A DNA stretch of 63,421 nt, counting the filler. It is 5 parts of 5 records of this genome, joined end to end, with 100 filler letters (N's around TTAATTAATTAA, not from the genome) between each part and the next. Parts side by side here need not be neighbours in the genome. Positions count along the whole stretch, not along the records: positions 36,174 to 51,290 come from SRR22947727_5573; 4 more parts are not named here. The stretch is one strand, 5' to 3'. The notes under the pieces were generated by a model. It was not told the origin of the DNA and ran no database searches. It worked only from the letters and a program-made list of their open reading frames with translations. The translations under genes were made by a program, and so were the position numbers. The number at the start of each line of letters is the position of its first letter. Position 1 is the first letter of the stretch. Shown here piece by piece: positions 1 through 63,421 of the stretch.

Positions 1-36
1 CGCAGCTCCACTCGCAGCTCCACTCGCAGCCCCTAA

Positions 37-52
37 GCAATTTCCTTGCCAA
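37..52 (-). promoter_or_regulatory. sigma54 (-24/-12) consensus box, antisense to and upstream of rpoN
   Basis: Minus strand reads TTGGCAAGGAAATTGC = TGGCA-N6-TTGC with exact GG-N10-GC spacing. Confidence 0.55.
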
Positions 53-113
53 ATTGCTTGCTTCTGAACGGTGCAGGGATACACTTAATATCCCTATGGC
101 CGTTCTAAGTGGT

Positions 114-1517
114 ATGAAACAGGCGCTACAGCTCAAGCTCGGACAACAATTAGTCCTGACACCACAACTCCAGCAGGCCATCAAACTGCTGCAAATGAGC
201 ACCATTGATTTACAACAAATCATTGACGAAACGTTGGAGTCCAACGCTTTGTTGGAGCGCGATACCGACGACAATATCGAGTTACCCGATATTGATTTCT
301 CCGCCACCACCAATGCTGACGAAGATACACAAGAACTCGCTGTCGATACGACATGGGAAGACAGCCTGCCTTCCGCTGCGCCACCCCAGTCTCATCATCA
401 GACAGACCCTCATTTTGCAGAGCAGGATTCCAAAGAGAGCTCCCTACAGGACCATTTACTGTGGCAGCTCAATCTGACCCGATTTTCAGATATCGATCGC
501 GTCATCGCCCTCGCGCTCATCGATGCCATTGACGCGGATGGCCGGCTGACACAGACGCCCGAAGGCATTCACTCCGACCTGTCGATGGACGAGATCGATG
601 TAGAGGAAGTGCTGGCAGTACTGCATCGACTCCAACACTTTGAGCCTTCGGGTTTATTTGCAGAGGATTTGCGTGAATGCCTGCTCATACAACTCCGTCA
701 ACTGCCCCCAACCACACCATTTAGAGACGTTGCCGGCGCGCTAGTCAGTCGGCATCTTAGTCAGCTCCCCAAAACCCCTTTGCGCCAGCTCGCAAAAAAA
801 CTACGCGCTAAAGAATCGGAACTCGAGGGTGCGATGCAGCTGATTCGCTCACTCGACCCCGCTCCAGGCGCGAGTATTGGTGGCGAGCAAACGGGCTACA
901 TCACGCCTGATGTTTTTGTGCGACAGCACAACAACCGATGGCAGGTTGAACTCAATCCCGATATTTCGCCCAGGCTCCGCGTTAATGAACATTACGTCGC
1001 GATGCTGAGTGAGGGTTCTGCAAGTGACAGAGGCTATGCAAAAGAGCATCTACAAGAGGCGCACTGGTTTATGAAGAGCCTCCAAAGTCGCAATGAGACG
1101 CTCTTAAAAGTCGCCTCAAAAATTGTTGAGCATCAACGATCCTTTTTAGAGCAGGGTGAAATTGGTATGAAGCCCCTCATACTGGCTGACATCGCCTCTG
1201 AAGTGGAATTGCATGAATCCACCGTCTCACGAGCCACCACCCAAAAATATATGCACACCCCCCGCGGAACCTTCGAGCTGAAGTATTTCTTTTCAAGCCG
1301 CATCACCGGCGATGATGGGGAAGACGCTTCCTCTACTGCGATTAAAGCCACTGTTCGGCAATTAGTCACTGACGAAGATGTCCGCAAGCCCCTCAGTGAT
1401 GCGAGGTTATGCCTGCTACTCAAGGAGCAAGGGATGACCGTGGCGAGAAGAACCATCGCGAAATACCGAGAGCAACTTAATATCCCTCCCTCAAATGAGC
1501 GCAAACGGCTAAACTGA
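114..1517 (+). CDS. rpoN: RNA polymerase sigma-54 factor
   Basis: MKQALQLKLGQQLVLTPQLQQAIKLLQ region I, HESTVSRAT HTH, RpoN box ARRTIAKYRE; start moved to ATG 114. Confidence 0.97.
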   Translation: MKQALQLKLGQQLVLTPQLQQAIKLLQMSTIDLQQIIDETLESNALLERDTDDNIELPDIDFSATTNADEDTQELAVDTTWEDSLPSAAPPQSHHQTDPHFAEQDSKESSLQDHLLWQLNLTRFSDIDRVIALALIDAIDADGRLTQTPEGIHSDLSMDEIDVEEVLAVLHRLQHFEPSGLFAEDLRECLLIQLRQLPPTTPFRDVAGALVSRHLSQLPKTPLRQLAKKLRAKESELEGAMQLIRSLDPAPGASIGGEQTGYITPDVFVRQHNNRWQVELNPDISPRLRVNEHYVAMLSEGSASDRGYAKEHLQEAHWFMKSLQSRNETLLKVASKIVEHQRSFLEQGEIGMKPLILADIASEVELHESTVSRATTQKYMHTPRGTFELKYFFSSRITGDDGEDASSTAIKATVRQLVTDEDVRKPLSDARLCLLLKEQGMTVARRTIAKYREQLNIPPSNERKRLN

Positions 1518-1547
1518 GGACATGGCCTACCGACAAAGGAATGCGAT

Positions 1548-1835
1548 ATGAACCTCACAGTAAGCGGACACCATCTCGATGTAACGCAGGCTATTCGCGA
1601 TCACGTGGAAGATAAGCTTTCGCCGATCAAGAGGCACGAGCAGCAAATTACCCGAATAGAGGTGACGTTGATTGTCGAAAAGCACCAACACAAAGCTGAA
1701 GCGAACTTACATCTAGCCGGTGCCGATCTCTTTGCGTCCTCCGAGTCGGACGATATGTACCTCGCCATCGACTCGCTAGCGGATAAGCTCGATCGGCAGG
1801 TCATTAAGTACAAGGGAAAGCATCGAGGCCACTGA
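1548..1835 (+). CDS. hpf: ribosome hibernation promoting factor (short HPF)
   Basis: MNLTVSGHHLDVT...DMYLAIDSLADKLDRQ; follows rpoN. Confidence 0.95.
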   Translation: MNLTVSGHHLDVTQAIRDHVEDKLSPIKRHEQQITRIEVTLIVEKHQHKAEANLHLAGADLFASSESDDMYLAIDSLADKLDRQVIKYKGKHRGH

Positions 1836-1838
1836 TTG

Positions 1839-2300
1839 ATGCTCACTTCGCTCGACATGTCATCGCAACATTTTTTGACGCTCTGTCAGACATCGCTACC
1901 CAGTAAAAAACGATTATTTGAGCGTGCATCAGAAGCCATCGCAGAGACCTTCGACTTACCCAGCGAGGCCATCTATCGAGAACTGCTCGGTAGAGAAAAG
2001 CTAGGTAGTACAGCTATTGGCGAAGGGGTCGCGATACCACATTGCAGAGTCGATCTCTGCACACAGGCCGTCGGTTGCCTGCTCACGTTGGCAGATCCCA
2101 TCGATTTTTCCGCCCTCGATGACCACCCTGTCGATATCGTCTTTATTTTATTGGTCCCCAGAGAGGCCACCCAGGCGCATTTAGACTTGCTGTCTCGTCT
2201 CGCCACCCTTTTTTCCAATTCAGACATGCGTGCTGAGTTGCGAGCAGCAAAAACCACTGAAGCGCTACAACAACTATTATTGTGCGGAAACACCGCGTAA
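1839..2300 (+). CDS. ptsN: PTS nitrogen-regulatory IIA (EIIA-Ntr)
   Basis: REKLGSTAIGEGVAIPHCR phospho-His motif; rpoN operon context; exact start uncertain. Confidence 0.93.
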   Translation: MLTSLDMSSQHFLTLCQTSLPSKKRLFERASEAIAETFDLPSEAIYRELLGREKLGSTAIGEGVAIPHCRVDLCTQAVGCLLTLADPIDFSALDDHPVDIVFILLVPREATQAHLDLLSRLATLFSNSDMRAELRAAKTTEALQQLLLCGNTA

Positions 2301-3172
2301 TGCCCCGAATCATCATCATAAGCGGCAGCTCCGGAGCAGGGAAAAGTACGGCACTGAGACTACTGGAAGACGAAGGGTATTATTGTGTCGACAATTTACC
2401 CCCTCGCCTTCTGCCACATTTCATCGACGAAGTACTCGAGAGCCCATTTCACGATCGTTTTCATGGCGTCGTGGCGTGTATTGATGCGAGAGCGTTTAGA
2501 ATGGAGTCGGGCGGTCAACAGAGCGCCCTGAAGGAGCTTATTGCAATACCCGATCGCCTGATTATCTTCCTCGACGCACAGCCCTATTCGTTAATCAAAA
2601 GATTCAGCGAGACCCGTCGTCGGCATCCCCTAGCCAACAACGATAGTTCTTTACCAGAGGCTATTGCGAAAGAGCGAGAATCTCTCGAGGGCATTGCCGC
2701 CCAAGCCGATCTTCTGATTGACACGACGGATCTCACGCCCCGCGCACTCCGCGACACCATCACAACTCGGATCGTAGAGCAGCGGGATGGGCTTTCGGTC
2801 ATGATCGAATCCTTTGCCTTTAAACGAGGCGTGCCGACCGATGCAGACTTTGTCTTCGATGCCCGCGCAATCCCCAATCCCTATTGGCAAGAAGCATTAC
2901 GCCAGCTGACCGGTCAGGATACGTTAGTGAAACAGTACTTGGACAGCGAGGAGCGATGCTCAGTCTTTTATGAAAGACTGAGCGCATTTATCAGCGGCGT
3001 TGTGACTGATTTTAATCAATGTGATCGCAGCTATATGACCATCGCAATTGGTTGTACCGGTGGGCAGCATCGATCGGTCTACCTCGCCGATAAAATACAC
3101 AAGGACCTGTTGGGGGCATTTCCACATGCATTGATCAGGCACCGTGATCTAAAACATGCTGAGATAACATGA
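2300..3172 (+). CDS. rapZ: RNase adapter RapZ
   Basis: SGSSGAGKS Walker A, CVDNLP, FSETRRRHPL, IGCTGGQHRSV; TAATG overlap with ptsN. Confidence 0.95.
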   Translation: MPRIIIISGSSGAGKSTALRLLEDEGYYCVDNLPPRLLPHFIDEVLESPFHDRFHGVVACIDARAFRMESGGQQSALKELIAIPDRLIIFLDAQPYSLIKRFSETRRRHPLANNDSSLPEAIAKERESLEGIAAQADLLIDTTDLTPRALRDTITTRIVEQRDGLSVMIESFAFKRGVPTDADFVFDARAIPNPYWQEALRQLTGQDTLVKQYLDSEERCSVFYERLSAFISGVVTDFNQCDRSYMTIAIGCTGGQHRSVYLADKIHKDLLGAFPHALIRHRDLKHAEIT

Positions 3173-3438
3173 GTCAAAAACTCATCAAGGTCATTAACCC
3201 ACTGGGGCTACATGCGCGGCCTGCCGCTAAAATTGTTGAGTGCGCCGGTCGATTTTCGAGTGACATTTGGTTGCAATACAACGATAAAGAAATTGATGCG
3301 AAGAGTATTATGTCGGTATTAATGCTCGCCGCGCCCGTCGGCGCGGAACTGGGACTGCGCATTGAAGGGAGTGATGAATCACTCGCTCGTGACGCACTAG
3401 AGGGGCTTTTCGCAACGGGCTTTGGCGAATTGGAATAA
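3169..3438 (+). CDS. ptsO: HPr-family phosphocarrier NPr
   Basis: GLHARPA and DAKSIMSVLML motifs; last gene of the rpoN operon. Confidence 0.9.
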   Translation: MSQKLIKVINPLGLHARPAAKIVECAGRFSSDIWLQYNDKEIDAKSIMSVLMLAAPVGAELGLRIEGSDESLARDALEGLFATGFGELE

Positions 3439-3511
3439 GTCACAAATCCTTGCTGCTGTGTGGACCTGAGACAGTGGGTACGGATAATGGGGTCGCCAAG
3501 GGAGGCTCTAA

Positions 3512-4858
3512 GTGAATTCACCCGCTAACTTCACCAACAAAACTGAACGTCTTGATCGCGCTTTACGCTCGGGAACGTTGGGTGATGTGGCCGGCATTCT
3601 TGCTGAAATGTCGCCAGGGGACGTCGCCTACCTCATCAGCTCCTCTCCTCCTGACTACCGCTCAGTGTTACTCGGTTTGCTCAGTGCCGATCAGGAAGCC
3701 CTGGTCGTCAATGAGCTGCCGGATGAACTGCGCAGCGCAACACTGATTAATCGCGAACCAGAAGCACTCGCAGAAATCGTAGAACAACTCGATGATGATG
3801 ACGTTGCCGATATTCTGCAAGAACTGCCAGACGAGGTAACGGGTCGCGTATTGGCGATTATGGATGAACAATACCGGCAGCGATTGCAGAAGGTGCTGAG
3901 CTTTCCCGAGGATGTTGCCGGTGGTCTGATGAGTACCGATACCATCACCATTCGAGCTGATCTGACACTCGATGTGGTGCTCCGCTATCTGCGCCGGCAT
4001 AGTGAAATTCCAGCTAATACGGACAACCTCATTGTCGTCAATCGTAACGATCGATTCGTTGGCTTGCTGCCTCTTGGGACCGTGTTGGTATCCGATCCCG
4101 CTGTATCAGTCAGAGAGATGATGATTACAGATCAAGAGGCGATCGACGCAGAAACCACCGCAACAGAGGTCGCTCGTCGGTTCGAGCGCAACGATTGGAT
4201 CTCCGCGCCAGTGGTAGACAGTATGGGTAAACTACTCGGTCGGATTACTATCGACGATGTGGTCGATGTTATCCGCGAAGAGGCAGATCACTCGTTAACC
4301 TCACTAGTGGGGCTTGCCGAAGAGGATACTTTCGCACCCGTGTGGCAGTCGGCGCCGCGACGCGCTACGTGGTTAGGGATTAACTTAATCACCGCTTTAC
4401 TCGCCTCCTCGGTGATTAACTTGTTCCAAGACACCATCGAGAAGGTCGTAGCACTGGCCGTGTTAATGCCCATTGTGGCGTCAATGGGCGGGATCGCAGG
4501 TACCCAAAGCTTGACGATTCTCATTCGAGCCATGGCCATGGGCCAGATCAATGGCCGCAATCAGCTGTGGCTGGTCGGCCGTGAATCGCTGATTGGGTTA
4601 CTCAACGGTCTCCTCTGGGCAGGGGTGATCGCCATAACGGCATCACTGTGGTTTGGCGATGCCACTTTGGGTGTCATTATTGCTTGCGCGATGCTCATCA
4701 ACTTAGCGACCGCCGGGTTCGCTGGAGCGGGTCTACCGCTATTACTGCGTCGCCTACGGATAGATCCGGCACTTGCGGGCGGCGTTTTAGTGACCACCGT
4801 TACCGACGTCATGGGTTTTTTGGCTTTTTTGGGGCTGGCCGCTCTATTTTACGGCTAA
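3512..4858 (+). CDS. mgtE: magnesium transporter MgtE
   Basis: MgtE_N, two CBS domains, MGGIAGTQ and DPALAGG..TTVTD transmembrane motifs. Confidence 0.95.
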   Translation: MNSPANFTNKTERLDRALRSGTLGDVAGILAEMSPGDVAYLISSSPPDYRSVLLGLLSADQEALVVNELPDELRSATLINREPEALAEIVEQLDDDDVADILQELPDEVTGRVLAIMDEQYRQRLQKVLSFPEDVAGGLMSTDTITIRADLTLDVVLRYLRRHSEIPANTDNLIVVNRNDRFVGLLPLGTVLVSDPAVSVREMMITDQEAIDAETTATEVARRFERNDWISAPVVDSMGKLLGRITIDDVVDVIREEADHSLTSLVGLAEEDTFAPVWQSAPRRATWLGINLITALLASSVINLFQDTIEKVVALAVLMPIVASMGGIAGTQSLTILIRAMAMGQINGRNQLWLVGRESLIGLLNGLLWAGVIAITASLWFGDATLGVIIACAMLINLATAGFAGAGLPLLLRRLRIDPALAGGVLVTTVTDVMGFLAFLGLAALFYG

Positions 4859-4871
4859 GGGCAGCGAGGAT

Positions 4872-5399
4872 ATGACGGACAGCTTCGAGGAGGAAACTCA
4901 AACCCAAGATCCGAGTAAAAGTGAGCGAAAACGGCAGATGCATGCCCTCCAAGTCATGGGGGAACGGTTAGTGTCTATGCCTCAATCGGATCTTCATCTT
5001 ATTACCATTTCGGACGAACGCCTTAGCGATGCCATTGCGTTAGCACGACGCATCACGGCCCGGAGTGGATTGAAGCGGCAACTACAATACATCGGTAAAT
5101 TAATGCGATCAGTGGATGCCACGGCCATCGAGGAAGGACTCGCGTATTTAGATCAACGTAACGCCACCTCCGCGGCTGAATTTCACCGGGTCGAAGCCGC
5201 TAGAGACAAGCTTATCGAACAGGGAGACGCCGCATTGGGTGAGATCATGGCCCAGTGGCCCGGTGCTGAATCGACGTTACTGCGCCAGTGGATTAGGCAA
5301 CACCCCAAAGAAGTCAGTCAGGGGCGACAAAAAGCGCACGCCAAAAAACTCTTTCGGTATCTCGCTAACTTGGATAGTGCCGAAGATAAGTTCTCTTAA
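4872..5399 (+). CDS. yjgA: ribosome biogenesis factor YjgA/DarP (DUF615)
   Basis: SKSERKRQMHALQ, KRQLQYIGKLMR, KKLFRYL. Confidence 0.93.
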   Translation: MTDSFEEETQTQDPSKSERKRQMHALQVMGERLVSMPQSDLHLITISDERLSDAIALARRITARSGLKRQLQYIGKLMRSVDATAIEEGLAYLDQRNATSAAEFHRVEAARDKLIEQGDAALGEIMAQWPGAESTLLRQWIRQHPKEVSQGRQKAHAKKLFRYLANLDSAEDKFS

Positions 5400-8300
5400 T
5401 CTTCACTATCGTTGGCCCGCGATGAGGCGTCAAATACGCGCTCAAAAACGACTTCGGGACTCTCTAGGTCACCACGGACAGAGTACACACCACTCGACAA
5501 CTGGTTGACCTGATCTTCAAACACCTTGCTCATTAAGTAAGTGCCAGCAGCAATCGGGAGCCCTCCGGCAAGTGCAGCGACCCACGGAATATTTTCCACC
5601 AACGGCAGTGTAACGACCAATTCACCGTCAACCGTCTCAGCTATCAGATCAATATCGCTGCTAAACGAAAAATACCCTCCAGATCCTTCTATGGAGAAGG
5701 CCGGGATCGCGAGCAGTCCCTCTGCAAATTCAAAACGCCCCTTTGCCTGATCAAAGGTCACACCTGAATCGAATAGTTGATTGATATTTGCCCTCCGGAG
5801 TAATCCGGATAAATTGAGCAAACTCAACAATCTCAGGGCGCCTTCCGCTTCTGCGTTAGCCGAGGTGAAGGATCCTGACGACATCTGCAGGTCCAGGGCG
5901 CCCTTAATCGAGGCCGCTGAAAAATCAGCAGGTCCACCCTGCCAACGCCAGTCTGCTGTTAAGTTGCCACCGCGCGTCTCGACTAAAGGTGCGACGCCTA
6001 TTAATGCTAATGACTCGCCGATATCACTCAACTCAGCCGCCAATGACAACGAGGTCTCTTGTCCCTCTGGTCCGATGCGCCAACCGATTCGAGTGCTGGG
6101 CAGCCACTTGATACCCAGAAAATTACCGGTGATATCTCGAAACTCCCAGCCAGCGGATGGATCGTAATCAACCACTAACGCGATATCACCCAGACTATTA
6201 TGAGTGCGATAGATCTCGCTGACCTTCACGACAAGCGGAGTCCATTGTGGGGGCACCTCAGCGGGTGTCGGTGGTACTGCATCGACCCACTGATCAGCCC
6301 TATCGGGCAATCCATCGAGATCGAGAAAGGCAATAGAAAGCTGCCGATTCAGTGCGCCATCGAGCTGCGCCACCGCACCCCGACGAGGTAGCGTGGGCTG
6401 CTGCTGAAACGTTCCACGAAGCCAAGGTAGACTAAATTGTGCGTCCACCCTATCGACCTCAACGCTCGCCTCCAAACTCAACGCACCTAACGCTTCCCCG
6501 CGCCATTCTAATTGACCGACTCGCAGCGATTGCACGCTGACTGGCACTGTCTCAACGAACGACGGACCAGTGGATACGATCCCCCAAGATGACCACTGGG
6601 CGAGATCTAAGGAAGGCATAAAACCGGTTAGCAGCACGCCCGAATCTGGCAGCATTAAGGGCCGAGAGGCAGGCCGTGTTCTCGGTGTCACATCGATTGA
6701 AGCGATTGCGGTACCGGGGTCCGAAAAATCTGCCACCGCCGAAAATCTCCCAAACCAAAAAGCACGCCAAGCCGGTGAGGCCCGACTATTCCACTGGACG
6801 TGAACGGGTGCTCTCGATCCCGCCGCCTTACCCCAAGGTAGTGGCAGATCGACCGCAACACCCTCCAAGTCTGATTGAATATCAACGGTAACCACATCGG
6901 CGACCACCACCTTCACGATGACCGGTGCCACACCCTGTGCCGGTATGGCAACGCTCGCTGATTGCCAAGCACTGATATCAGCCACTGCCGCCTCAAACTG
7001 AAACGCTGCAGCAAGTACCGCATCGGCTCTAGTCGTTAGATGAGGACCCATTTCAACCGTGACCGGCTGCCCAAAAAGAGTCGCTGTCAAATCAGTGCTG
7101 TAAAACCCTGTCTTCGACTGATAACCGATCTGTCCAGTTAATTGATCGGCCTGAAGCGCTAATAGATCCGAGGCAATCCGCGCATTATCGAGGGTGAGGC
7201 CCACATTCACGTCTAGCGTATCCGATAGATTTTTTAGATCGAAGGAGATCCGCAGCTCGGTATCGGCATCACCCGCTATCTGAAGGTCATTCACAATCGG
7301 GTCGGCAAATGCCAGTGCAGGGAGCTGAGCTAACGTCTGCTGCAGGTCGACCGCGTTATCTCGTGAAACTGCTTGTATCGTCAGCGGTGCTGTACCGGGT
7401 GCCAACGTCATGTTCACCGCAGCGCGCTCGAGTGTTATGCCCGCGATCGTGGTTTCGGGGGTCCAAACGGTGATCTGCGTGTCGTCAATATGCAGCTGAC
7501 CACCGCCAATCAAAGCCGGCGGCCAACCCAGCTGATAGTTGAGCGACACGTCAGAGAGTTCCGCCGCAAGCTGCATAGTCTGCCCGGCATCACCATAAGG
7601 CCTGAAGCCACCATGCCAGAGGAATATCGCCTCATCGATGTGTCCAGCCGTCAGTGCTGTCTTCAACCATTCATAAGACCGCTCTGGCATTCGATAGGGC
7701 ACATAAGCGTTACGAATAGAGAGCGGCGCATCAACCACGGCGGCCGACAGACGCATGGCTAGGGGCGATGACGACCCTTTTGAGAGAGGGATATCAATGG
7801 CAAACTGCACTTTCGCCGAGTGGGCTGGTGCCTCAGCAAGAAAGAGCCCCTGTTCTAAAAACAGTGCGTCGCGCCTCCAACGGCCCGCTAATTTTCCGGT
7901 GAGCGTCGGCAATACAAAGGGATCCCGATATGCCTTCGGTAATTCAAGCTGGAAATCGGTTGAACGAATCCATGCTTGCGCGCCCCTATCGGTTGCCGCA
8001 ATTGTGGCATCGAGCCCAGCCAATCCAGGTACCTTTCGGAAGGGCCTCGTCGTTACATCGGTAACCTCGGCCTCTATCGCCCAAGCATTGAGAGGGTCAT
8101 TGAGCGCATCAATCGCCACCGTAGCGGCCTCAATCTGACCAGAAGGACTAAGCGTCTTCAGCATGCTATTCATTGACTCAGACAGTATTTGGCTCGATAC
8201 TAATACGTTGATTAAGGGTGCGATCTCGAATGACTGCGTTCGCAACTCCCATCCCTTTGCCCGCTGTGTCACCTGCAATCGAGGGATCTCCGCCTGAACC

Positions 8301-9217
8301 TGCGCCGACGCAAGCTGACCTTTCTGAATAAAGAACTGGGTAGCGTCTGCCCTGCCATCAATAGCAGCCTCAAAGTGCAGTGTTTTCAAATGAAAGGAGT
8401 CGTTATCCGCAACGCTAAGATCCTCGAATGCGCCTTGAATGACCCCATTAGCGACCCCGTCGTTCACCTGCCACCAAAAGTTAGCAATGCCATCAGCCGC
8501 CACCGAATGACCCAGTAGGGGTCCTAAGTAAGCCAGGCCTACACCCGTTAACTGACCGTGAATTTCACCAATGAACCGATCAAATAGGAGAAGATCGCCG
8601 GTACCAGAACCCTGTGCTGTCAGGAGCTGACCCTCGGGTCTCTCGACAGAGACGTTCACCGTACGACGGCTGCCTTCTCTCACCATGTCGAGTTGCACCT
8701 GCAAAGGTGCTAGAGAGAGCGTTGTATCGCCCTCCGCGATCTCGTTAATCAAGGTGGCATTGCGAATCTGAACGCTGTCGAAGGTATTTAATAGATCGCG
8801 AACATTGTCGGGTAAGCGCCATGATGCTGGTTGCCGACCGAACCTCCACGTGATTGTCGGCTCCGTTAACGTGAGCTCGTCAAATCGAAGCGCTCGACTC
8901 AGGAGACTTTGCCAGGGGTCAAGACGAATGCGCGCCGCGTTGAGCCGTATCCATCCCTCTTCATCTCCATCAACACGAATCGAAAATCGGGAGAAACTCA
9001 CTGTTGGTGAGAAACCTTCCATGCCGCCTACGATCCCAGCGACCGAGACCTCGCCCGGGATCCGTTGTGACAATGCGTGCTCTATTTCATCTTGAAAACC
9101 CGACAAAGCACCCATCAGCAATCGGCCACCACTGACATAAATAGCGAGCACGACGAGCATCATTACCATCGCGGGCCAAATAATTTGGCCCAGCCTTTGC
9201 GGCACGGATCTAACCAT
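5396..9217 (-). CDS. yhdP: YhdP / AsmA-like phospholipid transport protein
   Basis: 1273 aa, N-terminal TM anchor, C-terminal AsmA_2-like 'Y.V.G.LE.P.V'; mre-maf synteny. Confidence 0.88.
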   Translation of the reverse strand: MVRSVPQRLGQIIWPAMVMMLVVLAIYVSGGRLLMGALSGFQDEIEHALSQRIPGEVSVAGIVGGMEGFSPTVSFSRFSIRVDGDEEGWIRLNAARIRLDPWQSLLSRALRFDELTLTEPTITWRFGRQPASWRLPDNVRDLLNTFDSVQIRNATLINEIAEGDTTLSLAPLQVQLDMVREGSRRTVNVSVERPEGQLLTAQGSGTGDLLLFDRFIGEIHGQLTGVGLAYLGPLLGHSVAADGIANFWWQVNDGVANGVIQGAFEDLSVADNDSFHLKTLHFEAAIDGRADATQFFIQKGQLASAQVQAEIPRLQVTQRAKGWELRTQSFEIAPLINVLVSSQILSESMNSMLKTLSPSGQIEAATVAIDALNDPLNAWAIEAEVTDVTTRPFRKVPGLAGLDATIAATDRGAQAWIRSTDFQLELPKAYRDPFVLPTLTGKLAGRWRRDALFLEQGLFLAEAPAHSAKVQFAIDIPLSKGSSSPLAMRLSAAVVDAPLSIRNAYVPYRMPERSYEWLKTALTAGHIDEAIFLWHGGFRPYGDAGQTMQLAAELSDVSLNYQLGWPPALIGGGQLHIDDTQITVWTPETTIAGITLERAAVNMTLAPGTAPLTIQAVSRDNAVDLQQTLAQLPALAFADPIVNDLQIAGDADTELRISFDLKNLSDTLDVNVGLTLDNARIASDLLALQADQLTGQIGYQSKTGFYSTDLTATLFGQPVTVEMGPHLTTRADAVLAAAFQFEAAVADISAWQSASVAIPAQGVAPVIVKVVVADVVTVDIQSDLEGVAVDLPLPWGKAAGSRAPVHVQWNSRASPAWRAFWFGRFSAVADFSDPGTAIASIDVTPRTRPASRPLMLPDSGVLLTGFMPSLDLAQWSSWGIVSTGPSFVETVPVSVQSLRVGQLEWRGEALGALSLEASVEVDRVDAQFSLPWLRGTFQQQPTLPRRGAVAQLDGALNRQLSIAFLDLDGLPDRADQWVDAVPPTPAEVPPQWTPLVVKVSEIYRTHNSLGDIALVVDYDPSAGWEFRDITGNFLGIKWLPSTRIGWRIGPEGQETSLSLAAELSDIGESLALIGVAPLVETRGGNLTADWRWQGGPADFSAASIKGALDLQMSSGSFTSANAEAEGALRLLSLLNLSGLLRRANINQLFDSGVTFDQAKGRFEFAEGLLAIPAFSIEGSGGYFSFSSDIDLIAETVDGELVVTLPLVENIPWVAALAGGLPIAAGTYLMSKVFEDQVNQLSSGVYSVRGDLESPEVVFERVFDASSRANDSED

Positions 9218-9776
9218 GACGCATGGTCAATCCGGCGCGCTGCAACAAGTGACGTGTCTCACACAAGGGCAAACCCACCACGGCACTGTAGCTACCGACT
9301 ATTTGCTGCACAAAGGCGCCTGCATAGCCTTGTATGCCATAGGCGCCCGCCTTGTCCCAGGGTTCGTCAGTGGCCAAGTAGTCGTCGATCGTGGCGTGTG
9401 AGAGCGCGGTGAAGGTCACTGAGGTGCAAGTACAAACACATTGCACACTCCCCTCTCGTAACAGCGCGACGGCCGTATAAACTTCATGTGTGCGTCCTGA
9501 CAACGACTTCAACATCATGGTTGCCTCGTCGCGATCAACCGGTTTACCGAGTATGCGTTGTCCCAGTGCGACGGCTGTATCAGCACCCAACGTCAGATCA
9601 CTTTGACGGTCGCAGACTCTGGCTTTGCTTTCTGCCAATCGGGACACATATTGCTTAGGGGATTCCTCTAAAAGGAGCCGCTCATCAATGTCTGGCGACG
9701 CACTGTCAAAATCTGGCACTATCATCGACAGTAGTTGCTGACGTCGGGGGCTAGACGATGCGAGTGTCAGCCGCAT
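9210..9776 (-). CDS. maf: Maf-family nucleotide pyrophosphatase (YhdE)
   Basis: LASSSPRR, GADT, DKAGAYGIQG, VGLPL; start at ATG 9776. Confidence 0.95.
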   Translation of the reverse strand: MRLTLASSSPRRQQLLSMIVPDFDSASPDIDERLLLEESPKQYVSRLAESKARVCDRQSDLTLGADTAVALGQRILGKPVDRDEATMMLKSLSGRTHEVYTAVALLREGSVQCVCTCTSVTFTALSHATIDDYLATDEPWDKAGAYGIQGYAGAFVQQIVGSYSAVVGLPLCETRHLLQRAGLTMRHG

Positions 9777-10261
9777 CAAACTACGCCGTAATGACGTCGA
9801 AGTTGGCGACACACATGACGGGTGGGGATCCAGCACAACATTGATATCGCAAGACCCAACAAGCCTGTCAGCGGGAGGGTGGGCAAATCCACACCCGTTC
9901 TGAGCCAACCTTCAATACCTGAACTCAGTATCATCAGCGCCAGCATCACTAATGATTGTTGCATGCCATCAAACTGGCGAATCCGCTGGTAATTGAAAAG
10001 CAGCACCAGCGTCGCCAGCATGAGTCCGAAACACGAAATACCCAGTGGCGCTCCCTCAATTAAGTCTTGCGCCATGCCCACACCAAAGGCAGTGGCGACA
10101 CCGACTCGATTGGGTAACGCGAGAACCCAATAAAAAAGGGCGAGTGCCACAAAGTCCGGCCTGAGTATTCGCCACTCCATAGGCAGCGGCAGCAACATGG
10201 TTAGAAGCGCGACGCCCAGTGATAGGTAGATGACCCACAGCGCCTGCGTGCGTTCTATCAC
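9776..10261 (-). CDS. mreD: rod shape-determining protein MreD
   Basis: RPDFVALALFYW, hydrophobic, follows mreC. Confidence 0.92.
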   Translation of the reverse strand: MIERTQALWVIYLSLGVALLTMLLPLPMEWRILRPDFVALALFYWVLALPNRVGVATAFGVGMAQDLIEGAPLGISCFGLMLATLVLLFNYQRIRQFDGMQQSLVMLALMILSSGIEGWLRTGVDLPTLPLTGLLGLAISMLCWIPTRHVCRQLRRHYGVV

Positions 10262-11100
10262 GGGGCCACCTCCCGTTGGAGATCACCCCACATAACCACT
10301 AAGACGTAGCGGCCCCGATCTAGCAATGAGGAGGGTGCGGCAAAAACGGTGGCAAAGGCATCTCCCTCCAAAATAATCACCTCAGTGACGCGGGCCACCG
10401 GATAGCCGGGTGGAAAACGCCCTCCCAAACCCGACGTTACGAGCAGATCGCCGACTCGAATATCCGTCGTGGCGGGTAAGTGTCGGACAATAAGGCGGTC
10501 AATGGAGCCGCTGCCTTCTGCAATGGCTCTTAACCCGGAGCGATTGACCTGTATCGGCACAGCGTGAGCGCTGTCGGTAATCAGCACCGCACGGCTGTTG
10601 CGATTGCCGCTGCTAGTGACTTGACCTATTAATCCCTCTGCCCCTAAAACAGGCTGCCCATCGGCGACACCGTCACTGACGCCTTTATCCAACATGACAA
10701 TGTGCCGTGCGGGATCCGGTGACAAGCTAGTAATTTGCGCGGCGATCAAATCGTCCCCAATGTCGCGCGCAGAGTTCAGGAGCGCCTTATAACGCGCATT
10801 TTCAGACAACAATGACGCCAATCGCTGAGACTGGCCCTTTAACACCCGATTTTCCTGCTGCAGCCGCAACACTTCTTCCTGCAAACTACTTCTGGACTGG
10901 AAGACAGTGCCCAGCCGATCCCACGCCTCTATTGGCGCGAGCACCAAACTAGTCGCAAAAGCAACGCCATCAATGGCACCGCGCTGCACCGCAGCAACCC
11001 GCGGATCGTCGCGGAACAAAAACAACATCAGGAAACAGGCGATGCTCAGGAATATGAATCGCGCACCAATTGGGTTTTGTTTTAAGAAAAGCGGCTTGAT
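10258..11100 (-). CDS. mreC: rod shape-determining protein MreC, probable ATC start
   Basis: ENARYKALL, GDLLVTSGLGGRFPPGYPV; in-frame (I)KPLFLK N-terminus 7 nt after GGAG. Confidence 0.92.
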   Translation of the reverse strand: MKPLFLKQNPIGARFIFLSIACFLMLFLFRDDPRVAAVQRGAIDGVAFATSLVLAPIEAWDRLGTVFQSRSSLQEEVLRLQQENRVLKGQSQRLASLLSENARYKALLNSARDIGDDLIAAQITSLSPDPARHIVMLDKGVSDGVADGQPVLGAEGLIGQVTSSGNRNSRAVLITDSAHAVPIQVNRSGLRAIAEGSGSIDRLIVRHLPATTDIRVGDLLVTSGLGGRFPPGYPVARVTEVIILEGDAFATVFAAPSSLLDRGRYVLVVMWGDLQREVAP

Positions 11101-11124
11101 GGCGCTGCTCCGCGTAGTATGGCG

Positions 11125-12285
<1,161 letters not shown>

Positions 12286-12381
12286 TCAAACGTCATATTC
12301 CAAGAGAATGTAGCAACGCGGGGGTTTTTGGGCAAGCGACAAGTATGTTAGTTTTCGTGCCCCGAAAATGGAAACGGTATT

Positions 12382-12669
12382 ATGTCGGTCACTCCAGAAG
12401 ATATTGAGAAAGTTGCCCTGCTTGCTCGACTCAGTATTTCGGAGTCTGAGTTGCCAGAGGTTACAGAGCGCTTCAGTAAAGTGCTCGATCTCGTCGACGA
12501 ACTGAATACAATTAATACCGATGGCGTGGTGCCCATGTCTAATCCGCATGACATGACACAGCGGCTGCGAGCAGACACCGTGACCAGCCACACTGCTCGT
12601 GAGGCATTGATGGCGTCCGCACCCGCGCAAGCAAGCGGTTATTTCCTCGTTCCAAAGGTCATTGACTAA
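12382..12669 (+). CDS. gatC: Asp/Glu-tRNA amidotransferase subunit C
   Basis: VALLARL...[10 protein letters not shown]. Confidence 0.95.
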
Positions 12670-14147
12670 TGGCAGATAGCGACGTGTTAAATGCCTCGGT
12701 CAGCGACCTCCAGCGCATGCTCTCAGCACGCGCCATTTCTAGCGAGGAGCTGGTAAAAACCTGTCTGGGACAAATCGAGGCAGAAAATGATGCGTTAAAT
12801 GCCGTTATCACCCTCTGTAGTGATCAGGCGCTCAGCGATGCCCGGGAAGCCGATCAAGTCCTGTCGCGAGGCGATGGCAAACCGCTCACGGGAATCCCTT
12901 TGTTGCATAAAGATATTTTTTGCACCCAGGGGGTCCGCACTACCTGTGGCTCTCATATGCTAGAGACCTTCGAGCCCGCATACGACGCAACAGTGGTTGC
13001 AAGACTCAAAGCGGCAGGAACCGTTACCCTAGGCAAGTGCAATATGGATGAATTCGCTATGGGATCATCCAATGAGACCAGCTTTTTTGGTGCGGTGAAA
13101 AACCCTTGGGACCTGGACTGTGTTCCCGGTGGCAGTTCTGGTGGGTCAGCAGCGGCACTCGCGGCCGGTTTCGCGCCACTGGTTACCGGTACCGATACGG
13201 GAGGGTCCATCAGACAGCCCGCATCCTTATGCGGCATCACCGGATTAAAGCCAACCTATGGCAGGGTGTCACGACTGGGCATTATTGCCTTCGCATCATC
13301 ATTAGATCAGGCAGGCCCCATGGCGAGGTCAGCGGAAGATTGCGCACATATGTTAACAGCGATGTCGGGCATTGATGCGGGAGACTCGACCTCTGCCGAT
13401 CGGGCGGTACCCGATTTTGCGGCGGCACTAAATGGCAAGATAGAAGGCCTCCGTATCGGAATACCTCGTGAGTATTTTAATGATGCGCTTAACCCCAAAG
13501 TCCGCGAGCGCATCATGGCGGCCTTATCGCAGTTAGAAAAAGCCGGGGCACAGCTGATCGACATCGATTTACCTCACACCCACTATGCGATCGCCACTTA
13601 CTATGTCATTGCACCTGCAGAGGCCTCTGCCAACCTAGCCCGCTACGATGGCGTGCGCTTTGGTCATCGCTGCGACGATCCCATCGACCTTGAAGATTTG
13701 TATCTTCGATCTCGCAGTGAGGGCTTTGGTGAAGAGGTTCAGCGGCGTATTCTGGTGGGGACCTATGCCTTATCATCTGGCTTCTATGACGCTTATTTTA
13801 ATAAAGCCCAGCAAGTCAGGCGCATTATTGCTGACGATTTTCATCGCGCTTTCGAGACAGTTGATGTGATTGCCGGGCCTTCCGCTCCAAATGTCGCCTT
13901 TCAGTGCGGCACTAAGCAACAAGACCCTGTGGCGATGTACATGGAGGATATCTACACGTTGGCGGTCAACCTAGCGGGCTTACCAGGCTTATCTGCGCCA
14001 GCCGGGCTCATCAATGGTATGCCCGTGGGCCTACAACTCATTGGTAAAGCCTTTGACGAGGCGACGATTCTTAATACGGCGCATCGGCTTCAGCAAGACA
14101 CAGACTGGCATACGTACCGACCCAACTTTGGGGCTTTCCAATCATGA
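12669..14147 (+). CDS. gatA: Asp/Glu-tRNA amidotransferase subunit A
   Basis: amidase signature [31 protein letters not shown]. Confidence 0.97.
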
Positions 14148-15595
14148 GCTGGGAAATGGTCATGGGATTGGAGGTCCACTTGCAACTGGCGACACAGTCC
14201 AAAATCTTTTCAGGGTCGGCAACCCAATTCGGTGCCGAACCCAACTGCCAGGCGGACCCAGTCGATCTAGGCATGCCGGGCATGCTGCCTGTTTTGAACG
14301 AAGAAGCCGTTCGTCATGCCGTCAAATTTGGGTTAGGCATCGGGGCCACCATTGGTGAGCGCTCCGTCTTTGATCGTAAAAACTACTTTTACCCAGATCT
14401 GCCCAAGGGCTATCAAGTCAGTCAATTCTTTGCGCCGATTGTCTGCGAGGGCGTCTTTGAGGTGCCCATGGCGGATGGATCCTTATTGCCGATCCGCATC
14501 ACCCGAGCCCATCTAGAGGAGGACGCCGGCAAATCAGTCCACGATATCTTTCCCCGTGAAACTGGGATCGATTTAAACCGAGCAGGCACACCCCTGTTAG
14601 AAATCGTCACTGAGCCTGATTTTAGAACCGCGGAGCAAGCCGTCGCTTACCTAAAGGCGCTGCATTCACTGGTCACTTACTTGGGTATCTCTGACGGCAA
14701 CATGGCAGAAGGGTCAATGCGATGCGATATCAATATCTCTCTCCGCGAGCGGGGCACCGACGCGCTGGGGACGCGGACAGAAATCAAAAACGTCAACTCT
14801 TTCCGTTTTGTAGAGCGCGCAATCCACGTTGAGTGCGAACGTCAGGCAGACATCCTTGACGACGGCGGTCGCATCACCCAGGAAACGCGACTTTACGACG
14901 CCGAGCAGAATGTCACGCGCTCCATGCGTTCCAAAGAAGTCGCTAACGATTATCGCTACTTTCCCGAGCCCGATCTCCTGCCTATCGAGATTGATGCCGC
15001 CTACATCGAAGCCGTTCGCGCCACGCTACCTGAACTACCCGGTGCAAAACGAGAGCGGTTCGTGAGTGATTATGGACTGAGCGAATACGATGCGACGCTA
15101 TTGATCCCGAATCACGCAATGGCCTCTTTTTTTGAGGCGGTTGTTAACCACTGTCATGCAGCAAAACCCGCTGCCAATTGGATTTTGGGAGATCTATTAG
15201 GGGCACTGAACCGGTCCGATATCGCCATTGAGAAAAGTCCCATATCGGCGCAGCAGCTGGCCGGCTTAATCAACCGGATCGAAGATGGCACGCTGTCGAG
15301 TAAATTAGCAAAACAGGTTTTTGACGCCATGTGGGAAGGCCTTGGTGAGGCCGATGAAATCATTGAGTCACGCGAGCTCAAACAAGTGAGTGACACCGGG
15401 GCACTTGAGACAATGGTCGCTGAAGTGATCGCTGCGAACCCAGATCAGGTCGCTCAATACTTAGCGGCAGACGAGGTAAAGCGTAAAAAGCTCAGCGGAT
15501 TTTTTGTCGGGCAGATCATGAAGGCATCACAGGGACAGGCAAACCCAAAACTACTGAACCAGTTGTTGCTCGAAAAATTAGCCGCTCAATCCTGA
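14144..15595 (+). CDS. gatB: Asp/Glu-tRNA amidotransferase subunit B
   Basis: [32 protein letters not shown]. Confidence 0.98.
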
Positions 15596-16185
15596 ACTCT
15601 ACCTTTCATATACTCGAGCCGATTTTCTCGTTTCTTATCGCTGCTTTTTTTCAGCAAGACATAAACCGACCCCGTGCCACCGTGAGCCGGTTGTGCGGAG
15701 TGAAAAGCTTGCACCACATCGAGCTCTCTTAGCCAATGATTGACGTAACCTTTTAGGACCGCTTTGCGGTCTGATGCCGCACCAGACTGGCCTTTACCAT
15801 GAACGATCAACAGATTCCGCAGGCCCAGTTCCGTGGCTTCGCGGATAAAGGCAAACACCTCCTCTCGCGCCTGCTTGACCACCAGCCGATGCAAATCAAG
15901 CCGCGCATCCGTCTGATACTGTCCCAAGCGAAGTTTGCGATACACCCCATTTTGGATGCCGGGGCGTTTAAATTCTAGGATGAACCAAGGTTCCAGTGGC
16001 AACACCCCCTCATCGACCAGTGGATTAGAGACGGTATCCTCTCCCTCCGCTGCGCGACGACGGCCGGTTTGCTGATCCTCCGACAGCGCCTCTTTCATTA
16101 GCCGCACACGCGCCTCTCGCTCGAGCGGTTTTACCCCAGCCATCTCTTGCGCAAACAGCTCATCGTCACTCACTAGTGGTTGCAC
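15586..16185 (-). CDS. smrA: Smr-domain endonuclease SmrA
   Basis: [21 protein letters not shown] motifs; start approximate. Confidence 0.88.
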
Positions 16186-16239
16186 TCTGCTCAGTCATAC
16201 GCGCAGTATAGTCAGTCTTTAATCATTACGGCGACGACC

Positions 16240-16977
16240 ATGAACGGCAATTTTTTTACGGGTGCTGGCTATTTTTTACGAGGGCTGAGCATGACCTTTC
16301 AGCCGGGGTTACGCCAGTTTGTGATGGTGCCGCTAGCCGCCAATATACTGCTATTTAGCCTCATGGGCTGGACCTTGTACCAGGTGATCTCTGATTTCTA
16401 TGACGCCGCTATGCTGAGTGTCCCCGAGTGGCTTCAGTTTCTGTCATGGCTAATCACCCCTCTTCTGTGGCTGGTCGGTAGCCTCATGACGGGCTATGTC
16501 TCCACGCTGGCAGTTCTCATGCTGACATCCCCATTTCACGCCTTGCTATCCGAGCGGGTAGAGGAGCTGGTAACGGGTGAGCCGATTCCGTCATCGGATG
16601 GTTTCGGCAGAGCGCTCTTGGAGGTGCCCAGAGCCTTTCTGCGGGAGGTGAGAAAATTGCTGACCTATTTACCCATGACACTGGGTGTGCTGCTCCTGAC
16701 GATTATTCCTGTGTTTACTGCGTTTGCACCGCTGGGATGGTTCTTGCTGGGTGCATGGATGATGAGCCTACAATTCATCGACTACCCAATGGATAATCAT
16801 CGCCTGCCCTTTAGGGATGTTCGAGAAGCCTGTGCGGCCAGAAGAGCGTCGACCATTGGGTTCGGCGGAACCGTTGCCTTTTTCACGGGCATACCGCTGG
16901 TGAACCTGATCGTGATTCCGGCCGCTGTTATCGGCGCCACGCTGCTTTGGTGCGAAGAATTACGCAGCCGGCGGTAG
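16240..16977 (+). CDS. cysZ: CysZ / EI24-domain membrane protein
   Basis: PGLRQFVMVPL, SPFHALLSERVE, QFIDYPMDNH, IPAAVIGATLLW. Confidence 0.88.
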   Translation: MNGNFFTGAGYFLRGLSMTFQPGLRQFVMVPLAANILLFSLMGWTLYQVISDFYDAAMLSVPEWLQFLSWLITPLLWLVGSLMTGYVSTLAVLMLTSPFHALLSERVEELVTGEPIPSSDGFGRALLEVPRAFLREVRKLLTYLPMTLGVLLLTIIPVFTAFAPLGWFLLGAWMMSLQFIDYPMDNHRLPFRDVREACAARRASTIGFGGTVAFFTGIPLVNLIVIPAAVIGATLLWCEELRSRR

Positions 16978-16995
16978 CGCAGCGTCAGACAGTCA

Positions 16996-18201
16996 TCATG
17001 GCGGTGAGGTACAGGCGAGGGAATGCCCCAATAACGCTTCTATGTCCGGCAATAAAAAAGCGTCGTCTTCACTCGCAAAGCTAATCGATATGCCTGTAGC
17101 GCCCGCTCGACCGGTGCGACCGATACGATGCACGTAGTCCTCAGGATCCTCGGGGAGGTTGTAGTTCACCACGTGAGAAATACCCTCTACGTGGATACCC
17201 CGTCCTGCGACGTCAGTGGCAACCAGTACTTTGCATTGCCCCGATTTAAACTGCTCTAAGGTCCGTGTGCGCTTGGCTTGAGTCACTTCTCCAGACAGCA
17301 TGCCGCAGTGCACCCCCGCTTTACACAGCTTCTCATGCAGGCGGCGCACCTGATCACGACGATTCGCAAAGATAATGACGCTCTCCGCCTCAGGATCTTG
17401 CAGTAAGTCCATCAGCACAGAAAATCGATCACTGCTCGCCACCAAGTAGACCTTTTGATCCACTGAGGCAGTGGCAACACGCTCGGGCTCAATCTCCACC
17501 GTGACAGGCTCAAAGGTCCACTGCTGCGCTAAGTTCATGACGTCTTGCGTAAACGTTGCCGAGAACAGCAGCGTTTGGCGATCCTCTCTACGAGGGGTGG
17601 TTCGAACGATCCGCTTGACCTGGGGTATAAAGCCCATGTCTAACATGCGGTCTGCCTCGTCCAGCACCAGGATCTCAACTCGATCTAGTGCTAGGTCTCG
17701 CCGCTCCATAAAATCAATCAGCCGCCCGGGAGTCGCGACGATGAGATCCACCGGAGTACGATTCACTTTGTTGAGCTGTTTTTGGTAATCCGCACCGCCA
17801 ATCAATGTGACCGTTTGCAATCCAGTGAACCTGCCTAACTCTTCCGCGTCTTCCGCAATCTGCATCACTAACTCGCGAGTTGGCGCAATAATGACCGCAC
17901 GTGGCTCACCCAGAAAACGTTCGCCTTCTATTGGATGGCTGAGGAGGTCATTAAAAATAGTAATGAGAAAAGCGGCCGTCTTGCCGGTACCTGTTTGCGC
18001 TTTGCCAATAGCGTCATTACCCCCGAGGGTATGCGGCAAAATTTGCGCCTGTATGGGTGAACAAAACTCAAACCCTAGCGCATCGATCCCTTTTTGCACC
18101 GTGACATCAAGATTCAGTGTGTCAAACTTCACTTGTGCTGCAGTGTGATGGGTTTCAGCGGGAATGACCGGATCGGCCGGAGTAGCGACTTCTTTTTGCA
18201 C
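16996..18201 (-). CDS. rhlB: DEAD-box RNA helicase RhlB
   Basis: [30 protein letters not shown]. Confidence 0.88.
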
Positions 18202-18307
18202 AGTCGTGCCTAGGGAAAAATGAGCGCGCAGTTTAGCACAGCCCAGCGGAGTAGAATGCGCCCTCGGGTTCTCGCCCAGACGATCGCTTTACAGGATATG
18301 CCTATTC

Positions 18308-19622
18308 ATGCAGCCACAGTCCTTCGTATCCCGCTTCCTTGCCGAGCTGCGCCCTCTGTGGGGTATCGCCTGGCCCTTAATCATTGCCCAAACCGCCCAA
18401 ATCGGGACCGGTGTGGTCGATACCTTAATGGCGGGCAACTACAGCGATATTGATCTGGCGGCGATTGCAGTGGGGTTCAATATTTGGCTACCACTTTATT
18501 TGGTGATCCTCGGGACGCTTTTTGCGTGTTCAGCGATCGTTGCGCAGGATTATGGCGCCGGGAATATTGCACGTGTCCGAAGCTTCCTGCCGCAGGGCTT
18601 ATGGGTCGCCATGGCGTTGAGCGCGGTCATGACGCCGCTATGCCTGAATATTGGCTCTGTTATTCACACGCTGGGCTTAGCCGATGAGACAGCGGCGAAA
18701 ACTGCCGCCTACATCAGCCGTGTCGGCTTAGGGTTTCCAGCGCTCGGTATTTTCATGGCACTTCGGTATCACACTCAGGGGTTGGGCATCACAGCGCCTT
18801 TTGCCATGGCCAGCGTGATTGGCTTCCTAGCCAACGTGCCCCTGAACTACATGCTGATTTTTGGCGTCTGGGGCGCACCCGAGTTGGGCGCAGAGGGCTG
18901 TGGCCTTGCGACAGCAGCGTCGATGTGGATCAGCACCCTCATCATTACCCTCTATGTGCTGGTGGCAAAGCCGTTACAACCCTTCCTACCGGAACGTTGG
19001 CTGCAATGGCCCGATAGCGGTCGGATCAAAGAAATTCTGGTCGTCGGGTTACCCGTTGGGCTCACCTTCTTTCTAGAGACGGGGGTCTTCTCGGCGATTA
19101 CTTTATTCATTGCCCAACTGGGCGAGGCGGCGGTGGCAGCCCATCAAATCACCTTTAATCTTTGGGACGTCTTTTATATTCCGATGGTCAGTATCGGCAG
19201 TGCCATGGCGACCCGAATGGGCCACGCCATTGGCGCAAAAAATAACGAGGGCGTGCGCATGGCGCTGCGTGTGGGCGCTACTTTGTCGGCGCTGGTGGGC
19301 CTACTCACCATGGCACTACTGTTGCTATTTCCAGATGAGATTATCGGTGCCTACACACAATCGACTGACGTGAGAGACCTCGCGCTACGCTTACTGCGCC
19401 TAGCGGCGCTGTTTATTATGATCGACGTCATCCAAATTGTAGGATCATTTGTGCTGCGGGCTTATAAAGAAACGCGGTTTCCGTTCATCGTTGTCACCCT
19501 CTCCTACTGGGGACTCGCATTGCCCTTGGGTTACCTTTTGGCCATTCATTGGGGTGACGGCAGCCCTGAGGGTACGATCGATTTCTGGTACGCAACCATT
19601 GCGGGGATCTCGGTTGCAACCG
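18308..19622 (+). CDS. MATE family efflux transporter (NorM-like), 3' truncated at contig end
   Basis: VDTLMAG, NVPLNYMLIFG..GAPELGAEGCGLAT, AAHQI. Confidence 0.9.
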
Positions 19623-19722
19623 NNNNNNNNNNNNNNNNNNNNNNNNNNNNNNNNNNNNNNNNNNNNTTAATTAATTAANNNNNNNNNNNNNNNNNNNNNN
19701 NNNNNNNNNNNNNNNNNNNNNN
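19623..19722. other. artificial contig linker (Ns with TTAATTAATTAA all-frame stop)
   Basis: Same linker occurs four times; base composition and taxonomy change across it. Confidence 0.98.
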
Positions 19723-19725
19723 CAA

Positions 19726-19741
19726 AGCGGGTGCAAATATA
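19726..19741 (-). promoter_or_regulatory. Bacteroidota -7 promoter TATATTTG(CACCCGCT) pointing off the contig end, probably driving a stable-RNA gene
   Basis: TAnnTTTG consensus; identical 16-mer precedes tRNA-Lys at 35969. Confidence 0.6.
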
Positions 19742-19971
19742 GAACGAGTTTTCTGGTTTCACAACAACTATTTGTAAAAATATTTAATCTTTTTTCCGAC
19801 CACTGCACACTACCCTATTTTACAAGTAGTTAGCCAGAATAAAAATTGAAATGAAATGGGGCATCGGGCGTGAGCCCAGGATTTAAAGTGAATTTAGCGG
19901 GGAAATAATAATAATTGACCCTTTGTATAAGGAAAAGAGGCAAGGATTATTGCCAAGTAAATCAATGGTGT

Positions 19972-19979
19972 TATATTTG
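19972..19979 (+). promoter_or_regulatory. Bacteroidota -7 promoter element for thrS
   Basis: TATATTTG ending ~25 nt upstream of the thrS ATG, with an upstream TTG. Confidence 0.6.
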
Positions 19980-20003
19980 CGCCTCTTACATGTATATATA
20001 AAG

Positions 20004-21947
20004 ATGATAAAAGTTAGCTTACCAGACGGATCCGTAAAGGAATTTAATAAAGGCGCTACGCCTATGGACGTAGCCATGAGTATTAGTGAGGGATTGGCGA
20101 GAAATGTAATATCGGCCAGTTTTAACAATACCGTTGTAGAAACCAAAACGGCTTTGCAAGAAGACGGTAGTCTGGTGCTGTTCACTTGGAATGATGTTTC
20201 AGGTAAGAAAGCCTTCTGGCATTCTTCTTCTCATATTGTGGCCCAAGCTTTAGAACAATTGTATCCTGGTGTAAATCTAACGATTGGCCCTGCCATTGAC
20301 AATGGTTTCTATTATGACGTAGCACTTCCTGAAGGTAAAGTGATTTCTGATAAGGATTTTGCACAGATTGAAAAAACCGCCTTGGAGATTGCTCGTGGCA
20401 AACACGAGTTTAATATGCGCAGTGTGTCTAAAGCAGACGCACTTAAAAAATACCGTGATGAAAACAACCCTTATAAGGTTGAACTGATAGAAAACCTGGA
20501 AGATGGCAGCATTACTTTTTGTGACCACGATTCTTTTACAGATTTGTGTAGGGGTGGTCACATTCCCAACACTGGCATTGTAAAAGCCATTAAAATTTTA
20601 AGTGTTGCTGGTGCGTACTGGAGGGGAGATGAGAATAAACCTCAACTCACTAGACTTTACGGTATCTCTTTCCCTAAACAAAAGGAGCTTACCGAGTACC
20701 TAGAACTCTTGGAAGAAGCTAAAAAGAGAGACCATAGAAAATTGGGTAAAGAAATGGAGCTCTTTACTTTTTCTCAAAAAGTAGGCCAAGGTTTGCCATT
20801 GTGGTTGCCTAAAGGAGCTGCACTTAGAGAAAGACTAGAGAACTTTTTGAAAAAAGCACAAAAGAAAGCGGGTTATGAGATGGTGGTTACACCACATATT
20901 GGCCAAAAAGAACTCTATGTGACTTCTGGTCACTATGCGAAGTACGGAGAAGACAGCTTCCAACCTATTAAAACGCCAAAAATGGATGAGGAGTTTCTTT
21001 TGAAGCCAATGAATTGTCCGCACCATTGTGAAATATACAACAGTAAGCCTTTTAGCTACAAAGAACTACCCAAGCGTTTTGCTGAATTTGGAACAGTGTA
21101 TAGATATGAACAAAGTGGCGAGTTACACGGACTCACAAGAGTGAGAGGTTTTACTCAGGACGACGCGCATATTTTTTGTACTCCTGACCAATTAGATCAG
21201 GAATTTAAAGATGTGATTGACTTATCTTTATATGTATTAAACTCGCTTGGTTTTGATAATTTCACCGCACAGGTCTCTGTGAGAGATCTGAGCAAGCCTG
21301 AAAAATACATTGGATCTGTTGAGAATTGGGAAAAAGCAGAAAACGCGATTATTAATGCTGCAGCTGAAAAAGGATTGAATTATGTGGTAAAAGCCGGTGA
21401 AGCTGCTTTCTATGGTCCTAAGCTGGATTTCATGGTGAAGGATGCCCTGGGAAGACAGTGGCAATTGGGAACCATTCAGGTAGATTACAACCTTCCTGAA
21501 AGATTTGAGCTTAGCTATAAAGGCAGTGACAATCAATCACACAGGCCGGTAATGATCCATAGAGCGCCTTTCGGAAGCATGGAACGTTTTATTGCCTTAT
21601 TGCTGGAACATACTGGGGGAAATTTTCCTTTATGGCTCACTCCACAGCAAGCTGTAATACTCTCTGTAAGTGAGAAGCATGAAAAATATGCCGAAAAAGT
21701 TTTAAATTCACTAGAAAATGCCGAAATTCGCGGCCTCGTTGACAGTAGAAATGAGACTATTGGTAAGAAAATTAGAGAGGCAGAAATGAGCAAAATCCCA
21801 TTCATGCTGATCGTTGGAGACCAAGAGGCCCAAGACCAAACCATTTCCGTAAGAAAACACGGAGGAGAAGAAATAGGCACTATTTCAGTGGAAGACTTTG
21901 CCCAACTAGTAAAAAAAGAGATTGAAACGACCTTAAAACCGTTTTAA
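20004..21947 (+). CDS. thrS: threonyl-tRNA synthetase
   Basis: TGS domain, [26 protein letters not shown]. Confidence 0.98.
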
Positions 21948-21978
21948 AAATATAAATGTTTAACTAAAATTAGAAGCC

Positions 21979-22533
21979 ATAGCAATACGTAAAAGGTTCA
22001 GGCCACAACCAAGAAGGGAAAATAAAAATCCTCACAACATCAATAGGAGCATTTTAGCACCTAGCGTTCGTTTGGTAGGAGACAATGTAGAAGTAGGTGT
22101 CTATGACATTAAAGATGCACTTGTCAAAGCAGAGGAACTAGAATTAGACTTAGTAGAGATTTCTCCTAAGGCAGACCCTCCTGTTTGTAAAATTACCGAT
22201 TACAAGAAATTCCTTTACGAACAAAAGAAAAGAGAAAAGGTACTTAAAGCTAAAGCGACTAAAGTGGTGGTTAAAGAGATCCGTTTTGGACCTCAAACAG
22301 ATGACCACGATTACGAGTTTAAAAAGAAACACGCAGAGAAGTTTCTTAAAGATGGAGCCAAATTAAAGGCTTATGTATTCTTTAAAGGACGTTCTATTGT
22401 GTACAAAGATCAAGGAGAAATTCTACTCTTAAAATTGGCTTCTGAATTAGAAGAATTAGGAAAAGTAGAACAAATGCCTCGATTGGAAGGAAAGAGAATG
22501 ACTATGTTTTTAGCCCCAAAAACTAAAAAATAA
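21979..22533 (+). CDS. infC: translation initiation factor IF-3, probable ATA start
   Basis: [31 protein letters not shown]; frame open to ATA 21979 with no ATG after the upstream stop. Confidence 0.95.
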
Positions 22534-22592
22534 TCAGAGGGTGTTTAATGGCCCTGAATACATTAAGTGAGATAACTATAAATAGGAAGACA

Positions 22593-22790
22593 ATGCCTAA
22601 AATGAAAACAAAATCTAGTGCCAAGAAGCGTTTTAAGCTTACAGGTTCTGGGAAAATTAAAAGAAAGCACGCTTTTAAGAGTCACATCTTGACCAAAAAG
22701 TCTAAAAAGCGTAAGCTTAAATTAACTCATGATGGTTTGGTACACAAAGCAGATGAGAACAACATCAAAATTCAATTGCGTTTAAAGTAA
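22593..22790 (+). CDS. rpmI: 50S ribosomal protein L35
   Basis: [15 protein letters not shown]. Confidence 0.97.
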
Positions 22791-22872
22791 ACCAATTAAG
22801 GTAACAATTATTAACCGTGGAGCTAGGCTTTAAAGTGCCCAACAGCCGCCTACTACAAAAAACAATTAAGAA

Positions 22873-23217
22873 ATGCCAAGATCAGTCAATTCAGTAGCTT
22901 CAAGAGCTAGAAGAAAAAAAGTAATGAAACAAGCCAAAGGTTTCTTCGGAAGAAGAAAGAACGTTTGGACTGTTGCAAAAAATGCGGTGGAAAAAGCGAT
23001 GCTTTATGCATACAGAGACCGTAGAAATAAGAAAAGAAATTTCCGTGCCCTATGGATTACACGTATTAATGCAGCGGCAAGATTACACGGAATGTCTTAC
23101 TCAGAGTTTATGGGTAAAGTAAAGGCCAACAACATTGAACTAAACCGTAAGGTTTTAGCAGATTTGGGTATGAACCATCCAGAGGCGTTCAAAGCTGTAG
23201 TAGACAAAATAAAATAA
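22873..23217 (+). CDS. rplT: 50S ribosomal protein L20
   Basis: [30 protein letters not shown]. Confidence 0.98.
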
Positions 23218-23237
23218 TACGAATCTATCTCACTTAT

Positions 23238-23272
23238 AAAAATCCCACGCCTTAAGCGTGGGATTTTTTTTT
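23238..23272 (+). terminator. intrinsic terminator after rplT
   Basis: AATCCCACGC-cttaa-GCGTGGGATT followed by T-run. Confidence 0.85.
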
Positions 23273-23284
23273 ACCTTTCCATTT

Positions 23285-24094
23285 ATGAATACACCCCTGC
23301 TTAAAGATGTTAAACTTGTGGTAACCGATATGGATGGCACTCTGCTAAATCCAAGCCATGAGGTAAGCAAGCTATTTATGGATCAATTTTGGGCCCTTAA
23401 AGAAAAAGGGGTTACGGTGGTTGCTGCAAGTGGTAGGCAACACAATAGTATTGTAGAAAAACTAGCGCCTATAGAAAAAGAACTTACTGTCATTGCAGAG
23501 AATGGTGCCATGACCACTTTTCACGGTAAAGAAACAGTGTTCACCCCCTACCCTAAAATACATTTAGACAAAACACTCGCACTTTTAAAACGCCAAGAAA
23601 ATATGCACCCGGTACTTTGTACCAACGGATCTGCATTCATAGCTAAGGGCCAAGATAAGTTTGAACCCATTCTAAGAGAGTTTTACAGCGCTTTTAACGT
23701 AATTGATCACTTAGAAGATTGCACACAAGAGGTACTTAAAATAGCCATCTATCATTTTGAGAGCTCGGAAAAGTACATTTACCCTGTAGTACAAGACTTG
23801 GCCAATGTGGTAAAAATAAAAATATCTGGTCCAAACTGGGTAGATCTTTCACATCCTAATGCAAATAAGGGATTCGCCTTAAATGCCCTACAAAAACATT
23901 TAGGGGTTAGCCCGGAGCAAACCATGGTCTTTGGAGATTACTTTAACGATCTTGAAATGATGGAACAAGCACATTTTAGCTATGCCATGGCCAACGCTCA
24001 TCCTGAAATTATTAAAAAGGCCCAATACAAAACACTATCTAATAGTGAATTTGGCGTAGAAACGGTTTTAAAAGAGTTGTTAAAACAACTATAG
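23285..24094 (+). CDS. Cof-type HAD-IIB hydrolase
   Basis: DMDGTLL, ASGR, NKG, FGDYFNDLEMM. Confidence 0.92.
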   Translation: MNTPLLKDVKLVVTDMDGTLLNPSHEVSKLFMDQFWALKEKGVTVVAASGRQHNSIVEKLAPIEKELTVIAENGAMTTFHGKETVFTPYPKIHLDKTLALLKRQENMHPVLCTNGSAFIAKGQDKFEPILREFYSAFNVIDHLEDCTQEVLKIAIYHFESSEKYIYPVVQDLANVVKIKISGPNWVDLSHPNANKGFALNALQKHLGVSPEQTMVFGDYFNDLEMMEQAHFSYAMANAHPEIIKKAQYKTLSNSEFGVETVLKELLKQL

Positions 24095-24152
24095 GTGTCT
24101 ATGGGATAGAACGTCTCAAATTTCATTAAACTTGCCAAAAAAATTTGGATCC

Positions 24153-25685
24153 CTAGAAAGGAACGTCATCTGAATCTGGCATTCCAAATGCGTCATTTGG
24201 AGATGGTAGGTCTTTTGTAATAAATGGATTAGATTCCTGGTTGCTATTTAGTTTAGACTGAAATTCAAAAGGGGTGTCAAAGGTATCTAAGTTTTCAAAC
24301 TTACCTAGGTTACCAACGAATTTAAGCCTAATGTTGTCTAAGCCACCATTTCTGTGTTTGGCCACAATAAATTCTGCCTGGCCGTCTGTTGGAGATCTTT
24401 CGTCGTCATCCCATTCCTCAATTTTATAGTATTCTGGTCTGTAGATAAAGGAAACAATATCTGCATCTTGCTCTATGGCTCCAGATTCCCTTAAATCGGA
24501 TAGTATTGGACGCTTTGAACCTCCCCTAGTCTCCACTGCCCTTGACAATTGAGACAGTGCTATTACAGGCACATTTAATTCCTTGGCTAAGGCCTTTAAG
24601 TTTCTAGAAATAGTTGAAATTTCTTGCTCTCTGTTTCCACCACCTTTTTGACTGGTTCCGGCAGTCATTAATTGAAGGTAATCTACAATAATAAGCTTTA
24701 TACCGTGCTGTGAGGCCAATCTCCTTGCTTTGGCCCTAAGGTCAAAAATGGATAAAGAGGGGGTGTCGTCTATAAATAAGGGAGCCGTTTCTAAGGCTTT
24801 TACCTTTACATTTAATTGCTCCCATTCATGTTTCTCTAGTTTACCAGTTCTTAGTTTTTCAGAAGACAATCCTGTTTCAGAAGAAATAAGCCTTGTGATT
24901 AACTGAACAGAAGACATCTCTAAAGAAAAGAAAGCGACACCTTGGTTGTTGTTCACCGCAATATTACGCGCCATAGAAAGGGTTAAAGCGGTTTTACCCA
25001 TACCAGGCCTAGCTGCTACAATAATTAAATCACTCGGTTGCCAACCTGAAGTAAGCTTGTCTAGCTTGTCAAAACCAGACGGAATACCACTCAGACCCTC
25101 TTTATTGGCAATCTCTTCAATTCGCTTCTTTGCTTGAATCACAAGGTTTTGCGCTGTTTCTGCGGAACGCTTTAAATTTCCTTGCGTCACGTCGTAAAGC
25201 TTAGATTCTGCTGCATCTAATAAATCAAAAACATCGGTGCTGTCTTCATAAGCTTCTTGTATAATCTCGTTGGAGATTTTGATAAGGCTTCGCTGAATAT
25301 ATTTCTGCAATATAATCCTCGCATGGAATTCAATGTGGGCAGAAGAAGCCACTTTTTGGGTCAGGTTTATGAGGTAAAAATCTCCCCCTACTTTTTCGAG
25401 TTTACCTTCTTTCTTTAATTGTGCAGAAACGGTTAATAAATCAATGGGTTCAGAGGTTTCAAACAAAGTGAAAACTGCCTCGTAGATAAACCTGTGGGCG
25501 TCTTTATAGAATACATCCGGATGTAAAATATCAATAACCTCATCTACCCCTTTTTTATCAATAAGCATTGCTCCCAACACAACCTCCTCTAAATCAATTG
25601 CTTGAGGCGGTATTTTGCCGCGTTCTAGCGTAACAAGTGTGGCGTTGTTAGGGGTGTTTCTAGTGAATGCTTGAGGGTTTTCCAT
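24153..25685 (-). CDS. dnaB: replicative DNA helicase DnaB
   Basis: PPQAIDLEE, AARPGMGKT, DYLQLM, SDLRESGAIEQDAD; no intein. Confidence 0.97.
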   Translation of the reverse strand: MENPQAFTRNTPNNATLVTLERGKIPPQAIDLEEVVLGAMLIDKKGVDEVIDILHPDVFYKDAHRFIYEAVFTLFETSEPIDLLTVSAQLKKEGKLEKVGGDFYLINLTQKVASSAHIEFHARIILQKYIQRSLIKISNEIIQEAYEDSTDVFDLLDAAESKLYDVTQGNLKRSAETAQNLVIQAKKRIEEIANKEGLSGIPSGFDKLDKLTSGWQPSDLIIVAARPGMGKTALTLSMARNIAVNNNQGVAFFSLEMSSVQLITRLISSETGLSSEKLRTGKLEKHEWEQLNVKVKALETAPLFIDDTPSLSIFDLRAKARRLASQHGIKLIIVDYLQLMTAGTSQKGGGNREQEISTISRNLKALAKELNVPVIALSQLSRAVETRGGSKRPILSDLRESGAIEQDADIVSFIYRPEYYKIEEWDDDERSPTDGQAEFIVAKHRNGGLDNIRLKFVGNLGKFENLDTFDTPFEFQSKLNSNQESNPFITKDLPSPNDAFGMPDSDDVPF

Positions 25686-25738
25686 AGTTGCTAATGTACG
25701 TAATAAGATAGGGTCAGACCTAAAAAAGTGCGTCCCGA

Positions 25739-25794
25739 CTATCCACCGTTCATTCACAATCTGACTGTTAATAAGTTACAAAAATTGTTGATAA
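25739..25794. promoter_or_regulatory. cluster of four DnaA-box-like 9-mers upstream of dnaB
   Basis: CTATCCACC, TCATTCACA (+); TTATTAACA, TTATCAACA (-), each 1-2 mismatches from TTATCCACA. Confidence 0.5.
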
Positions 25795-25800
25795 GCATAA

Positions 25801-25830
25801 AAAAACTGCTGTTAAAAAACAGCAGTTTTG
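25801..25830 (-). terminator. hairpin terminator after accA
   Basis: AAAACTGCTGTT-aaaa-AACAGCAGTTTT with A/T runs on both sides. Confidence 0.7.
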
Positions 25831-25853
25831 AAAAGACTTTATAAACTAGGGGT

Positions 25854-26807
25854 TTAGTCGTTATAGACACCCATATTAGCGTATTTTTCCATGCGGCTTG
25901 CCACCAATTCTTTTGGGGATAAGTTTTTGAGCTCATTAAAATGAGTGCTAATCTTTTGCTTGGCAATCTCAAACATTTTATCTCTATCACTGTGGGCACC
26001 ACCGGATGGTTCTCTCACAATTTCGTCAATAAGCTTGAGTTTTTTCATATCGGTAGCGGTTAGCTTAAGGGCGCTTGCGGCCAGTTCTTTATACTCCCAA
26101 CTTCTCCACAAAATAGAAGAACAAGATTCAGGAGAAATAACAGAATACCAGGTATTCTCTAACATCAGCACCTTATCTCCTACCCCTATTCCTAGCGCTC
26201 CACCAGAAGCACCTTCCCCAATAATCATCACAATGATAGGCACTTTAAGCCTGGTCATTTCAAGTATATTCCTCGCAATGGCTTCTCCTTGCCCTCTTTC
26301 TTCTGCTTCAATTCCAGGATATGCCCCTGGAGTATCTATAAGACACACTACTGGGATGTCAAATTTCTCCGCAGATTTCATGAGTCTAAGGGCTTTTCTA
26401 TAGCCTTCAGGATTGGCCATCCCAAAGTTTCTGTATTGTCTTGTCTTTGTATTGTAACCTTTTTGCTGGCCAATAAACATATAGGACTGGTCTCCAATTT
26501 TTCCCAAACCACCAATCATGGCTTTGTCATCCTTAACGGTTCTATCTCCGTGAAGTTCTAAGAAAGTCTCTCCACAAATGGCTTTGATATAATCTAAAGT
26601 GTAAGGTCTATTAGGATGCCTAGACAACTGAACCCTCTGCCAAGCAGTTAAGTTCTTGTAAATGTCTTTTTTGGTCTCTTGTAATTTTTTTTTAATTTGT
26701 TTACAGGTCTCGCTAACGTCTACGTCGCTCTCTTCTCCTATAATCACACACTTGTCTAGCTGGTCTTCTAGTTCCTTAATAGGAAGCTCAAAATCTAAAT
26801 ACTCCAT
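25854..26807 (-). CDS. accA: acetyl-CoA carboxylase carboxyltransferase alpha
   Basis: [32 protein letters not shown]. Confidence 0.97.
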
Positions 26808-26859
26808 GGGGTGTTTTAATTGGTAACAACTGACAAATATAAAATTAATATGCTACAAT

Positions 26860-27756
26860 CTATGCCTTAGTTTTAGTTTTTAGCCTCAGCCTATTTTTTA
26901 AAATACCATTGGCAATTACCGTCAATAGTATGACACTGGCACCACCATAAAACATCGGGGTCATTTGCTCACTAGATCCGAAAATAAAAAAAGCGAGTAC
27001 AATGCCATATACTGGTTCTAGATTGGTGGTTAACATCACAGAATAAGGACTGATGAATGCCATGAGCTTTACAGAGGCTATAAAGGCATAGGCCGTACAT
27101 AGAGAAGCTAATAAAAACAAATACCCTATATCTGCTGTAGAAATAGCCCAAAAATCATTTGTGAAAGCACCGGTAAAAGCCAAATAAAAAGACAGTAGCA
27201 ATACCCCTCCTGCCATTTCATAAAAGACTATGATAGAAGGTTTAAATCTTGCGATGTACAGGCCGTTGATCATAGAAAAAACAGCCACCAAAAAAGCAGA
27301 GGTAACCGCTAAAAGAATGCCCTGCCAATAGTGGGTTTCTACTTTAAAGATAATTCCCAAACCAAAAACAACCATCAGACCAAATAACACTTCGTAACCC
27401 ACCAATTTTCTCTTGTACCACAAAGGTTCTAGGAATGCTGCAAATAAAGCCCCTACTGACATACAAGCCAAAGCTATGGAAACATTAGATACTTTTATAG
27501 CTTTAAAAAAAGTCACCCAATGAAGGGCTATTATAGCCCCCGTTCCCAATAGGCCAAGCACCGTTCTAATAGGCAAACGCCAAGAAAAACGCATGAGGTT
27601 AATATATATAAATACCAAAACCATGGCCATAGCCATTCTGTACCAGACCAATGGAAGTGCGTCTATAGAAATAAGCTTTCCTATGACTGCAGTAAAACCC
27701 CAGATAAATACAATTAAATGAAGGTGTGCGAAGTGCTTAAAATTAGCGTTTGGCAT
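26860..27756 (-). CDS. EamA/DMT family transporter
   Basis: ~10 TM segments, IWGFT, NLEPVYGI. Confidence 0.88.
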   Translation of the reverse strand: MPNANFKHFAHLHLIVFIWGFTAVIGKLISIDALPLVWYRMAMAMVLVFIYINLMRFSWRLPIRTVLGLLGTGAIIALHWVTFFKAIKVSNVSIALACMSVGALFAAFLEPLWYKRKLVGYEVLFGLMVVFGLGIIFKVETHYWQGILLAVTSAFLVAVFSMINGLYIARFKPSIIVFYEMAGGVLLLSFYLAFTGAFTNDFWAISTADIGYLFLLASLCTAYAFIASVKLMAFISPYSVMLTTNLEPVYGIVLAFFIFGSSEQMTPMFYGGASVILLTVIANGILKNRLRLKTKTKA

Positions 27757-28822
27757 TATTTAAAAGATAAACAGCTATAAAACTAAAAAGAATATTAGGG
27801 ACTAGAATAGCCACTAGTGGGGACAAGCCAGACTGTTGCGCCAAGGTACCAAATACCCTATCAAAAAAGATGTAAATAAAAGCCACACAAATACCAAATG
27901 CCAAGTTAACACCCATACCACCCCTTCGCTTTGCGGCAGAAACCCCCACAGCAATAAACGTGAGAATAAATGCTGTAAAAGGAAGTGCCCAGCGCTTGTA
28001 TTTAACCATAATGTAAGTATTGATATTACTGGCGCCTTTTCGCTTTTGGTCTGCTATAAAGTCGTTTAATTCAATTAAGTTTTTTGTTTCTGCTATGTAT
28101 GAAACCGGAGTAAGATCCGATATTTTAAATGCAAAAACAGTATCTAAGGTTGCTTTGCTTTCAATTCTTGCAAGGCTGTCCGTAAAATACCTCTTCTCAA
28201 AAGAAGTGAGCTGATACATAGAATCTTTTTCCCTCCACCTAATTGTTGCAGCACTGATTTTATAATCCAATTCATTGTGCTCGTTAAAATGTTCGAGGGT
28301 GAAATTATACCCCCTAGACCTGCTTGGATCATAACTACTCACATACAAGAAATCATTTTCATTTACCTGATTGAAAATGTTGTTGGTAATGCGGTCTTCT
28401 TTTCCTTTTTTGAGGTACTTAAAAATAAACTCATTATACCCTTTACTCGCATGAGGCACAATAAACATCACCATAAAAAACATGAGCGCAGCAATAATAC
28501 TCGCCCCAATAAAATAGGGCCTTAAAAACCTATTAAATGACACACCAGAGCTTAAAATAGCGACTATTTCTGTATTGTTTGCCAGCTTAGAGGTGAAGAA
28601 AATAACGGATAAAAAAAGAAAAATAGGAAAGAGTAAGCTCCCAATGTATATGGTGAAGTTACCGTAATACACCAATACTTCTTCCAAAGGGGCATTGTTG
28701 TCTATAATCTTACCTACCTGCTCCGCCAGGTTGGCCATAATTCCAATAGGTACAAATAGTATTAGCATCACCGAGAAGGTGAGTAAGTATCTTTTGAGTA
28801 TATACCAATCTAGAATCTTCAC
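27743..28822 (-). CDS. LptF/LptG family LPS export permease
   Basis: KILDWYILKRYL, NTEIVAILSSGVS, RRGGMG. Confidence 0.9.
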   Translation of the reverse strand: MKILDWYILKRYLLTFSVMLILFVPIGIMANLAEQVGKIIDNNAPLEEVLVYYGNFTIYIGSLLFPIFLFLSVIFFTSKLANNTEIVAILSSGVSFNRFLRPYFIGASIIAALMFFMVMFIVPHASKGYNEFIFKYLKKGKEDRITNNIFNQVNENDFLYVSSYDPSRSRGYNFTLEHFNEHNELDYKISAATIRWREKDSMYQLTSFEKRYFTDSLARIESKATLDTVFAFKISDLTPVSYIAETKNLIELNDFIADQKRKGASNINTYIMVKYKRWALPFTAFILTFIAVGVSAAKRRGGMGVNLAFGICVAFIYIFFDRVFGTLAQQSGLSPLVAILVPNILFSFIAVYLLNNAKR

Positions 28823-28824
28823 TA

Positions 28825-29955
28825 CTACAGTCGTTTATCCATTTGAACCACCATCATTGCTTTCCAAGCAGCAAATTCTCCTGCAATAATTTTTTCTCTA
28901 GCAGTGCGAACCAACCACATATAAAAGCCTAAGTTATGAATGGTAGCAATTTGTTTTCCCAAGTATTCATTGGCAGCAAACAAATGGCGCAAATACGCTT
29001 TTGAGTATTCTGTATCTACAAAGGTATGACCCATTTCATCTATAGCTGAAAAATCTGCCTCCCACTTTTTATTTTTAATATTTATGGTCCCGTGCGCTGT
29101 AAAAAGCATGCCATTTCTGGCGTTTCTAGTAGGCATAACACAGTCAAACATATCTATTCCTAAAGCAATATTCTCCAAAATATTAATCGGAGTTCCCACC
29201 CCCATTAAATACCTAGGCTTGTCTTCTGGAAGCACTTCACAAACCACTTCAGTCATAGCGTACATCTCATCTGCAGGCTCCCCTACTGACAAACCGCCAA
29301 TGGCGTTACCTTGGGCACCTACAGAGGCAATAAACTCTGCAGACTGTCTCCTAAGGTCTTTATAAGTGGATCCTTGAACAATAGGAAAAAAAGTCTGTTC
29401 GTAGTCGTAAGTATAGGGTGTTTTCTCCAGATGCGTCATACAACGATCCAACCATCTGTGGGTCATATGCATGGACCTTTTGGCGTAGGAGTAATCACAA
29501 GGATAAGGGGTGCATTCATCAAAGGCCATGATAATATCTGCGCCAATATTGCGCTGGATTTCCATGACATTTTCAGGGGTGAAAAAGTGATAAGACCCGT
29601 CAATATGGGATTTAAATTTCACCCCTTCTTCCTTTATTTTTCTGTTAGAAGAAAGCGAATACACCTGGTAACCACCACTGTCTGTAAGAATATTTTTATC
29701 CCAGCCCATAAATTTGTGGAGCCCACCAGCTTTCATCAGAATATCTGTTTTTGGCCTCAAATACAAATGGTAGGTATTCCCTAAAATAATATCTGGCTTA
29801 ATCTCTTCTTTTAGCTCACGCTGATGCACTCCTTTTACAGAAGCCACCGTACCTACAGGCATAAAAATAGGGGTTTCAATAATACCGTGGTCTGTTTCTA
29901 AAGTAGCTGCCCGAGCTTTAGATTGTTGGTCTCTATGGGATAAGTTGAATTTCAA
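28825..29955 (-). CDS. tgt: tRNA-guanine transglycosylase
   Basis: TPIFMPVGT, LTDSGGYQ, DMFDCVMPTRNARNG; probable TTG start. Confidence 0.97.
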   Translation of the reverse strand: MKFNLSHRDQQSKARAATLETDHGIIETPIFMPVGTVASVKGVHQRELKEEIKPDIILGNTYHLYLRPKTDILMKAGGLHKFMGWDKNILTDSGGYQVYSLSSNRKIKEEGVKFKSHIDGSYHFFTPENVMEIQRNIGADIIMAFDECTPYPCDYSYAKRSMHMTHRWLDRCMTHLEKTPYTYDYEQTFFPIVQGSTYKDLRRQSAEFIASVGAQGNAIGGLSVGEPADEMYAMTEVVCEVLPEDKPRYLMGVGTPINILENIALGIDMFDCVMPTRNARNGMLFTAHGTINIKNKKWEADFSAIDEMGHTFVDTEYSKAYLRHLFAANEYLGKQIATIHNLGFYMWLVRTAREKIIAGEFAAWKAMMVVQMDKRL

Positions 29956-30115
29956 AGTATATAAATCTAGCCGCAAATATACTAAACCCCTATGGAGTAT
30001 TCACTTTAGAGGCTATAAAATAAAATGCCATTTCGTTGATAAATAGTAACAACTCAAGTTGTGTAGCCCATATAAGGGCCTTATTTTTACGCCTGTTAAA
30101 CTACCCAATAAAAAC

Positions 30116-30961
30116 ATGGCAAATATTACAGAATTAAACCAATTGACTACGCAGGTCAGAAGAGACATTTTGCGTATGGTACACAAAGTAAACTCTGGTC
30201 ACCCTGGAGGTTCCTTAGGATGTGCTGAATTTTTTGTAGCCCTTTACAATGAAGTAATGGAGCTAAAAGAAGGTTTTGATATGGACGGTAAAGAAGAAGA
30301 TTTATTCTTTTTATCCAATGGACATATCTCTCCTGTATTTTACAGTGTTCTTGCGCGTAGGGGTTATTTCCCTGTGGCAGAATTAAGTACATTCAGATTG
30401 ATCAATTCAAGACTTCAAGGACACCCAACTACGCATGAAGGTTTGCCTGGAATAAGAATGGCTTCTGGTTCTTTGGGACAGGGAATGTCTGTGGCCATTG
30501 GCGCAGCACAAGCTAAAAAACTCAACAATGATTCTCATCTAGTGTACAGCCTTCATGGCGATGGAGAACTACAAGAAGGTCAAAATTGGGAAGCCATTAT
30601 GTATGCTTCAGCAAAAAAAGTAGACAACCTCATTGCAACAATAGACTTAAATGGACAGCAAATAGATGGTTCAACAGACCACGTATTGTACATGGGAGAT
30701 ATAGCAGCCAAATTCAAAGCTTTTGACTGGGAAGTACTTTCAATTGAAAAAGGAAATGACATGTCTGCTATAATAGAAGGTTTAAAAAAAGCCAAATCCC
30801 TTAGTGGCCAAGGAAAACCTGTTTGTGTACTCATGCACACCGTAATGGGTAATGGGGTAGATTTTATGATGCATACCCACGCATGGCATGGTAAAGCACC
30901 AAATGACGAACAACTAGCCAACGGACTGGCTCAAAATCCTGAAACTTTAGGGGACTACTAA
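30116..30961 (+). CDS. transketolase N-terminal subunit
   Basis: SGHPGGSL, LQGHP, GSLGQG, GDGELQEG TPP-binding motif. Confidence 0.95.
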   Translation: MANITELNQLTTQVRRDILRMVHKVNSGHPGGSLGCAEFFVALYNEVMELKEGFDMDGKEEDLFFLSNGHISPVFYSVLARRGYFPVAELSTFRLINSRLQGHPTTHEGLPGIRMASGSLGQGMSVAIGAAQAKKLNNDSHLVYSLHGDGELQEGQNWEAIMYASAKKVDNLIATIDLNGQQIDGSTDHVLYMGDIAAKFKAFDWEVLSIEKGNDMSAIIEGLKKAKSLSGQGKPVCVLMHTVMGNGVDFMMHTHAWHGKAPNDEQLANGLAQNPETLGDY

Positions 30962-30972
30962 ACCACAATAAG

Positions 30973-31926
30973 ATGAAAAAATATATAGATACAGGGAAAA
31001 AAGATACTAGAAGTGGTTTTGGTGCAGGATTGGCCCATTTAGGAAGAACCAATAAAAATGTAGTTGCATTGTGTGCAGACCTTATAGGTTCCTTAAAAAT
31101 GGATGAATTTATTGCTGAGAACCCAGAACGTTTTTATCAAATAGGTATTGCAGAAGCAAATATGATTGGAATTGCCGCTGGATTAACAATTGGAGGAAAA
31201 ATTCCATTCACTGGTACATTTGCCAACTTTTCTACTGGTAGGGTATACGATCAAATCAGGCAATCTGTTGCTTACTCAGATAAGAATGTTAAAATATGTG
31301 CCTCACATGCAGGATTAACCTTAGGAGAAGACGGTGCTACACACCAAATCCTTGAAGATATAGGTTTAATGAAAATGCTACCAGGAATGGTGGTCATTAA
31401 TACCTGTGATTACAACCAAACAAAAGCGGCTACCATTGCAATAGCAGATTACCATGGTCCTGTTTACTTGCGTTTTGGAAGACCTGCTGTGGCTAATTTT
31501 ACTCCGGAAGACGCCCCATTTGAAATAGGTAAAGCTATAATTTTACAAGAAGGTACAGACGTTACCATCGTGGCCACTGGTCACCTTGTTTGGGAAGCTT
31601 TAATTGCCGCTGAACAATTAGCAGAAAAAGGGATAAGTGCAGAGGTCATTAATATACACACCATTAAACCACTAGACGAAGCCGCTATTTTAGCTTCAGT
31701 AGCCAAAACATCTTGTATTGTTACTGCTGAAGAGCACAATATCTTAGGGGGATTAGGAGAAAGTGTTGCGAGGACTTTGGCTTCAAAACATCCTGTACCA
31801 CAAGAATTTATTGGTACAAATGACACTTTTGGAGAAAGTGGCACACCAGCACAACTTATGGAGAAATACGGATTAAACGCAGCAGCTATTACAAATGCTT
31901 GTGAAAAAGTAATAAAACGCAAATAA
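30973..31926 (+). CDS. transketolase C-terminal subunit
   Basis: GIAEANM, GEDGATHQ, TAEEH. Confidence 0.95.
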   Translation: MKKYIDTGKKDTRSGFGAGLAHLGRTNKNVVALCADLIGSLKMDEFIAENPERFYQIGIAEANMIGIAAGLTIGGKIPFTGTFANFSTGRVYDQIRQSVAYSDKNVKICASHAGLTLGEDGATHQILEDIGLMKMLPGMVVINTCDYNQTKAATIAIADYHGPVYLRFGRPAVANFTPEDAPFEIGKAIILQEGTDVTIVATGHLVWEALIAAEQLAEKGISAEVINIHTIKPLDEAAILASVAKTSCIVTAEEHNILGGLGESVARTLASKHPVPQEFIGTNDTFGESGTPAQLMEKYGLNAAAITNACEKVIKRK

Positions 31927-32014
31927 ATTCGTTATAATACAAATGTCCAAAGGCGCATTTTAATTCTTTTAAAAAAAACTTAAAATGCATCTTTTACTTT
32001 AAATACAAATTAAG

Positions 32015-32632
32015 ATGAAAAAAGTATTACTTATAGCTTTGGCCTTAGTCACTTTTCAAGGCTTTGCACAGAAAGAAACAGGTATAGGAATTAAAGCTGG
32101 GGTAAATTACAGCCAGAACGGAGATTTAAAAACTGCTGTAAGCAGTACTGCAAATGACCTTATTTCAGGATCTGATCAAAAAATGGGGTACCACCTTGGC
32201 CTTTATGCTAAAATGAAATTGCCTATTTTTTATCTCAGACCAGAATTGATCTTCACCCATACCAAAAGTGCTTATGATTTTTCAGGGAGCAGTGGGGTTT
32301 ACAGCCAATCTAAAATAGACCTGCCCATTCTTTTAGGATATGAAATTCTAGGTCCTCTACATGTGTTTGCTGGTCCTTCTATTCAATTTGTTTTAGGCAA
32401 TGATTTTGATATAAAACAGGTTGCATTAACCGATTTAGAAAAAAACACTACGATTGGTTTTCAATTCGGAGCTGGTTTAAATCTGGGACGTCTGGGCTTA
32501 GATGTGAGGTTTGAAAGGGGATTAAGTCCAAATCAAATTTCGCTGATCAACAACAATATCACTAGTGTTTCTGAAAGCTTTATAGACACAAGGCCTACCC
32601 AAGTGATCTTTGCTTTGTCTTACGCTTTATAG
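32015..32632 (+). CDS. outer-membrane beta-barrel protein (PorT/OMP_b-brl-like)
   Basis: signal peptide, GIKAGVNY, AGPS, C-terminal amphipathic strand. Confidence 0.75.
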   Translation: MKKVLLIALALVTFQGFAQKETGIGIKAGVNYSQNGDLKTAVSSTANDLISGSDQKMGYHLGLYAKMKLPIFYLRPELIFTHTKSAYDFSGSSGVYSQSKIDLPILLGYEILGPLHVFAGPSIQFVLGNDFDIKQVALTDLEKNTTIGFQFGAGLNLGRLGLDVRFERGLSPNQISLINNNITSVSESFIDTRPTQVIFALSYAL

Positions 32633-32648
32633 CATAAAATAACAAGTC

Positions 32649-32683
32649 AAAAAAAAAGCCCTGCAATGCAGGGCTTTTTTTTT
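32649..32683. terminator. bidirectional intrinsic terminator
   Basis: A-run GCCCTGCA-a-TGCAGGGC T-run between convergent genes. Confidence 0.88.
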
Positions 32684-33626
32684 AATCTTTATCTAGATAG
32701 TCCGGGATACCGTCGCCATCTGAGTCGGTAAAAGTGATGGATCCGTCTGCATTAATGACAATTTCCTCTCTGGTAGGAATACCATCGTTGTCGTCATCTG
32801 AATCTGCGTGATTGGCTAAAGCCTGCTGGAAGCTACTGGCCTCTTCAGCTGCATCTGTATTATCGTTACCTAAAATCCCGTCCCCATTTAAATCTTCTAA
32901 TATGGAGGGAATTCCGTCGTTGTCATAATCTGTGTCTACAACAAATTTACCCAATTCAATAGAAAACATGAGTGGCGTATAAGCTGGAATAACACCAGAA
33001 CTAGAGTTGTAGTAACCTAGGGCAGAAGGAAAAACAAACAAGCCAATCCCACTGTCGGTAAACGTAGTGGTTCCATCAGGATGGTTCTCCACGTTAAGAC
33101 CAGCTTTAAGCTTATTTACACCCAACTGATACCCTCTAATCGTAAAGGGAAGGTATTGCCACAAGAAACTAGCAGAAGCGTCAAATGATTTGCCATTTAA
33201 AAAACTCCCCTCATACTTAATAAGTGTAGAATCTGCAACGGTAGGAGAGATTCCACTTCCACCTTCTCTAACAACCAAATAATAATAGGTGTGGTTCACC
33301 ACCTCTTTAGTGTCTAAACCATAATAATCAGAATCAATAGCTATGGTTTCTGATTGCATCATTTGGGAAAGCGGCGTTTTATTCACGTTGTCACCAGCTA
33401 GCGTGTCTACCCTTACTTTGAAGTCAAAACCTTCTGGTGGATTCTGAAAAGACTCATAATTGTAAAAATGTGTCTCCAAAAAAGCAGAAATATCTTCAGC
33501 ATTGGTTGGTTCAACCTCACTTAAAGTAAGTGGCGGAATTGTTTCTACCCCTATTATCTCATTTTTTTTACAAGAAATAACAGTGAGTAATACAAAAGCA
33601 CAAAGGAATATAGTGTTCTTAGACAT
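32682..33626 (-). CDS. FKBP-type PPIase lipoprotein with C-terminal DxDxDG calcium-binding repeats
   Basis: lipobox VISC, YEGSFLNGKSFD, PSALGY..IP..TPL.F; DYDNDG, DLNGDG, DDDNDG, DSDGDG. Confidence 0.85.
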   Translation of the reverse strand: MSKNTIFLCAFVLLTVISCKKNEIIGVETIPPLTLSEVEPTNAEDISAFLETHFYNYESFQNPPEGFDFKVRVDTLAGDNVNKTPLSQMMQSETIAIDSDYYGLDTKEVVNHTYYYLVVREGGSGISPTVADSTLIKYEGSFLNGKSFDASASFLWQYLPFTIRGYQLGVNKLKAGLNVENHPDGTTTFTDSGIGLFVFPSALGYYNSSSGVIPAYTPLMFSIELGKFVVDTDYDNDGIPSILEDLNGDGILGNDNTDAAEEASSFQQALANHADSDDDNDGIPTREEIVINADGSITFTDSDGDGIPDYLDKD

Positions 33627-33705
33627 TTAGAATCATTTTAAGGCCGGCAAGATACAATTTTCCCTTATTTTTGTCAGAGACATTAACAAAGAATTTGTAT
33701 TGTTT

Positions 33706-34095
33706 ATGCGTTTAGATAAATACCTGTGGGCTCTGAGATATTTTAAGACCAGAAACATTGCTTCAGAAGCGTGTAAGAAGGGTCAAATCAGGGTTAATGA
33801 TCAAATTGCCAAGCCTTCCAGAGAAGTATATCCTATGGATAAACTCCTCATTAGAAAAAATCAAATCAATTTTCAGTGTACCGTGCTGGACATACCTGCT
33901 AGCAGGTTGGGTGCTAAATTGGTGGACATGTACCGCAAAGACACCACTCCACTAGAAGCTTTAGAACAACACAAAGTAGCCACACTTGCACAAGAACACT
34001 ATAGGAAAAGTGGTACAGGAAGACCTACAAAGAAAGAAAGAAGAGACCTCTCTGACTACGCCCAAGAGAACGAGGAAAATAAAGATTGGGAATAA
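33706..34095 (+). CDS. hslR: S4-domain RNA-binding protein Hsp15
   Basis: MRLDKYLWALRYFKTR, GRPTKKERR. Confidence 0.88.
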   Translation: MRLDKYLWALRYFKTRNIASEACKKGQIRVNDQIAKPSREVYPMDKLLIRKNQINFQCTVLDIPASRLGAKLVDMYRKDTTPLEALEQHKVATLAQEHYRKSGTGRPTKKERRDLSDYAQENEENKDWE

Positions 34096-34109
34096 GAACA
34101 CAGCACCGT

Positions 34110-34724
34110 ATGAATACAAATGAAGACTTAAATCAAGCCTATTGGGAAGAGAGATACCACAACCATCAAACTGCTTGGGACATTGGAGCTATTTCTCCTC
34201 CAATGAAATCTGCTATAGACCAACTGGCCTTCCAATATCCGGATAAAAAAGATTTAAATATCTTAATTCCTGGCGCTGGTATGGGATATGAAGCCATTTA
34301 TTTGCATCAAAAAGGCTATACCAATGTCCATGTCTTAGATATTGCCAAAAAACCCTTAGCTGAAATTGCACTTAAATGCGAGAATTTTCCTGAAGATCAC
34401 TTGCACTGCACAAACTTCTTTGATTTTCAAAAGGAACCTTTTGATATGATCCTTGAACAAACATTTTTTTGCGCTATACCACCTAATAATAGAGAAATGT
34501 ACGCCCGTAAAATGCATGAATTGTTAAAGCCAAAAGGTATTTTAACTGGCCTATTATTTAATTTTCCTTTAACGGATGATGGACCTCCATTTGGTGGCAG
34601 CATAGAAGAATATTTGGATTTATTTGACCCTTATTTTTTAGTAAATTTCATGGAAACTGCTCAAAATTCAATAAAACCTCGGGAAGACAAAGAACTCTTC
34701 TTTATATTTGAGAATAGAATATAA
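34110..34724 (+). CDS. TPMT-like SAM-dependent methyltransferase
   Basis: YWEERY...WDIG, LIPGAGMG, EQTFFCA, GPPFG. Confidence 0.88.
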   Translation: MNTNEDLNQAYWEERYHNHQTAWDIGAISPPMKSAIDQLAFQYPDKKDLNILIPGAGMGYEAIYLHQKGYTNVHVLDIAKKPLAEIALKCENFPEDHLHCTNFFDFQKEPFDMILEQTFFCAIPPNNREMYARKMHELLKPKGILTGLLFNFPLTDDGPPFGGSIEEYLDLFDPYFLVNFMETAQNSIKPREDKELFFIFENRI

Positions 34725-34748
34725 AAATCAGTCCTAAACACACGCAAT

Positions 34749-35243
34749 ATGTCACTTCAGATATTAACACACCAAGAGATAGCCCATAAAATTCAAAGAA
34801 TTGCTTACCAAATCTATGAATCTAATGTAGATGAGAAAGAAATTGTAGTGGCTGGGATTATAGGTACTGGTCTTGAATTCGCCAAAAAGATTAGCCGCGT
34901 ACTTGAAGAGATTACTACGGCCAATATCTTACTCTGTGAATTAAAAATGGATAAGAAAAATCCACTAAAAGGGGTGAGTACTTCTGTAGACAAAAGTGAT
35001 TACGAGAACAAATCTGTGGTACTGGTAGACGACGTTTTAAATTCAGGAAGCACCCTAATATACGGGGTACACCATTTTCTTCAAGTGCCACTAAAACAAA
35101 TAAAAACAGCGGTTTTGGTCAACAGAAATCATAAAAAATATCCTGTAAAAGCAGATTTTAAAGGTATTTCCCTCTCCACTTCCTTACAAGAACACATTGA
35201 AGTAAGGTTTGAAAAGGACAATGACGCCGTCTATCTAAAGTGA
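34749..35243 (+). CDS. phosphoribosyltransferase family protein (PyrR-like)
   Basis: VVLVDDVLNSGST PRPP motif, RIAYQIYE. Confidence 0.85.
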   Translation: MSLQILTHQEIAHKIQRIAYQIYESNVDEKEIVVAGIIGTGLEFAKKISRVLEEITTANILLCELKMDKKNPLKGVSTSVDKSDYENKSVVLVDDVLNSGSTLIYGVHHFLQVPLKQIKTAVLVNRNHKKYPVKADFKGISLSTSLQEHIEVRFEKDNDAVYLK

Positions 35244-35256
35244 TATTTTAGCTAGC

Positions 35257-35781
35257 CTATAGCAACTTAAGATTACTTTGAATTTTTTGTGAAATTTCAT
35301 TGGGTGTTTGCCCAAGTACTGTAACAATTAAATGGGCCTGCTCATAAAATGGCGCGCGTTCAAAGAGGTGTTTTCCTAAAAATTCTGGCAACAGCGCTTT
35401 GTCTAAACCTGCTAGCAGTGGCCTTTGGTCCATTTCACCTTCTAAACGAGTCACCAATTCTGGTATAGAAAGTTTCAAATACACTACAATGGTATTTGGA
35501 AAAAATTTCATGTTTTCCAAATTGTCGCCAAAACAAGGGGTTCCACCCCCTGTAGACAAAACAAATGAATCATCAGAATGTCCTAAGTGAAGCAATGCTT
35601 CTCGCTCTACTTTTCTAAAAAAAACCGCTCCTTTATTCTTGAACAAGTCTGGAATAGACATTCCTTGCTTTTCAGATATATAGTGATCTAGATCAATAAA
35701 AGGAATCCCTAAGCGTTCCGCTAAGATTTTTCCAGTGGTGGTTTTTCCACTCCCCATATAACCTACCAATACAAGCTTCAT
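35257..35781 (-). CDS. aroK: shikimate kinase
   Basis: GYMGSGKTT, DLD, STGGGTP, RPLL, R..FY. Confidence 0.93.
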   Translation of the reverse strand: MKLVLVGYMGSGKTTTGKILAERLGIPFIDLDHYISEKQGMSIPDLFKNKGAVFFRKVEREALLHLGHSDDSFVLSTGGGTPCFGDNLENMKFFPNTIVVYLKLSIPELVTRLEGEMDQRPLLAGLDKALLPEFLGKHLFERAPFYEQAHLIVTVLGQTPNEISQKIQSNLKLL

Positions 35782-35968
35782 ACTTTATACAATTCTATAG
35801 ATACAAAGTTACATTTCTTCAAAGGTTTTATGCTTTAAATTAACATACAAAAACATTCAATAAAAAAAATACTCTTATTTTTTAACCCTAATTGGCTGTA
35901 TAGCAGCACCCTTTAAAAAAAAACAAAAAATTATATGTAATTAGCCTTGGAAAATTAATTATTGATAG

Positions 35969-35984
35969 TATATTTGCACCCGCT
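35969..35984 (+). promoter_or_regulatory. Bacteroidota -7 promoter of tRNA-Lys
   Basis: TATATTTGCACCCGCT shortly upstream of the tRNA. Confidence 0.65.
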
Positions 35985-36006
35985 AACAGCAATAAAGTTA
36001 GTTAAT

Positions 36007-36073
36007 GACCTGGTAGCTCAGTTGGTAGAGCATCTCCCTTTTAAGGAGAGGGTCCTGGGTTCGAGCCCCAGCC
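36007..36073 (+). tRNA. tRNA-Lys(UUU), 3' end cut by contig end
   Basis: GACCTGG acceptor, GCTC/GAGC D-arm, TCTCC-CTTTTAA-GGAGA anticodon arm, CTGGG-TTCGAGC-CCCAG T-arm. Confidence 0.95.
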
Positions 36074-36173
36074 NNNNNNNNNNNNNNNNNNNNNNNNNNN
36101 NNNNNNNNNNNNNNNNNTTAATTAATTAANNNNNNNNNNNNNNNNNNNNNNNNNNNNNNNNNNNNNNNNNNNN
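36074..36173. other. artificial contig linker
   Basis: N-run + TTAATTAATTAA + N-run. Confidence 0.98.
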
Positions 36174-36287
36174 ACGACTCTTTATCATGGAAGTCAGCTT
36201 TGGTGATTTGAATTTATGACTAGAAACTAGGGCAAATCAAACGCTCATGATACTGTGAATAAAAAGCTATCTTATGAGATGCTTAAA

Positions 36288-37250
36288 TTAGTGCGAAATA
36301 TTACGGCGGAAGGCATTTAAGCTGCCAGCATGGATCAATTCACTGGGAAGCTGATGTCCAACAATATCTTCTGCCAATCGCCCAACTTCTATCAGCGCCT
36401 CTAAATTTACTCCGGTTTCAATTCCTAATTCTTCACAAAGTAAAACGAGTTCTTCAGTGCAAATATTACCAGCCGCTTTTGGCTGCCCAGCAAATGGACA
36501 CCCGCCTAAGCCCGCAACCGTAGAGTCAAATCGGTGAATTCCCATTTTTAACGCAGTATATGCATTTGCAACGGCTAAACCCCGAGTATCATGAAGGTGA
36601 AGGGCTATCTGCATCTCAGGCCACTCATTGCGCACTGCGCCTAAAACACTTTCAATTTTGTGAGGGGATGCCCAACCCATTGTATCTGCCAAAGAGAAAT
36701 CTGTGATCTTAGCACCTGTCTCTTCCGCTATTCGCATTCCATCCTTCAAAGTATCCACAACGCAATTTGGCGTAATATCACCTTGATAATTGCATCCAAA
36801 AGCTGCCATCACTCCTATATTATTCACTCTGATCTTATGATCAAAATGGGCTGCGGTATGCCGTTTCATGGCCGCCAAATTCTCAATGTGGGATCTATTT
36901 AAATTTTTCTGGGTAAACCCTTCCGAAGCCGTTAGCGAAATTGAACCAGATAGCGTTAACTTATTTTTATATTCGAGCGCTCGGTCCAAACCCTTTCTAT
37001 TAAAATAGAGCCCCGTGTAATTCACACCTTCGATTGCAGTAAACCCATCAACCACATCTTCTGCGTCTGCCCAACCCGGCACCAACCGCGGATTTACGAA
37101 CGAGCAAACTTGAATATTTTTCAAACCAGTATGCGATAAAGCATCAACAAGCTTTATTTTCTGGGCGGTCGATATCGGACCAGGTTCAATTTGAAACCCT
37201 TCTCGCGGTCCCTCTTCATAAATTTCGACAAAATTTGGTAAATCAGAAAT
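36288..37250 (-). CDS. hydroxymethylglutaryl-CoA lyase family protein, ATT in the start position
   Basis: EEGPREGFQ N-terminal motif upstream of the track ORF, HLHDTRG, GLGGCPFA; GGAGG 7 nt before ATT 37250. Confidence 0.9.
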   Translation of the reverse strand: MSDLPNFVEIYEEGPREGFQIEPGPISTAQKIKLVDALSHTGLKNIQVCSFVNPRLVPGWADAEDVVDGFTAIEGVNYTGLYFNRKGLDRALEYKNKLTLSGSISLTASEGFTQKNLNRSHIENLAAMKRHTAAHFDHKIRVNNIGVMAAFGCNYQGDITPNCVVDTLKDGMRIAEETGAKITDFSLADTMGWASPHKIESVLGAVRNEWPEMQIALHLHDTRGLAVANAYTALKMGIHRFDSTVAGLGGCPFAGQPKAAGNICTEELVLLCEELGIETGVNLEALIEVGRLAEDIVGHQLPSELIHAGSLNAFRRNISH

Positions 37251-37483
37251 AAGCCAACCTCCTTAAATTGCGCATGGCTTGAAATTATTAAACGTCACCG
37301 AAGCGAGTATATCAGCTGTTCTATAATGCGTCATTCAAATAACAAAATTATCGAATGTAAGGAGCGTTTAAAAAGAAAGGAAATCATGCTAGATCAATTT
37401 CAAATGACAAATATCGAATAATCAGAGGAAAACATGGGCCCTGCATTAGTCCGAGAGTATCAAATCTTTGCTGGCACTTCAAA

Positions 37484-38662
37484 ATGGCCTTGAAAGGCAT
37501 CCGTGTAATAGAATTCTGTCATATGGTCATGGGGCCAACCTGTGGTATGATCTTAGGTGATCTTGGAGCCAACGTTATAAAAGTAGAGCCTTTAAGTGGG
37601 GATACAACCCGCCGGCTAGAACATGGCGGCGCCGGTTTCTTCGCCTCATATAACCGCAATAAGCGCTCTATCGCGCTTGATTTAAAATCGCCGCAAGGGC
37701 TTGAGGTTGCTAAAAAACTGGCAAGCGGCGCCGATGTTGTAATTGAAAATTACAGGCCCGGTGCCCTTGAAAAACTTGGGCTTGGCTACACAGAACTGAG
37801 CAAGAATAATGCGGGCCTAATTTATTGTTCGTTAAAAGGCTTTCTAGAGGGACCATACGCAAATCGAACAGCACTTGACGAGGTGGTGCAGATGATGGCG
37901 GGTCTTGCTTATATGACAGGACCAGAGGGTAGGCCTTTACGCGCTGGAGCATCTGTTATTGATATTATGGGCGGGATGTTCGGAGTTATCGGCATCCAAG
38001 CGGCGTTGATACAGCGCGCCTTTACTGGAAAAGGGCAGGAAGTAAAAGCTGCTCTTTACGAAACAACCGTCCATGTGGTTGCACAACATATGTTACAATT
38101 TGCAACCACGGGTGTGCCATCTGCACCGATGCCCGAGAGCGCGAGAGCGTGGGCTGTGTATGATACTTTTGTAACGAAAGACGCTAAGCAAGTGTTCATT
38201 GGAATTGTCAGCGATAAACAATGGAAACTATTCTGTGAGGCATTTCGGCGCAAAGATTTGCTAAATGATCACTCCCTTGCGACAAACAATCAGCGATTAG
38301 TTGCGCGCGATCGAATTCAACCGGTGTTGCAGAAATTGTTTAGCGCAATGACCCAGGCCGATTTAATGGCTATCTGTGAACGCATAGGGCTCCCATTCGC
38401 GCCGATCACCAAACCACATGAGTTATTTGAGGACCCTCACCTTAATCAATCGGGTAATCTGCTGAACATCACCCTACCCCATGGCCGCGGGAAAGCCCAA
38501 GTCCCCGGTCTCCCTTTAACTTTGGATGGACTTCGAACGGAAATCCACCACGACTTGCCTGCGGTGAACGAACACGGTCGCGAGATTCTTGAAGAGTTGG
38601 GATACTCAAAGCTTCAAATACATGAAATCATCTCAGAAATGGGCAAAATGGAGCATGATTAG
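37484..38662 (+). CDS. CaiB/BaiF family III CoA-transferase
   Basis: LGDLGANVIKVEP, NRNKRSIALDLK, ADVVIENYRPG. Confidence 0.95.
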   Translation: MALKGIRVIEFCHMVMGPTCGMILGDLGANVIKVEPLSGDTTRRLEHGGAGFFASYNRNKRSIALDLKSPQGLEVAKKLASGADVVIENYRPGALEKLGLGYTELSKNNAGLIYCSLKGFLEGPYANRTALDEVVQMMAGLAYMTGPEGRPLRAGASVIDIMGGMFGVIGIQAALIQRAFTGKGQEVKAALYETTVHVVAQHMLQFATTGVPSAPMPESARAWAVYDTFVTKDAKQVFIGIVSDKQWKLFCEAFRRKDLLNDHSLATNNQRLVARDRIQPVLQKLFSAMTQADLMAICERIGLPFAPITKPHELFEDPHLNQSGNLLNITLPHGRGKAQVPGLPLTLDGLRTEIHHDLPAVNEHGREILEELGYSKLQIHEIISEMGKMEHD

Positions 38663-39026
38663 CACTTCTGAGGCGCCAATTTGTAACGTTAAAAATCCGC
38701 ATAGCTGATCTCTTTAAATTGCGCAGCGCATGGTTGCTTCGAGTCCAACGTGAAAAACACTGCAGGGCGCATAAATATCTGCCATGCAACCTACCTATTG
38801 TTCTTCTTGGCGAACGCTCTTCAACAGCGTTTCCATTGCGAAACGGCCAAGGTTGTTCGAAGCCATGGGCCTGGCGCGCGCGATGAGATTTTGAGATTAC
38901 TGGCGCTTAACCGTGCTGCTCATGCAAATAAGTCTGTTAGATAGGTTGAAGTCAGAGATTAGAACTGGCTTATTAGGGCAGCCCTGAATCGGGCAAAGAA
39001 CTGATATGCTTTCTGGGAGGAAACTC

Positions 39027-40031
39027 ATGAATAAATACCTTCGCACAGCGGCCTTGGCCGCCACATCCACGCTGTTGTTGGCACTGCCAATGAAAGCGCA
39101 AGAATTAAACTTTTTCACAATTGGAACGGGCGGTACGGCATATACATACTACCCTGTTGGTGGTGTTATAGCGAACGCAATATCTAAACCTCCGGGATCA
39201 CGCGAATGCGGCAAAGGTGGCTCTTGTGGGGTCGATGGACTGATCGCCTCGGCTGTTTCCTCACGTGGTTCTGTAGACAATGTGAACGCGATTATCTCTG
39301 GATTGCGCAACTCTGGTTTCGCACAATCCGATGTGGCCTATTGGGCTTTCACAGGGACCGGCACGATGGAAGGCAAAGAACCTGCCAAGGACCTGCGCAC
39401 TATCGCCGCTCTTTTTGAAGAACATATCCATCTAGTAGCTATGGCTGACAGTGGCATAAACTCTGTCGCTGATCTCAAAGGCAAGCGCGTGTCACTTGAT
39501 GAACCCGGTTCTGGCACATATGTCGACGCAAACCTGATCCTGGAAGCCAATGGCCTGTCATCTGATATGATTACTGCAGAAGCCTTAAAAGGCGGTGCAG
39601 CGTCGGAGGCACTGCGCAATGGAAAAATTGATGCGTTCTTTGTTGTCGCTGGATACCCAACGGGTTCTTTAGTTGAACTGGCCTCTGCAGCGTCTATCAA
39701 ATTGGTTCCAATCGACGGTGCTGGTGCAGATGCTTTAACTTCCAAATATGGCTTTTTTGCATCTTCTGACATTCCTGAGGGTGCGTATGAGGGTGTAAAG
39801 ACAACCACAACCGTAGCAGTTGGCGCGCAGTGGTTCACCTCGGCCAATGAAGACGAAGAACTAATCTACAATATCACCAAAGCGCTTTGGAACGATGAGA
39901 GCCGCAAGCTGCTGGACGTGGGCCATGCCAAAGGCAAGACCATTACACCCGCTACCGCGCTGAATGGCGTTGGTGTCCCGCTGCACGCAGGTGCTGAACG
40001 CTTCTATAAAGAAGCCGGTCTTCTCAAGTAA
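39027..40031 (+). CDS. TAXI-family TRAP transporter solute-binding protein
   Basis: signal peptide, IGTGG..GTYY-like motif, GSVDN, QSD, PLHAGAERFYKE. Confidence 0.93.
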   Translation: MNKYLRTAALAATSTLLLALPMKAQELNFFTIGTGGTAYTYYPVGGVIANAISKPPGSRECGKGGSCGVDGLIASAVSSRGSVDNVNAIISGLRNSGFAQSDVAYWAFTGTGTMEGKEPAKDLRTIAALFEEHIHLVAMADSGINSVADLKGKRVSLDEPGSGTYVDANLILEANGLSSDMITAEALKGGAASEALRNGKIDAFFVVAGYPTGSLVELASAASIKLVPIDGAGADALTSKYGFFASSDIPEGAYEGVKTTTTVAVGAQWFTSANEDEELIYNITKALWNDESRKLLDVGHAKGKTITPATALNGVGVPLHAGAERFYKEAGLLK

Positions 40032-40049
40032 GATTAGCTTTCAAACACT

Positions 40050-40085
40050 GGGCTCAAGTGGTGATAACCTCTTGGGCCTTTTTTG
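40050..40085 (+). terminator. hairpin + T-run between TAXI SBP and permease (terminator or mRNA stabiliser)
   Basis: GGCTCAAG..GG/CC..CTTGGGCC-TTTTTT. Confidence 0.55.
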
Positions 40086-40107
40086 ATCTTTAAGTTGGAC
40101 AAAAATC

Positions 40108-42189
40108 ATGACAGTCGACCAAAAGACCGATGACAAGATTGAAGATATGTCCGGCTCATCACCGGCCCTCAGCCCCGAGTTAACCGCCGAAGAATTGGCG
40201 GAAATAGAACGCAAATTTGATCCTGAGACTGCCTTTAGAGCAACGGGAACCACGCTTGGTTTTTTCATTGCAGCCGTTCTTGTGGCCATGTCCGTTTATC
40301 ATTTCTATGCTTCTGGTTTTGGTCTGATCCGCGAACTTTTGCATCGCGGGATCCATTTGTCTTTTGTCCTGGGGCTTGTCTTCCTTCTATTTGGATGGCG
40401 TCGCGAAACCGGGCGAATTCCTGTGACTGGGATGTTTCAACTCCAAGGCGTGCCGATCCTTGATCTGCTATTCTCGGCTTTGGCAGTTGCGGCTGCGATC
40501 TATCTGCCTTTACTGCCGCCCGAGATCGTCTCCGAGCGGGTCGGCAATCCGTCACAATCTGATGTTTTGATGGGTACCGCGCTTTTATTGCTTACGCTTG
40601 AAGCAACCCGCAGATCCGTAGGGCCAACACTGCCGATCATCGGTATTCTGTTCATTGCCTTCGCTTATTTTGGACCCTGGATGCCTGGCGCATTGAAGCA
40701 TGGTGGTTCAAGTTGGCTTGGCATCATCAACCACCTTTATATGACCAATCAAGGTCTTTACGGCGTCGCTATTGGCGTTATGGCGCAATATGTATTTCTG
40801 TTTATCCTTTTTGGCGTGCTAGCAACCCGCATTGGGCTTGGCCAACTGTTCATTGATTTGGCGATGGTTGTGGCTGGCCGCTATTCTGGCGGCCCTGCGA
40901 AAGTAGCGATATTTTCATCTGCTTTCATGGGAACAATTTCTGGATCGTCAATTGCCAATACTGTAACAACTGGCGCGTTAACAATCCCGGCGATGAAGCG
41001 TATAGGCTACCCCGCGCACTTCGCCGGCGCGACAGAGGCCACAGCCTCAACAGGGGGGCAAATAACGCCGCCAATTCTGGGGGCTGCAGCCTTTATTATG
41101 GTTGAATACCTTGAAATTCCCTTGCGAGATGTATTGGCAGCGGCTTTGTTTCCGGCTTTGCTGCATTATTTCGGTATTTTTATCATGGTCCATCTGGAAG
41201 CAAAAAAATTGGGCCTGCGCGGCTTAAGGGCAGAAGAGCTTCCTAAAATAGGTGTAGTGCTTAAGGATCATTGGCTATCAATAATCCCTCTGATTATTTT
41301 AGTTTATTTGATCTTATCTGGAAAAACACCCGACTATGCTGCAGTTTACGGGATCATTGCTTGTGTCGTGGTTGGGATTTTAAACCCAAATCATCGCTTG
41401 TCACTGTCTGATTTATGGAACGCGCTAGGCTCCGGAGCGAAAAGCACACTTGCAGTGGGCGCAGCCGCCGCGACAGTTGGTATCGTTGTGGGGGTAGTTA
41501 CCCTGACAGGGGTCGGCTTTCGTTTGGGCTATGTGGTGGTGCAAACCGCCACCGATATTGGCGAGGTCGTTGGGGGCATCTGGCCGCTCAATCACTTTAG
41601 CGTCGCTCAGTGGGCTTTGTTCTTCTCACTCGTTTTAATCGCGGTTGCGTGCATCATAATGGGCGCAGGCATCCCAACAACTGCGACATACATCATCCTC
41701 GTTGCTGTGGCGGCACCTGCACTGGCGCAATTGCAAGTTGAACCAATCGTATCGCATTTCTTCGTCTTTTATTATGGCGTTTTAGCTGACATCACTCCGC
41801 CCGTCGCACTCGCAGCCTATGCCGCGGCAGGTATCGCGGGGTCTAACCCGTTCAAAACAGGCAACACTGCGTTCCGGTTAGGTATTGCAAAAGCACTTGT
41901 TCCATTCGTGTTTGTCTATTCACCAGCTTTACTTCTCGTTGCAGATGGATTCACCTGGTGGGCTTTTACATATACACTTGTCGGGGCAATGCTAGGCATC
42001 GGATCTCTTGGAGTAGCATTTTCCGGTTATCTAAGCGCCCCTCTCAAAAACTGGGAGCGTTGGTATGTCGGTATCACCGCGTTCTTGTTTATTGCGCCTG
42101 GTGTCTCGACAATGTTGGTGGGACTTGTCGCATTAGTTCCCATTGCCTTGATTCAACAAAAGCGAAGGAAGACAGGGCCCAGCGGTTGA
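40108..42189 (+). CDS. TRAP transporter fused 4TM/12TM permease
   Basis: GGPAKVA, ASTGGQITPPILGAAAF, DITPPVALAAYAAA. Confidence 0.95.
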   Translation: MTVDQKTDDKIEDMSGSSPALSPELTAEELAEIERKFDPETAFRATGTTLGFFIAAVLVAMSVYHFYASGFGLIRELLHRGIHLSFVLGLVFLLFGWRRETGRIPVTGMFQLQGVPILDLLFSALAVAAAIYLPLLPPEIVSERVGNPSQSDVLMGTALLLLTLEATRRSVGPTLPIIGILFIAFAYFGPWMPGALKHGGSSWLGIINHLYMTNQGLYGVAIGVMAQYVFLFILFGVLATRIGLGQLFIDLAMVVAGRYSGGPAKVAIFSSAFMGTISGSSIANTVTTGALTIPAMKRIGYPAHFAGATEATASTGGQITPPILGAAAFIMVEYLEIPLRDVLAAALFPALLHYFGIFIMVHLEAKKLGLRGLRAEELPKIGVVLKDHWLSIIPLIILVYLILSGKTPDYAAVYGIIACVVVGILNPNHRLSLSDLWNALGSGAKSTLAVGAAAATVGIVVGVVTLTGVGFRLGYVVVQTATDIGEVVGGIWPLNHFSVAQWALFFSLVLIAVACIIMGAGIPTTATYIILVAVAAPALAQLQVEPIVSHFFVFYYGVLADITPPVALAAYAAAGIAGSNPFKTGNTAFRLGIAKALVPFVFVYSPALLLVADGFTWWAFTYTLVGAMLGIGSLGVAFSGYLSAPLKNWERWYVGITAFLFIAPGVSTMLVGLVALVPIALIQQKRRKTGPSG

Positions 42190-42648
42190 ACGTTAATGTC
42201 TCAATTGACCTTGATAACTTAGCGTAACAAACCCAATAGCAGCCATCCACGACAAAAGCTCGAAAGGCAGCTTTGACCGAATAACCAACTTCTAAGAAAA
42301 GTGCCGAAACCAGCAGCATATCGGCCACTAGTTTCATTCGAGCCCTACTTTGTTTTAATTTATTCCTTCGTCTATAAACCCTACAGAATGGACCGGGTAT
42401 GGGGTCCACAAATGAATGGTGCTATCAGACGAATGAGAGCTCACATCAGATTGCTGAAAAAGCCTGAAACCATGCGCTCAAAAATTGGTGCCAATCAGCG
42501 GGAGCAGCACCAAAATTCCGCTTTGCTTAATGATAAAGAGACCCTACCAATTTGGGCAGGTGAAAAAATTTTATTTGATAAGGGCGTTGCTTAAGTTTTT
42601 TATTCAAGTGATGGCAGTAGCAATTGGATAGAATTTGCCCGCGTAGAA

Positions 42649-42969
42649 TTAATCTTTTATCAAAGTTCTATGCGTAGAGAGGCGCCGCGTTTGCCCATCT
42701 TTTAAGAAATTTACCGCGGTCACTCGAAATTTTTGGCCATCATCCAACACAATACGATTAAAAACTAAGACGTCCTCATTTTCTGCCACAAGGTTTGGCT
42801 CTTTAAATTGCCAGTCACCCTCAACCAGTTCTCTAATTTCTAATAGCCATTCACCACGATCTTGCATTCCATATTCTTTGAAAAACAAAAACTCTTCATG
42901 GACAAAGCTTTCCATTCTTTCAATTGGCCCATTGTTCATAACATCAACAATAAAATTAAACTTTTCCAA
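42649..42969 (-). CDS. small NTF2/SnoaL-like hypothetical protein
   Basis: GGGAGG RBS before TTG; helix-HEEF-..W-ENE-LKDG pattern; fold inferred. Confidence 0.6.
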   Translation of the reverse strand: MEKFNFIVDVMNNGPIERMESFVHEEFLFFKEYGMQDRGEWLLEIRELVEGDWQFKEPNLVAENEDVLVFNRIVLDDGQKFRVTAVNFLKDGQTRRLSTHRTLIKD

Positions 42970-43115
42970 TAGGACAGCCTCCCGATTTGGCCCAAAACAA
43001 CTCGACGCACAAATATATGGTGTCGTTTATTTATGCTTAATTAGCAAAGCCCTGACCACGCTGCGAATGGACAACATCAATTAAATGAAAATTCAATCAC
43101 TACAAATGCTTTGAT

Positions 43116-43898
43116 TTAGACACCTAGCTTAGCTTTAAGACCACCATCAATCAGAAAGTCGCCACCAATACAAAAGCCGGCGTCGGGCCCTACAAGATAG
43201 GCAACAAGCGCACCAATTTCTTCTACCGTTCCAATCCTTTTAATGGGATGAGATTCACCAAAACCAGAGAGCGTTTCTTCTACATCGCTACCCGGCTCTG
43301 TCAGTTCTGTTGCCGAAAACTCCAGCAGTGGGGTACGGATCGATCCTGGTGAAATCGAGTTCACCCGTATATTATCTTTAGCACAATCGACCGCCAACGC
43401 GCGAGTGAAGGCATGAATTGCACCTTTGCTGGTAGCATAACCCAAAACATTATTCTGGTTTAAATGCCCCTGAACGGAAGCGATGTTAACTATCGATGCC
43501 GTTCGTCGCGATTTTAACAATGGATAAAGAAAATGGGCCATTAGAAAATAGCCAGTAAGATTGATGTCAATCACATTTCGCCATGCTTTTGGGGTCGTGG
43601 TTTCAATATTTCCGTACGTCTGAACACCAGCACAATTGATCAAAGCATCCAATCCGTCGATAACGCCATTAAGCTTGGTTACAAAACTTTGAACAGCTGT
43701 TTCGTCTGATACTTCCAAATCGATAACTTGAATTGGTTTTCCTTTGGTCGCATTTCTAGCCTTTGCATTATCGACTTCACTGTTGCCACATAAAACTACG
43801 CCAAAGCCCTCTGATATTAATTTTTGAGCAACTCCAAAGCCTATACCTGCACTGCCTGTCACAACCGCAATTTTGTCTGTATTCTTCCAGTTCATCAT
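43116..43898 (-). CDS. SDR family oxidoreductase
   Basis: TGSAGIG, NCAG, YATSK, VNSISPG. Confidence 0.93.
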   Translation of the reverse strand: MMNWKNTDKIAVVTGSAGIGFGVAQKLISEGFGVVLCGNSEVDNAKARNATKGKPIQVIDLEVSDETAVQSFVTKLNGVIDGLDALINCAGVQTYGNIETTTPKAWRNVIDINLTGYFLMAHFLYPLLKSRRTASIVNIASVQGHLNQNNVLGYATSKGAIHAFTRALAVDCAKDNIRVNSISPGSIRTPLLEFSATELTEPGSDVEETLSGFGESHPIKRIGTVEEIGALVAYLVGPDAGFCIGGDFLIDGGLKAKLGV

Positions 43899-44111
43899 AC
43901 AACCTCACTTCATTGATCTAGTGATGGTATCTTAAACTTGCAGCACGCAACAATTCACAATGATTTTAAACATCCTTCGTACGAAGATTTGTTTTAACAC
44001 CTAGAACGATACTAATCCTAAGTTAGGTTGCGAACAACGCGTTTCAGGATTTTGCAAATTCTAGTACTTAGACTTTTTTAAAAACAACTTCGAGTATGAT
44101 GCGCATAGGCT

Positions 44112-44432
44112 TTAGTCTTTAACTTGAAAAGAATGCGGTGCGTCCATTTCTAAGCCAGAATAAGCCTCCGTCCGGCTGCCTTCTTCATCCTTTTCTAAAA
44201 GATGGTCTACGCTATCAAGCCACTCAAGCCCGGCAATTTGACCCTCAACTATAGCATCGATACTTGGTATTCGACTGATTTGAACAATTTCACCAGTGTC
44301 TAGCTCTATTAAACTCCAAGTAAGGTCTGGCTTGTTCATAATTTCAGCCAAACGCTCAAGAGCCATTTTAAATTCATCTGAGCAACCATGCTTAGGTGTA
44401 TATTTTATCACTGACCAAACTGCATTTTCCAT
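44112..44432 (-). CDS. small dimeric alpha/beta-barrel-like hypothetical protein
   Basis: 106 aa, WSVIKYTPKHG..EF ABM-like N-terminus; fold inferred. Confidence 0.55.
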   Translation of the reverse strand: MENAVWSVIKYTPKHGCSDEFKMALERLAEIMNKPDLTWSLIELDTGEIVQISRIPSIDAIVEGQIAGLEWLDSVDHLLEKDEEGSRTEAYSGLEMDAPHSFQVKD

Positions 44433-44684
44433 TATTCATCCTAACTATTTTCTTATGACTAATGCGTTACAAAAATATGCAGAGGTTCTAAAAACATTTT
44501 TCGAACAGCCTTGTCAATTTTGTAGGCTTTAACCGAGATTATTTGACCAAAGAAGCTGCTTAGAAATGCTTAAACTGACATATCTAAATAATCCACGGTT
44601 CCTAAATTCTTAAAGAATTGAAAATAATCCTCTATTTCTTCAATGCCAAAGTCTGTGAGCATTGTGCGCATAGGGTTAAATTTG

Positions 44685-45023
44685 TCAAACTTTCACGTCC
44701 GCCCAAACTTGATAGGGATCGCGACCGGAACACTCATTTTTATTAATGTGCATGATAATCGGGTATGCCACCGTTATTAAATTTTCATCCAAGCCATTTT
44801 CCGTAAGCGTAGTCATGATATCTTCCTCTGTTTCCGCCTCCCAATGACAAAAGAAAAAATCATCTGTTCCCACCCAGGTTGCAATACATTGAGCTTTAGG
44901 AAAATTCCATCGGTCTGCCCATTCGTAATCTGTACGAACCGTATTTTTCAAACTTTTAAAAGTATTTTTCTTGGCCAGTTCGCTTTTATAAGTGTGTATT
45001 GCCAGAAATGTTTTGCGCGCCAT
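44685..45023 (-). CDS. DUF4242-like small protein
   Basis: FLAIH...TWV..D.FFCHWEAETEEDI pattern; GGAG RBS. Confidence 0.55.
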   Translation of the reverse strand: MARKTFLAIHTYKSELAKKNTFKSLKNTVRTDYEWADRWNFPKAQCIATWVGTDDFFFCHWEAETEEDIMTTLTENGLDENLITVAYPIIMHINKNECSGRDPYQVWADVKV

Positions 45024-45169
45024 GAGCATTCTCCATTAATTTTTTTTCAGAATAACGCAGCGCAGAAATTTGTAGAACAATTATTTAAGGTGTTTTTATT
45101 AATTCAGCGTAAAGTAAATCAAATACGGCCACGCAAGGTGCCTGCATAGCCGTGTTAATGTTCCAATGT

Positions 45170-45580
45170 TTAAACTTGAGGCTGCTTTTCAACAGACGCG
45201 TCTTTTTTTTCGTCTAAAGACCAAGCACCTGCGCCGTTTGCGAATAAAAATAAGAAACCTCCAGCAATCGCAATATTTTTCATAAAACTTGCCATTTCAT
45301 TTTGATCAGCAAAATTATTATGAAAAATTAGAGCAGATAAAATGCTGAAACCAGCTAATCCCAAAGCAATCCAACGGGTTTGCCAGCCTATGATTATAGC
45401 TATACCGCCGAATACCTCTAAGATTATAACAAAAGGCAGAAGAAAGCTTGGGACGCCCATCGCCTCCATCCAACCCGCTGTAGCGCCGTAGTTAAACAAC
45501 TTATTTAATCCAAACATTATGAAGATAAGCGAGATGAGTACCCTGCTCACTGGCGCGGCAAATGAAGCTGCTTTTTCCAT
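45170..45580 (-). CDS. DoxX family membrane protein
   Basis: RVLISLIFI.FG..K, FH, FMKNIAIAGGFL..GAGAWSLD. Confidence 0.92.
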   Translation of the reverse strand: MEKAASFAAPVSRVLISLIFIMFGLNKLFNYGATAGWMEAMGVPSFLLPFVIILEVFGGIAIIIGWQTRWIALGLAGFSILSALIFHNNFADQNEMASFMKNIAIAGGFLFLFANGAGAWSLDEKKDASVEKQPQV

Positions 45581-45596
45581 TTCGAGATCCTTTATG

Positions 45597-45725
45597 TTAT
45601 GCCTCACGGCACTTTTTTGCCTCATAGGCAGATTTTTCGGCTAAGTACTCTTCTTCGCTCAACAGATGCCAACCGATGCAATTACCATTTGGTGATCGTC
45701 CGCAGGCACATTTTTTTCCATCCAT
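45597..45725 (-). CDS. 42-aa CDGSH-like Cys/His microprotein (not in ORF track)
   Basis: MDGKKCACGRSPNGNCIGWHLLSEEEYLAEKSAYEAKKCREA; AAGGAG RBS; directly upstream of doxX. Confidence 0.75.
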   Translation of the reverse strand: MDGKKCACGRSPNGNCIGWHLLSEEEYLAEKSAYEAKKCREA

Positions 45726-46372
45726 GATATGCTCCTTTTCAAATTCAAAATCATAAGTTGGATATAAAATTTTTTGAGCTCTAGATAAGGCGTAAAAAAC
45801 TGGTCAAAAGGTTCTATTTATGAGCACAGGAATTCGTAGCGCATCAAACAAGCAACACCGCCGCAACCCTCTCATAAAAGCCGAACCGACTATTCAATGC
45901 TGATTTTTTCAAACCCTTAACAAGGGTGATTTTAGGATTGTGAAATGCCGTTTTTGCCTTTGATAAATCTTAGACGCTTGTCAAAAGCTTGGCATCACCG
46001 CGAGGGTAGACCATGATTTACAGGTTCAAGAGTTGGCGCTTATTACGCTTAAAAAAAGACAAGCAATAAATTTTGCGGCGGCTACAGTTAAAAGCCTGGA
46101 AGGGCAGCGAGATTATAGATACCAATCATAAATGGGCTTAGTGGGCCGCAATAGCGGCTATGCCTTCCAGCGCAATGTTCTGGAGAAGGAAGCCGCACAG
46201 GCGCATGCTTGCCCCTAATGGGTACTTCATGCGCCAGCCGCGTCGCATCATCACCCTTCAGCATCACTTTATAGATTTTTCCAGTCACGAGGCCCTGTAA
46301 GGCCGCTAAGTAATTCTTTTATTTTAGAAGCCTTTGGTTACGGTTTTAACAATCTAAAAAGAAGAGATAACA

Positions 46373-46662
46373 ATGATATTCAAGCACAAGAACCGCGCTA
46401 TCCTAGACAATTGGAATAAAGGAGAATTTTAAAAAAATATCCGGATTACATGTTCATTCGCGAAACTGAGCTTGTTAGATTAGATGACTGGGCGGATAAA
46501 ATGGAAAAACGGGTCGTCAGCGGCGAGTTCCTGAAAGATACGAAAGACCGAAGAAAGACATCGTTGGTGCGTGAAAATGAACATCTATCTGAATTGCGGT
46601 TGGAAGAAGGCGGCGATCGAATTACTCTCGTTGTTTTAAAAAAGAAGGGTCTGTTACAATAA
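46373..46662 (+). pseudogene. disrupted paralogue of the 42649-42969 NTF2-like gene
   Basis: MIFKHKNRAILDNWNKGEF* then frameshift into DYMFIRE..DDW..LVRENE..RIT.V; aligns by eye to HEEFLFFKE..GEW..LVAENE..RVT.V. Confidence 0.5.
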
Positions 46663-46818
46663 AAGCCGCTCGCACTTGGGAAAGCTTCAATCTCACCGAC
46701 GAAGTTGTTTTTCAGCGCCACAATTTAAATCTGCGTCTTACTTCTCAGGCCCCAGCCAAATGGCAAATGCACCGCTCATCGTTCCTTTGACAGTCGCAGA
46801 TAAAGCCATTGCTCCTGT

Positions 46819-47376
46819 TTAATCTAGCATCCGCGGCTGACGTTTCGCAGTGATATTTTCAATAGCATCGGCAAGATGAATATCCGCGATTGCCGTGTCA
46901 CCATTCGCAACGCGCAGGCGGTGCGCCTCTGCCAAAACGTCAGCATGCGTTGACCCTTCTGGCGGTTCAAACCGGTAACATGCCAGCTCAACACGCAACC
47001 CAAGCGGGTCGTGAAAATATATACTGTTCATAAACCCGCGATCTTTAACCGGCGTGTGCTTAATGCCGCGCTCCTTTAATCGTTCGCTGACTTGGGTCAG
47101 GACCACGCGTGACACAGAGAAGGCCAGATGGTGCACGGCCCCTATCTGATCTTTTAGAAAGCTTCCGGAAGGTTTTCTGCTTTCATCGGTAAAAACTGTG
47201 ATGGTTTGGCCATTACCCGCAGCAAAATATAGGTGGCCTTGAGACTGGTCATCGAAATTAGGCTGATCAAATATTAAGGAAAAACCCAACAAACCTTCCC
47301 AAAAATCAATCGAGGTTTGGCGGTCTGCACCAGTCAGAGTGATATGATGTATGCCTTGAGCTTGTATCTTGCGCAT
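46819..47376 (-). CDS. VOC/glyoxalase family protein
   Basis: GIHHITL, HLYF, VHHLAF, SIYFHDPLGLRVEL. Confidence 0.92.
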   Translation of the reverse strand: MRKIQAQGIHHITLTGADRQTSIDFWEGLLGFSLIFDQPNFDDQSQGHLYFAAGNGQTITVFTDESRKPSGSFLKDQIGAVHHLAFSVSRVVLTQVSERLKERGIKHTPVKDRGFMNSIYFHDPLGLRVELACYRFEPPEGSTHADVLAEAHRLRVANGDTAIADIHLADAIENITAKRQPRMLD

Positions 47377-47760
47377 TCTTAAAGTTGGTCCTCGATAAAA
47401 TTTACAGGCTTCATCTAACGACTGGCAGTTGATCTAGTCATTGTCATTCATAATCTAGAGCGCTTTCTGTCACACGCCAGAAATTGCAATGTCTATTCTT
47501 CCTAACGCCTGACCGTTAAACGCGGCTGCAACCGTGCAGCCTATCAAATACGTCCAAATAACTTACGCTGGTACTTTTTCAGCGTGATAGGCTGACCAAC
47601 CGGAGCGCCTGCTGAGATAAACCAGTAATGCTCAAAATTTGCTTATCTTTTGAGCGTATTACATTATTTTTTACCCTCCAAAAAAAATAAATTGAAAAAA
47701 GGCCTTAATAGCGGTCTGATCAACTCAGTTACTTAAACAATAAATGGGCATACTGAAATC

Positions 47761-48194
47761 ATGAAAAAAATAGTTATATTATTGCTTGCCCCGGTTTAGT
47801 CTTCGCAGTAAACGCCCACGCTGAGGATAATGCATTGGCGTCCAAGAGTGTGCATTGGTACATCAAAGCAAAGGTAATCACTGAAGATATTGATGCTTTG
47901 AAAGCAGTTATCTCTGAACTTGTTGAAATAACAAAAACTGAAACTGGTGTAACAAATTATGAATTTTATCTCAGTGAAAATAACATGCTCTACGTCTTTG
48001 AACGTTACTTAAACTCTGACGCGGGTGCGGTGCACGGCGCTAATGTTGGAGAAACTGAGGCAATGAAAAATATCTTCTCAATGCTGGAACCAAAAGAATT
48101 CGTTTTATTTGGTGGCCCCTATGAAGGGCCGTGGGGGGATTATATTAAATCACAAGGTATTTCGCCAAAATTAATAGGTGGTTTTAATCGCTAG
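47761..48194 (+). CDS. ABM (antibiotic biosynthesis monooxygenase)-like protein; signal-peptide region frameshifted
   Basis: E.GVTNYEFY, VFERY..S...H; upstream MKKIVILLLA/GLVFAVNAHAED split by a 1-nt frameshift. Confidence 0.7.
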
Positions 48195-48201
48195 CTTAAA
48201 C

Positions 48202-48275
48202 TTAAATGAGTGGGCTGAGCGATCAGCTCCTCAACCGCAACATCCTTTAAAGCCGCTCTAGTCTCTCTTTTCACC
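48202..48275 (-). pseudogene. terS 3'-end remnant, copy 1
   Basis: minus-strand translation KRETRAALKDVAVEELIAQPTH; similar to 48720-48790 and 51179-51250. Confidence 0.7.
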
Positions 48276-48323
48276 ACGGATCATTTATGTTCTAAATTCA
48301 CGAAAGAAAAAAGGAAGCAAGTA

Positions 48324-48710
48324 ATGGCTGAACTAAACGCACACTCTAACCGCATGGTCTTAGTATTTAATTGCAAGGTTAAAAACGCCAGTGATTTCAA
48401 GGCGTGGTCTAAAGATCGAGCGGCAAAATATGTCTACGGCTGTAAAGAAGAAAACACTATTAGTTACGAATGGCACATTTCTGATGACGGATCTGAAGCC
48501 ACTCTTATAGAAACATTTGTAGACAGTGACAGCATGATGGTACGCCTTGGAAACCACGGGGCCAGCCCAATTGCAGCTGAAGTTTTGGAGCTAGTCGACA
48601 TAACTGGCGTTCTATGTTTAGGTAATGCCAAGCAAGATGCCATAGATGCTTTGTCCGCTTGGGGTGCGATCTTTCACGCGCACCATGCTGGCTTTCACAA
48701 AAGCAATTAG
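48324..48710 (+). CDS. ABM-like dimeric alpha/beta-barrel protein
   Basis: E.NTISYEWHISDD...LIETF.DSD; AAGGA RBS. Confidence 0.75.
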   Translation: MAELNAHSNRMVLVFNCKVKNASDFKAWSKDRAAKYVYGCKEENTISYEWHISDDGSEATLIETFVDSDSMMVRLGNHGASPIAAEVLELVDITGVLCLGNAKQDAIDALSAWGAIFHAHHAGFHKSN

Positions 48711-48719
48711 GCAGCGTAT

Positions 48720-49189
48720 TTAATGAGCGGGCTGAGCGATAAGCTCCTCAACACTTGTATGCCTGAAAGCCGCTCTAGCCTCTCCATCTACCTTGGCCGT
48801 GCCATTCACCCGGGGGTGGCGCAAAGTCCGTTTGATTTAACGACATGAAACGGATGATAAGCCGCTGACGCCGCTCAAGCGTATCGATCACCAATAGAAA
48901 CGGGTTTGCAATTGGCGCCCCGCGTTTATTCTAAATCATCATCCCCATGTCATCCAGCTCAATCTGAGCAGCGCGGATGTCTGCATCCATCTGTACAGTT
49001 TTCTCTAATAAGATGACGTCCATATCACGCCAGTGTGACCTCGCGAGAGCGCGGGAGAACTGATGCCAGATTGTTAGCTCAGCCTCTCTGCGTAGCTGCA
49101 TACCAGCAGGCAATAGGATGAAATTATTGATAGTATCAAAAATCCTACGACTGCAGAGGTCGACCTGTTTGGTCTGGTTATTTTTTCAT
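48720..49189 (-). pseudogene. terS: phage terminase small subunit (P27-like) pseudogene
   Basis: reconstructed ...LPAGMQLRREAELTIWHQFSRA..WRDMDVILL..IELDDMGMMI*NKRGAPIANPFL.VIDTLERRQ..IIR.MSLNQT/VNGTAKVDGEARAAF..VEELIAQPAH*; internal TAG at 48931 and frameshifts. Confidence 0.72.
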
Positions 49190-49243
49190 TTCCGAACCTG
49201 TTTAGAGATTGCCATAAATGTGTCATTTTGATATTATAATCCC

Positions 49244-49320
49244 ATTAAGTACCTTTGTTTTATAAAACTCCTGAACGATGGTCTCTAATGCCCTCACTTA
49301 GTTTTAGTGGGGGTTTTTTT
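49244..49320 (+). ncRNA. candidate ~75-nt small RNA
   Basis: TTGCCA-17-TATTAT promoter (49209-49237), CTCCT motif, CCCTCACT/AGTGGGGG-T7 terminator, no ORF. Confidence 0.35.
49291..49320 (+). terminator. intrinsic terminator
   Basis: CCCTCACT-tagtttt-AGTGGGGG-TTTTTTT. Confidence 0.7.
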
Positions 49321-49430
49321 CTTAGACGAGAAGATTGTTTGATGTGGATTCAGGTTTCTTGCTTTTGGCTTTAAGCGATTGGACTACCGCCCGCCTTTAT
49401 TTTAAAAGGATCCAAAATTTTGAGGCATCC

Positions 49431-49676
49431 ATGACATATTTACAGACTTTCATCTTAGTTTTCACTGCGCTTATAGTTGCAATGGGAAACCTCTTTATCC
49501 CTCGCTACTTTGACCGGCAGCAAGAGTTGCGAGATCGCAGCGCAGACTGCGCAACCTATCGCCACTATGCTCAGTCTTACGAAGTTGATGTGGCTAAAAC
49601 TGGTGAGTTCTATATGGCCAAAGGTGATTGTACTAGAATATTCCCGGGTACTTTGGGTCGTTTGGCTAACCCTTAG
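49431..49676 (+). CDS. hypothetical single-TM protein with a Cys pair
   Basis: GAGG RBS, N-terminal hydrophobic helix, two Cys in the soluble part. Confidence 0.5.
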   Translation: MTYLQTFILVFTALIVAMGNLFIPRYFDRQQELRDRSADCATYRHYAQSYEVDVAKTGEFYMAKGDCTRIFPGTLGRLANP

Positions 49677-50164
49677 CGTTAAAGAGATCAGTGTTTTTTA
49701 AAAGCAATTTCCATTTAAAATGAGGCAGATTGACTAGGATAGAGCACAATCCATTTCTATGCTGACATACCAGCTATACGATTTTGTTGATGGAGAGTTC
49801 TTTGGATGACGGAGAATGAAAAGTAGGCGCTCAGGAATTCAATGGCGGGTAAAAAAGTTTCCGAAATGACCACACAAGAGCGCAAGCTTTTTGTTCAAGA
49901 GTTTCAATATGGATTTGCGCAAAAGCCTTAGAAAGAGGATACAACTATAAAACCTGCCCAGCTTTCTACGCCCAAAGATCTAACTATTGGGTATCGTAGC
50001 CGCATAAATTTAATTATAAGACGGTAACTTTAATGGATATATTGGTAAGCAAAGAGTTCAAATAAATTTAACGCTTTTCGATTCAAACAGATAGGGTGTT
50101 GATCATGAGTGACGATTACTTCCAGCCAGTGTTTTGACCTTCGGTGTGTAAAAGCACGGCTCGC

Positions 50165-50587
50165 CTAATCGCGGTCTGTTTCATCAGTAGCAGAGCCTGG
50201 GCGGATCAAGTTCACCAAATTCCACCGGATCACCAAAGCTGACACTGCCAGCAGCAAGATGGCGCTACTTTCATAAAGTAAATCAATGGTGTTTATGCCC
50301 TTGCCTTGCAATATAATCAAACGGCAAAGTGCTGTTATTGCTATAAAAATTGGCACTGTTATCGGAATTTTTCGATATTTATAAAATGCTGCGACCATTC
50401 CCAAAACCTCAGCATAAATAAACAATAACAAAAGATCGGTCAGCTTCACTGCACGGATAGAAACCACTGATATAATCTCAACTAAAACGGCGTAGGCGGT
50501 TAAAAATGCGATTACGACAAGCAGCGATTTTTCCATCAAAGTGATGAAACTATACCAGTCAAATTTTAGTTTTTTTATCTTTTCCAT
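50165..50587 (-). CDS. phosphate-starvation-inducible PsiE family membrane protein
   Basis: DLLLLFIYAEVLGMV, PIFIAITALCRLII. Confidence 0.85.
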   Translation of the reverse strand: MEKIKKLKFDWYSFITLMEKSLLVVIAFLTAYAVLVEIISVVSIRAVKLTDLLLLFIYAEVLGMVAAFYKYRKIPITVPIFIAITALCRLIILQGKGINTIDLLYESSAILLLAVSALVIRWNLVNLIRPGSATDETDRD

Positions 50588-50795
50588 GAAGGAAATGTAA
50601 ACCGTAGACGTATCATGTCCACTATGATCGCCTATTTTGTAACTTTCAACGCTCGTGAAATCGTAGAACAACTGCTTAAAAAAGTAATTTTGTGTTTAGA
50701 GGACCTACGGCAAACGATAACTTATTTGGCTGAAGATTTGACAAACGCAAATTAATAAAATTGAGCTAAATTAAATACTATTAAAGAGAGAAGAT

Positions 50796-51164
50796 ATGAC
50801 AACTGAAGATTTGGTAATGTCCGCACATCGCGCATTTGGCGCGGGAAATATGGAAGCATTATCTTACCTTAATTACCCCGATTGCACCTAAAACATCCAT
50901 GTCCAACATGCTTTATCTGGAACCTACCATGGCTTTACTGCCTTTCTTGAGGGCTCTCTAAGCAAGCTAAATGATGCATGGCCCGGATTTATGCCATATA
51001 TCGATAAAGTCGTCGCGAAGGGCACCAGCGTTTTTGTACCGCCAACATGTTCAGTCGATGGCGGCTTAAGCGGCAAGGCCATCCATCATTTCGTGGTCAT
51101 AGACAGTCTATAATTTAGCTGTGATATTTACTGGGGCGGGTGAATATTGAGCGGAGCATTGTAA
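50796..51164 (+). pseudogene. SnoaL/NTF2-like pseudogene with three in-frame stops
   Basis: MTTEDLVMSAHRAFGAGNMEAL..PDCT*..HALSGTYHG..WPGF..IDKVVA.G..HHFVV.D.L*..*ILSGAL*. Confidence 0.7.
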
Positions 51165-51178
51165 GATTTGAAATGAAT

Positions 51179-51290
51179 TTAATGAGCGAGCTGAACAATC
51201 AGCCCCTCAACAGCAACATTCTTGAATACGGTTCGTGTCTTATCCCTCTAAAGCTGCGCCAGATTGATGTTCATTTGCACGATGGTTTGG
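51179..51290 (-). pseudogene. terS 3'-end remnant, copy 3, running off the contig end
   Basis: minus-strand ...N.AQL*RDKTRTVFKNVAVEGLIVQLAH*. Confidence 0.65.
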
Positions 51291-51390
51291 NNNNNNNNNN
51301 NNNNNNNNNNNNNNNNNNNNNNNNNNNNNNNNNNTTAATTAATTAANNNNNNNNNNNNNNNNNNNNNNNNNNNNNNNNNNNNNNNNNNNN
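51291..51390. other. artificial contig linker
   Basis: N-run + TTAATTAATTAA + N-run. Confidence 0.98.
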
Positions 51391-51610
51391 TCACTCCTTT
51401 TGATTGAGACAATAAATAACCTTTAGATACACAAATAGGAAGTCTAGAATTTTTTAAACTTTTCGTGTCAGACCAGCCACTATCTCCTTCGATGTCCGTC
51501 CATCTTATCTCTACAAAGGGGTAAACAGAGATATCATTGCCTAAGTTCTTGAAGTTAAAATTAAGTATTTTAGATTTCTGTATTTTTTTTGTTTTAGTTC
51601 TTTTTGCCAT
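51391..51610 (-). CDS. phage hypothetical protein, 3' truncated
   Basis: VEIRWTDIEGDSGW...CVSKGYL pattern typical of marine phage hypotheticals. Confidence 0.7.
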
Positions 51611-51734
51611 AACCATATCCCTTTTTTTTATTGCCCCATCTTTTATTCCAAGCATATGAGTTCATCTTACTTCCAGTGGTTTCTATCCAAGAAAGAAGTA
51701 TATCAATTATCTTATTCTTTAGTTGTTTTAACAT
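51594..51734 (-). CDS. 46-aa phage hypothetical protein (not in ORF track)
   Basis: MLKQLKNKIIDILLSWIETTGSKMNSYAWNKRWGNKKKGYGYGKKN; GGAG upstream. Confidence 0.6.
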   Translation of the reverse strand: MLKQLKNKIIDILLSWIETTGSKMNSYAWNKRWGNKKKGYGYGKKN

Positions 51735-51808
51735 AGACAGCTCCTACAGCAGTTGTAATATTAGTGTTGTGCACCTCATTGAAAACAGTTATGAAACCAG
51801 ACCAATTA

Positions 51809-52309
51809 TTACTTTTTAGTAATTGCTTCTGGCGTAACGTCAATGATATTTTTTCCTTCTCCGATTTTTTTCTCGAGTTCGGATAAACGTTTCTCAAGTT
51901 GTTCACGCGACATTCCCTCCAAGGTGTTATGAGTTACTTCTTTTTTATCAACATATAGACCAGCTAATTGGCCAGATCTAAATTCAGCGTTTATAGCTGA
52001 TGCAAATTGATTTTTATTAGCGGCAGTGTCTCCAAACTTTTCAAATCTCTTAAACGATCTAAGTTTGTTGGCATACTTGCCTTGTTCTTGTGCTAATTTC
52101 TTTTCAAGATATCTCACAACATGTGGATTCCTATTGGGATTAGTTAGTTTCGCAGCGATAGTGTTAGGGTCTTTAGCTGTATATCCAGCTTGTCTAGCAG
52201 CTTCAGTCTTACTTATGTAACCAAAGTTAGCTACGTAAATTTCAACAAATCTTCTTTGCTTTGCTGTTAAATCATTTACAGTTTTTATTACGTTTGCTTT
52301 CCCTGCCAT
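51809..52309 (-). CDS. terS: terminase small subunit
   Basis: LTAKQRRFVEIY..TEAARQAGY HTH, NPHV..Y, GLYVDKKEV. Confidence 0.88.
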   Translation of the reverse strand: MAGKANVIKTVNDLTAKQRRFVEIYVANFGYISKTEAARQAGYTAKDPNTIAAKLTNPNRNPHVVRYLEKKLAQEQGKYANKLRSFKRFEKFGDTAANKNQFASAINAEFRSGQLAGLYVDKKEVTHNTLEGMSREQLEKRLSELEKKIGEGKNIIDVTPEAITKK

Positions 52310-52467
52310 CTTTGTCGCTCCTGAATTTTATATTGTATCTCTTGTTTTAAGAGATCATCTTTTTCTTTTAGTTTGGCTTTCAATGAAGCTATCTCTTGAT
52401 TGAGTTGTTTTATCAACTCCCCCTGAGCTATTGCATCCAGCCTCTCTACATCCTCGTTTGTCATCAT
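52288..52467 (-). CDS. 59-aa coiled-coil phage protein (not in ORF track)
   Basis: MMTNEDVERLDAIAQGELIKQLNQEIASLKAKLKEKDDLLKQEIQ...; GGAG upstream; overlaps terS start. Confidence 0.6.
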   Translation of the reverse strand: MMTNEDVERLDAIAQGELIKQLNQEIASLKAKLKEKDDLLKQEIQYKIQERQRWQGKQT

Positions 52468-52570
52468 TGTTACTCTCCATTATTAGTCTTGCAACCGTTG
52501 TCCAAGGGTTTGGCTCATACTTTGCACAACCCGTAGTTAGACCAATGGTTATCAATAAGATATATTTCAC
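52355..52570 (-). CDS. small phage lipoprotein
   Basis: MKYILLITIGLTTGC lipobox-type N-terminus. Confidence 0.55.
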   Translation of the reverse strand: MKYILLITIGLTTGCAKYEPNPWTTVARLIMESNNDDKRGCREAGCNSSGGVDKTTQSRDSFIESQTKRKR

Positions 52571-52620
52571 TCAATTAAGACAGTATACAAGTTTACTTCC
52601 TTTGTCCACAAGAAGAGATT

Positions 52621-52733
52621 AGTGTCACAAGTGTCAGGAGAGTGTCAGGTTTAAAAGGTGTTTGTGACACCAATAAAGCTATATATATCAATACTAATAA
52701 GCTGAAAAAGGGGTTAGTGTCAGGAGTGTCAGG
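52621..52733. repeat. AGTGTCA(GG) direct-repeat cluster around an AT-rich core
   Basis: copies at 52621, 52630, 52641, 52716, 52725; inverted GTGACAC at 52664. Confidence 0.85.
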
Positions 52734-52774
52734 TTATTCTGGGGGGTCTGAGAGACCAAAGAGGTAAATATATC

Positions 52775-53089
52775 TTATATAGATCTGATTCTACCGTCTT
52801 TTCCTCTAATTTTGTTAGAAAAGTTACAGTTTATAACGATTTTTTGAGTGTCAGTCGCTATTCTAATCTGCCACCCAGTGTCAGTAGACTCGACCCAATG
52901 CTTTTGGTAGTCATCAACAGTCAGTTCGGTGACCTGTGGCCGTTGTCTTGTTTTGTTTTTAGTTTGTTCTAGATTAGTTCCTTTTTTTCGCCATTTTGGG
53001 TTTTTTCCGCTATCTTGCATTTGGGCAATCATTGCCGACCACTCTTCAACGGACTCTTGGGTTTCGTCAGGTCTTAATTTTTTGCTCAC
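52775..53089 (-). CDS. phage hypothetical protein
   Basis: 104-aa ORF, AAGGA upstream of GTG. Confidence 0.6.
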   Translation of the reverse strand: MSKKLRPDETQESVEEWSAMIAQMQDSGKNPKWRKKGTNLEQTKNKTRQRPQVTELTVDDYQKHWVESTDTGWQIRIATDTQKIVINCNFSNKIRGKDGRIRSI

Positions 53090-53219
53090 ACCATTTCCTT
53101 ATTAGTTCATACCATTTAGTTTTCCACACTTCGTTACGTGTAGATTCCCACAACTTAGCAGCATTATCGATTTGACGTTGAGATACGTTAATGGGCGTAT
53201 TTCTTTTTAAGTTTGCCAT
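53067..53219 (-). CDS. 50-aa Trp-rich phage protein (not in ORF track)
   Basis: MANLKRNTPINVSQRQIDNAAKLWESTRNEVWKTKWYELIRKWCEQKIKT. Confidence 0.55.
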   Translation of the reverse strand: MANLKRNTPINVSQRQIDNAAKLWESTRNEVWKTKWYELIRKWCEQKIKT

Positions 53220-53251
53220 ATAAAAATTTATAGAATTTTCTCTCAGCTTTT

Positions 53252-53677
53252 CTAGAGTTCAAATATAATTTTCCGCAATTGATTAATATATCTCGTGATG
53301 TTTTTACGGTCGTCAGGGTTCTTAGTTTTCCGAAGTCTGTCATATAATTCAGTGTATTTTATATTTAAGTTTTGCTTACGAGTAAAGAAAATAATACCCT
53401 TCTCCATAGCGTCTAAATACCGTTTTCTCACGTATTTAGGGTCTAAATCAGCGTTTAAACACACATATTCGAAGTCTTCCGAATCAGAGACAAACCAGTC
53501 ATGCGCAGCACCTTTCAGTACGGCCTCCGTCCTATTTTGATTAGTAATCATGACATCCTCTAAGGCAGTATTGATAACTGCTCTCCAAAGACGAGTCTCA
53601 CAATCTACATCAAATTGAATCAATTTAGAGGCAATTTCCATACCCATAATCTTTAAGATTTTTTGTGTAACATTCAT
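53252..53677 (-). CDS. phage hypothetical protein
   Basis: RLWRAVI..ALED..AHDWF..DFEYVC..ADLDP pattern; GGAG RBS. Confidence 0.75.
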   Translation of the reverse strand: MNVTQKILKIMGMEIASKLIQFDVDCETRLWRAVINTALEDVMITNQNRTEAVLKGAAHDWFVSDSEDFEYVCLNADLDPKYVRKRYLDAMEKGIIFFTRKQNLNIKYTELYDRLRKTKNPDDRKNITRYINQLRKIIFEL

Positions 53678-53726
53678 TTAGTAGCTCCATATTTCGACTA
53701 CTAGTTCATTACGGGCCGTAAGTCAA

Positions 53727-53939
53727 CTAAACACCTAAAAGCTGTTGGCAGGTGTATTTAGTGGCTAATCTATTAGCTTCTACCATTCGTTCAGGCAATG
53801 CCTCTAGCAACATATTTGATTCTTTATGTGCAGCTTGCACACATTCTTTCCAAGTAGAAAACTGTAATTGAACGTTAAACCCTGTAGTACACGTAAAATC
53901 TATAAACGAACAGATATAAATAGTTAAAGCAAATTTCAT
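53727..53939 (-). CDS. small Cys-containing phage protein
   Basis: MKFALTIYICS..C..W.EC..C; TATAAT 5 nt upstream of ATG. Confidence 0.65.
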   Translation of the reverse strand: MKFALTIYICSFIDFTCTTGFNVQLQFSTWKECVQAAHKESNMLLEALPERMVEANRLATKYTCQQLLGV

Positions 53940-53993
53940 AATTCATTATACAACAGCTAGTCAAAATAAACATCATCACGTATAATAAGACTC

Positions 53994-54338
53994 ATGGTAG
54001 TAAGAACAATTATAAAAGCTGGGGTAGCGTTAGCTAAGAAGAAAGCTCGTCAAAAGAAATACAGACAAGAGGTTAAAAGTCTAGACAAGTATAATGTTCA
54101 TGCTGCAGTTAAAAAAGGCGCTGTACCTCTTAAAAAACAATCTTCAATTAAAAGCACATTGAGTGGAAGACAATATTCTATTTCAAACAACAACCTATCT
54201 TCAAAAACAATATTAGATCTAGGAGGGGGTTATGGTAAAAACATAGCTTCTCAATTTCAAGACAATGTAAAAGATCTAATTGGCTTAGATCTATCAAGTC
54301 TAAAAAAAGCTCAACGTAAGTTATTCAAGAAGAAATAA
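53994..54338 (+). CDS. Lys-rich basic phage protein, opposite strand to neighbours
   Basis: TAGTCA-17-TATAAT promoter 7 nt before ATG. Confidence 0.65.
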   Translation: MVVRTIIKAGVALAKKKARQKKYRQEVKSLDKYNVHAAVKKGAVPLKKQSSIKSTLSGRQYSISNNNLSSKTILDLGGGYGKNIASQFQDNVKDLIGLDLSSLKKAQRKLFKKK

Positions 54339-54370
54339 AAAAGGGCGCTTCAGTCTCCCTCCACGCCCTC
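54336..54370 (-). terminator. terminator-like hairpin between convergent genes
   Basis: minus strand AGGGCG-TGGAGGGAGACTGAAG-CGCCCT-TTTTT. Confidence 0.55.
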
Positions 54371-54387
54371 AACAATGAAAAATATAA

Positions 54388-54642
54388 CTAGTTACTTCTA
54401 GGTTTTAACTTAATTATGTTACTTTGTCTATTAATCTTAACAAGTTTCTTTCCTTGGTTCTTCTTAGTTTTTATAACTAAATTTATAAACTCAAAACCAT
54501 CTTCAGATAATTGAAACGTATGGCCTACAAAAAGCATCGACATCAATGATGTGACTTTAGCGTATTCTCTACGGTCTAACTTATCCGCTAAAATCTGTAA
54601 AACATCTTGTACATCGTTCCTTGTGTGTTTATTTTTTGTCAT
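54388..54642 (-). CDS. phage hypothetical protein
   Basis: ORF overlapping upstream gene, ends SNIIKLKPRSN. Confidence 0.6.
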   Translation of the reverse strand: MTKNKHTRNDVQDVLQILADKLDRREYAKVTSLMSMLFVGHTFQLSEDGFEFINLVIKTKKNQGKKLVKINRQSNIIKLKPRSN

Positions 54643-54868
54643 AATCAAAAAAATTATGTATTGCCTGAACTAATACAGTTTCTTTTACTTTAGGCTCATC
54701 TTTACCATTACACTCAATACAAAATTTTGTACTGTTGTCTTCATTTCTTATATAATGATTACCGTTACATTTCTCACACATTTTATATCCTTTGTTAGTT
54801 TTATTAGCTTCACGAAACATTTTTAACATTCGATGATAAAACATCCCTGAATGATATGGTTCACTCAT
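54629..54868 (-). CDS. DnaJ-like zinc-finger phage protein
   Basis: CEKCNG and CIECNG motifs. Confidence 0.65.
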   Translation of the reverse strand: MSEPYHSGMFYHRMLKMFREANKTNKGYKMCEKCNGNHYIRNEDNSTKFCIECNGKDEPKVKETVLVQAIHNFFDYDKK

Positions 54869-55362
54869 TTCCCTGTCCTTGCATATCGTTCTTTTCTTAG
54901 TTTTTTTCTATGGACTATATACTTATCCATTTGTTTTACAACTTCATCGTTTATGTACCTATGCCAAGTCATATCTTCTTTAAAAAAATTGTCATATACT
55001 TTAATAAAATCATTTAATTCTTTCCTTGTTAAAAGATAAGGAGCCTCAGATTGGCCATTCCAATTAATAGGAGGACTAAATTTTTTAATCCATCTCTTTT
55101 CATAATGTTGTCTGATTCTTTTATCTCGATTAGTTAGAATGATTCTAAAGTGGCTAAAGACAGGGCCAATACCTTTCTTGTCTTTACCATTAGGATAACT
55201 TCTAAAGTAATGACTTAAAATTCTGAGTAAAGGATTTGAAGACTCGCCTATGTAAACAAGTTCTAATTTTTCGTTAAAAAGAAAGTAAATGCCAGGCTCG
55301 TTTACTTTTAATAAATTAACCTGGCAATTACACAAGGAAGAAAAAGACTTAACCTTTATCAT
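54865..55362 (-). CDS. GIY-YIG nuclease family protein
   Basis: PGIYFLF...VYIGES.N...RI.SH...E...I....P..N. Confidence 0.85.
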   Translation of the reverse strand: MIKVKSFSSLCNCQVNLLKVNEPGIYFLFNEKLELVYIGESSNPLLRILSHYFRSYPNGKDKKGIGPVFSHFRIILTNRDKRIRQHYEKRWIKKFSPPINWNGQSEAPYLLTRKELNDFIKVYDNFFKEDMTWHRYINDEVVKQMDKYIVHRKKLRKERYARTGK

Positions 55363-55561
55363 TCTTCTTAAGTCCTTGCAATAAGCTAGATTTGTATTTT
55401 TCCATTGATACGCCTTTTTTCTTGGCTTGGTATTCAATGTAATCTTTAACCAACTTCGATATCATTCGAGCTGGGTTTCTTTCTTTCTCATTACACAAAC
55501 CTTTAAGAAGTGTGTGTGTTTCTTTTGCTACGGCTACTGATTTCCATTTAGTGATGTCCAT
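55349..55561 (-). CDS. ribbon-helix-helix DNA-binding protein
   Basis: WKSVAV beta-ribbon followed by two helices (THTLLKGLC, ARMISKLV); GGAG RBS. Confidence 0.7.
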   Translation of the reverse strand: MDITKWKSVAVAKETHTLLKGLCNEKERNPARMISKLVKDYIEYQAKKKGVSMEKYKSSLLQGLKKNDKG

Positions 55562-55739
55562 TTTTTCTCCCTTCCTTTTTATATTCTGCTTTTGTTTTAC
55601 ATTTAGTGTTCATGAGTCTCCAGTGTTCGTCTATAAAATGTTCATGAAAAGGTTTTGTATTGCCTTTACTCTTAAGAATTCTATTGATTGCACCTACTCT
55701 TTTAGTTATCCAATCAGTTGCAGTTTTCTTTTGAGACAT
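55548..55739 (-). CDS. phage hypothetical protein
   Basis: short basic ORF in a tightly packed operon. Confidence 0.55.
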   Translation of the reverse strand: MSQKKTATDWITKRVGAINRILKSKGNTKPFHEHFIDEHWRLMNTKCKTKAEYKKEGRKNGHH

Positions 55740-55890
55740 TGTCTTCACTTCCTTTCTCTATAAACCAAACATACGACCATTCTTTATGTTCAGGAGTACA
55801 TTTTTTTCCTAATTTTACCTTGTGCGTTACCGAACAAGCCGTTAAAAATACTAGTGTCATACAGACACACAACATCGTTACTATTTTCAT
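55714..55890 (-). CDS. small phage lipoprotein
   Basis: hydrophobic stretch ending LTAC lipobox; AAGGA RBS. Confidence 0.65.
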   Translation of the reverse strand: MKIVTMLCVCMTLVFLTACSVTHKVKLGKKCTPEHKEWSYVWFIEKGSEDNVSKENCN

Positions 55891-55903
55891 TTTGTCCTTC
55901 ATG

Positions 55904-56011
55904 TTAGATTGATATCCCAAATATGAATGCTACGATAGCTATAAATATAGCTAACATAAACTTTGGAAAGAATAGGATAAAAATAAACAAAGCTATAAGG
56001 CCATAGTTCAT
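55904..56011 (-). CDS. 35-aa hydrophobic membrane peptide (not in ORF track)
   Basis: MNYGLIALFIFILFFPKFMLAIFIAIVAFIFGISI; TAATG overlap with upstream gene. Confidence 0.6.
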   Translation of the reverse strand: MNYGLIALFIFILFFPKFMLAIFIAIVAFIFGISI

Positions 56012-56289
56012 TAATTTCTTTCCTTCATAAATTGTATATGCTCAATATGAGCATCTTCTCTATTAGCAAGTTCATCACCTATTAAATGATCTGCTAACTG
56101 CCAATTAATTGGATAAACATTAAAGTTACCCATCACTACTTTAGTTTGCATTAACCTATCTCGACTAGCGCTCCATTCATCGTCTCCAGGGTTTATAGGT
56201 CTTCCTTCAATAGTTTTTTGATGTACCTTAGACAAAGTAGAGTCTAAATCATCTATTAAAAACTTTAATTTTTTACTTTTGCTCTTCAT
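56011..56289 (-). CDS. phage hypothetical protein, first gene after leftward promoter
   Basis: TAAGGAG RBS; TTGACC-17-TATATA upstream. Confidence 0.7.
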   Translation of the reverse strand: MKSKSKKLKFLIDDLDSTLSKVHQKTIEGRPINPGDDEWSASRDRLMQTKVVMGNFNVYPINWQLADHLIGDELANREDAHIEHIQFMKERN

Positions 56290-56405
56290 ATTTACTCCTT
56301 ATCTCATCTATATAAGATATAAAAAGCTAAAGGTCAATGTTTATTTTTACCCCCCTGCTTGACAGAGGGGTTGCAATACCCTCAAAAATTGATATATACT
56401 CTCTT

Positions 56406-56666
56406 ATGAGTAGTTATCGAATTCAGATACGATCAGAGGGAAAGTATTATGATGGGATAATTAAAGCTAACAATGATGCTGAGGCCTTGCAACAGTTTAA
56501 TTTGAAGCTGAACAATGGTGAGATCGCAGCACAGGATGAGGACTTTTATAATAAAAATAGAGTTTTCATCTCATATGAGGAGCTAAAAGATGGCACTACA
56601 GAAGTTGATATCAGAGAAACTTCAGTTGGAGTCCAAATGGGCGGGTCAGGCGTTACAACAAGGTAG
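56406..56666 (+). CDS. phage hypothetical protein, probably leaderless
   Basis: TTGCAA-18-TATACT then ATG after 5 nt. Confidence 0.65.
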   Translation: MSSYRIQIRSEGKYYDGIIKANNDAEALQQFNLKLNNGEIAAQDEDFYNKNRVFISYEELKDGTTEVDIRETSVGVQMGGSGVTTR

Positions 56667-56778
56667 AGTTACACCTGATATGAAGTGGATCGATATTAAG
56701 ATCAAGGACTTAAAGAAACAAATCAATGACCAAAGTGTTGTTGATGCATCTGCAGGTCTTTACGACATCGCTGGTTAA
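56590..56778 (+). CDS. phage hypothetical helical protein
   Basis: GAGGAG RBS; MALQKLISEKLQLESKWA. Confidence 0.7.
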   Translation: MALQKLISEKLQLESKWAGQALQQGRVTPDMKWIDIKIKDLKKQINDQSVVDASAGLYDIAG

Positions 56779-56820
56779 TAATTAACTGGCACTATTTCAA
56801 AAAACGATTTTTATATAAGG

Positions 56821-57045
56821 CTACTTGTCGCTCAAATTATAGGGCTTCACACCCATTAAAGGCATTTCTTTTAAAGTATACCAATGTACTTTACCATTTT
56901 TGTATTGATAAACTTTTTCATCACATTGATCACAAACATAGACGTTTGATTTTCTTGTAGGAGTAAAAGTAACTGAATGATTACATTCAGGGCATTTACC
57001 AATTCCTAATTCTTCTATTCTAAATCTTTCTTTTGGTTTTACCAT
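56821..57045 (-). CDS. zinc-ribbon protein
   Basis: CPEC and CDQC; TAATG overlap with polA. Confidence 0.7.
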   Translation of the reverse strand: MVKPKERFRIEELGIGKCPECNHSVTFTPTRKSNVYVCDQCDEKVYQYKNGKVHWYTLKEMPLMGVKPYNLSDK

Positions 57046-57852
57046 TATGTTGCTTCTCCCCAATTTTTACCTAAAGCTACGTCTACTTTGCTTGGCACTT
57101 TCATTGGCACATTATCTAAACAATGCTCCATTTTATTTTTTACTTCTTTAATATCTTCATCTTTACCTACATTAAAGCATAGTTCATCATGTATCTGTAG
57201 CAGTGGCCTGTGGCCAGTGTTGTAACAGTCTATCATTGCTTGTTTAGTCTGATCTGCTGCTGATCCTTGGATAAGTCTATTTAAAGCTTTATACGTCATA
57301 GCACGTTTAATCATACCTCGATCATACTTAGACTCTGCTTCTTCACGTGTCATAGATTTATGGATACCAAATGACTTAGGCTCCCAACGATCAAATCTAC
57401 AATGTCGACCTCTTATGGTAACGACACATCCTTTACGATCTGCAGTAGCCATACATCGATTAGACAATTGTTTTACAAAAGGTACTTTAGCATTATATTC
57501 AGCTAATATTCTTTTAGCTTGCTCTACTTCAATACCAAGCTGTTTAGCTAATTTACCCGAACCCATTCCATAAAATAAACCTAAGTTTATCGTTTTAGCT
57601 TGAGATCTAGGTATACCTGCCATATCAGCAACCACTTGATGAAAGTCTGCATCTTCTTCTTCGTATGCTTTTATTAAATCGTATGAACCATCAAAACCTG
57701 AGTCTACACTAGCTGCGTAATGTACAACTAATCTTGGCTCTTGTTGTGAGTAATCAAAAGAACCCCATCGCTTACCTTCGTCAGGTAAGAATAAAGATCT
57801 AATTTTTTTACCAAATTCTTTATTTCTTGCAGGTATTTGTTGTAAGTTTGGA
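57045..57852 (-). CDS. polA: phage DNA polymerase family A, C-terminal part (5' truncated)
   Basis: PNLQQIP, motif A DYSQQEPR, motif B RSQAKTINLGLFYG, motif C QIHDEL. Confidence 0.95.
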
Positions 57853-57952
57853 NNNNNNNNNNNNNNNNNNNNNNNNNNNNNNNNNNNNNNNNNNNNTTAA
57901 TTAATTAANNNNNNNNNNNNNNNNNNNNNNNNNNNNNNNNNNNNNNNNNNNN
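57853..57952. other. artificial contig linker
   Basis: N-run + TTAATTAATTAA + N-run. Confidence 0.98.
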
Positions 57953-57954
57953 TT

Positions 57955-58098
57955 AAAAGAAGGATAAAAGAGGCTGTAAGGGGTTTAGAAACAGAACAAA
58001 ATGTTGATATATATGTAATAGGAACAGTTCAGTCTTCAAAAATGAACTTAACAGACATTACAGAAACATTAATTTCTCACCCTGAGCTAAAAAAGTAA
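57955..58098 (+). CDS. rnpA: RNase P protein component, C-terminal fragment
   Basis: KRRIKEAVR tail of the RNR motif; position before yidD-yidC. Confidence 0.7.
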   Translation, partial: KRRIKEAVRGLETEQNVDIYVIGTVQSSKMNLTDITETLISHPELKK

Positions 58099-58314
58099 AT
58101 GAAAATTTCAACATTTTTTTATATAACAATTAGATCAATACTTAACTTTTTTGGTTTTGGACAAGGTAATTGCTTGTACTATCCATCATGTGGTCATGTA
58201 ATAAAAAATTCTATTCAAAATAAAGGATTTTTATATACAATACCAACAATATTTAAGAGAATATTTATTTGTAATCCTTTATATTTGAAATTTGGTAAAA
58301 ATTGGCAATTTTAG
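58099..58314 (+). CDS. yidD: membrane protein insertion efficiency factor YidD
   Basis: C.YYPSC...G......RIF.CNP. Confidence 0.85.
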   Translation: MKISTFFYITIRSILNFFGFGQGNCLYYPSCGHVIKNSIQNKGFLYTIPTIFKRIFICNPLYLKFGKNWQF

Positions 58315-59129
58315 AACCATTCGCGCTCGCTATTGCATTTTTATTATCATATTCCTATGATTTTACTAATTCATATGGTTTTTCAATAGTTGTTCTAACT
58401 GTAATTATAAACATAATCATCTTTCCCCTAACTCTGAGACAAACAAGATCTACAAAAAGAATGCAAGACATTCAACCGGAATTAAAAAAATTACAAAAGC
58501 AACATAAAGACAACAAAGAGCAGCTAAATAAAGAAATAGCTGAACTATATAAAACTAAAGGCATAAATCCACTGGGTTGTGTCCTTCCTTTAATTATTCA
58601 AATGCCGGTATGGTTTGCGCTATTTAGAGTATTAAGAGAACCTCTAGAATTTATTCCTAGAGATGCCGCACTCTTTACTAAACTAGGTGATCAAGCAAGC
58701 GTTTTATTTTTTACCATGAATCTTCAAATTCCTGCATCAGAAATTGAAACCTGGATCGATAGAATTCCATATTTAGTGCTAATATTATTTGTTATTTTGA
58801 CAGCTTTATACCAACAAAGTCAATTAACAAAAAAATCTGGCAATTCTAATAACCCACAAGCACAACAGATGCAGATGATAGGTAAAATAATGCCATTATT
58901 TTTTGGTTTCATTTCTTGGACCCTACCCTCTGGTTTAGTGGTATATTTCCTCACAGGTAATATATTTAGAATTGGTCAACAGGCATTGATAGTAAAAATC
59001 GAAGAAAACCAAGAAAATAAATCTGAAAAAAAAGATCAAAAAGAGGAAAACGATAATTCAGAAACATCACCAATTAAAGATGATAAGGATGATCCTCGAA
59101 AAAACAGAAAAAAACGAAGGAGAAAATAA
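58302..59129 (+). CDS. yidC: membrane protein insertase YidC (short, Gram-positive type)
   Basis: MQDIQPELKKLQ, NPLGCVLPLIIQMPVWFALF, PSGLVVY. Confidence 0.95.
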   Translation: MAILEPFALAIAFLLSYSYDFTNSYGFSIVVLTVIINIIIFPLTLRQTRSTKRMQDIQPELKKLQKQHKDNKEQLNKEIAELYKTKGINPLGCVLPLIIQMPVWFALFRVLREPLEFIPRDAALFTKLGDQASVLFFTMNLQIPASEIETWIDRIPYLVLILFVILTALYQQSQLTKKSGNSNNPQAQQMQMIGKIMPLFFGFISWTLPSGLVVYFLTGNIFRIGQQALIVKIEENQENKSEKKDQKEENDNSETSPIKDDKDDPRKNRKKRRRK

Positions 59130-59920
59130 TGTCTAATAAATGGGTTGAAGTTGAAGCAAAAACCATTGATGACGCTATAAAAGCTGGATTAAAAGAACTT
59201 AGTCTCGAAGACGCAACACAAGCAAATATCAACATATTAAGAGAACCAGAAGGTGGTGTGTTTGGAGTTGGTGGAACTAAAGCTTTAGTAAGAATTTCAG
59301 TAAGAAATGGTGTTAAATCTAATACACGGAATGGTAATAGTAATCAGGGTAATTCTCGAAATTACACACCGAATAAAAGAAATTCTAAAAGCACTGACAA
59401 AAAAAAGTCTTATGAAAAAAAACCAAGAGTTGAAGCAGACCCAAAAGAACAATTAGATGTTTCAATTAAGTTTTTAGAGGGCCTCATTTCCTCTTTTGGA
59501 TTAGAGGGTTCTGTTACTGGAGAAGTTGATGATCAAAATTTACTTGTAGCTGTTAAAGGCGAACAAACAGAAGCTTTGGTCGGAGAAAAAGGTAACATAA
59601 TTAGATCACTTCATGAATTAACTAGAACTGTTATTCAAAGAAAAACTGGGGCAGGAACCAGATTAAGACTAGACGTTGCAGATTATGCAGTCAAAAGAAA
59701 AGAGGCATTAACTATATATGCTGAAAGGTTAACTAAACAAATTTTAGAAGATCATCAAGAAGTGATGCTAGAACCTATGAATTCTGTCGATAGAAAGACA
59801 CTACACGATGCGGTGGCTGACATTAACGGAATACAGTCTTACTCAGAAGGAAGAGAACCCTATAGATCAGTGGTTTTTGCACCCAGTGCAGATCAAGAAA
59901 GTAAAAAAGAAGAAGAATGA
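59129..59920 (+). CDS. jag: Jag/EloR (KhpB) RNA-binding protein
   Basis: Jag_N, KH (LVGEKG), R3H (LEPMN..DRK.LH..S.SEG.EP.R). Confidence 0.92.
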   Translation: MSNKWVEVEAKTIDDAIKAGLKELSLEDATQANINILREPEGGVFGVGGTKALVRISVRNGVKSNTRNGNSNQGNSRNYTPNKRNSKSTDKKKSYEKKPRVEADPKEQLDVSIKFLEGLISSFGLEGSVTGEVDDQNLLVAVKGEQTEALVGEKGNIIRSLHELTRTVIQRKTGAGTRLRLDVADYAVKRKEALTIYAERLTKQILEDHQEVMLEPMNSVDRKTLHDAVADINGIQSYSEGREPYRSVVFAPSADQESKKEEE

Positions 59921-60531
59921 ATTTTACCCCCCAAATACCTAATTGGGGACTTGATTTCTTAGAAAAAAATATAGATACACTACTTTTATACCATTCTTGG
60001 TTATCTACTACTGGAATCAAAACTGGTTTAATTAGTCCTAAAGAAGATCAATTTATCTGGGATGAGTTCATAATTCACTCTCTTTATTTCTATAAACTAA
60101 TACTTGATTTAAAGAATGAAAGCCACGAAATTTATGACCTCGGTACTGGCGGGGGTATTCCAGGAGTACCTGTAGGGATTGTTTCTAAAAAAGATATTAA
60201 TTTAATTGACATCAAACAAAAAAGAATTTTTGAATTAGAGCGTTTTATTCTATCTCAAAATCTTTTGAATATATATGCTAAAAAAGAAGATGCAGAACAA
60301 CTCTTAAAAACAAAAAAAAATACAACTTTTTTAATGAGGTGTTATATTCCTAGAAGTAATTTAATAAAAATTCTTGAAAAAAACCTATCTAACAGTAAAA
60401 ACAATACTTTTATTATTTCATCAAACTCGAAGCCTTTTGATAATTCAAATGATATGTTTCACGTGAAACAAGAAAAATTTTTTATTAATACCAATGAATA
60501 TAGATTTATTGATGTTATAACAGTTAAGTGA
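59917..60531 (+). CDS. rsmG: 16S rRNA m7G527 methyltransferase RsmG
   Basis: DLGTGGGIPG; position between jag and parA. Confidence 0.85.
   Translation: MNFTPQIPNWGLDFLEKNIDTLLLYHSWLSTTGIKTGLISPKEDQFIWDEFIIHSLYFYKLILDLKNESHEIYDLGTGGGIPGVPVGIVSKKDINLIDIKQKRIFELERFILSQNLLNIYAKKEDAEQLLKTKKNTTFLMRCYIPRSNLIKILEKNLSNSKNNTFIISSNSKPFDNSNDMFHVKQEKFFINTNEYRFIDVITVK
60455..60470. promoter_or_regulatory. parS: parS centromere site
   Basis: perfect palindrome TGTTTCACGTGAAACA just upstream of parA. Confidence 0.92.
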
Positions 60532-61319
60532 AAACAATATCCATAATTTGCCAAAAAGGGGGAGTTGGTAAGACAACTGCTGCAGTTAATTTAGCGTCTA
60601 TTTTTTCAAGTTTTGGAATAAAGACACTCATCATAGACCTAGATCCCCAAGGTAATGTATCAACTTACTTAAATTATGACAAAACCTCTGGAACATACTC
60701 TGATGCTATAGACTTACTTGAAAAAAAAACAGTCATAAATCCAGGAAAAATTAGCGAAAATCTTGACATACTTAGCTCAAATACAGATATTTCTAAATTT
60801 AACGAGGAAAAAATAATTGGTGGGTCAAAACTACAACAAGCATTTCGAAATGAAACTCTCAACGATTATGAAGTAATAATGATAGACACCCCACCCACGA
60901 TGAGTTCTCTAGTACAAGAAGCTTTATCAGTATCAGATTATTATTTAATCCCAGCTAAACCAGAATTTTTAGCTGTAGAAGGGGTAGCTCAAGCTATGGA
61001 ATTTGCTAAAAAAACAATAGCGACAATACATAATGCAAACCCATTATTTTTAGGAGTTCTTTTAAACCAAATTGATAAAAGAAGGAGCAGCTATACAGAA
61101 TTTGTATCAGAACTTGAATATTTACTATCAGATAAATTACTAATGACAAAAATTTCTCAAACAGCAGAAATTGCTGACGGACCATTTTATGCTAAAACTG
61201 TGGTTGATTTTAAAGATGAGAGTAGGTCAAAAATAGAATATATAGAATTAGCAAAAGAAATATTAAAGAAAGTTGGTATACATGAAGAGATCACTGAGTT
61301 CTCTGATAACAGACACTAA
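60528..61319 (+). CDS. parA: chromosome partitioning ATPase ParA/Soj
   Basis: QKGGVGKTT, DLDPQGN, DTPP, EFLAVEG. Confidence 0.95.
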   Translation: MKTISIICQKGGVGKTTAAVNLASIFSSFGIKTLIIDLDPQGNVSTYLNYDKTSGTYSDAIDLLEKKTVINPGKISENLDILSSNTDISKFNEEKIIGGSKLQQAFRNETLNDYEVIMIDTPPTMSSLVQEALSVSDYYLIPAKPEFLAVEGVAQAMEFAKKTIATIHNANPLFLGVLLNQIDKRRSSYTEFVSELEYLLSDKLLMTKISQTAEIADGPFYAKTVVDFKDESRSKIEYIELAKEILKKVGIHEEITEFSDNRH

Positions 61320-62082
61320 TGTAAGAGAGTTCAAAGCTACTGAAATTGAGATTGGATTTATACATGAAAGTTCTTCTCAGGCAAGAACTGATTTTAATGA
61401 TTCAAAATTAAGCGAGCTTGCTGATTCTATTCGGAAGAACGGAATCCTTCAGCCATTGATTGTTCAAGAAATATCAACTAATAAATATGAATTAATTGCT
61501 GGAGAAAGACGCCTTAGAGCTTCAAAAATTGCAAATCTCAAAAAAATACCCTGCCTAATAAAAGACGTCAGCACAAGAGATGCCGCGGTTATCGGGCTTG
61601 TAGAAAACATACAAAGAGCTCAACTAAATGCAATGGATGAGTCCTTGGGCTTTAAACAACTTTCAGACACACATAAACTTGATCCAAAAGAAATAGGTCT
61701 CTTAGTTGGCAAAAGCCGGTCTTATGTTTCTAACTCACTAAGGCTTTCTAAACTTTCAGATAAGGTCATAAATTCTCTTAAAATAAATGATGTATCCATG
61801 GGCCAGGTCAGGCCACTAATTAACCTTCCCCATGAAATTCAGGAAAACATATTAGAAGAGATTAAACTTTTAAACTTATCAAGTAGACAAGTTGAAAATA
61901 AAGTCAGAGAAATAAACTCATCAGAACCAAGCTCAGAGGAAACCACATTGTTTTACAAAAATTACTTTGAAGACAAGACTGGGTCAAAAGCCGAAGTGCA
62001 AACAAAAAAAGGCAAGTATAAAGTTATTTTGAATTTTAACTCGACAGAATCTCTAAAAAATTTTGTTGAAAAAATAGATTAG
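61282..62082 (+). CDS. parB: chromosome partitioning protein ParB/Spo0J
   Basis: GILQPL, IAGERRLRA, ENIQR, GKSRSYVSNSLRL HTH. Confidence 0.95.
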   Translation: MKRSLSSLITDTNVREFKATEIEIGFIHESSSQARTDFNDSKLSELADSIRKNGILQPLIVQEISTNKYELIAGERRLRASKIANLKKIPCLIKDVSTRDAAVIGLVENIQRAQLNAMDESLGFKQLSDTHKLDPKEIGLLVGKSRSYVSNSLRLSKLSDKVINSLKINDVSMGQVRPLINLPHEIQENILEEIKLLNLSSRQVENKVREINSSEPSSEETTLFYKNYFEDKTGSKAEVQTKKGKYKVILNFNSTESLKNFVEKID

Positions 62083-63029
62083 CTTTCAAACCTGATATTT
62101 AAGTTATTTAATAAAGGACTTAATATATGTTCGATTTCTTCTCTTTGGTAATATTTACCAAATATTACCAAAGAAACAGATTTTGTATTCTTTAATAAAC
62201 TATGGGACTTCCCCTGACTTTGTAACCCCACTTCTTTAGCAACCTGGTCAGCCAAACTTTTCCCAATTATGCTCTCGGAAAAACTTCCCTTAAAATAACA
62301 AATTGATTCTTCGTCTGATTTTTTGAAGGATACAAATAGTGTTGGTTGAAGTTTATTAACATATTTTATAATATTTTCTTCTTTAACTTCTTGTCCAACT
62401 TCTGAAGCAAAAGAAGCAATAATGTTGTTTTCTATACAAATTTCTTTTGTAGCTTCATATGTTTCTATCTGTTCCGAATACTCCTCATCATTTGGAAAGT
62501 TAAAACATGCCGTGTAGCCAATTGTTGTCGTATGTAAATTAGGAGATATTGTTTTAATTGCTTCATTTAAAGATGTACTTAAGTTAGGTCGGATTAGTTT
62601 TCTAATTTCTTGTACTGTTCCTAGGCCAACATTTCCATCAACGGACAGACCTCTGTTTTCTTGAAATTTTACAACAGAGTCCGCAACTGTTTTGGTGAAA
62701 ACACCGTTTATTGGTTCTGAGTAAAATCCAAGTCTCGACAAAAGCTCCTGAAGTTCTTCAATATCAGCACCATATAGTTTTGGTTCACTTAGGTTTAATA
62801 TTCTATCTCCTAGCTTGTAGCCACTGTTAACTAGTTCAGCCCAAAGATCTTCTTTGTTATTTAAAGATCTTAAATTTTTGTCATCTATGAATAACAAAAC
62901 AATCGATACTAATTCATTTAAATTTTCTGTTGATGAGTATCCAGCATGAATTAATTTGTCTCGAAGATCTTTTATCTCTACATCAGACAAACTCTTTAGT
63001 AGAGTCAGAATATCAAGACTAATTGTCAA
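62079..63029 (-). CDS. peptidoglycan-binding protein with degenerate amidase domain (CwlM-like)
   Basis: [32 protein letters not shown]; actinobacterial synteny opposite parB. Confidence 0.7.
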
Positions 63030-63421
63030 GCCATCTTTCAGCGTCTATTGCTGCTTGACAACCAGTTCCCGCAGCGGTGATTGCTTGTCTATAAACAGAA
63101 TCTGCCACATCTCCAGCAGCAAAAATACCTGGTACAGATGTACTAGTATCGCTTGTAAAACCTGTTTTTATATATCCTTTTTCATCTAATTCAATCATTC
63201 CATCAAGAAAAGAAACGTTAGGTGTGTGCCCTATCGCTAGAAAAACACCGTCGATATCAACGTTTTCCTCGGTACCACTCTCAATATTCTTAATAGTTAC
63301 CGAAGAAACTTTTTTATCTCCATTAATTTCAGTAATTTCTTTATTCCATAAAACATTTATTTTTTCGTGAGCCAAAACCCTATCTTGCATTATTTTACTT
63401 GCTCTGAAAGAATCTCTTCTG
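63019..63421 (-). CDS. trxB: thioredoxin reductase, C-terminal part
   Basis: [41 protein letters not shown]. Confidence 0.95.

Follow-up and report, generated by a model that had tools for sequence, protein, structure and literature searches.

The last ~8.7 kb of the contig that ends at position 51290 (42649-51290) is probably, with a likelihood of roughly 0.7, a decayed phage-like element of marine Rhodobacteraceae in which cargo genes were stacked through recombination at core-gene ends. Three repeats in this island look like scars left when small accessory genes were added one after another between the small (terS) and large (terL) terminase genes, and were lost from there. In related loci, terL and portal come after terS, and a ~200-nt terL 5' stub survives in the window; the island is therefore read as a phage-like remnant. 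The window, which is the whole stretch of 63,421 nucleotides analysed, consists of five contigs joined by N44-TTAATTAATTAA-N44 spacers, and position 51290 is therefore a contig end. The island stretch is present in 13 seawater/marine DNA runs from 10 studies (word share of at least 0.71).

Table 1. Features of the island, in window coordinates.
Position	Strand	Feature	Basis or remark
42649-42969	-	c11, weak SnoaL-like, cargo	Pfam
43116-43898	-	SDR gene, cargo	Pfam
44112-44432	-	c42, cargo	
44685-45029	-	c9, weak SCO4226-like, cargo	Pfam
45170-45625	-	DoxX gene, cargo	Pfam
45597-45725	-	c54-like small ORF, cargo	
46202-46812	.	c32, c11 and c12 fragments, post-portal genes in relatives	homology to relatives
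46318-46202		c12 fragment	full-length c12 is a D5-type primase-helicase
46438-46635		c11 SnoaL-like pseudogene	
46812-46741		c32 fragment	
46819-47376	-	glyoxalase/VOC-family gene, cargo	Pfam Glyoxalase E 9e-14
47495-47693	-	terL 5' stub, about codons 8-60, with frameshift and stops	blastn, tblastn, translations, profile
47835-48194	+	119-aa ABM-like cargo gene	Atlas feature search (lead only)
48197-48270	-	solo terS 3'-end stub (copy 1)	profile E 1e-8; 86% to L016 allele
48324-48710	+	128-aa cargo gene (c64), ABM/dimeric alpha-beta-barrel-like fold	low-confidence model
48720-49226	-	HK97/P27-type terS pseudogene; 3' 66 nt are copy 2	Terminase_4, phrog_5601, HK97 profile and fold matches
49290-49314	+	terminator-like hairpin and T run just past the terS pseudogene start, on the cargo strand	9-pair stem, 5 G-C pairs
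49335-49676	+	113-aa ORF (81 aa from the ATG at 49433)	no family match
50165-50671	-	PsiE-family membrane protein gene, cargo	Pfam PsiE E 4.4e-17
50796-51171	+	SnoaL_2-type cargo pseudogene (c90), convergent with copy 3	tblastn 55%, 113 aa, to L030 gene
51172-51244	-	solo terS 3'-end stub (copy 3), strongly diverged	profile E 3e-6
51252-51290	+	IS3-family transposase orfA fragment (gene interior), at contig end	97% over 34 nt to L018, L021

The repeats form a single direct-repeat family of three ~66-nt copies (48202-48267, 48719-48784 and 51178-51243). Copy 2 is about 77-80% identical to copy 1, and copy 3 is 73% identical to it. A DNA profile of the last 120 nt of terS from 46 full-length relatives matches copies 1, 2 and 3 on the minus strand (E 1e-8, 1.9e-12 and 3e-6, respectively), and the matches stop at the terS stop codon. 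Copy 2 is the end of a broken terS gene; copies 1 and 3 are solo stubs. A small gene converges on each copy and ends 7-11 nt short of it, with stop codons at 48194, 48710 and ~51171. The preliminary description had reported these three copies, their minus-strand C-terminal translations and their position close behind convergent genes, and all of this is reproduced. Its claim of many synonymous changes does not hold, as the pairwise differences are spread evenly over the three codon positions (7, 3 and 5; 6, 6 and 8; 8, 9 and 8) and synonymous/non-synonymous codon changes number 1/9, 4/11 and 3/13. That the copies are diverged alleles is borne out by other evidence: copies 1 and 2 share 85-86% identity with the allele of a related locus, L016, but only 77% with one another, which supports independent descent. 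Both also contain a derived GAG-GAG (Glu-Glu) where other alleles encode Glu-Gly, which hints at gene conversion to some extent or at a local origin. The full-length terS allele closest to copy 3 is only 73% identical. This copy lies upstream of the terS pseudogene, with PsiE and one more ORF between them, and adjoins a cut-off IS fragment. It may have a separate history, for example as part of a second element or of a larger rearrangement.

The decayed gene that ends in copy 2 is terS. It is near-complete and of P27 type, as previously described, and the HMM check agrees. The window copy matches phrog_5601 terS (E 1.7e-6) and Pfam Terminase_4 (E 5.9e-4; 20.6 bits, under the 24.7 cut-off), and some intact 156-aa relatives reach the Terminase_4 cut-off. 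There are 276 relatives at E<=0.001, and precomputed PF26841 is present on 114 of the 120 relatives listed. The family profile aligns with the HK97 small terminase of the PDB along almost its whole length (E 3.5e-4), and HK97 terS chains are the top five fold matches of an AlphaFold model. Three lesions are present: a 5' frameshift common to metagenome contig L075, an in-frame TAG at 48933 where other populations encode Glu, and a 3' frameshift common to metagenome variants P0003 and P0004. Selection on the terS remnant is relaxed (dN/dS 0.40-0.58), and terS of intact relatives has a dN/dS of 0.00-0.09. The 128-aa gene is under purifying selection (dN/dS 0.09-0.12).

The terL 5' stub is 74-77% identical (blastn) to the terL starts of five related loci (L016, L018, L019, L020 and L063) and matches a terL 5' profile with E 6.3e-15. 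The earlier statement that the contig lacks capsid, portal, terL and integrase therefore fails for terL; the integrase is absent and the portal is gone. The pseudogene beside copy 3 is of SnoaL type, as claimed: it contains several in-frame stops and one frameshift, and its intact relatives match SnoaL_2 with E 5e-13 and 7.5e-12. Neither the 128-aa nor the 119-aa gene has a match in a Pfam search. The low-confidence model of the 128-aa gene (pLDDT 59.5) matches ABM-fold proteins with E 6e-4. For the 119-aa gene, the first cluster in the Atlas feature search (0.94) contains only PF03992 ABM members, which is a lead only. The 113-aa ORF is missing in L076 and L079. Cargo genes between 42649 and 45725 belong to clusters common to the cargo of related elements. 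The c32-c11-c12 order is the same as in L016 and L063, and the c11-c12 order as in L023.

The 66 related loci have the order HNH, terS, terL (TerL_ATPase and TerL_nuclease), portal. In more distant relatives, an S78 protease, capsid, connectors and tail tube follow the portal. Family matches in the relatives comprise HNH, Terminase_4, TerL_ATPase, TerL_nuclease, Phage_portal, Peptidase_S78 and Phage_capsid. These loci were gathered through terS similarity and many are short fragments, so their counts are not a population survey. The island is syntenic with relatives that contain integrase, replication, HNH, terS, terL and portal genes and in which no capsid gene is detected. The closest of these (L016, L020 and L063) contain an integrase, primase-helicase, HNH, terS, terL and portal, with neither protease nor capsid detected, so the term satellite-like may still apply to such relatives. 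Integrases in the relatives are phage-type (Arm-DNA-bind_3 with Phage_int_M, or Phage_int_SAM_1). In the collection searched, the terS of cultured phages reaches no more than about 35% identity.

Among 45 loci with a whole terS and a downstream terL, 24 contain reverse ORFs in the terS-terL gap (21 reverse only, 3 reverse and forward). Another 10 contain forward ORFs only and 11 contain none; in 6 of these 11, terS and terL overlap or abut. One near-identical lineage accounts for 9 of the 21 reverse-only loci. Throughout the family, cargo genes occupy junctions between core genes, mostly in reverse and with their stop codons directly against that of the upstream core gene. The variable slot proposed directly behind terS is thus present, and an element with terS alone is contradicted. 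Intact terS homologues are followed by co-directional terL and portal, and in distant relatives also by protease, capsid and tail genes.

More than one terS 3' end is present in 7 of 67 sources, with 12 solo stubs in total. In L020, a solo stub lies between a whole terS (156 aa) and a whole terL (528 aa), followed by a 409-aa portal. Across 82 sources, extra terL 3' stubs occur in 9 loci (2 lineages), extra HNH 3' stubs in 9 and extra terL 5' stubs in 3; extra portal 5' ends, portal 3' ends and terS 5' ends occur in none. Duplicated 3' ends of upstream genes far outnumber duplicated 5' ends of downstream genes, and a symmetric illegitimate process does not account for this. Some units of terS 3' end plus cargo belong to a full terS at one locus, while at another they follow a solo stub. 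Such units are shared between L009 and L020 (c89, 91% over 357 nt), between L020 and L009 (c6, 86% over 355 nt) and between the window and both L009 and L010 (c64, 87% over 570 nt), with terS bodies just 74-75% identical. Stub left ends lie about 62-95 nt before the stop (by eye), two terL-stub/terS-stub junctions in L009 show 0-3 nt of microhomology, and several adjacent cargo genes have stub-free borders. These variable ends, short microhomologies and stub-free borders fit recombination anchored on gene ends rather than site-specific cassettes.

In the manner and direction of insertion that we infer, a new cargo module would enter with the terminal ~45-120 nt of the upstream core gene attached. 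The conserved 3' end of that gene would be the recombination anchor, and the other side would be closed by an illegitimate join. Alternatively, the junction may be duplicated and one cargo gene then replaced. By either route, the resident 3' end and the old cargo would be displaced downstream as a solo stub plus cargo. Repeated rounds could produce the order terS, 128-aa gene, stub, 119-aa gene, terL stub. The stubs could then act as direct repeats, between which homologous recombination would delete, and possibly re-insert, cassettes. The packaging genes would later have decayed here (terS to a pseudogene, terL to a stub, the portal lost), and the cargo genes would remain as host genes.

An allele in L077 (96-97% identical to the window) is without the 128-aa gene and without one repeat. 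Its sole repeat is chimeric, with a copy 2-like 5' side and a copy 1-like 3' side. The switch falls in a 24-nt stretch that is identical in L077, copy 1 and the copy 2 of L075; the copy 2 of the window differs from it by one base. The chimeric repeat fits loss of cargo by recombination between stubs, and the allele would fit an ancestral state that had yet to receive the 128-aa gene equally well.

The preliminary description proposed that satellites with terS, each carrying one cargo gene, integrated repeatedly at one hotspot and decayed to a terS 3' end plus cargo. Such a history would suit copy 3, which is separated from the terS pseudogene by unrelated genes, and the greater similarity of copies 1 and 2 to the L016 allele than to one another. 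The L020 locus carries an integrase at either end, and elements in tandem may therefore occur. Repeated integration is nevertheless unlikely, since the L020 stub lies within an intact terS-terL gap and since L009 and L010 have units of 0.5-0.7 kb, with terL 5' stubs directly against the following terS stub; to arrive at these, several ~15-kb deletions would have had to end at similar points. Similar stubs also occur at the HNH-terS and terL-portal junctions, and neither the contig nor the 5.8 kb past its end in L075 contains an integrase, primase or tRNA. The stack is better explained by events within the terS-terL gap of one element than by repeated integration of whole elements.

A dedicated recombinase using the ~66-nt terS end as its recombination site, as in an integron or att array, is less probable still. 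The topology is integron-like, with single short genes in one orientation and a repeat beside each. The 13-56 nt between a cargo start and the next stub leave no room for a full promoter, as in promoterless cassettes, and stub lengths cluster at 44-117 nt. Under recombination anchored on gene ends, this clustering could come from loss of long repeats and a packaging size limit. A dedicated recombinase is difficult to reconcile with the variable left ends and minimal microhomology, with neighbouring cargo genes that have no stub between them, or with stubs of HNH, terS and terL at three junctions, for which three separate site specificities would be required. A palindrome in the stub occurs in one clade only, with no compensatory change, and the three window copies fold no better than shuffled sequence (z -0.05 to 0.13). 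The only integrases in the relatives are those of phage type, and the window has none.

It is highly improbable that the repeats are non-coding functional elements (a terminator, small RNA or packaging site) or products of chance or misassembly: they do lie right behind convergent gene stops, the expected place of a terminator, and contigs X14 and X16, from two RNA libraries, reach from ~30 nt before the 128-aa gene into terS antisense, a weak hint because such libraries can contain DNA, but no stub contains a terminator-like site, folding z-scores lie near 0, the stubs match the terS profile up to the terS stop, and independent metagenome assemblies show the same arrangement at ~98% identity, with copies 1 and 2 in L071, L073, L074 and L075 (~98% identical to the island) and copy 3 in L073, L075, L080 and L081, so there is no misassembly.

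The gene order is that of the HK97-type packaging module (HNH, P27/Terminase_4-type small terminase, large terminase, portal), and the small terminase matches that of HK97 in family profile and fold model (PDB 8pop, 6z6e). Unlike in HK97, the core genes are parted by reverse accessory genes and core-gene stubs, and the module in the window is decayed. The morons of lambdoid and other temperate phages are likewise accessory genes inserted between late genes; they are independently oriented, some would be expressed from the prophage, and classical morons are described with their own promoter and terminator. To our knowledge, none has been described with duplicated ends of a neighbouring core gene, which accompany the cargo here.

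In mechanism, the C-terminal displacement arrays of rhs, CDI and T6SS effector-immunity loci are the closest match, by analogy and with no family kinship. In the model for those loci, there is a conserved upstream anchor and an illegitimate join at the far end; the old 3' end and its partner gene are moved downstream, and orphan modules accumulate (PMC5361080). Here, in contrast, it is 44-117-nt ends of phage packaging genes that are displaced. Their partners are reverse-oriented genes for unrelated small enzymes or membrane proteins, and toxin-immunity logic plays no part. Cassettes of T4-type phages flanked by PeSLs, which are described as promoter-terminator regulatory motifs, also contain small variable genes, bordered by short repeats that are reported to mediate modular shuffling (PMC2839356, PMC4122927). 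The repeats here differ in being pieces of coding sequence without sign of structure.

Phage satellites (PICI, cf-PICI and marine VEIMEs) resemble L016, L020 and L063, in which protease and capsid are not detected. VEIMEs encode terS homologues, and their large terminase, capsid and tail are presumed to be supplied by a helper; the main text of that report does not use the word "portal" (PMC9618062). The window differs from satellites in having no integrase or primase. Tycheposon islands contain arrays of partial target genes from successive insertions (10.1101/2020.12.28.424599), whereas no tRNA target or partial tRNA is found here. Integron cassettes are likewise short genes in one orientation with an adjacent repeat each, but here no integrase gene or attC-like fold is found, boundaries vary and some cassettes are repeat-free.

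At the contig edge, the stretches of L018 and L021 that match the orfA fragment lie within HTH_Tnp_1 ORFs. Compared with four metagenome contigs, the window is missing 67 nt next to copy 3, between short direct repeats; in those contigs, the extra 67 nt lie between the orfA fragment and copy 3. In L075, the 5.8 kb past the contig end contain an IS remnant, followed by 2-oxoacid dehydrogenase and aldehyde dehydrogenase genes.

The window joins five contigs through four spacers (44 N + TTAATTAATTAA + 44 N), and adjacency across the spacers therefore carries no meaning. The G+C content spans about 30% to 55% (by contig, about 53%, 38%, 42-50%, 34%, and 31%), and the five contigs may originate from more than one organism. 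The island lies on the contig at 36174-51290, which ends at position 51290. Genes of ordinary metabolism, namely HMGL-like, family III CoA-transferase, and TRAP transporter genes, occupy the left part of this contig, at a G+C content of 48-51%. From 42649 on, the G+C content is about 34-46% and there are many small genes. The CoA-transferase shares 89% protein identity with that of a Paracoccaceae bacterium (locus L007, genome G004), and 2.5 kb of DNA is 87% identical between the two. On the basis of these identities, the host is a marine member of the Rhodobacteraceae/Paracoccaceae. Synteny with the Paracoccaceae genome stops before the island. The island is matched by 11 metagenome contigs, most of which are approximately 98% identical to it, and one match comes from a 97.8-kb contig that spans the whole island. 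The stretch is present in 13 seawater or marine DNA runs from 10 studies. Misassembly was considered as a source of the repeats; the same arrangement is found in independent metagenome contigs and is thus not an artefact.

Three copies of a sequence of approximately 66 nt are present on the minus strand of the island, and copies 2 and 3 are 80% and 73% identical to copy 1. A DNA profile built from the last 120 nt of 46 full-length terS genes of relatives recovers all three copies (E = 1e-8, 1.9e-12, and 3e-6). The repeat search and this profile place the three-copy repeat of the preliminary description well above chance. The minus-strand C-terminal translations reported there agree with those obtained here, a convergent small gene has its stop 7-11 nt away from each copy, and the interpretation of the copies as diverged alleles of a gene is upheld. 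The copies had also been said to differ by many synonymous changes. This part does not stand, as third codon positions are not enriched in differences between copies, and coding constraint across the three leaves no signal in a codon-position test.

Copy 2 forms the end of a broken gene. Three frames are needed to read it: one for the 29 N-terminal codons, which correspond to the beginning of the related protein P0015, a second for the body, which has one in-frame TAG, and a third for the final 22 codons. With two frameshifts and one TAG, an intact terS reading frame is absent from the window. The read-through product matches Terminase_4 with 20.6 bits (E = 5.9e-4), below the cut-off of 24.7 bits, and the small-terminase family phrog_5601 with E = 1.7e-6. 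Intact relatives score 26.6 (P0095), 25.5 (L003), and 25.4 bits (L029) against Terminase_4 (PF05119), above this cut-off, and 24.5 bits (P0017), just below it. The NCBIfam model TIGR01558 gives 16.4-16.7 bits, and its cut-off of 45.6 bits is not reached. The read-through product has 276 relatives at E ≤ 0.001, the typical ones being 156 aa long with a terminal motif like that of the window; among the relatives listed, 114 of 120 have a precomputed match to PF26841. A profile of 32 relatives matches the HK97 small terminase over positions 2-155 of 156 (E = 3.5e-4). The top five fold matches of an AlphaFold model (pLDDT 75) are HK97 terS chains, with probabilities of 0.85-1.00, TM scores of 0.48-0.57, and weak Foldseek E-values (0.015 to 0.56). 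The best terS match in the collection of cultured phages searched is 35% identical and belongs to Ralstonia and Burkholderia phages. The HMM search of the reconstructed protein (Terminase_4 below the cut-off, and phrog_5601) and the HK97 profile and fold matches bear out the earlier identification of the decayed gene as terS.

The features of the island are ordered in the table in the direction of terS, from high to low coordinates. Stubs are leftover ends of a core gene (terS, terL, or HNH) without the rest of the gene, and cargo genes are small accessory genes. It had been stated that no terL is visible on the contig, which needs correction, because approximately codons 8-60 of terL are present with a frameshift and stops. 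No integrase or primase is found among the 15 longest ORFs of the contig (Pfam), by tblastn with the genes of relatives, or in the 5.8 kb by which the matching contig L075 extends beyond position 51290. In this extension, L075 contains about 0.8 kb of IS remnant followed by 2-oxoacid dehydrogenase and aldehyde dehydrogenase genes. No tRNA is present in the window or in 17 related loci, and no att sites were found. The island is thus a remnant, having lost the portal gene, the greater part of terL, and the entire part for integration and replication.

Coordinates of the island features (numbered in the direction of terS) and of other features in the window and in related loci (L numbers)
Order	Feature	Source	Coordinates	Strand
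1	IS3-type transposase gene fragment	window		
2	Solo stub 3 (terS 3' end, copy 3)	window	51178-51243	-
3	SnoaL_2-type pseudogene	window	50796-51171	+
4	PsiE-family gene	window		
5	ORF without known family	window		
6	Short stretch resembling the region upstream of relatives' terS	window		
7	terS pseudogene (3' end, copy 2)	window	48719-48784	-
8	128-aa gene	window	48324-48710	+
9	Solo stub 1 (terS 3' end, copy 1)	window	48202-48267	-
10	119-aa gene	window	47835-48194	+
11	terL 5' stub, downstream of the terS pseudogene past two cargo genes	window	about 47693-47495	
12	Glyoxalase-family gene	window		
13	Fragments of three genes found after portal in relatives, order kept	window		
14	Small c54-like ORF, DoxX, two small genes common to relatives' cargo, SDR, SnoaL-like gene	window		
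15	Host TRAP transporter	window		
	Spacers	window	19623-19722, 36074-36173, 51291-51390, 57853-57952	
	Terminator-like site	window	49290-49314	+
	RNA-library contigs	window	48291-48862	
	Site of missing 67 nt	window	51252-51262	
	Terminase_2 gene	window	51809-52309	-
	Match to ParB-methylase	window	61327-61560	
	IS3-family and IS240-type ISs	L003	8554-9683, 15682-16422	
	IS3-family and IS240-type ISs	L018	11392-12524	
	IS3-family and IS240-type ISs	L021	11263-11550	
	Full-length c12	L023	1754-3073	-
	terL and HNH solo 3' stubs	L039	7455-7522, 7791-7907	
	terL and HNH solo 3' stubs	L007	9878-9935	
	terL and HNH solo 3' stubs	L002	9437-9482	
	terL and HNH solo 3' stubs	L020	9438-9510	
	terL and HNH solo 3' stubs	L028	1588-1701	

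Of the terminator-like sites in the region, the strongest belongs to the cargo strand and lies shortly beyond the point where the terS pseudogene starts. Cargo read-through transcripts antisense to terS would end at this predicted hairpin. IS3-family and IS240-type (DDE_Tnp_IS240) ISs recur in or near the elements; one IS in L003 lies directly upstream of terS, and an IS fragment closes the contig of the island. All four of the matching contigs L073, L075, L080, and L081 have, between this IS fragment and copy 3, 67 nt that are missing from the window. The missing nucleotides are bounded by an 8-nt direct repeat, and they were either truly deleted or lost through a slip of the assembly where the contig ends.

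The 66 related loci include 15 from genomes, all of which are Rhodobacteraceae, Paracoccaceae, or other Alphaproteobacteria, and 51 from IMG/VR. Their ORFs were clustered and the clusters named by Pfam and PHROGs. The conserved gene order is HNH endonuclease, terS, terL, and portal, and more distant members continue with an S78 protease, an HK97-type capsid, connectors, and a tail tube. This order is that of an HK97-type packaging operon. Elements carrying terS without the rest had been expected; instead, the intact terS of relatives is directly upstream of terL in their head-packaging operon.

The gap between terS and terL was classified in the 45 loci that contain a whole terS and a downstream terL (3 more have no terL on the locus and 18 have no whole terS). 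The gap contains reverse-oriented ORFs only in 21 of the 45 loci, 9 of which are one near-identical lineage, and ORFs of both orientations in 3. Forward ORFs only, including a ParB-methylase and a Mom-like gene, are found in 10 loci. The remaining 11 gaps are empty, and terS and terL overlap or abut in 6 of these. The reverse genes stop at most about 20 nt from the terS stop. Based on this variable gap, the cargo slot that had been proposed behind terS is real and present in the relatives, but it lies within a phage packaging operon.

More than one terS 3' end is present in 7 of 67 sources, with 12 solo stubs. In L020, a stub lies between two cargo genes within the gap of a whole terS and a whole terL. 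L009 and L010 contain units made up of a terS stub, a cargo gene, and a terL 5' stub, which directly adjoins the terS stub that comes next. In a search of 82 sources with profiles of other gene ends, the terL 3' end turns up as an additional stub in 9 loci from two lineages, the HNH 3' end in 9 loci, and the terL 5' end in 3; no extra portal 5' end, portal 3' end, or terS 5' end is found among these sources. Most mapped 3' stubs have the stop of a reverse cargo gene within a few bases. A unit of terS end and cargo gene is joined to a full-length terS in one locus and is behind a solo stub in another. Between loci, this unit is 86-91% identical, compared with 74-75% for the terS bodies of the same loci.

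The terL and HNH solo 3' stubs flank cargo at the terL-portal and HNH-terS junctions, in the same pattern as the terS stubs.

We infer that the stubs originate from anchored recombination or from duplication and replacement. In the first case, recombination would be anchored in the conserved end of a gene and the other side would be closed by an illegitimate join. In the second, the junction would be duplicated and one cargo gene would then be replaced. A model with the same logic has been put forward for the orphan modules of rhs, CDI, and T6SS loci (PMC5361080), and the stacking here works as it does in C-terminal displacement arrays. A dedicated site with its own recombinase is disfavoured by the varied left ends of the stubs (about 62 to 95 nt before the stop), by microhomology of 0-3 nt at two terL-stub/terS-stub junctions in L009, by the occurrence of stubs of three genes, and by several adjacent cargo genes with no stub between them. 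It is also disfavoured by an unconserved palindrome and by the lack of a fold or terminator: no terminator is predicted inside the stubs, and these fold no better than shuffles, with no special stub fold. In an integron array, an intI integrase is present and every cassette is bounded by an attC site (an imperfect inverted repeat). Integrons differ in the same respects, as the window has no integrase on the contig and no attC-like folding, its stub ends vary, and some cargo has no stub. Repeated integration of elements at one hotspot, the origin of the stack proposed in the preliminary description, is not upheld; the stub of L020, which lies within the terS-terL gap, weakens it.

The palindrome (7+4+7, Gly-Leu-Ile-Ala-Gln-Pro codons) was rejected as a conserved hairpin; it is limited to one clade and has no compensatory changes and no added folding stability.

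Anchored recombination or duplication and replacement would leave stubs that can recombine with one another, and one natural allele bears on this point. The matching contig L077 shares 96-97% identity with the window, but neither the 128-aa gene nor a second repeat is present in it. The one repeat that it has resembles copy 2 on its 5' side and copy 1 on its 3' side. The switch falls within 24 nt that are identical among L077, copy 1, and copy 2 of L075, while copy 2 of the window differs by one base. Recombination between two stubs would give such an allele, either by loss of the cassette or as the state before its gain. A DNA contig that joins 48251 to 48718 was set aside, as one side has only 27 nt and is below the reliability limit.

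The dN/dS of the 128-aa gene is 0.09-0.12 (versus three diverged copies) and that of the terS remnant is 0.40-0.58 (five comparisons). In intact relatives, the values for terS, terL, and portal are 0.00-0.12. The TAG of the window reads as Glu in other populations, and the 3' frameshift is a one-base difference found in only some. The contrast in dN/dS and the absence of the TAG and frameshift from some populations indicate that decay of terS is ongoing and that the 128-aa cargo gene is kept.

The cargo genes had been labelled ABM-like (two genes) and SnoaL. These labels are reasonable, and the third agrees with the SnoaL_2 family, but the two ABM labels are based on weak evidence. Neither the 119-aa nor the 128-aa gene has a Pfam match even at E up to 1, PF03992 (ABM) included. 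In the Atlas feature search, the first cluster for the 119-aa gene (0.94) has ABM on all members, which is a lead only, and this gene looks ABM-like. In the same search with the 128-aa gene, no cluster above rank 22 has ABM, and at that rank 40% of members carry it. A low-confidence model of its product (pLDDT 59.5) matches Rv0793, MupZ, SPO2313, and SnoaB (E = 6e-4 to 4e-3) and would thus resemble ABM-fold proteins. RNA-library contigs from two metatranscriptome studies (runs X14 and X16) begin approximately 30 nt upstream of the 128-aa gene and extend 100-150 nt into the antisense of terS. They hint weakly at transcripts of the gene that carry an antisense-terS tail, and DNA carry-over is possible. 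Some parts have no cover by RNA-library contigs, to which no weight is given.

Several relatives have no capsid gene. In L016, L020, and L063, the relatives closest to the window, the integrase, primase-helicase, HNH, terS, terL, and portal genes are present and no protease or capsid gene is found by tblastn. L022 and L023 contain only terS, terL, and portal, with a partial HNH match and no integrase or rep match. In L002, host-like genes come after HNH, terS, terL, and portal, and neither an integrase nor a replication gene is seen. In a second lineage (L032-L040, e.g., L039), terS, terL, and portal are followed by a 13% protease remnant and there is no capsid gene, which suggests an independent loss of the protease-capsid block. 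The packaging genes of the capsid-less relatives are under strong purifying selection. However, the terL gene is split in several of these relatives, and the contigs end at or near an integrase, with the element ends undefined. The capsid-less relatives are possibly a new type of satellite, but the likelihood that they form a series of decaying prophages is no lower.

L022 and L023 have a large ORF in reverse orientation at their left edge that was considered as a recombinase and rejected; it is a gamma-glutamyltranspeptidase. The ORF cluster c12, which elsewhere consists of short ORFs after portal with a GTA_holin_3TM match, is present at full length in L023 as a 439-aa D5-type primase-helicase (D5_N, DUF5906, Pox_D5) beside a 298-aa tyrosine recombinase. 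The two are possibly a separate small integrative element.

The window copy itself is not a satellite. PICI-like satellites have an integrase, replication genes, and a packaging-redirecting gene in 7-20 kb with few virion genes, and the window copy, which had been described as a satellite-like remnant, is unlike these; an integrase and a primase were looked for in it and none was found. Tycheposons are inserted next to tRNAs with partial tRNA repeats, which is not the case in the window or in 17 related loci. The accessory genes behave as morons do, and the small genes bounded by repeats recall the PeSL cassettes of T4-type phages. By title and start of abstract, no published description of this element family or of packaging-gene stubs flanking cargo was found in the literature on roseobacter satellites, on morons located between terminase genes, and on HK97-like prophages of Rhodobacteraceae.

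How temperate phages and their derivatives gain cargo is an old question, and the answer has mostly been inferred from mosaic boundaries. In this family the scars of insertion have survived in repeated form, as many related loci have core-gene stubs that record one addition after another at defined junctions. With these scars and one natural allele in which a cassette is lost or not yet gained, cargo gain by one-sided homology ('displacement') becomes testable in abundant marine bacteria. A joint reading, to which we assign a probability of roughly 0.2, is that elements of pelagic Rhodobacteraceae array cargo without a dedicated recombinase, by 3'-end displacement at the HNH/terS, terS/terL, and terL/portal junctions. 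The stubs would then be portable homology for excising, losing, and re-inserting single-gene cassettes between related elements, and the capsid-less clade closest to the window would be a new satellite with its own terminase and portal and with the capsid and tail of a helper. If this reading is true, that clade would act as a cargo-gene shuttle among marine roseobacters. As to the fate of cargo, at least one small cargo gene is under purifying selection as an ordinary chromosomal gene after the decay of the packaging genes. For annotation, stubs account for short 'orphan' ORFs and repeats in Rhodobacteraceae genomic islands.

Two further matches are found on the low-G+C contigs of the window. 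An unrelated small terminase gene (Pfam Terminase_2, E = 5.7e-8; phrog_51) is present amid small ORFs on the contig next to that of the island and looks like part of a different phage. On the last contig, the ParB-methylase found between terS and terL in some relatives has a weak match by tblastn (36% over 78 aa).
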